From a virus (taxonomy: Duplodnaviria > Caudoviricetes): a DNA stretch of 24,715 bases. The notes beneath the pieces are model-generated. The model had not been told where the DNA came from. It saw only the letters and a list, made by a program, of their open reading frames with translations, and searched no databases. This document shows, piece after piece, positions 1 through 24,715 of the stretch. Both the position numbers and the translations under genes were made by a program. The stretch is taken from positions 1-24,715 of IMG/VR virus record IMGVR_UViG_3300030330_001443. One strand, given 5' to 3'. Within the stretch, counting starts at the first letter, position 1. The number at the start of each line of letters is the position of its first letter.

Positions 1-58
1 CCACCACTTTTTGATATGCATAACTATAGCTATTTAGTGGGGAGCTAGATATAGATAT

Positions 59-529
59 ATGGCAAGACCAAAGAAACCAACAAAAATAAAAGAGCTGCAA
101 GGCACTCTTCAACCTTGTCGACAAATCGCCAACGAGATGCAAGTCAGTGAGGTTGTTGAGATGCCAGCCGCTCCAAGTTATTTTGATCAGTTTGCTCAGA
201 ATGAGTGGGATGTTACAACTAGCGAACTGTCAAGAATCAAAATGCTTCATATTGTTGACCTATCTATTCTCTCCGCTTACTGTTTTGAGATTGGTACTTA
301 TCACAGAATAATGAATGAGATGGGCGGTAAGTTTACAGAGCGCACTTATGACAAAGATGGCAAATTGAGAGCTTCAAAGATTGCGCCTCAATATAAGATT
401 GCTCAAGCGGCTCTCCAAAATGCAATGAAAATTGCTACGCAATTTGGATTCACTCCGAGTTCAAGGGCTTCGCTTTCTATGCCAGACCAAGAAGAAGAAA
501 AAACTGATGACTTTAATTTCTTTGGATAA
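59..529 (+). CDS. terS: Terminase small subunit, P27 family
   Basis: N-terminal ARPKKPTKIKELQG and C-terminal FGFTPSSRASL motifs; directly upstream of terL with TAATG overlap. Confidence 0.93.
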   Translation: MARPKKPTKIKELQGTLQPCRQIANEMQVSEVVEMPAAPSYFDQFAQNEWDVTTSELSRIKMLHIVDLSILSAYCFEIGTYHRIMNEMGGKFTERTYDKDGKLRASKIAPQYKIAQAALQNAMKIATQFGFTPSSRASLSMPDQEEEKTDDFNFFG

Positions 530-2097
530 TGGAACTCAAGGAATGTGAAACTTTTTATTTTGATGAAGCTGCTGCTGATAGGGTGGTGGCTTTTATTGAA
601 AGACACATCAAACACATCAAAGGAGAGAAGGGCGGACAGCCATTTATACTAGAGCCATTTCAAAAAAAGATTGTTCGAGATTTGTTCGGTTGGAAATATC
701 GAGAAACAAACCTCAGAAGATTTAGAACTGCTTACATTTGCCTTCCTAGAAAGAACGGAAAGTCAACTCTTATTTCTGCAATCGCTTTGTATATGCTTTG
801 CGCTGACGGTGAACCTAGTGCCGAATGTTATGTTGCTGCTGGTGATAGACAGCAAGCTGGAATCATCTTTGATGTTGCAAGTTCAATGGTTAGATCAGAC
901 AGCCAACTCAATAACAATTTGAAAGTATTTAAGAGTTCTGTAATTCACGAAAAGAGCAATTCAGCATTCAAGGCAATAAGCGCTGAAGCAAGTTCCAAGT
1001 TTGGTTACAACGCAAGTTTCGTTTGTATGGATGAATTTTTTGTTCAAAAGGATGCACAGCTTTGGGATGCTCTTACAACTTCGGTAGGTTCTAGAAGGCA
1101 ACCATTGACAATAGCAATAACTACTGCTGGTTACAATCGTGAATCTATTTGCTTTAAAACTGAGGAATATGGTCACAAAGTTTCAGAGGGTGTCATTGAA
1201 GATTCGAGTTTCTACTATGTCAAATTTGCGTGTCCTTTGGATGTGGATTGGGATAGTGAAGAAGCATTGAGGTTAGCCAACCCAGCTCTTGAATCTGGTG
1301 TCGTTAAACTTGACTATCTAAAAAGAGAGCAAGAGAAAGCTGTCAAAATGCCAAGTTATGAAAACACTTTTAGAATGCTACACCTTAACCAGTGGATGAG
1401 TTCAGCTTCCAAATGGTTAAGCGATGTGCAATGGATGGAGTGCAACTTTGAAGAAGTAACTTTGGACCAATTCAAAGGGCAAAGAGTTTGGGCTGGGCTT
1501 GACTTAGCTAGTGTCCGAGATGTTTCCTGTCTTGTATTGTTAGCAGAGATAGATGAGAAGCTAGTGTGTTTACCTTATTTCTGGACACCAAAAGAAACAG
1601 CATTTGTTAGAAGCCGAAGGGATGGAGTGGATTATATTGGTTGGGAAAAAGAAGGACTAATGGAACTAACAGAAGGCGATGTTACTGACTACAACTATAT
1701 CAAAGAAAGAATCAAAGAGATTGCTGAGGTTGTAAACATACAAGAGATTGCTTATGATAGATGGAACTCTAGTCAGTTGGTTATTGACTTGGTGAATGAT
1801 GGACTTCCAATGATTCCATTTGGTCAAGGTTTTGCTTCAATGAGCGCACCCACAAAAGAACTTGAAAAGATTGTTCTAGCAAAAGAATTGAATCACGGAG
1901 GAAACAAAGTGCTTCGTTGGATGTGTTCTAACTTAGCAATGAAAACAGACCCAGCTGGTAATATTAAGATGGACAAAGCAAAGTCAAGTGAAAAGATTGA
2001 TGGAATGATAGCTCTTGTAATGGCTTTGGGTTCTTATATGAATGGAAACACTACGGAAGAAAACCCATATAATGACAGAGGTTTTGTGTTCATTTAA
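529..2097 (+). CDS. terL: Terminase large subunit (HK97-like, cos type)
   Basis: Walker A-like PRKNGKST, Walker B VCMDE, ITTAG motif, nuclease GLDLAS and KIDGMIAL motifs. Confidence 0.97.
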   Translation: MELKECETFYFDEAAADRVVAFIERHIKHIKGEKGGQPFILEPFQKKIVRDLFGWKYRETNLRRFRTAYICLPRKNGKSTLISAIALYMLCADGEPSAECYVAAGDRQQAGIIFDVASSMVRSDSQLNNNLKVFKSSVIHEKSNSAFKAISAEASSKFGYNASFVCMDEFFVQKDAQLWDALTTSVGSRRQPLTIAITTAGYNRESICFKTEEYGHKVSEGVIEDSSFYYVKFACPLDVDWDSEEALRLANPALESGVVKLDYLKREQEKAVKMPSYENTFRMLHLNQWMSSASKWLSDVQWMECNFEEVTLDQFKGQRVWAGLDLASVRDVSCLVLLAEIDEKLVCLPYFWTPKETAFVRSRRDGVDYIGWEKEGLMELTEGDVTDYNYIKERIKEIAEVVNIQEIAYDRWNSSQLVIDLVNDGLPMIPFGQGFASMSAPTKELEKIVLAKELNHGGNKVLRWMCSNLAMKTDPAGNIKMDKAKSSEKIDGMIALVMALGSYMNGNTTEENPYNDRGFVFI

Positions 2098-2109
2098 GGA
2101 AGTGTTTTG

Positions 2110-2117
2110 TATCTTTG
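2110..2117 (+). promoter_or_regulatory. Bacteroidetes-type -7 promoter element (TATCTTTG) upstream of portal
   Basis: Matches TAnnTTTG in the 37-nt terL-portal gap; TTTG at 2083-2086 is a possible -33 element although the spacing is slightly long. Confidence 0.55.
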
Positions 2118-2134
2118 TATTATAGTTTTATTTT

Positions 2135-3325
2135 ATGGGATTATTTGATTTTCTCCGTTCAGAAAAAAGAGATAACGGAAACACTTTTCTAAAAGTCAAC
2201 TCTCCATTATTTGGCGCCAATGCTGGAGTTGCTGTTGACAAAAATTCTGCACTTTCTTTCTCGGCTGTTCTAGCTTGTGTTCGTGTTATCTCTGAAAGTA
2301 TCGGATCACTACCTATCCACACTTATAGAGTTGAAGAAGATGGAGATAGGAAAATGGACAAAGCGCATCCAGTATCAAAACTGATCCAAAGACCAAACCA
2401 ATATCAAACGACTTACAACTTCTTTTCGGTAGCAATGACAAACTTGCTTCTTGAAGGTAATTGTTATTTCTTAATTGAAAGAGATGGGAGCGCAAGACCA
2501 ACAGCATTGATTTATCTCAATCCAGATAAAGTGGACGTTATTCCTTTTGAGGGCAATCTATTCTATCAACACGCTGACTTTGAACAACCGATTCCACAAA
2601 CTGACATCCTTCACTTTATGGGTACGGGCTTTGATGGTAAAAAAGGAAAGTCAGTTTTAAAAATGCAACAAGACACAATCGGACTTTCTTTAGGGGCTAA
2701 TATTACAGCAGCGACATACTTCGGACAATCTGCTCAAGTGGCTGGAGTATTAAAGACAGACCACAAATTAACAGATGAACAAATTCAACGATTAAGAAAC
2801 TCTTGGAACTCAAGACATCAAGGTCCTTATAACTCAAACAAGACCGCAATCTTAGAGCAAGGAATGGATTTCAAACCGATTTCTATAAGCGCAAATGACA
2901 AGCAGTTGCTTCAATCAAGACAATTCCAAGTAGAAGAAATAGCAAGAATATTTAGAACGCCCCTTTCATTGATTGGACACTTAGAGAAGTCAGCGAATCA
3001 CAACTCAATCGAACAGCTATCAACTGACTTTGTTCGCTTTACTTTGACTCCTTACTTAGTACAGTTGGAACAAGAGATGAACATAAAACTTTTTAGAGAG
3101 AATGAGTTTGGAGAGTACGAAGTGAAGTTTGACACAAAAGGATTATTGAGAGGAGATAGCAATGCAAGAGCGACTTATTATCGTGAGATGATGCAGATCG
3201 GTGCTTTGTCAATCAACGAGGTAAGACAAGCGGAGCAACTAAACAGAATCGGAGATGAGGGTGATGTTCACTATTTCCCATTGAACTTTGCTCCGATAGG
3301 AACAACAGAAGAAAGCAATGACTGA
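2135..3325 (+). CDS. Portal protein, HK97 family
   Basis: SAVLACVRVISESIGSLP, LLLEGNCY, EEIARIFR, SINEVR motifs; position after terL. Confidence 0.97.
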   Translation: MGLFDFLRSEKRDNGNTFLKVNSPLFGANAGVAVDKNSALSFSAVLACVRVISESIGSLPIHTYRVEEDGDRKMDKAHPVSKLIQRPNQYQTTYNFFSVAMTNLLLEGNCYFLIERDGSARPTALIYLNPDKVDVIPFEGNLFYQHADFEQPIPQTDILHFMGTGFDGKKGKSVLKMQQDTIGLSLGANITAATYFGQSAQVAGVLKTDHKLTDEQIQRLRNSWNSRHQGPYNSNKTAILEQGMDFKPISISANDKQLLQSRQFQVEEIARIFRTPLSLIGHLEKSANHNSIEQLSTDFVRFTLTPYLVQLEQEMNIKLFRENEFGEYEVKFDTKGLLRGDSNARATYYREMMQIGALSINEVRQAEQLNRIGDEGDVHYFPLNFAPIGTTEESND

Positions 3326-4958
3326 TTTTCCAACTAAAGGAGAGGACAAAAAGATTAGTCTTAGAAACTCAAATCATCCTCAGTTTGATTTTGATTTTGC
3401 TTCGAATGTAAAAGAACAAACTACAGAGATTTGGAAAGCTGGAGGAAATATAAGAGGAAACGAAGCTTATAAGCTTTGGGAAAGAGCAAGAGATGGAGAT
3501 GATAGTCCTTCTGTTTTAGATTGGATAAAAGAAAGAGAAGCGTGGATTGCTAGACACTTTGAAGATGGAAAACAATTTGAAGGGGACACAGAGCCGAACT
3601 TGTCAAACATCGGTGGTGTTGTAGCTCAAATGAAATGGGGAACTATTGGAGTGCTAGGAGAACAAGGAATGAAGGATGTTATTTTGGAAATGACAAAAAA
3701 GCTAGAGGGGAAAAAAGAAGAAAAACAGTTGAACGCAAGTGTTACAAAAGCTCTTGAAAATAAAGTCGAAGAACACAACGAAGAAGTCAAAGATTTGGAT
3801 GTTGATTGGAATCCAAGAATCACATTCAATAAAATAGTAAAAGTGTTTGAAAGAGGAATTGGTGCTTATAAGACAAACCCTCAAAGTGTAAGACCAAACG
3901 TAGGAAGCCCTGAGCAGTGGGCTTATGCAAGAGTTAACTCTTTTCTTTTCGCACTAAGAAAAGGAAGGTTTCAAGGCGGGAAACACGACACAGATTTACT
4001 TCCTCCAAATCATCCAGTTAGGGAGGAAATGGAAGAAAAACTAATTATAGTTATGGAAAAAGAAAACAGAGATTTAGTAGGCACAATGATAACAGATGGG
4101 ATCGAGATGCCACTTTACACAACCATTGAAGAAGCAGAAGAAATAGCAAAAGAGATGGGAGGAGAAGGACATCACGAACACACTCTTGACGGTGTTACTT
4201 ATTATATGCCTTTCAACTCACACGATGAAATCAAAGCTGTTATGGAAGCTCAAATGATGGAAGAAAACGATCACATCGAAGGACACGATGAAGAAGATGA
4301 CAAGCCAATGGGCTATCGTTCAAACCCTAATGCTGAAGTTAGAACATTCACAATTGAGAATCTAGAATTTAGAGCTGAGGAAGACAATAATGTTGTTGTA
4401 GGTTATGGAAGCGTGTTTAACTCTCTTTCTAATGATTTAGGAGGATTTAGAGAGATTATTGCACCAACTGCTTTTGAGGGTAGGCTTGAAGATGATGTGC
4501 GATTCTTATTTAATCACGATCCGAATATGTTATTAGCTAGAAGTACAAACGGAACTTTGAAAATGTCAGTTGATGAAGTAGGTTTAAGATATCAAGCTGT
4601 AATCCCAGACACTTCAACAGGTCGTGATGTTTTGACTTTGTTACGAAACAACACATTAAATCAAAACAGCTTTGCATTCGTTGTTGAAGATGACTCTTGG
4701 GAAGTTAGAGATGGAGTTAATGTGAGGACTATTAACAAGGTGTCTATGTTAGCCGACATAAGCCTAGTTTCTTATCCAGCATATAATCAAGCTAAAACTG
4801 TTGCACTTCGTTCAATGGAAAACTGGAAGCAACAAGAAGAAGAAAAGGTGATGAAAGAGAACCTTGAAAAAGAGAAGGAAGAGAGGTCGAAGGAAGAAAT
4901 GGATTTAACAAAACGCTCTCTCGCTGAGTTGCGTTTGTCAATCATAAATAAAAAGTAA
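3318..4958 (+). CDS. HK97-family prohead protease with ~330-aa multidomain N-terminal extension
   Basis: C-terminal protease domain: GYGSVFNSLS, FREII, LFNHD (His), SFAF (Ser), DISLVSYPAY; lies between portal and capsid genes. Confidence 0.92.
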   Translation: MTDFPTKGEDKKISLRNSNHPQFDFDFASNVKEQTTEIWKAGGNIRGNEAYKLWERARDGDDSPSVLDWIKEREAWIARHFEDGKQFEGDTEPNLSNIGGVVAQMKWGTIGVLGEQGMKDVILEMTKKLEGKKEEKQLNASVTKALENKVEEHNEEVKDLDVDWNPRITFNKIVKVFERGIGAYKTNPQSVRPNVGSPEQWAYARVNSFLFALRKGRFQGGKHDTDLLPPNHPVREEMEEKLIIVMEKENRDLVGTMITDGIEMPLYTTIEEAEEIAKEMGGEGHHEHTLDGVTYYMPFNSHDEIKAVMEAQMMEENDHIEGHDEEDDKPMGYRSNPNAEVRTFTIENLEFRAEEDNNVVVGYGSVFNSLSNDLGGFREIIAPTAFEGRLEDDVRFLFNHDPNMLLARSTNGTLKMSVDEVGLRYQAVIPDTSTGRDVLTLLRNNTLNQNSFAFVVEDDSWEVRDGVNVRTINKVSMLADISLVSYPAYNQAKTVALRSMENWKQQEEEKVMKENLEKEKEERSKEEMDLTKRSLAELRLSIINKK

Positions 4959-4981
4959 TAATTTTAAAAACTGAAAAAAAG

Positions 4982-6205
4982 ATGAAAACATCTAAATTCT
5001 ACACAGAGGAGAGAGCTTCAGTTGTTGAAAATATGGAAGCAATCGTTGACTCAGCGAAAGTTGAAGGTCGTGAGCTTACAGAAGCGGAAACAACAGAGTT
5101 TGATTCTCTAAACGAAAAAGCTAACTCTTTAGAGGGGATGGCTAAAAGAGCTGCTTCTTTTGAAGCACTACAAGCTAACAAAGCTGCTAAATCAGAGCCA
5201 GTTTCTGAAGAAAACACACCTTCAGAAATTCGTAATTATTCATTTCAAGAAGCTTTAGCACAAGCTGCTTCTGGAAGATTATCTGGATTAGTGAAAGAAA
5301 TGGACCAAGAAGCAAGAAATGAATCTCGCTATACTGGACAATCTTTCAAAGGTATAGGAATACCAGCATCAATTCTAACAAGAGCGGCTGTTGCTACTGC
5401 TGCTGGAAACGCAACTGAAGTGATGCCTTGGACTGACCAATTAGAATCAAACTTAGTTCTTGCTTCTGCTGGTGCTAACTTCTACTCAGGAGTTAACAAT
5501 ATGAAGTTCCCAGTTTTCAGCTCAATCAACTCTGGTTTCGTTGCTGAAACGGGCGGGTCTGCTCCTGCGGCAAATGGTACTGCTACTAGCGTAACATTAA
5601 GCCCAAAGAAACTTATTTCTATCGTGAATGTTTCTGCTGAAGCTATAACTCAAAACGCTTCTATTGAAGCTGCTTTACAGAGAAATATGGCTCAATCTGT
5701 TGCATCTGCTCTAGAAAACGCATTATTAGATACTAGTGATGTTTCAAACGCTCCAGCTTCTATCTTTGCTGATGCTGCTGCTGGCTCAACTGCTGCTGTT
5801 TCTGCTGCTTCATTGACTGCTCTTGAAACAACTGTTTTAGGTAACGGTGTTCAATTAGAAGGTGCTAGAATGGCTTATTTGATGGACTTAGATGCATATA
5901 CTGCTGTTAAAAACGCAGTTCAAGTAACTGGTGTTTCTGCTTTGTATGATAACAGAGATAAAACTGCAAATGGATATTTTACATTCATTTCTAGTAATGT
6001 TGCTGCTTCTGGAGTAGCTGGAAAAGAACACGCACTTTTTGGAGATTTCTCTAAAGTTCACATTGCTCAGTTTGGTGGTTTAGATGTGATTTATGACATT
6101 TATACTAACGCTGGAACAGGCGAGCCTCGCTATGTTCTTACTTCTTTGATTGATGGTGATGCAGTACAAAATGACACTGCTTTCGCTACTTTGATTGAAG
6201 CATAA
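4982..6205 (+). CDS. Major capsid protein, HK97 fold with N-terminal delta (scaffold) domain
   Basis: Coiled-coil N-terminus (GRELTEAETTEFDSL), FVAE, VTLSPKKL and LFGDFS motifs; followed by a strong hairpin. Confidence 0.95.
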   Translation: MKTSKFYTEERASVVENMEAIVDSAKVEGRELTEAETTEFDSLNEKANSLEGMAKRAASFEALQANKAAKSEPVSEENTPSEIRNYSFQEALAQAASGRLSGLVKEMDQEARNESRYTGQSFKGIGIPASILTRAAVATAAGNATEVMPWTDQLESNLVLASAGANFYSGVNNMKFPVFSSINSGFVAETGGSAPAANGTATSVTLSPKKLISIVNVSAEAITQNASIEAALQRNMAQSVASALENALLDTSDVSNAPASIFADAAAGSTAAVSAASLTALETTVLGNGVQLEGARMAYLMDLDAYTAVKNAVQVTGVSALYDNRDKTANGYFTFISSNVAASGVAGKEHALFGDFSKVHIAQFGGLDVIYDIYTNAGTGEPRYVLTSLIDGDAVQNDTAFATLIEA

Positions 6206-6218
6206 TTGATTTGATAAT

Positions 6219-6249
6219 TGGAGGAGGGTTTTGGCTCTCCTCCATTTTT
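6219..6249 (+). terminator. Intrinsic terminator or stability hairpin after the major capsid gene
   Basis: Stem TGGAGGAGGG (6219-6228) / CTCTCCTCCA (6235-6244) with one G:U pair, then TTTTT. Confidence 0.8.
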
Positions 6250-6262
6250 ACCAACAAAAGAT

Positions 6263-6883
6263 ATGATTACTAGCTCAGATTTAGGAATTGCAATAACTAC
6301 GGGTTTTGGAAAGTTGAGACTGTCAACACCTCCATCACTAACCCCTGTATCAGTTGCTGAAGCAAAAGTTCATTTGCGCATTGATAGTTCATTTACAGAT
6401 GATGACACATATATCGGAACACTTATTGATGTAGCTACTCTAGCTGCTGAAAATTTCACGAATCTAGCTATAATGGAGCAAACTTTTGTTTTAGATATTG
6501 ATGCTTTTCCAGATTACTTTAATCTGTTGAAAGGAACTCTCAGAACGCTCACTATAAACTCAATCACATATAAAGATGAAAACAATGCTACTCAAACTCT
6601 AGCTGCTTCCAATTATGTAGGAGATGGAAGTATAAAACCAGCTAGGGTGTATTACACTCCAGATGCGTCTATCCCAAGCACATTTGAAATTCCAAACGCT
6701 GTGAGTGTTACTTTTACTCTTGGATTTACAGCAGCTAGTCAAGTTCCAGCTCCTATAAAACAAGCTATTCTTTTGATGGTTGGAACTTATTACGAAACAA
6801 GACAAACCGTAAGTGATAGAACTTTTAAAGACATACCACAATCTGCTGAGTATTTATTAATGCCTTATAGAATACAAGGATAA
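6263..6883 (+). CDS. Head-tail connector (HK97 gp6 / phiE125 gp8-like)
   Basis: PVSVAEAKVHLRID, DDTYIGTLI, VPAPIKQAILLMVGTYYETR; start moved to ATG 6263 because the track's TTG 6218 lies at the terminator hairpin. Confidence 0.9.
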   Translation: MITSSDLGIAITTGFGKLRLSTPPSLTPVSVAEAKVHLRIDSSFTDDDTYIGTLIDVATLAAENFTNLAIMEQTFVLDIDAFPDYFNLLKGTLRTLTINSITYKDENNATQTLAASNYVGDGSIKPARVYYTPDASIPSTFEIPNAVSVTFTLGFTAASQVPAPIKQAILLMVGTYYETRQTVSDRTFKDIPQSAEYLLMPYRIQG

Positions 6884-7209
6884 TGAACATTGGCAAACTA
6901 GATAGATTGGTGGTAATAAAACAAGCTACATTCACGCAGGATGCTTTTGGTGAAAACATTGCAAGCAACTCAACACTTGCTTCTGTTTGGGCAAGGTTTG
7001 AATTTGAAAAAGGAAAAGTTGGATATGAAGCAGACACATTTATTGGTACTGCTCCAGCAAAAATGACTATTCGTTATCGTTCAGATATACAAATTTCTCC
7101 TAAACATTATATAGAATATAATTCAAAAGATTGGTTTATCCGATCTGTTGAGGAGATAGGAAGAAAAGAAGGATTGATTTTAAGAGTAGAAGAAAAAACA
7201 ACTGATTAA
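6883..7209 (+). CDS. Head closure protein (SPP1 gp16-like)
   Basis: MNIGKLDRLVVI...QDAFGE...VWA...TIRYR pattern; synteny. Confidence 0.88.
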   Translation: MNIGKLDRLVVIKQATFTQDAFGENIASNSTLASVWARFEFEKGKVGYEADTFIGTAPAKMTIRYRSDIQISPKHYIEYNSKDWFIRSVEEIGRKEGLILRVEEKTTD

Positions 7210-7210
7210 G

Positions 7211-7699
7211 ATGGCGGTAAGAACAGGAAAGCAACTAATGGGGAGTGGAGGTCATAGACCTTTAGTTGGTATGAATATTGATGAAAAAGAACTAAAACAA
7301 ATAATCAACGATTTAGATAAATTATTGCCGCATAACAGAGGTACAAAAACAATAGTGAAACAAGCTATGCGTAAGGCGATGAAGCCAATGTTAGCAAAGC
7401 TAAAAGATTTAGTTCCTGTAAAAACAAAACAGCTTAGAAAATCTTTAGCTATTATAAGCGGAAAAGCAAGAGGAAATATTTTTCCAGCAGTTTATGTAGG
7501 ACCTAGAGTGAAAAATGCGTATAAGTCAAAAGATAAGAGTGGGTTTTATATGTATTTTTTAGAGTATGGGACTGCTAAAATTCAAGGTATGCGTTTATTT
7601 GACAAAGCGAAAAGCGCAACAGAGCAACAAGTTTACAACTCAATCATTCCAAGTTTGAGAAGTATTATTGACAGAAGATTTAAAAAGAAAGGATTGTAA
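7211..7699 (+). CDS. HK97 gp10-like tail/neck morphogenesis protein
   Basis: VPVKTKQLRKS and YMYFLEYGTAK motifs; basic; synteny. Confidence 0.85.
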   Translation: MAVRTGKQLMGSGGHRPLVGMNIDEKELKQIINDLDKLLPHNRGTKTIVKQAMRKAMKPMLAKLKDLVPVKTKQLRKSLAIISGKARGNIFPAVYVGPRVKNAYKSKDKSGFYMYFLEYGTAKIQGMRLFDKAKSATEQQVYNSIIPSLRSIIDRRFKKKGL

Positions 7700-8097
7700 T
7701 GGATATTGGAAAAGCAATAAGTTCTATATTGAGAAACACTGCTGGAGTTTCTAACTATGTTGGTTCAAGGATATTTCCTCAAAAGATACCATTTGGAGAA
7801 ACTATGCCAGCAATTACTTATTTTATAATTGACACCACTCCAAACAATACAAAGAACGGGGTTTCGACTTACGACTATGTGAGATGTCAGATTACTTCTT
7901 TTGGAACTACTTATGCACAAGCTCAAGATTTATCTGCTGAAGTTCGTGCTGCTTTAGATTACAAAAGTCAAACAGTCGAAGGAGTAGAAATAGACAAATG
8001 CTTCTTTGAAGATGCCAACGATGTATTTGACGATAAATTTGGAGATGATGGAATCCACTATGTTGCAATGGATTTCAGATTTAACATAAATAGATAA
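7699..8097 (+). CDS. Tail terminator/completion protein (DUF3168-like)
   Basis: VGSRIFP...PAITY...CQITSF...AEVRAALD pattern; precedes the major tail gene. Confidence 0.82.
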   Translation: MDIGKAISSILRNTAGVSNYVGSRIFPQKIPFGETMPAITYFIIDTTPNNTKNGVSTYDYVRCQITSFGTTYAQAQDLSAEVRAALDYKSQTVEGVEIDKCFFEDANDVFDDKFGDDGIHYVAMDFRFNINR

Positions 8098-8100
8098 GAT

Positions 8101-8280
8101 ATGAAACGCAAAGTATATAAAGATTTTAAAGTAAGGGATAGAGTTTTTGAAGCTGGTAAAACTTACGAACTTTCAACGAAAGAATATAGATGTTTAAAAT
8201 ACGCTGGTGCTTTAGATGCCCCAAAAAAATTAAAAAAAGAAACCGAGCCAATATCGGTACAATTAGATAATAACAATTAA
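8101..8280 (+). CDS. Small hypothetical protein, 59 aa (MKRKVYKDFKVRDRVFEAGKTYELSTKEYRCLKYAGAL...), not in ORF track
   Basis: Open frame ATG 8101 to TAA 8280 fills the gap between the terminator-protein gene and the major tail gene. Confidence 0.7.
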   Translation: MKRKVYKDFKVRDRVFEAGKTYELSTKEYRCLKYAGALDAPKKLKKETEPISVQLDNNN

Positions 8281-8291
8281 AACAAAAAAAA

Positions 8292-8714
8292 ATGGCAATT
8301 TTTAACGGAAGTGAATTGATTGTTACTTTGGCTGCTGATGGTGGCTCACAGTTAAAATTACTTCACGCAACAAGCTGCACTCTATCTTTTAACGCTGATA
8401 CGATAGACACAAGCACAAAAGACTCTGGAGGATTCAGAGATATACTTTCAGGACAAAGAAGTTTTTCTATTTCTGCTGATGGTTTGATGGACTTTGTTTC
8501 AGCAGGAACAACAACTGACCCAGATGAAATCTTTGATTTTATGATAAATAGAAACAAGGTAGATTTCACATTTGCATTAGCTACTCCAGCTGGTTATAAA
8601 TTTGAAGGAGAGGGATTTGTTACTTCTCTAGAAATTACTGGAGGAGTGGAAGATGCTCCAACATATTCTATGTCAATAGAATCAACTGGGGCTTTGTCTA
8701 AAACAGCAGTTTAA
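8292..8714 (+). CDS. Major tail (tube) protein, TP901-1-like
   Basis: TIDTSTKDSGGFR...G.RSFSISADG, FEGEGFVTSLEITG...TYSMSIESTGAL. Confidence 0.9.
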   Translation: MAIFNGSELIVTLAADGGSQLKLLHATSCTLSFNADTIDTSTKDSGGFRDILSGQRSFSISADGLMDFVSAGTTTDPDEIFDFMINRNKVDFTFALATPAGYKFEGEGFVTSLEITGGVEDAPTYSMSIESTGALSKTAV

Positions 8715-8722
8715 TTTATTTC

Positions 8723-8766
8723 GTTGGTGGGGATGGGCTTCGGCTCTCTCCATCAACTTAACTTTT
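8723..8766 (+). terminator. UUCG-capped hairpin after the major tail gene (weak terminator or attenuator)
   Basis: GTTGGTGGGGATGGGC-TTCG-GCTCTCTCCATCAAC stem with G:U pairs, followed by TTAACTTTT. Confidence 0.7.
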
Positions 8767-8780
8767 AAAACCAACGAAAA

Positions 8781-9131
8781 ATGTTTGAAGTTGTAATACT
8801 TAACGAAAAAGATTATCCGATTAGATTCGGAATGAACGCTCTTAGAATTTATTGTAAAAAAACAAATACAAGTTTGCAAGACCTTGACAAATTAGGTCAA
8901 GACATATCTTTAGATGATGCTTGTCAGCTTATCCTTGCTGGATTGCAAGACGGAGCAAGAGTAGCTGGAAAAGATTTTGACTTGACAATTGAGGACATTG
9001 CAGATATTTTAGACGAAGACTTTGAAGCACTACAAAAGTGTTTTGATGTATTCGGAGAACAGTTTTCTGCAAAATTCAAAGACGAGGGAAACGAGAAAGA
9101 GGAGAAAAAAACTCCTCAAAAGAAAAAATAG
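8781..9131 (+). CDS. Tail assembly chaperone (gpG-like)
   Basis: Between major tail and tape measure genes; YPIRFGMNAL motif; ends shortly after a GN slippery codon pair. Confidence 0.85.
   Translation: MFEVVILNEKDYPIRFGMNALRIYCKKTNTSLQDLDKLGQDISLDDACQLILAGLQDGARVAGKDFDLTIEDIADILDEDFEALQKCFDVFGEQFSAKFKDEGNEKEEKKTPQKKK
9086..9117 (+). other. Programmed -1 frameshift signal: G GGA AAC plus downstream hairpin
   Basis: X XXY YYZ heptamer at 9086-9092 in the correct frame; GAGGAG (9099-9104)/CTCCTC (9112-9117) stem 6 nt downstream; -1 frame open through to 9466. Confidence 0.85.
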
Positions 9132-9466
9132 ATTGGGATGACTTGGAAGCCATTGCTTATGGTTTTGGCTTACTTCCCAAAGAGTTTTGGAGCTTAACAT
9201 TTCACGAATTCTTTCTATTGCAGAGAGGTCGAAATGAACAGCTCGAAATGAAAGAACGCTTTGAATGGGAGCGGACACGATGGCTGGCTTGTTTGATTTT
9301 ACAGCCACACAAAAAGAAAAATTCCAAGCTCAATCCGACCGATTTGGTGAGGTTTGAATGGGAGAAAAAAGAGGAAAAAATGGAACTTGAAAAACGCAAA
9401 AAAGCGGCTGAATATGCGGTTAAAAAGTACAAAATTGAGATTCCAAAAAACAACGAAAATGACTAA
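9089..9466 (+). CDS. Tail assembly chaperone C-terminal part (gpT-like), probably translated by -1 frameshift as a G-T fusion
   Basis: GLLPKEFWSLTFHEF motif typical of gpT-like segments; only a TTG start at 9143; frame open from the slippery site. Confidence 0.82.
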   Translation, partial: KRERGEKNSSKEKIDWDDLEAIAYGFGLLPKEFWSLTFHEFFLLQRGRNEQLEMKERFEWERTRWLACLILQPHKKKNSKLNPTDLVRFEWEKKEEKMELEKRKKAAEYAVKKYKIEIPKNNEND

Positions 9467-9553
9467 AAACCCTTATCTAGTAAATTTGCCCTAATAAAAG
9501 AACTAAACTTTTTAGGGTAAGCATACGACAGAAGGGTGATAATTGATTAAATG

Positions 9554-9596
9554 CGCTAAAACAACGCTTAAAACGAACGCTAAAAAACGCTTAAAA
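9554..9596 (+). repeat. Four copies of CGCT(T)AAAA immediately upstream of the tape measure start
   Basis: CGCT cores at 9554, 9565, 9578, 9588, each followed by an A-tract. Confidence 0.75.
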
Positions 9597-11461
9597 TGGC
9601 TGGAAAAAGACTCTCGATTGCGCTAACTTTGAACGATAAACAGTTCCAAAGTGGACTTAGAAAGGCAACTCGTTCAATGACCAAGTTTGGGAAGTCAATG
9701 CAGAGAACGGGACAATCTTTTTCTCGTAATTTAACCGCTCCAATCGGTTTAGCTGGTCTTGCTTCAATTAAGATGGCTTCAGATTTTGAAGAATCTCTAA
9801 ACAAAACCAGAGTTGCTTTTGGAGAATCTAGTGTGGAGGTTGAAGCATTTGCAAAGACCACTCTTAAAAGCTTTGGTATAGCTGAGGGAAGCGCACTTGA
9901 GATGTCATCTCTTTTTGGAGATATGGCTACTGCAATGGGTTTGAGTCAATCTGAGGCTGCTGGAATGGCGCAATCGTTGGTCGGACTTGCTGGAGATTTA
10001 GCATCTTTTAAAAATATAGGTATTGAACAAGCGCAAACTGCTCTTTCTGGTATATTTACGGGAGAAACAGAATCTCTTAAAAAGCTCGGAATAGTTCTAA
10101 CAGAAGCCAATCTTAAACAATTCGGATACAATAAAACAATGACACAATCTGAAAAGATTGCTGTTCGTTATCGTGCTGTAATTGAACAAACGAAATCAGC
10201 TCAAGGAGATTTTGCTAGAACTTCGGATGGAGTTGCAAATAGTTCTAGAGGCTTAGGAGAATCTATAAAACAACTAAGTCAAGATTTTGGCACTCTATTA
10301 CTTCCGTTGGCTTCAAAATTGATTTCTATATTTCAAGATTTAACAAATAAAATTTCATCCTTAGATGCAGAACAAAAACAATTTATTCTAAGAATTGCTG
10401 GTATAACTGCTGTTGTTGGTCCTTTGCTTATCATTTTAGGAAAACTTGTTACATCAATAACTGCTGTTGGAAAAGCATTGATTTTCCTTGCTGCAAACCC
10501 AATGGTCATATTTGCTTCTGCTGTTGCTGGTCTTGTTGCATTGCTAGGTTTTGCAGTTTTAGATATGGAGGGTTTTATAAAGACAGCTCTTAATTTAGGA
10601 AAAATAGGTCGTTTGACTGCAAAAGCAGTAATAATGTTTGCAGATGCAACTGGGTTAATGAGTAAGCCAGAAGCACTTGCAGCAATTGCAACAATTGACG
10701 GAATGAGCAAAGAGCAAGAAAAACTTGCTGACTCAATGGAAGATTCAACAGCTAAAATTGAAGAACAAAAAAAATCTATTGATAAACTGATTTCTTCAAT
10801 GGGAAAAATGCCAACAGGTCCAAGTGGGAATGGTATGCAATCAACAGGAATTTTTAATTTTGAGCCAATAGATGCTGGTCCTATTTCACCAAATGAGGGA
10901 CAAACATCCCCAGCTTTACAATTTGCGACAGACCCAGAGTTTTTTGATGGTATTGAGAGAAGTATTGTAGCATTTGAAAATATTAACATTTTAGCTGAAC
11001 AAATGAAAGACAATTTTCGTTCTTTTGGTGGGGCTATTGAACAAGCTTTTGCAAGTGCTTTGCTAAGTTCAGGAAATTTCTTTGAAAATTTTATTGATTT
11101 TGCAAAACGAGCTTTAGTACAAATAATGGCACAGATAGCAGCTATGGCTTTTCTAAACGCTTTGCTTGGGTCGAGTCCTTTGGGGAGTCTTTTAGGTTTT
11201 AAACCTATTGGAGGTTTTGGTAATATAGGAAATTTATTAAAACAAGGTGTTTCAAGTAATGCAGAAGGAGGACTTATTCAACAGCCACACTTTGGATTAA
11301 TTGGAGAAGCTGGTCCAGAGGTTGTAATGCCTTTAGATAGATTTATGAACACAATGGGAGTAGGGGGTGCTGTTGAGGTATTCGGAAAAATAAGTGGTTC
11401 TGATATATTACTAGCAAGCGATAGAGCTAGAGGAAACAGAAATAGAACAAGAGGATTTTAA
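9596..11461 (+). CDS. Tape measure protein
   Basis: Ala/Gly/Ser-rich helical protein, LAGDLASF and TGETESLKKLGI motifs, hydrophobic central segment, C-terminal AEGG...IGEAGPEVVMPL. Confidence 0.93.
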   Translation: MAGKRLSIALTLNDKQFQSGLRKATRSMTKFGKSMQRTGQSFSRNLTAPIGLAGLASIKMASDFEESLNKTRVAFGESSVEVEAFAKTTLKSFGIAEGSALEMSSLFGDMATAMGLSQSEAAGMAQSLVGLAGDLASFKNIGIEQAQTALSGIFTGETESLKKLGIVLTEANLKQFGYNKTMTQSEKIAVRYRAVIEQTKSAQGDFARTSDGVANSSRGLGESIKQLSQDFGTLLLPLASKLISIFQDLTNKISSLDAEQKQFILRIAGITAVVGPLLIILGKLVTSITAVGKALIFLAANPMVIFASAVAGLVALLGFAVLDMEGFIKTALNLGKIGRLTAKAVIMFADATGLMSKPEALAAIATIDGMSKEQEKLADSMEDSTAKIEEQKKSIDKLISSMGKMPTGPSGNGMQSTGIFNFEPIDAGPISPNEGQTSPALQFATDPEFFDGIERSIVAFENINILAEQMKDNFRSFGGAIEQAFASALLSSGNFFENFIDFAKRALVQIMAQIAAMAFLNALLGSSPLGSLLGFKPIGGFGNIGNLLKQGVSSNAEGGLIQQPHFGLIGEAGPEVVMPLDRFMNTMGVGGAVEVFGKISGSDILLASDRARGNRNRTRGF

Positions 11462-13675
11462 ATGGCACTTAGAAGGACAGCAGAGTTTCAAAATGACAAA
11501 GGGATATTTTACAAGCTAGAAATTTATGACAGCTTAACTAGTAGCCCTTCAGCTTTAACTTTACAACTTGGAGCAAGTGGATTTCAACTCAAGTATGAAA
11601 CCCAAGACAGGACACGTTTCAGCGGTGTTATTCCTTCAAGCTGCACCTTTGACATAATTCCAAGAAATAGCACAGAACAAGCTGTGATTGATGATATTAC
11701 TTCTGCTCCTTATGGAAGGTTTCAATTAGTAATTTATAAAGATAATACAACTACTGACGGTTCTAGCTATAATCTATACTGGGTTGGAAATATTTTGACG
11801 GATGTTAGTTCAAGACAAAACCTTTCTTTTTTCGCTGGAACACAACAAACAATCACCGCAACAGATGGACTTGCTGAGCTTGTTGATGTTTCTGTTAGTA
11901 CTCATTTTTTAACCCCAGCACCAGACCCAGTAGAGCTAACAAGCTCCCAAAGATTTTTATTGACAATACAAAAAATATTGAGAGATAGTGATATTTTAAA
12001 TACTTCACAATATTGGGGAACAACTGACAACTTTTTACAAACACAAGTAAACTGGTATACTGGACAAATGCCAACACCAGCAGCCGACAAAGACCCCCTT
12101 TTCTTTTCTGGATGTTTTGCTAGAGCTTTTAAAAAAATAGAAAATGAAGAAGAAGTTTTTATAAATACATTGGAAGCTTTAGATAGAATAATGAAGTGCT
12201 GGGGCGCTAGATTAATTCTATCAGATGGAATGTGGAGAGTTATTCAGCCGAATGGTTATTCAGATACTAACTTTGAAAGAACATATAGGAAAGGAAATAC
12301 AACTGTAATTTCTAGTAGTGCTGTTCAACTTAAAACAAATGCTGGAATAGTTCTAGGCGGGGGTACATTCGACTCACTTCATCCAGTTCAAAAGGTCGAG
12401 ACGTTTTATGACCTTCTTTATGAATTACAGCTTTTACAATTTTCAATCCCTTTGTGGATGACCAAGGTTGGTCCAGCACTACAAAAAACAGACCCCCCAA
12501 CCACAACAGTAAACGGAGGTAATTCATTGACTGGAGGTTTAACTTTTTCTCAGTCAATTGGTTTGATACAAGCTCAAACAGATGCTACTTTAGAATGGAA
12601 TTTATTATTCAGACCTGAGCTTATTTACTATGACGGTCAATATTTAACAACGCCAGTAGCACAATCAGCAGTTCAAAATGATTTTATTCAAAGTAGAACA
12701 ACAAGTGGGGCTGGTTCGGGAGTTGATTTGAGATGCCAACTTCTTTTAAAATTGAGACTTGTTGGTGATAGTGGCACAACGTATCACTTGTATATGACAC
12801 AAGGGACAAACGGAGGAGCTAAAGAATGGACTACTAGTGCAGTTAATGTTGGATTCCCTGTTATATTTTCAGAAAACAACGCAAATGATTATTTTAACGC
12901 TCCAGCAGCCCCAAATCCCAGAAGTGGCTCTTCTATTGGAGGTACTCATCCAGCTATCCCAGAATCTGGGGAGTTGTTTATTGAAGGATTCGCTCGTTTT
13001 AGATGGCAAGACCCAAACGGATTTAGTGCATCTGACGAAGTTGATACAGCCGATGTTCTTTTCCCAAATTCTTCAAGCGGCGGAAGTTCAGGTACTATTA
13101 TTAAGGGGTTAGCTATTGGAATGGAGAAACCAGATGGAAATAATTATTATTTACGATATTTAGTTAATGGTACTCCAACAGCTCAACAGCTAATCTCAGC
13201 AGAACAAGGAACTGCTATTTCAAACGCTGTTCTAAAACTTGACCCAGCTAAATTAGGAAGCGGACCAACTGCACAAACCCCTACAAGAATAATCACTTTT
13301 GATGCTGCTGGCAATGGAGATGATGGAACTGCTTCAACTTGGCAAGTTTTTCAAGAAACGACTGGAGATGGAACGACAGGAACTATTACAAAAATACTTT
13401 GCAAAGAAGTTCTTGCTGGAAGAAAAACGGGTGTTGATGTTTACAATGGTTCATTGCAAACAGATAAAACAACTAATTATGAATATCATTTAGCATTTGA
13501 TAATATTTCTAGTACTAAAATTTTCGTTCCAAATGAAATAAATTACAATGCAAATGAAGGTATTTGGGATGGTCAATGGATAGAAACAGATTTAGACGCT
13601 AGCGGTCAAAATTATACTTCTAACGATATTGCACCAGGTGAGAATGATAATGCAACTTTTACTTCTGAATGGTAA
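11462..13675 (+). CDS. Tail tip/baseplate hub structural protein
   Basis: Immediately follows the tape measure gene; ITATDGL motif near the N-terminus; Thr/Gly/Ser-rich beta-type composition. Confidence 0.65.
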   Translation: MALRRTAEFQNDKGIFYKLEIYDSLTSSPSALTLQLGASGFQLKYETQDRTRFSGVIPSSCTFDIIPRNSTEQAVIDDITSAPYGRFQLVIYKDNTTTDGSSYNLYWVGNILTDVSSRQNLSFFAGTQQTITATDGLAELVDVSVSTHFLTPAPDPVELTSSQRFLLTIQKILRDSDILNTSQYWGTTDNFLQTQVNWYTGQMPTPAADKDPLFFSGCFARAFKKIENEEEVFINTLEALDRIMKCWGARLILSDGMWRVIQPNGYSDTNFERTYRKGNTTVISSSAVQLKTNAGIVLGGGTFDSLHPVQKVETFYDLLYELQLLQFSIPLWMTKVGPALQKTDPPTTTVNGGNSLTGGLTFSQSIGLIQAQTDATLEWNLLFRPELIYYDGQYLTTPVAQSAVQNDFIQSRTTSGAGSGVDLRCQLLLKLRLVGDSGTTYHLYMTQGTNGGAKEWTTSAVNVGFPVIFSENNANDYFNAPAAPNPRSGSSIGGTHPAIPESGELFIEGFARFRWQDPNGFSASDEVDTADVLFPNSSSGGSSGTIIKGLAIGMEKPDGNNYYLRYLVNGTPTAQQLISAEQGTAISNAVLKLDPAKLGSGPTAQTPTRIITFDAAGNGDDGTASTWQVFQETTGDGTTGTITKILCKEVLAGRKTGVDVYNGSLQTDKTTNYEYHLAFDNISSTKIFVPNEINYNANEGIWDGQWIETDLDASGQNYTSNDIAPGENDNATFTSEW

Positions 13676-13676
13676 T

Positions 13677-14480
13677 ATGAGAGCTTCAACTTACAATCAA
13701 ACTTTAATAAACGATTCGCTTGCTGTTATCACCGAACCGTCTAGCGGAACTTCTAGTCAAACACAATTAGCCGTTACTGCTGGAAATAAAATAGTTGCAA
13801 AAACTGGAGAAAAAGTATTTTTATTTACCAAATACTCAAACACTATTTATGAATTGACTTTGACTGCTGACTTAGGAAGAACAACTACTTGTAGCTTCAG
13901 TTCTATTGATTTTGATGATGTAGTTGAAATTGGAAGCGTAATTTTGATGCGACAAGAACCCAAATTCGACAAAATCAACAATACTGATTTATACTTTCAA
14001 CAATCGCTATTTTTGACAGGCGGTACAAATGGAAATGATTTTCTCTCTGCTTTTGGAACTTCTTCTTTCACCGTAAACAGTGGCGCACAGTTAGCAGATG
14101 GAAATTCCAAGCCTAATAGATGGTCCTCACAATTTGGAATCTTTGTAGCCCCTTACGCTTGTTCAATTAAAAAGATAAAAGGATGGTCGAGCTCAGATGC
14201 TGGAAGTGGAGATAATGCTGTTATTTCTATTTGGTATGCTTCGCCTAATGCAGGAACTACTAGCAATATAACAATTGAACTTCTTAAATCATTCACTCTC
14301 ACCAGTCAAAACAATCAAAACCACATCTTTGATATCGAGGACAATCCCGCTAGCGGATACCCTTTAGCTGAAGGAGATTTTGTTTTTGTAAGTATTAAAA
14401 GAACAGGAACTAAGTCAAGCGGTGTTGAATGGTATGCTGACATCGGTTTTTGTGTTGAAATGTTTAAACAACCAATATAA
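13677..14480 (+). CDS. Putative receptor-binding or tail appendage protein
   Basis: Last gene of the tail module, Ser/Thr/Gly-rich beta-type sequence; start taken at ATG 13677 just after the upstream TAA. Confidence 0.55.
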   Translation: MRASTYNQTLINDSLAVITEPSSGTSSQTQLAVTAGNKIVAKTGEKVFLFTKYSNTIYELTLTADLGRTTTCSFSSIDFDDVVEIGSVILMRQEPKFDKINNTDLYFQQSLFLTGGTNGNDFLSAFGTSSFTVNSGAQLADGNSKPNRWSSQFGIFVAPYACSIKKIKGWSSSDAGSGDNAVISIWYASPNAGTTSNITIELLKSFTLTSQNNQNHIFDIEDNPASGYPLAEGDFVFVSIKRTGTKSSGVEWYADIGFCVEMFKQPI

Positions 14481-14641
14481 TGAAAACACTTTTGAAAGAG
14501 TGCAGTGATGTGCTTACATTAAATATTACAACTTTGGCAATTTCATTCACTGATGTTGAAATGCTTTTGAAAATTGTGCTTTTGCTTTTATCTATTATAT
14601 ATACAGCAGATAAATTGATTAAAAACCAAAAAAACAAATAA
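14480..14641 (+). CDS. Small holin-like membrane protein, 53 aa (MKTLLKECSDVLTLNITTLAISFTDVEMLLKIVLLLLSIIYTADKLIKNQKNK), not in ORF track
   Basis: TAATG coupling to the upstream gene; hydrophobic helix and basic C-terminal tail. Confidence 0.72.
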   Translation: MKTLLKECSDVLTLNITTLAISFTDVEMLLKIVLLLLSIIYTADKLIKNQKNK

Positions 14642-14642
14642 G

Positions 14643-14726
14643 ATGAAAGACCTAATTTGCAAAACAATATATTATTTGACTTTTAAAAGAGTGTGTATTG
14701 GTATCTGTAAAAACCGCAAGAAATAA
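14643..14726 (+). CDS. 27-aa cationic Cys-containing peptide (MKDLICKTIYYLTFKRVCIGICKNRKK), not in ORF track
   Basis: Fills the gap exactly: ATG 1 nt after the previous stop, and its TAA overlaps the next ATG (TAATG). Confidence 0.6.
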   Translation: MKDLICKTIYYLTFKRVCIGICKNRKK

Positions 14727-14935
14727 TGGAGGAAATATTACAATTAATAGAACGCTACGGACTGACTCTAATTTTATTACTTGGGAGTTTGTATGCTTTA
14801 TATAAATTCTTTGTTTTTAGTATTTACGAAGTGAAGGGTCAGTTCTCAAAGTATCACGAAAAAAACGCTCAGGATATGGAATATGTCAAAAGCAAAATTG
14901 ATACGATTCTAGAGTTTATCAAAAAAAATAGCTAA
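14726..14935 (+). CDS. Single-TM membrane protein with C-terminal helix (holin/antiholin-like)
   Basis: YGLTLILLLGSLYALYKFFVF hydrophobic segment; lysis-cluster position. Confidence 0.65.
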   Translation: MEEILQLIERYGLTLILLLGSLYALYKFFVFSIYEVKGQFSKYHEKNAQDMEYVKSKIDTILEFIKKNS

Positions 14936-14936
14936 A

Positions 14937-15068
14937 ATGGCAAAAGGAATAAGCTTCACACATCGTGAAAAACCAAAAAAGAAAAGAAAAGGAATTCACT
15001 CCAAGAACAAAAGCCGAACCAAAGGTTGTAAGCAATACGAAAAAAGATACAACGGTCAGGGCAAATAA
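14937..15068 (+). CDS. 43-aa very basic protein ending KRYNGQGK, not in ORF track
   Basis: MAKGISFTHREKPKKKRKGIHSKNKSRTKGCKQYEKRYNGQGK; tightly packed between neighbours; YxGQG(K/R) end recalls a small basic phage protein family. Confidence 0.7.
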   Translation: MAKGISFTHREKPKKKRKGIHSKNKSRTKGCKQYEKRYNGQGK

Positions 15069-15080
15069 TATAGTTGTGAT

Positions 15081-15458
15081 ATGGTGTTAAATTATTTTAA
15101 TTTTCAAGAATTTGATTCACCAGATGAAATAGGTTCTGGAATGCCTACTGACCAAGGCGGAAAAATGAATAAAGAGTTTTTATTTAAACTTGATGAAGCT
15201 AGAATGTTGGCTGGAACGCCTTTCAAAATTACAAGCGGTTATAGATCAGAAGCACACAATAAAAAGGTCGGTGGAGTAAAAGGAAGCTCACATACTAAAG
15301 GATGCGCTGTTGATATTGCTGTGAATAGTGGACTCCAAAGAAGTGCAATTGTTTGCGCCTTAGCTAAAGTCGGCTTCACTAGAATAGGAATAGCAAAAAC
15401 ATTTGTTCATTGTGATTTAGACAAAGAAAAACAAAATTCAATCTGGCTTTATGATTAA
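15081..15458 (+). CDS. Endolysin, peptidase M15 family (Zn-dependent)
   Basis: ITSGYR...HN..VGG...SSH..G.AVDI and FVHCD motifs. Confidence 0.9.
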   Translation: MVLNYFNFQEFDSPDEIGSGMPTDQGGKMNKEFLFKLDEARMLAGTPFKITSGYRSEAHNKKVGGVKGSSHTKGCAVDIAVNSGLQRSAIVCALAKVGFTRIGIAKTFVHCDLDKEKQNSIWLYD

Positions 15459-15840
15459 CAATTTACTCGGTGGATTATTTACCACACTATCAAAACAAGC
15501 ATCTACAATAATAGATGAAACAGTTACCACAAAAGAAGAAAAGTGGAAACTAAAAAATGAATTTCACAAAATACTTATTGAAAGCGAAAAGTCAGCCCAA
15601 CAAGAGGTTACAAAACGCTGGGAAGCTGATTCTAAAGCTGGATGGCTACCAGCTAATATAAGACCCCTTACATTGATATTTTTGACTGTTATGTTTGTTA
15701 TAATGTCAATATTTGACGGCAATGTTGGAAATTTCACTATTGATGATGCTTACAAACCAATTTATCAAACTTTACTTATAACCGTTTACGGAGCTTATTT
15801 TGCTGGTCGCTCAATTGAGAAGGTAAAAAAGAAACAATGA
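15451..15840 (+). CDS. Holin, GTA 3TM-like family
   Basis: RWEADS...WLPANIRPL and YFAGRSIEK motifs; transmembrane segments. Confidence 0.85.
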   Translation: MINNLLGGLFTTLSKQASTIIDETVTTKEEKWKLKNEFHKILIESEKSAQQEVTKRWEADSKAGWLPANIRPLTLIFLTVMFVIMSIFDGNVGNFTIDDAYKPIYQTLLITVYGAYFAGRSIEKVKKKQ

Positions 15841-16895
15841 AAAATCAAAAGCGATACCGTCTTAGTGAAGATGAATGGCGATTGATTGATGATTATAGAC
15901 AAGACAAAGAAAACAAAGCACTACTAGAAGAAGAATGTAACGAAGCTGGAATTGATGTAAGATCTGTGCATCATTATTGGTATAAGAGCAAACGCTTTTC
16001 AATATTTGCCAGACCAAATGAGTTCTCAAGAGATGAATTTCTGAAAAGTATTGAGGACTTAATATCTAAATATTCCCCTTCATATCCATCTATTGACTAT
16101 CCAAAACGCAAAGAGGGACATCTTTTGGTAATAAACCCCGCAGATGTTCATATTGGTAAATATGCAGACGCTTTAGAAACAGGGAACACTTACAATGTAA
16201 AAACAGCTAGAAAACGCATTTTGAACGGTGTTAAAGGCATTATCTCCAAGTCTGAGGGGTTCACCATTGAAAAAGTCTTATTCTGCATAGGAAACGATAT
16301 TTTACACACGGACAATATTCACGGAACCACTTCAAGAGGAACTCCACAGAATACTGACGGTAAATGGTATAGACACTTCACCACAGCTCTTGAGGTATAT
16401 GTTGAATGTGTCGAAATGCTTATGAACATTGCACCAGTTGATTGTGTTCATTCAATGAGCAACCACGACTATATGAGTGGATTCCATTTGGCACACGCTT
16501 TGAAGTCTTGGTTCAGAAATACAGATTCAATAAGTGTGGATGATTCTCCAATTCATAGAAAATATTATGTTTACGGATCAAGTTTGATTGGATTGACTCA
16601 CGGTGATGGGGCAAAAACGAACAATTTAGCTCTCCTAATGGCTCAAGAGAAGCCTAATCTTTGGGCTAAGACAAAACATAGATACTGGTATTTGCATCAT
16701 ATACACCACAAACAAAGATTCAAATATCTTACGAGTTTTGATGATATTGGAGTAACACTTGAGTTTTTAAGAAGCCCTAGTGGAACGGATGCGTGGCACT
16801 TTCAAAAGGGTTATACAGGCAGCCCTAAAGCTGTTGAAGGTTTTATACACTCAAAAGAAAATGGTCAGATTGCGCACTTGACACATATATTTTGA
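15837..16895 (+). CDS. Calcineurin-like metallophosphoesterase
   Basis: Motifs DVH, GND, SNHD, THGD, HHIHH. Confidence 0.85.
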   Translation: MKNQKRYRLSEDEWRLIDDYRQDKENKALLEEECNEAGIDVRSVHHYWYKSKRFSIFARPNEFSRDEFLKSIEDLISKYSPSYPSIDYPKRKEGHLLVINPADVHIGKYADALETGNTYNVKTARKRILNGVKGIISKSEGFTIEKVLFCIGNDILHTDNIHGTTSRGTPQNTDGKWYRHFTTALEVYVECVEMLMNIAPVDCVHSMSNHDYMSGFHLAHALKSWFRNTDSISVDDSPIHRKYYVYGSSLIGLTHGDGAKTNNLALLMAQEKPNLWAKTKHRYWYLHHIHHKQRFKYLTSFDDIGVTLEFLRSPSGTDAWHFQKGYTGSPKAVEGFIHSKENGQIAHLTHIF

Positions 16896-16903
16896 TATAT
16901 TTG
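16896..16903 (+). promoter_or_regulatory. Bacteroidetes-type -7 element TATATTTG
   Basis: Exact TAnnTTTG match directly after the phosphoesterase stop, with no ORF between it and the next terminator. Confidence 0.55.
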
Positions 16904-16907
16904 CGCT

Positions 16908-16980
16908 GTTTTTGGTAAATTAATAAATTTTTCATTGTTTTTGTAAGGGATTTGGGGCTTTTTAGCCCCTTTTTCTTTTT
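16908..16980 (+). ncRNA. Candidate ~70-nt small RNA
   Basis: Bracketed by a -7 promoter element and an intrinsic terminator; U-rich body containing UUUUUCAUUGUUUUU, antisense to A-rich AUG contexts. Confidence 0.45.
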
Positions 16981-16987
16981 TATTTTT
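16954..16987 (+). terminator. Intrinsic terminator at the end of the late region
   Basis: GGGGCT-TTTT-AGCCCC stem followed by a long T-rich tract. Confidence 0.85.
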
Positions 16988-17086
16988 ATAGTTTTTAACA
17001 GCCCTTCTTATCTAGTATTGTTAATTATTTTCTAATTTATTCAACTTTTTTTTGTTGAAATCCTTTTTTAATTGGTTGGGAGTGCA

Positions 17087-17094
17087 TATATTTG
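17087..17094 (+). promoter_or_regulatory. Early promoter -7 element TATATTTG
   Basis: TAnnTTTG 30 nt upstream of the first early gene, in the largest AT-rich intergenic region. Confidence 0.7.
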
Positions 17095-17124
17095 CTGCAT
17101 AATTATTAACGAAAACACAAAACA

Positions 17125-17421
17125 ATGACAAAAGATTTAATCAACAGCTTATTCTTTAATCCTAAAGAGGAGCTAAAAACAAGAGTTCTGAATGCTGATA
17201 TTGTAGAAGCTACTATCAATCAACTTATCGCAGAACTCAAAGAACAAGAGATGCGAAACGCCGAGCTTATCAAAGTGTATGAGCAAGAAGAAGACTTTGC
17301 TGACTTAGCACTAACTCAAGGCGTAAACAAAGGGCTTCAAATAGCATTGATACATTTGCGTAAATTGAATGCCGATATATTATGGAAACAATTAAATATA
17401 AAAATCGATGAAAACGATTAA
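17125..17421 (+). CDS. Hypothetical helical early protein
   Basis: A-rich SD-less start (CACAAAACAATG); first ORF after the early promoter; no recognised motif. Confidence 0.75.
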   Translation: MTKDLINSLFFNPKEELKTRVLNADIVEATINQLIAELKEQEMRNAELIKVYEQEEDFADLALTQGVNKGLQIALIHLRKLNADILWKQLNIKIDEND

Positions 17422-17533
17422 AAACTTTTTATGGAAAAACGCAGGAGCAATATTTTGCTATACTGTGGCAGCTTTAGTTCTTTTAGGAATTATAGCGATG
17501 GATTTAGTAGGAATTATCAAAATTACAATGTAA
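17408..17533 (+). CDS. 41-aa single-TM membrane protein (MKTIKNFLWKNAGAIFCYTVAALVLLGIIAMDLVGIIKITM), not in ORF track
   Basis: Overlaps the upstream stop and is TAATG-coupled to the next gene; basic N-terminus plus hydrophobic helix. Confidence 0.68.
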   Translation: MKTIKNFLWKNAGAIFCYTVAALVLLGIIAMDLVGIIKITM

Positions 17534-17952
17534 TGAAAAAGAAAGTTTTAAATGTAACACCACAGGGGGACTTTGAAAGTCAATACGGACACTTTTATAA
17601 ATGGGAAATAGAGTTTGATGATATGAAAGCAGAATATCTAAGCAAGTCTGAAAATCAAAACAAGTTTGTTGCTGGTCAAGAAATTGATGTTGAAATAACT
17701 ACAAGACAATATAACGGAAGAAGCATAAACAAAGTAAAACCATTATCTACTTTTCAAGGTGGATCAAGACCATCCCCAAAAGCAGATAATGTTCAAGAAC
17801 TAATAGTTAAGCAAAACGCTCTGACAAACGCCTGTAATGTGATTGGAGAAGCTGATGTTGCAAAGATTATAGAAGTGGCTGAGGTGTTCTCTAATTGGGT
17901 TCTAAAAGGCGAAAAGCCAACCTCAACAACGAAAAATGATTTACCGTTCTAA
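17533..17952 (+). CDS. Putative ssDNA-binding protein (beta-rich N-terminus, NDLPF tail)
   Basis: C-terminal DLPF typical of SSB-like proteins; start moved to the coupled ATG 17533. Confidence 0.6.
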   Translation: MKKKVLNVTPQGDFESQYGHFYKWEIEFDDMKAEYLSKSENQNKFVAGQEIDVEITTRQYNGRSINKVKPLSTFQGGSRPSPKADNVQELIVKQNALTNACNVIGEADVAKIIEVAEVFSNWVLKGEKPTSTTKNDLPF

Positions 17953-18161
17953 TGAATAAAAAAGAAACATATATAACAGAGGAGGGTCTTGAGTTTGAGT
18001 TTACAATTTGGGAATGTGACGGTGATTTTGAAACTCCAGCTTATTACTCTGTTGAGATTGACAAAATAAATTATGAAGATACTGATGTTACAGATTTACT
18101 TTTCAATATTGCTGATGAGTATGTAGATAATATCAGAAGAAAAATACAAGATAATGAATAA
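17952..18161 (+). CDS. Small acidic hypothetical protein
   Basis: Coupled start and stop; D/E-rich 69 aa. Confidence 0.7.
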   Translation: MNKKETYITEEGLEFEFTIWECDGDFETPAYYSVEIDKINYEDTDVTDLLFNIADEYVDNIRRKIQDNE

Positions 18162-18585
18162 ATTCGTAGATGAAGCATTTGATTTAATGGAAATAAACAG
18201 TAGAATCGAAAAATGTGTTGAAGCAGTTTGTTTAGTTTCTAACATATCAAAAAAAGAATTTTACAATAAATCAAGAACTAGAAACTTAATAGATTCAAGA
18301 AGAATGGTTTACGCATTTTGTAAAGAATCTCTTAATTTAGGATATTCAAAAACAGCTAAATTTTTTAATGTTAATCACGCAACTATAATACATCATTATA
18401 AATGCCATAATGAATTAATACAATATGATGTTTTTTATAAAGATAAATTTGAGGGTTTTGTAGAACTTGTACGAGCTGATATTGGTTTTTTTGATATTAA
18501 AAACATCATAAAAGAAGTTAAATCTATAAAAGAAAAACATCTAGCAAAAGCATACAATGAAGAAAATTCTAGTAAAAAAAAGTAG
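18154..18585 (+). CDS. DnaA C-terminal (domain IV)-like HTH DNA-binding protein
   Basis: KSRTRNLIDSRRM...SKTAKFFNVNHATIIH resembles DnaA domain IV (SR...R...DHTTV.H). Confidence 0.75.
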   Translation: MNKFVDEAFDLMEINSRIEKCVEAVCLVSNISKKEFYNKSRTRNLIDSRRMVYAFCKESLNLGYSKTAKFFNVNHATIIHHYKCHNELIQYDVFYKDKFEGFVELVRADIGFFDIKNIIKEVKSIKEKHLAKAYNEENSSKKK

Positions 18586-19231
18586 CAACTTCACCACGAT
18601 CAATAATGAGTTCATCTTCAATAAGGATATGAGTTTAAAAGCTAAGGGGTTATTATGTCATTTGTTAGCACTTCCCGAATCTTGGGACTTGTATGTTGAG
18701 GAGGTGGAGAAGTGGCACAAAGACAAAAAAGATTCTATTTACAGTGGATTTAAGGAATTGATGAATCTTGGCTATGTTCAAAGAATACAAAAAAGAGAAG
18801 CTGGAAAGTTCAAAGGTTTTGATTATATAGTTTTTGAAAAACCGAAAAGGGATTTGTCGAAAACGGTTTTGTCGGAAACGGAAAATCCGCAACTATTAAA
18901 TACTGATATTAAATTAAATACTAATATAATTAAAAAAGAGAATTTTGATTTTGAAGAATTAGAAGAATTGAATGTTGAGATTTGGAAAAAGTGGAGAGCT
19001 TATAGAAAAGAAACATTCCGCTTGACTTACAAACCAATCGGAGAAAAAGCTGCAATTGGAAAGCTGATGCGACTTTCACAAGGATGCCACGAAGTCCAAG
19101 AACAAATAATAAATCAAAGCATTGAAAACGGATGGAAAGGAATTTTTGATCTTAAACAACAAAAACAATCTAAAACTAAGAGCGCACTTGATAACTGGCA
19201 GAAAGCTCGTAATATGATAAACAATGGATAA
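18557..19231 (+). CDS. Phage replication initiator (lambda O-like / replisome organiser)
   Basis: NFTTINN...MSLKAKGLL..LL.LP.SW HTH N-terminus; central iterons; C-terminal W..W..YR...SIENGWKGIF. Confidence 0.82.
   Translation: MKKILVKKSSNFTTINNEFIFNKDMSLKAKGLLCHLLALPESWDLYVEEVEKWHKDKKDSIYSGFKELMNLGYVQRIQKREAGKFKGFDYIVFEKPKRDLSKTVLSETENPQLLNTDIKLNTNIIKKENFDFEELEELNVEIWKKWRAYRKETFRLTYKPIGEKAAIGKLMRLSQGCHEVQEQIINQSIENGWKGIFDLKQQKQSKTKSALDNWQKARNMINNG
18838..18937 (+). repeat. Putative replication origin: 15-bp-period iterons plus AT-rich tract inside the initiator gene
   Basis: TTTGTCGAAAACGG (18853-18866) and TTTGTCGGAAACGG (18868-18881), degenerate copies at 18838 and 18883, then an AT-rich region with TTAAATACT(G/A)ATAT twice. 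Confidence 0.7.
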
Positions 19232-19235
19232 AAAA
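19223..19235 (+). repeat. Left copy of 13-bp direct repeat AATGGATAAAAAA
   Basis: Identical to 21459-21471; contains the overlapping start and stop of adjacent genes. Confidence 0.8.
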
Positions 19236-19610
19236 TATTATAATTACAAACTTTGGGAAGATTACAAAAATGGAATGTATGAAAAGGGAGTTGAAGAAAA
19301 CTTAATAGAAGAATGTGTTTTACTTCTTTGTAATAAAAAGCATTTTTACGAAAATGGAAAACTAATGCTAAAAACTTGGATTTATTCAAGTGAGCAAAAT
19401 TTAACTAATAACGACATTAACCAAAAAGCTTGGATTGGTCAAGCTACTTGTAATTTTAGATTTAAAGCTAATATAGATACTGTTATAGAGTCTTGGCATA
19501 AATTAACCCAAGAACAACAAAAAGAAGCTAATTATGTAGCTTCTATACTAATAAACGAATACAAAAACAATAAAAAAAATATATTATGCCCAAAACTAAA
19601 CTTGGAATAA
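19224..19610 (+). CDS. Hypothetical protein, first gene of the YbdN/YbdM cassette
   Basis: WEDYKNGMY and NLTN...NQKAWIGQA.C motifs; overlaps both neighbours. Confidence 0.8.
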   Translation: MDKKYYNYKLWEDYKNGMYEKGVEENLIEECVLLLCNKKHFYENGKLMLKTWIYSSEQNLTNNDINQKAWIGQATCNFRFKANIDTVIESWHKLTQEQQKEANYVASILINEYKNNKKNILCPKLNLE

Positions 19611-20839
19611 ATGTTCTTCAAGCATCTGAAGAAAGAATAAAATGGTCTTTTGATAACTTTGAAAAATTATATATTAGTTTATCTGGTGGTAAAGATTCTA
19701 CTACTATGCTTCATTTAGTTCTTAATGAAGCTATTAAAAGAAATAGAAAAATAGGTTTATTTATTGTGGATTTAGAGGCACAATACAAACTAACAATAGA
19801 AAACATAAATAATTTAATAACTGAATATAAAGATTATTTAGATGTTTATTGGATATGTTTACCAATATCATTAAGAAATGCTGTAAGCGTGTATGAACCA
19901 AAATGGATTTGTTGGGATGAAGATAGAAAAGATGATTGGGTAAGAGAAATGCCAAAAGATTGTATAAATGGTATTGATTATTTTAATTTTTTTCATAAAG
20001 GAATGGAGTTTGAGGAATTTATAGAACTTTTTGGCGAATGGTATTCAGATGGCAAAAAAACTGGTTGTTTTGTAGGTATAAGAACTGATGAAAGTTTAAA
20101 TAGATTTAGAACTATTGCTTCTAATAAAAAAACTACAATTGATGGTTTGCAATATACTACAAAGGTTACAGATAATGTTTATAATCTTTACCCTATTTAT
20201 GATTGGAAAACATCTGATATTTGGGTTTACCACGCTAAAACAGAAAAAAGTTATAATAGATTATATGATTTAATGCATAATGCTGGACTTACTATTCACC
20301 AAATGAGGTTATGTCAACCTTATGGAGATGACCAAAGAAGGGGGTTATGGTTGTATCACTTAATAGAGCCCAATACTTGGGCAAAAGTTGTTGCAAGGGT
20401 AAATGGTGCAAATAGTGGGGCTTTATATGTAATGGAATCTGGAAACATAAATGGATATCATAAAATAACAAAACCAGAAGGACATACTTGGAAATCATTT
20501 GCAGAAATGTTTGTTGATTCATTACCCCCAACAACAAAAGAACATTATCAAAACAAAATTATACTTTTTCAAAAATGGTGGATTGAAAAAGGTTATCCAA
20601 ATGGAATACCAGATGAAGCCGACCTCAATTTAGAATCTAGAAGATTAGTTCCAAGTTGGAGAAGAATATGTAAATCACTTTTAAGAAATGATTATTGGTG
20701 TAAAGGTTTAGGATTTAGTCAACATAAATCAAATGCATACAAAAAATATTTGCTTTTAATGAAAAAAAGAAAAGAACAATGGAATGTTAATCAATTAACT
20801 ATATTTAAAAATGACAACGGAAATTATAAAACAAATTGA
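19586..20839 (+). CDS. ybdN: YbdN/IbrA-like PP-loop (PAPS reductase fold) protein with DUF3440
   Basis: SLSGGKDS, GIRTDES..R, YPIYDW...DIW, GLWLYHLIEP, PSWRRICK.LL.NDYWC closely match E. coli YbdN as I recall it. Confidence 0.92.
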   Translation: MPKTKLGINVLQASEERIKWSFDNFEKLYISLSGGKDSTTMLHLVLNEAIKRNRKIGLFIVDLEAQYKLTIENINNLITEYKDYLDVYWICLPISLRNAVSVYEPKWICWDEDRKDDWVREMPKDCINGIDYFNFFHKGMEFEEFIELFGEWYSDGKKTGCFVGIRTDESLNRFRTIASNKKTTIDGLQYTTKVTDNVYNLYPIYDWKTSDIWVYHAKTEKSYNRLYDLMHNAGLTIHQMRLCQPYGDDQRRGLWLYHLIEPNTWAKVVARVNGANSGALYVMESGNINGYHKITKPEGHTWKSFAEMFVDSLPPTTKEHYQNKIILFQKWWIEKGYPNGIPDEADLNLESRRLVPSWRRICKSLLRNDYWCKGLGFSQHKSNAYKKYLLLMKKRKEQWNVNQLTIFKNDNGNYKTN

Positions 20840-21467
20840 AAAAATTAAAAATTTAGATTTAGAACAAAAAGTTAAATGTATAAATGAAATAAAAATAGCT
20901 TTACACGAAATAAGTCCCTTTAATACAGAGCCAGTTGATTGTGTTATTTGGGTAAAAAACGAAACGGTTTACGCTAACGATTATAACCCAAATTCGGTAG
21001 CACCTCCAGAAATGGAACTTTTAAGACATTCAATTTCAAACGATGGTTATACTCAACCAATTGTTAGTATGAAAATAAATAATACAGAAAGAGAGGTTAT
21101 TGATGGGTTTCATAGAAATAGAGTTGGTAAAGAATGTAAAGATATTCAAAAAAGGGTTTACGGATATTTGCCAGTAGTAACAATTAGAGAAACACAAGAA
21201 AATAAAGGAGATAGAATTGCTTCTACTATTCGACATAACAGAGCGAGAGGAAAACACAGAATTGATGCAATGTCTGAAATTGTTCTTGATTTGAAAAAAA
21301 GAAATTGGAGTGATAAAAAAATTGCTAAAGAATTAGGAATGGATCAAGATGAAGTTTTAAGATTGAAACAATTAACTGGCTTAGCTGAATTATTTAAAAA
21401 TCAAGATTTTTCAGAGGCTTGGGAAGCAGAAATACAAGAAACTGAAAAAGAAACTATAAATGGATAA
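20811..21467 (+). CDS. ybdM: YbdM/IbrB-like ParB/Srx-domain protein with C-terminal HTH
   Basis: EPVDCVIWVK, NDYNPN.VAPPE, DGYTQPIV, DGFHR, TIRHNRARG, LGMD.DEVLRLKQ. Confidence 0.92.
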   Translation: MTTEIIKQIEKIKNLDLEQKVKCINEIKIALHEISPFNTEPVDCVIWVKNETVYANDYNPNSVAPPEMELLRHSISNDGYTQPIVSMKINNTEREVIDGFHRNRVGKECKDIQKRVYGYLPVVTIRETQENKGDRIASTIRHNRARGKHRIDAMSEIVLDLKKRNWSDKKIAKELGMDQDEVLRLKQLTGLAELFKNQDFSEAWEAEIQETEKETING

Positions 21468-21471
21468 AAAA
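21459..21471 (+). repeat. Right copy of 13-bp direct repeat AATGGATAAAAAA
   Basis: Identical to 19223-19235. Confidence 0.8.
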
Positions 21472-21864
21472 CAACAAATCTGGTATCGTTGGAAGAACGA
21501 ACTTCCAAAACTCAAAGAAGAAGCTGTTGACATACTTTCTAGAACTTACTTGGAGATAGGACAAAAGCCAAGTGTTGAGGACATAGTTACAATGGCAAAC
21601 ATTCTAGTCGATGATTTGGCAAATAACACTCAATTCAGCACAATGACAATGGAGGATGTCTCAAGGGGTTTTAGAGAGGGTGTAAGGTCTGGAGATGAAG
21701 CAAGTGTCTTTCTGAATGTAAGGACTTGGAATATATGGCTACGAAAAGAAAAGAAAAAGGTTGCAAAAAAAGTAATAGAATTACATAAACAACAAGAACT
21801 CGAATACATTGAAAACGCTCGTTTGTTGGGCGCAACTATTAACAAAGCAAAACTATTAAAATGA
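21460..21864 (+). CDS. Hypothetical protein, possible helicase-loader-like partner of the initiator
   Basis: Helical 134 aa; would directly follow the initiator if the cassette were absent; function inferred from position only. Confidence 0.55.
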   Translation: MDKKQQIWYRWKNELPKLKEEAVDILSRTYLEIGQKPSVEDIVTMANILVDDLANNTQFSTMTMEDVSRGFREGVRSGDEASVFLNVRTWNIWLRKEKKKVAKKVIELHKQQELEYIENARLLGATINKAKLLK

Positions 21865-22115
21865 AAAAAGGACAATTAAAAATAGAAACAGTCAAGATTC
21901 TTGACTCAGTCAGTAAGTTCATCAAAGAATCAACAACTGATTATGACAGTGAGGATTTGAAAGCATTATTTTCAGAAGCTCTTGCTTACTATGATTTGTA
22001 TTTGTTAAAGAAAAACAACAAGAGGATCGAAGCAGCAATGTTAGAAAGCAAGTTAGTCCCAAAATGGGAGGAGGGTTTAAGAGCTGAGATAAGAGCTTAT
22101 TTTGATGAAGTATGA
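21861..22115 (+). CDS. Hypothetical protein
   Basis: ATGA overlaps on both sides. Confidence 0.7.
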   Translation: MKKGQLKIETVKILDSVSKFIKESTTDYDSEDLKALFSEALAYYDLYLLKKNNKRIEAAMLESKLVPKWEEGLRAEIRAYFDEV

Positions 22116-22417
22116 AAGCAAGAGACAAAGTAAAAACTCTCTTGAATAAGTACCCAAGATTCAGAGATTCTGACAATAAATTGATTGCCGCTTATTGGTT
22201 GGATGAATTAAGAAGAAAAGGATTGAATCCAGATGAAATGAGTGGAATGGACTTCCTTCACTTGTTTGCTGATTCAAAAATTACAAACCCAGAAACTATC
22301 AGAAGAAGCAGAGCAAAACTACAAGAAGAAGATTCTTCATTGAGAGGAAATAATTATTCCGTAAGAAAAGGAGTAATTCAAGACAAATGGAGAAAAGATT
22401 TGGGATATAATGGCTAA
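22112..22417 (+). CDS. Hypothetical basic phage protein (possible DNA-binding)
   Basis: YPRFRDSDNKL and PETIRRSRAKLQ motifs; coupled to neighbours. Confidence 0.75.
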   Translation: MKARDKVKTLLNKYPRFRDSDNKLIAAYWLDELRRKGLNPDEMSGMDFLHLFADSKITNPETIRRSRAKLQEEDSSLRGNNYSVRKGVIQDKWRKDLGYNG

Positions 22418-22808
22418 AACTACAACAGCCAAACTAAAGGCAAAGCTAGACAAGCTCTTTAGTGAATACATAAGGAAAAGAGATAGCGACCACAGAGGGA
22501 TGTGCAAGTGCATTAGTTGCGGCAAAGAAGCTCCAGCTTTTGGGGGTTCTATCCACGCAGGACACTTTATGAGCAGAAGGCACTTATCAACACGATGGGA
22601 TGAAAAGAATGTGAATGCTCAATGTGCTGGATGTAATACTTTTAGAGGGGGTGAGCAATATAGACAATCTATTGGAATAGATAGAAAGTGGGGTGAGGGA
22701 ACTTCAGCAGAGTTAGAACAAAGGGCGCAATCAGTAGTCAAACTATCAAGAATCGATTATGAAGAAGCAATCGCAAACATTAAGCAAAAGATTAAAGAAC
22801 TGAATTAA
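22410..22808 (+). CDS. ninG: NinG/Rap-like recombination endonuclease
   Basis: FSEYIRKRD, CISCG, HAGHF.SR, TRWDEKNVNAQC..CN. Confidence 0.88.
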   Translation: MAKTTTAKLKAKLDKLFSEYIRKRDSDHRGMCKCISCGKEAPAFGGSIHAGHFMSRRHLSTRWDEKNVNAQCAGCNTFRGGEQYRQSIGIDRKWGEGTSAELEQRAQSVVKLSRIDYEEAIANIKQKIKELN

Positions 22809-22876
22809 CAATGAGGTGTTAATATTTTTTAACCTCAACGATTGGATAATAGAATCATTATTTTATTTTAGCAACA

Positions 22877-23242
22877 ATGACAAAAATTAGTACAATATTT
22901 GAAGGAGGAATTGCTAAGGTTGCAACCCTTGCAGATGGTTCACTCTCACTAACGATACACACTCAAGAGCTACCAGAAGAAACAATGATGAGACTATTTA
23001 AGCTAAGAAAAAAACCAGGAATGGTCCTTATTAGTTCGGATGGTATAAACAAAAAAGAAGTTGAAGAAGTCGAAAAGTTCACAAGTGATTTTGAGGTTGG
23101 AGGTAAAACACCAAGTCAAAGACTAAGAGCTGTACTTTATAGAGTATGGGAGCAAACAGAGCAGAATTATGATTTTCCTATTTGGTATGAATCACAGCTT
23201 GAAAGAATAATCAATAAATACAAAGCGACTCTGGATGCCTAG
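22877..23242 (+). CDS. Conserved-looking phage hypothetical protein
   Basis: DGSLSL...TQEL and GKTPSQRLRAVLYR.W motifs. Confidence 0.78.
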   Translation: MTKISTIFEGGIAKVATLADGSLSLTIHTQELPEETMMRLFKLRKKPGMVLISSDGINKKEVEEVEKFTSDFEVGGKTPSQRLRAVLYRVWEQTEQNYDFPIWYESQLERIINKYKATLDA

Positions 23243-23450
23243 AAGAACGCTCTCTCAACTGATTTGGAAAAGCACGGAGAACGGAGCTGAGTTGAGATTG
23301 CCAAGAATAATTAACACAGACATAAACTTTCAATTGATGTTTGGAGAAGCTGAAAGCCATAACGAACAAACACAAAGAGAAACAACCAATGCTGAAAAAT
23401 ATGAGTGTAGAACTTACCAAGATATTGAACATTTTAAGAAATTTGTCTAA
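23235..23450 (+). CDS. Hypothetical protein
   Basis: ATG overlaps the upstream stop by 8 nt. Confidence 0.6.
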   Translation: MPRRTLSQLIWKSTENGAELRLPRIINTDINFQLMFGEAESHNEQTQRETTNAEKYECRTYQDIEHFKKFV

Positions 23451-23568
23451 AATTACAATAGGAGTTGTTATGCTTTTTATTATGCTTCCTTTTGTGATTG
23501 TTTGGTTTAGTTTTTTATTCCTTAAATTTGTAATTGAATATGAAGTTAAAAGCAGTTCTAGAGGTTAG
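23401..23568 (+). CDS. Small membrane protein
   Basis: ITIGVVMLFIMLPFVIVWFSFLFL hydrophobic helix; start uncertain (ATG 23389 or 23401). Confidence 0.5.
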   Translation: MSVELTKILNILRNLSKITIGVVMLFIMLPFVIVWFSFLFLKFVIEYEVKSSSRG

Positions 23569-23740
23569 TATTATACTCAAAGAAGATGAAACCGTTGAAG
23601 AAGCAAACTCAAGAGCTATTGAAAAGCTAATTGATGTGGTCGACGAATGGATAAACAACAAGGATGGATTGACTCCATATATTAAAATTGAATATGATGT
23701 AGACTTTGACTACATTAAAGAGATAAAACTATTGAACTAA
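23540..23740 (+). CDS. Small acidic hypothetical protein
   Basis: ATG 23540; stop abuts the HNH start. Confidence 0.65.
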   Translation: MKLKAVLEVSIILKEDETVEEANSRAIEKLIDVVDEWINNKDGLTPYIKIEYDVDFDYIKEIKLLN

Positions 23741-24073
23741 ATGCCAAACTTACCAAAAGGAAAACCTAAAATCTGGATAGCTAATAGTAAAAAGAAAACA
23801 CGATTCACTGAAAAGCACATTTCAGAAAACACTAGCTTCTATAACAGTAGTGCTTGGCGTAAAGTAAGAAAAGCATACTTCACAATGAATCCGATTTGCA
23901 AATGGTGTGAAGAAGAAGGAAGGGTAACAGAGGGAAAGATTGTTGATCATATTATTGAGATAAAGGATGGAGGTGACACATTGAGCTTTGAAAATTTACA
24001 AACACTTTGTCAAGTACACCACAACCAAAAAACAGCCTGGGCTAAAATGAAAAGAAGAAATGAAGAAAAGTAA
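23741..24073 (+). CDS. HNH endonuclease, terminase-associated (HK97 gp74-like)
   Basis: FYNSSAWRKVR, CKWC, VDHI..I..GG, NLQTLC..HHN.KT. Confidence 0.9.
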   Translation: MPNLPKGKPKIWIANSKKKTRFTEKHISENTSFYNSSAWRKVRKAYFTMNPICKWCEEEGRVTEGKIVDHIIEIKDGGDTLSFENLQTLCQVHHNQKTAWAKMKRRNEEK

Positions 24074-24326
24074 ATATTATTTCGATTACACAAGAAACAC
24101 GGATAGTTCTTTAGTGGATAAAAGAGTTCCATATTATTACAAAGGTAAAGAAGGGTACGAAGCCCGAAAGGTGTGTGACAACTTTGATTTACCTTATCAT
24201 TTAGCAACTGCTACAACTTACATACTCCGAGCTTATCACAAGCACGACACACCAATTGACTGTTTAAAAAAAGCAATAGCACACATTGAATTTGAAATAG
24301 AGAAATATGACAGAGATAGAAGATAA
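24060..24326 (+). CDS. DUF3310-like protein (T7 gp1.7 nucleotide kinase-related)
   Basis: PYYY.G...YE, YILRA..K....DCLKKA pattern. Confidence 0.65.
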   Translation: MKKSKYYFDYTRNTDSSLVDKRVPYYYKGKEGYEARKVCDNFDLPYHLATATTYILRAYHKHDTPIDCLKKAIAHIEFEIEKYDRDRR

Positions 24327-24477
24327 TGAATGTTTAAATTGTTATTGTTGGATAGATGAAGTTGGTGAACTGTTTTGTTCTGATGACTGCTATGATGAAT
24401 GGCATTACGACAATCCAGACTACTATTGGTGTGAAGAACAACAAATGTATTTAGAATATGAGCAAGACAATAAATAG
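24307..24477 (+). CDS. 56-aa acidic FCS-type zinc-finger protein, not in ORF track
   Basis: MTEIEDNECLNCYCWIDEVGELFCSDDCYDEWHYDNPDYYWCEEQQMYLEYEQDNK: CxxC...FCSxxC; overlaps both neighbours by 20 nt. Confidence 0.68.
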   Translation: MTEIEDNECLNCYCWIDEVGELFCSDDCYDEWHYDNPDYYWCEEQQMYLEYEQDNK

Positions 24478-24688
24478 GATAGTATGGGAGATATTCATTG
24501 AAGAAACAATGGGACAAGAGAAGTCTGAACTATTCACTGATAGAATAACAGAGTATGCAGAAGATATGTGCTATATCGTTTATACAAATTTATTATATAG
24601 AATAGATAGAGGGGAAAACATTAATGATATTGAATTTGAAGACATACTGCCTAGAGAACTAATGCAAACAAAAAAGGAGGGGGGGTAA
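24458..24688 (+). CDS. Hypothetical protein
   Basis: 76-aa acidic ORF running into the G-tract. Confidence 0.6.
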   Translation: MSKTINRIVWEIFIEETMGQEKSELFTDRITEYAEDMCYIVYTNLLYRIDRGENINDIEFEDILPRELMQTKKEGG

Positions 24689-24715
24689 AAAGTTTTTTGT
24701 GTAACGACTATACAC
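24676..24715 (+). other. Probable cos/packaging region (continues at positions 1-58)
   Basis: GGAGGGGGGGTAAAAAG tract downstream of HNH and, on circularisation, upstream of terS, as in HK97-like 3'-cos phages. Confidence 0.6.

Follow-up and report, generated by a model that had tools for sequence, protein, structure and literature searches.

A widely conserved candidate small RNA gene whose predicted seed varies jointly with the first early-gene start in a family of tailed phages

The window analysed here, i.e. the whole 24.7-kb tailed-phage record (24,715 nucleotides), carries between its lysis genes and its first early gene a compact cassette consisting of a -7 promoter element, a short body and an intrinsic terminator. 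This cassette is likely to be a widely conserved candidate sRNA gene, with the phage's own early genes as its predicted targets. Comparison of related phages showed, at the level of sequence, that the seed in the body and the tag at the start of the putative target vary jointly between phage families. Because the body varies in step with the start of its own first early gene, it likely makes an sRNA that lowers early-gene translation; more specifically, we regard it as fairly probable that a trans-acting sRNA of ~70 nt blocks ribosome loading on tagged early and middle gene starts. A preliminary description of this DNA had proposed a promoter- and terminator-bounded non-coding unit with a body antisense to initiation regions lacking a Shine-Dalgarno (SD) sequence, and this general proposal was supported.

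The record is linear (CheckV estimate, 53%), and all of its recognisable genes are on the + strand (Table 1). The cassette doubles as the 3' end of the phosphoesterase gene, and the protein encoded by the first early gene matched no known family. The PAPS-reductase-like and ParB-like genes (19586-21467) are, judged by size, missing at the equivalent place in the close relatives listed, and this pair is perhaps an accessory module with a role in DNA modification. Matches to the phosphoesterase were found in three Flavobacteriaceae genomes (52-56%) and in Flavobacterium phages (45%); these matches, together with the TAnnTTTG promoters and the SD-less leaders, point to a Bacteroidota host. Among cultured phages, the best phosphoesterase matches were 43-50% identical and the nearest terminases ~44%, and no DNA-level match of the window was found. 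In the two cultured-phage regions inspected, the gene after the phosphoesterase begins within 4 and 68 bases, so that the comparison revealed no cultured phage with the cassette. The cassette was likewise absent from five phosphoesterase matches in prokaryote genomes and from the distant viral matches L234 and L237-L239, and the sequence of L233 stops at the phosphoesterase gene. Within the phage family, no tyrosine integrase (PF00589) was detected in 10 records, no resolvase (PF00239) in 4 and no Cro/CI-type HTH_3 repressor (PF01381) in 5, several of the records searched being complete, with terminal repeats. The searched records thus gave no sign of a lysogenic state, and the group is apparently a lytic siphovirus family of 25-33 kb.

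Table 1. Features of the cassette, its predicted targets and its genomic surroundings in the window
Feature	Position	Strand	Description
Late side of the window		+	Terminase, portal, capsid, connector, tail genes, endolysin, holin and phosphoesterase-like gene; upstream of the cassette
Phosphoesterase start match	15832..15845	+	14-nt complement; possible secondary target, clade A/A2 only
Metallophosphoesterase-like gene	15837..16895	+	PHROG 704 'DNA repair exonuclease'; follows endolysin and holin as the last gene
Cassette -7 promoter element	16896..16903	+	TATATTTG; TAnnTTTG, Bacteroidota housekeeping type; adjoins the phosphoesterase stop codon
Predicted sRNA body	16908..16953	+	U/G-rich, weakly folded
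Seed	16927..16944	+	Complement of the ..AAAACAATG start tag
Intrinsic terminator	16954..16987	+	6-bp GC hairpin (16954-16969), then a U-run
Early promoter -7 element	17087..17094	+	Predicted start A17099; kept with -33 TTG in relatives
First early gene leader	17099..17128	+	A/C-rich, SD-less; start codon 17125; main predicted target
First early gene	17125..17421	+	98 aa
Early/middle genes 3' of the cassette		+	DnaA-type HTH, replication initiator, PAPS-reductase-like, ParB-like, NinG, HNH
Complement near the PAPS-reductase-like gene	19560..19571	+	12 nt; 15-26 nt upstream of the gene

The -7 element and the terminator were confirmed at the positions previously described, as were the exact 14-nt complementarity of positions 16927-16940 to the phosphoesterase start (15832-15845) and a 10-nt complementarity to the first early start (17119-17128). 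From the promoter layout, the transcript would start at G16908, five bases past the -7 box. The cassette fold has a z score of -2.4. Positions 16935-16944 of the seed, which face the early leader as a potential toehold, are predicted to be open (unpaired probability 0.8-0.9), and the CA of the seed CAU lies inside a weak predicted hairpin (unpaired probability 0.2-0.3). The base composition of the bodies (18% G and 6% C) differs from that of the spacer behind the terminator (5% G and 13% C). No second copy of the body exists within the window. In the early promoter of the window, a T run (17060-17075) lies where close relatives carry the -33 TTG (spacer 20), and this promoter may be weaker than in these relatives. 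Elsewhere, a TAnnTTTG box at 2110-2117, immediately past the large-terminase stop and 5' of the portal gene, is possibly another -7-only internal promoter. A -7-like box at 22860-22877 is located a few bases 5' of the ATG of a gene for 121 aa, and relatives show a similar layout; the mRNA of this gene is a candidate leaderless mRNA.

The layout of the cassette is strongly conserved. A phosphoesterase search yielded 596 relatives, of which 80 were listed, 71 of them with enough downstream DNA to be scored. In 65 of the 71, a -7 box at the phosphoesterase stop is followed by a hairpin and a U-run. The -7 box is shifted by ~38 nt from the stop but still kept in three others (L035/38/39), and in L061 the phosphoesterase stop has been lost and the protein is six residues longer, with the -7 box and terminator retained. 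The same-locus search suggested by the preliminary description therefore recovered the layout in 69 of the 71 scorable relatives (65 + 3 + 1), the exceptions being L025, which has no cassette, and L078, which has no clear -7 box. A scan for the junction pattern, which selects for the -7 box and is thus no measure of prevalence, gave at least 237 matches, including at least 97 new sequences. Among 98 junction sequences examined, a terminator was recognized by script in 88 and a weaker hairpin by eye in 5; of the remainder, 3 continue directly as an apparent reading frame and 2 seem to be unrelated. In the former three (L368, L398 and L413), an ATG that opens the apparent frame, and not the cassette, comes within a few bases of the stop and -7 junction, so that the slot appears exchangeable between the sRNA and a short-leader gene. 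These three loci and the retention of the box despite its displacement or the loss of the stop suggest that the box acts as a promoter. The -33 TTG at spacer 19-20 was found in none of 110 cassette promoters, in contrast to 99 of 109 early promoters; a -33 motif is likewise not identifiable in Flavobacterium johnsoniae (PMC7366714). The hairpin and U-run agree with the definition of an intrinsic terminator: the hairpin shows compensatory, two-sided changes at 5 of 10 predicted pairs among 12 close relatives, and 40 distinct terminator hairpins occur in the second set of sequences.

The distance from the cassette start to the first early ATG ranges from 144 to 509 nt across all families. In X1-X3 loci such as L252, the cassette and the early promoter are separated by a spacer that looks as if it were made of short degenerate repeats. 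Hypervariable short early genes occupy the first 2.6 kb after the cassette in L006, L008 and others, each with an ..AACAATG tag, and 48 loci contain 0-4 such tagged starts. A scan for a promoter followed by TTTTTCATTGT gave 57 stretches, compared with 33 for a control seed; terminators, scored for the TTTTTCATTGT matches alone and hence not comparable with the control seed, were present in 11 of 39 distinct matches, 5 of these 11 being from the present phage family. Five other viral contigs (L102, L111, L118, L119 and L135) contain a -7 box, an TTTTTTCATTGT seed near the start and a terminator ~40 nt further on, and are probably further units of the same kind.

Taken by itself, the window provides evidence that is suggestive only; the layout is convincing because of its conservation in relatives. 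Dinucleotide shuffling produced a match of at least 14 nt to one or more of the 42 start regions in 84 of 5000 trials (1.7%) and, when the whole + strand was considered, in 62 of 1000 (6%). Complements of at least 8 nt were found at 16 of the 42 starts, compared with 8.8 expected (p 0.012). In accessibility-based binding, the first early start reached -15.9 kcal/mol (rank 2 of 42 starts), against a background of -6.1 +/- 2.6 for 116 non-start windows. The best duplex in the window, near the PAPS-reductase-like gene (-18.1), nevertheless lies within the coding end of the preceding gene; values for the start at 17952, the replication initiator and the phosphoesterase were -15.8, -14.0 and -13.7, respectively. 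An 8-nt complement between 16912-16919 and the connector leader (6247-6254), previously taken as a further match, does exist, but its duplex is at chance level (p 0.55), and it was rejected as a target.

The main evidence for pairing comes from the joint variation of seeds and tags. Bodies were grouped by eye into 21 families in total, and pairing with the own leader was compared with pairing with the leaders of other families. In the first set (12 families, 48-49 distinct body/leader pairs), own-leader pairing was favoured by shared 7-mers (p 0.0003), duplex energy (p 0.0003) and longest match (p 0.0045). The held-out set comprised 39 pairs from 9 new families, with a maximum of 8 members per family; 7 bodies outside any family were excluded, as was every locus in which no early start could be parsed. 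This set gave the same result (p 0.00017 for 7-mers and 0.00001 for duplex energy). The effect also holds separately within two deep clades (p 0.005/0.002 and 0.012/0.021). Controls in the first set that used the phosphoesterase, holin and pre-holin starts, the spacer or the sense orientation were all null (p 0.08-0.64), and the spacer control was null in the held-out set, too. When all 13-27 available starts were ranked for each of 33 bodies, the first early start came first or second in 23 cases. Among 111 distinct pairs, all 27 CTATG starts are accompanied by a CATAG seed and none of the 62 CAATG starts is; conversely, 27 of 34 CATAG seeds face a CTATG start (the other 7 do not) and 14 of 15 CATTG seeds face CAATG, with no crossed combinations.

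The X1 family provides a more specific example, its seed CATAGCGT mirroring the start tag ACGCTATG. In the near-complete X1 genomes G005-G008, 12 of 12 coding-strand copies of ACGCTATG are located at the start of an ORF (background, 13-15%), and all 12, which include orthologous genes, are downstream of the cassette, in early-cassette, ERF-like annealing and methyltransferase genes. No coding-strand copy of this sequence exists in G002, G003, G004 or the window, and G009 contains five copies with just 1 at a start. As regards the earlier claim that phage genes are the targets, the conserved predicted partner is the first early gene, together with similarly tagged early/middle genes; the phosphoesterase start may be a secondary target in clade A/A2, and the connector match is at chance level.

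Part of the signal has a simpler origin. A parallel, non-pairing 7-mer control was weaker yet positive (p 0.006 in the held-out set and 0.0004 overall), and a reversed-body energy control was positive overall (p 0.007) and in clade X (p 0.014) and null in clade C-K (p 0.80). These orientation controls show that low-complexity, quasi-palindromic A/C repeats carry part of the signal, in line with the caution in the preliminary description that low complexity makes chance matches plausible. At about 7-13 nt, the matches are also short, and they are rich in A and U; by 7-mers, some families fit poorly, their own leader ranking 17th of 21 (X3), 10th (F) or 9th (D). In a tree of 42 rows, from which X9 is missing, every CATAG family falls in one clade; the families are therefore not independent, and the CATAG switch counts as a single event. 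Further matched changes of seed and tag (X4, X1, X7, D/H and G) appear nested in the tree.

These controls bear directly on an alternative that we consider unlikely, namely that the cassette is merely a terminator or insulator of the late operon and that the body, as an inverted leader relic or a result of AT bias, has no pairing function. No other strong + strand terminator separates the lysis genes from the early promoter, and the late/lysis transcript probably ends here as well; the lack of a canonical -33 element and the partly positive orientation controls fit this explanation as well. A terminator, however, has no need of the -7 box, which is kept in nearly all scorable relatives even when displaced, and the explanation accounts neither for the GC-containing, non-palindromic match to ACGCTATG nor for the null results with the spacer and, in clade C-K, with the reversed body.

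The position of the predicted duplexes is consistent with repression of translation initiation. Matching 7-mers cover the AUG in 6 of the 21 families, and most of the others pair at about -22 to 0, a zone that spans the leader positions -3, -6, -12 and -13, at which adenines drive initiation in F. johnsoniae (PMC6847099). The CAU-containing seed, the loss of which in relatives had been regarded as an argument against an sRNA, is conserved in just 61 of 116 distinct bodies and missing from the other 55, so that this argument applies by half; bodies without CAU pair with the A/C-rich leader upstream of the AUG.

The RNA might instead mainly silence host mRNAs that start with MKK or MKN, such as those for receptors, with the phage matches being incidental. 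In two Flavobacteriaceae genomes that served as stand-ins for the true host, complements of at least 9 nt were present at 20 of 256 crudely called starts, as against 8.3 +/- 3.5 in 40 block shuffles, and 29 of the 256 begin with ATGAAAAA; host transporters are also the targets of FopS (see below). We nevertheless consider this quite improbable, given that the seed tracks the phage's own tag family by family and that nearly half of the bodies lack CAU. In addition, the phage tags are rare in stand-in genes (1 of 256 starts for AAAACAATG and 0 of 256 for ACGCTATG), 6% of stand-in starts (median) equal the own leader in pairing, and counts of the 13-mer target in three Flavobacteriaceae genomes were 1, 5 and 5, compared with 0, 1 and 5 for controls.

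To about the same low degree, we would credit an RNA that, in the manner of c4, defends against incoming relatives or maintains a carrier state by shutting off early genes with the matching tag. The seed/tag pairs have diversified into many versions, reminiscent of the c4 specificities that differ between P1 and P7 and underlie their heteroimmunity (PMC12197685), and the host-type promoter could work without phage proteins. However, the searched records contain no integrase, resolvase or Cro/CI-type repressor, and neighbouring families cross-pair widely, so that the specificity would be blurred.

Feedback by the RNA, as a 3'-end product, on its own upstream phosphoesterase gene, the start of which had been put forward as a match, appears very unlikely as the main function. 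All 10 distinct A/A2 bodies have a match of 11-14 nt, and G005 one of 9 nt, but there is no cognate effect at the family level (p 0.26/0.23), the match falls to 4-10 nt in other families, and it is weak in G004, G007 and G008. In the clade of the window, it is longer than the match to the early start (7-11 nt), and the phosphoesterase start may therefore be a real second target there. A minus-strand gene for a short protein beginning at the CAT (MKNLLI...) has hardly any probability and was rejected: the reverse complement resembles a Bacteroidota start and contains a 30-codon frame in the window, but among relatives the frame length lies anywhere between 1 and 99 codons, and the CAT is missing from the same 55 bodies.

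Under the favoured reading, a trans-acting sRNA directed against the phage's own early starts, host RNA polymerase with the housekeeping sigma factor would transcribe the ~70-nt RNA from G16908, and extra RNA would be supplied as the 3' end of the late transcript, terminated at the same hairpin. Through its open U/G stretch, the RNA would bind the A/C-rich start of the first early gene and of similarly tagged early/middle genes, covering the initiation window from -13 to +7, the Bacteroidota substitute for an SD sequence, and thereby blocking ribosome loading. Such an RNA could act as a timer, with the early genes firing on entry and then being damped as the RNA accumulates. A bolder extension, which we regard as doubtful, is that an exchangeable sRNA and its matching early tag constitute an RNA-only master switch in phages without integrase or repressor, the versions of seed and tag serving as an identity code that silences incoming relatives or holds a carrier state.

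Gene timing in Bacteroidota phages, which lack SD sequences and often recognisable repressors, has been little studied, and the cassette offers a simple, reporter-testable answer in the form of one short RNA against one start tag, for which the natural swaps of seed and tag are ready-made compensatory mutants. The phage family is aquatic and widespread, spanning hundreds of environmental contigs as judged from the phosphoesterase relatives, and a compact rule for designing translational repressors in Flavobacteriia could be drawn from the cassette. The literature searched, which included few subscription papers, yielded no account of an RNA of this type from Bacteroidota phages.

Two groups of known RNAs invite comparison. 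GibS (PMC7366714) and FopS (PMC11697453) of Bacteroides thetaiotaomicron repress by pairing at the start region of their targets, which in the case of FopS are SusC-like transporters, and an FopS-like sequence has been noted in one Caudovirales phage (PMC11697453). They have in common with the cassette a housekeeping -7 promoter, a single-stranded AU-rich 5' stretch and an intrinsic terminator, all predicted in the cassette, as well as repression by pairing at an SD-less start, to which computational covariation points in the cassette. FopS belongs to a multicopy family bound by RbpB; the cassette body occurs once in the window, and its predicted targets are phage genes. Unlike the conserved R1 seed of FopS, its seed varies and tracks the phage's own tag. 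The FopS covariance model (RF04319) gave no match at E <= 10 in the genome of the window and matched the control, B. thetaiotaomicron, and a search of Rfam, C4 included, gave nothing above the gathering score in positions 16700-17200 of the window or in 17 loci. The second group comprises c4, which pairs sequence-specifically near the ribosome-binding site, and sar of P22, both of which block translation of the phage's own mRNA (PMC12197685), as is predicted for the cassette RNA. Both c4 and sar repress an antirepressor in temperate phages, whereas the cassette phages show no integrase, resolvase or HTH_3 in the searched records, and their RNA is predicted to target several tagged early/middle genes. 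The cassette also lacks a large structured core. In this phage family it occupies a fixed slot after the lysis module, and its seeds fall into 21 families. By analogy, the cassette RNA is likely to work like GibS, FopS and c4, but it is not itself an FopS.
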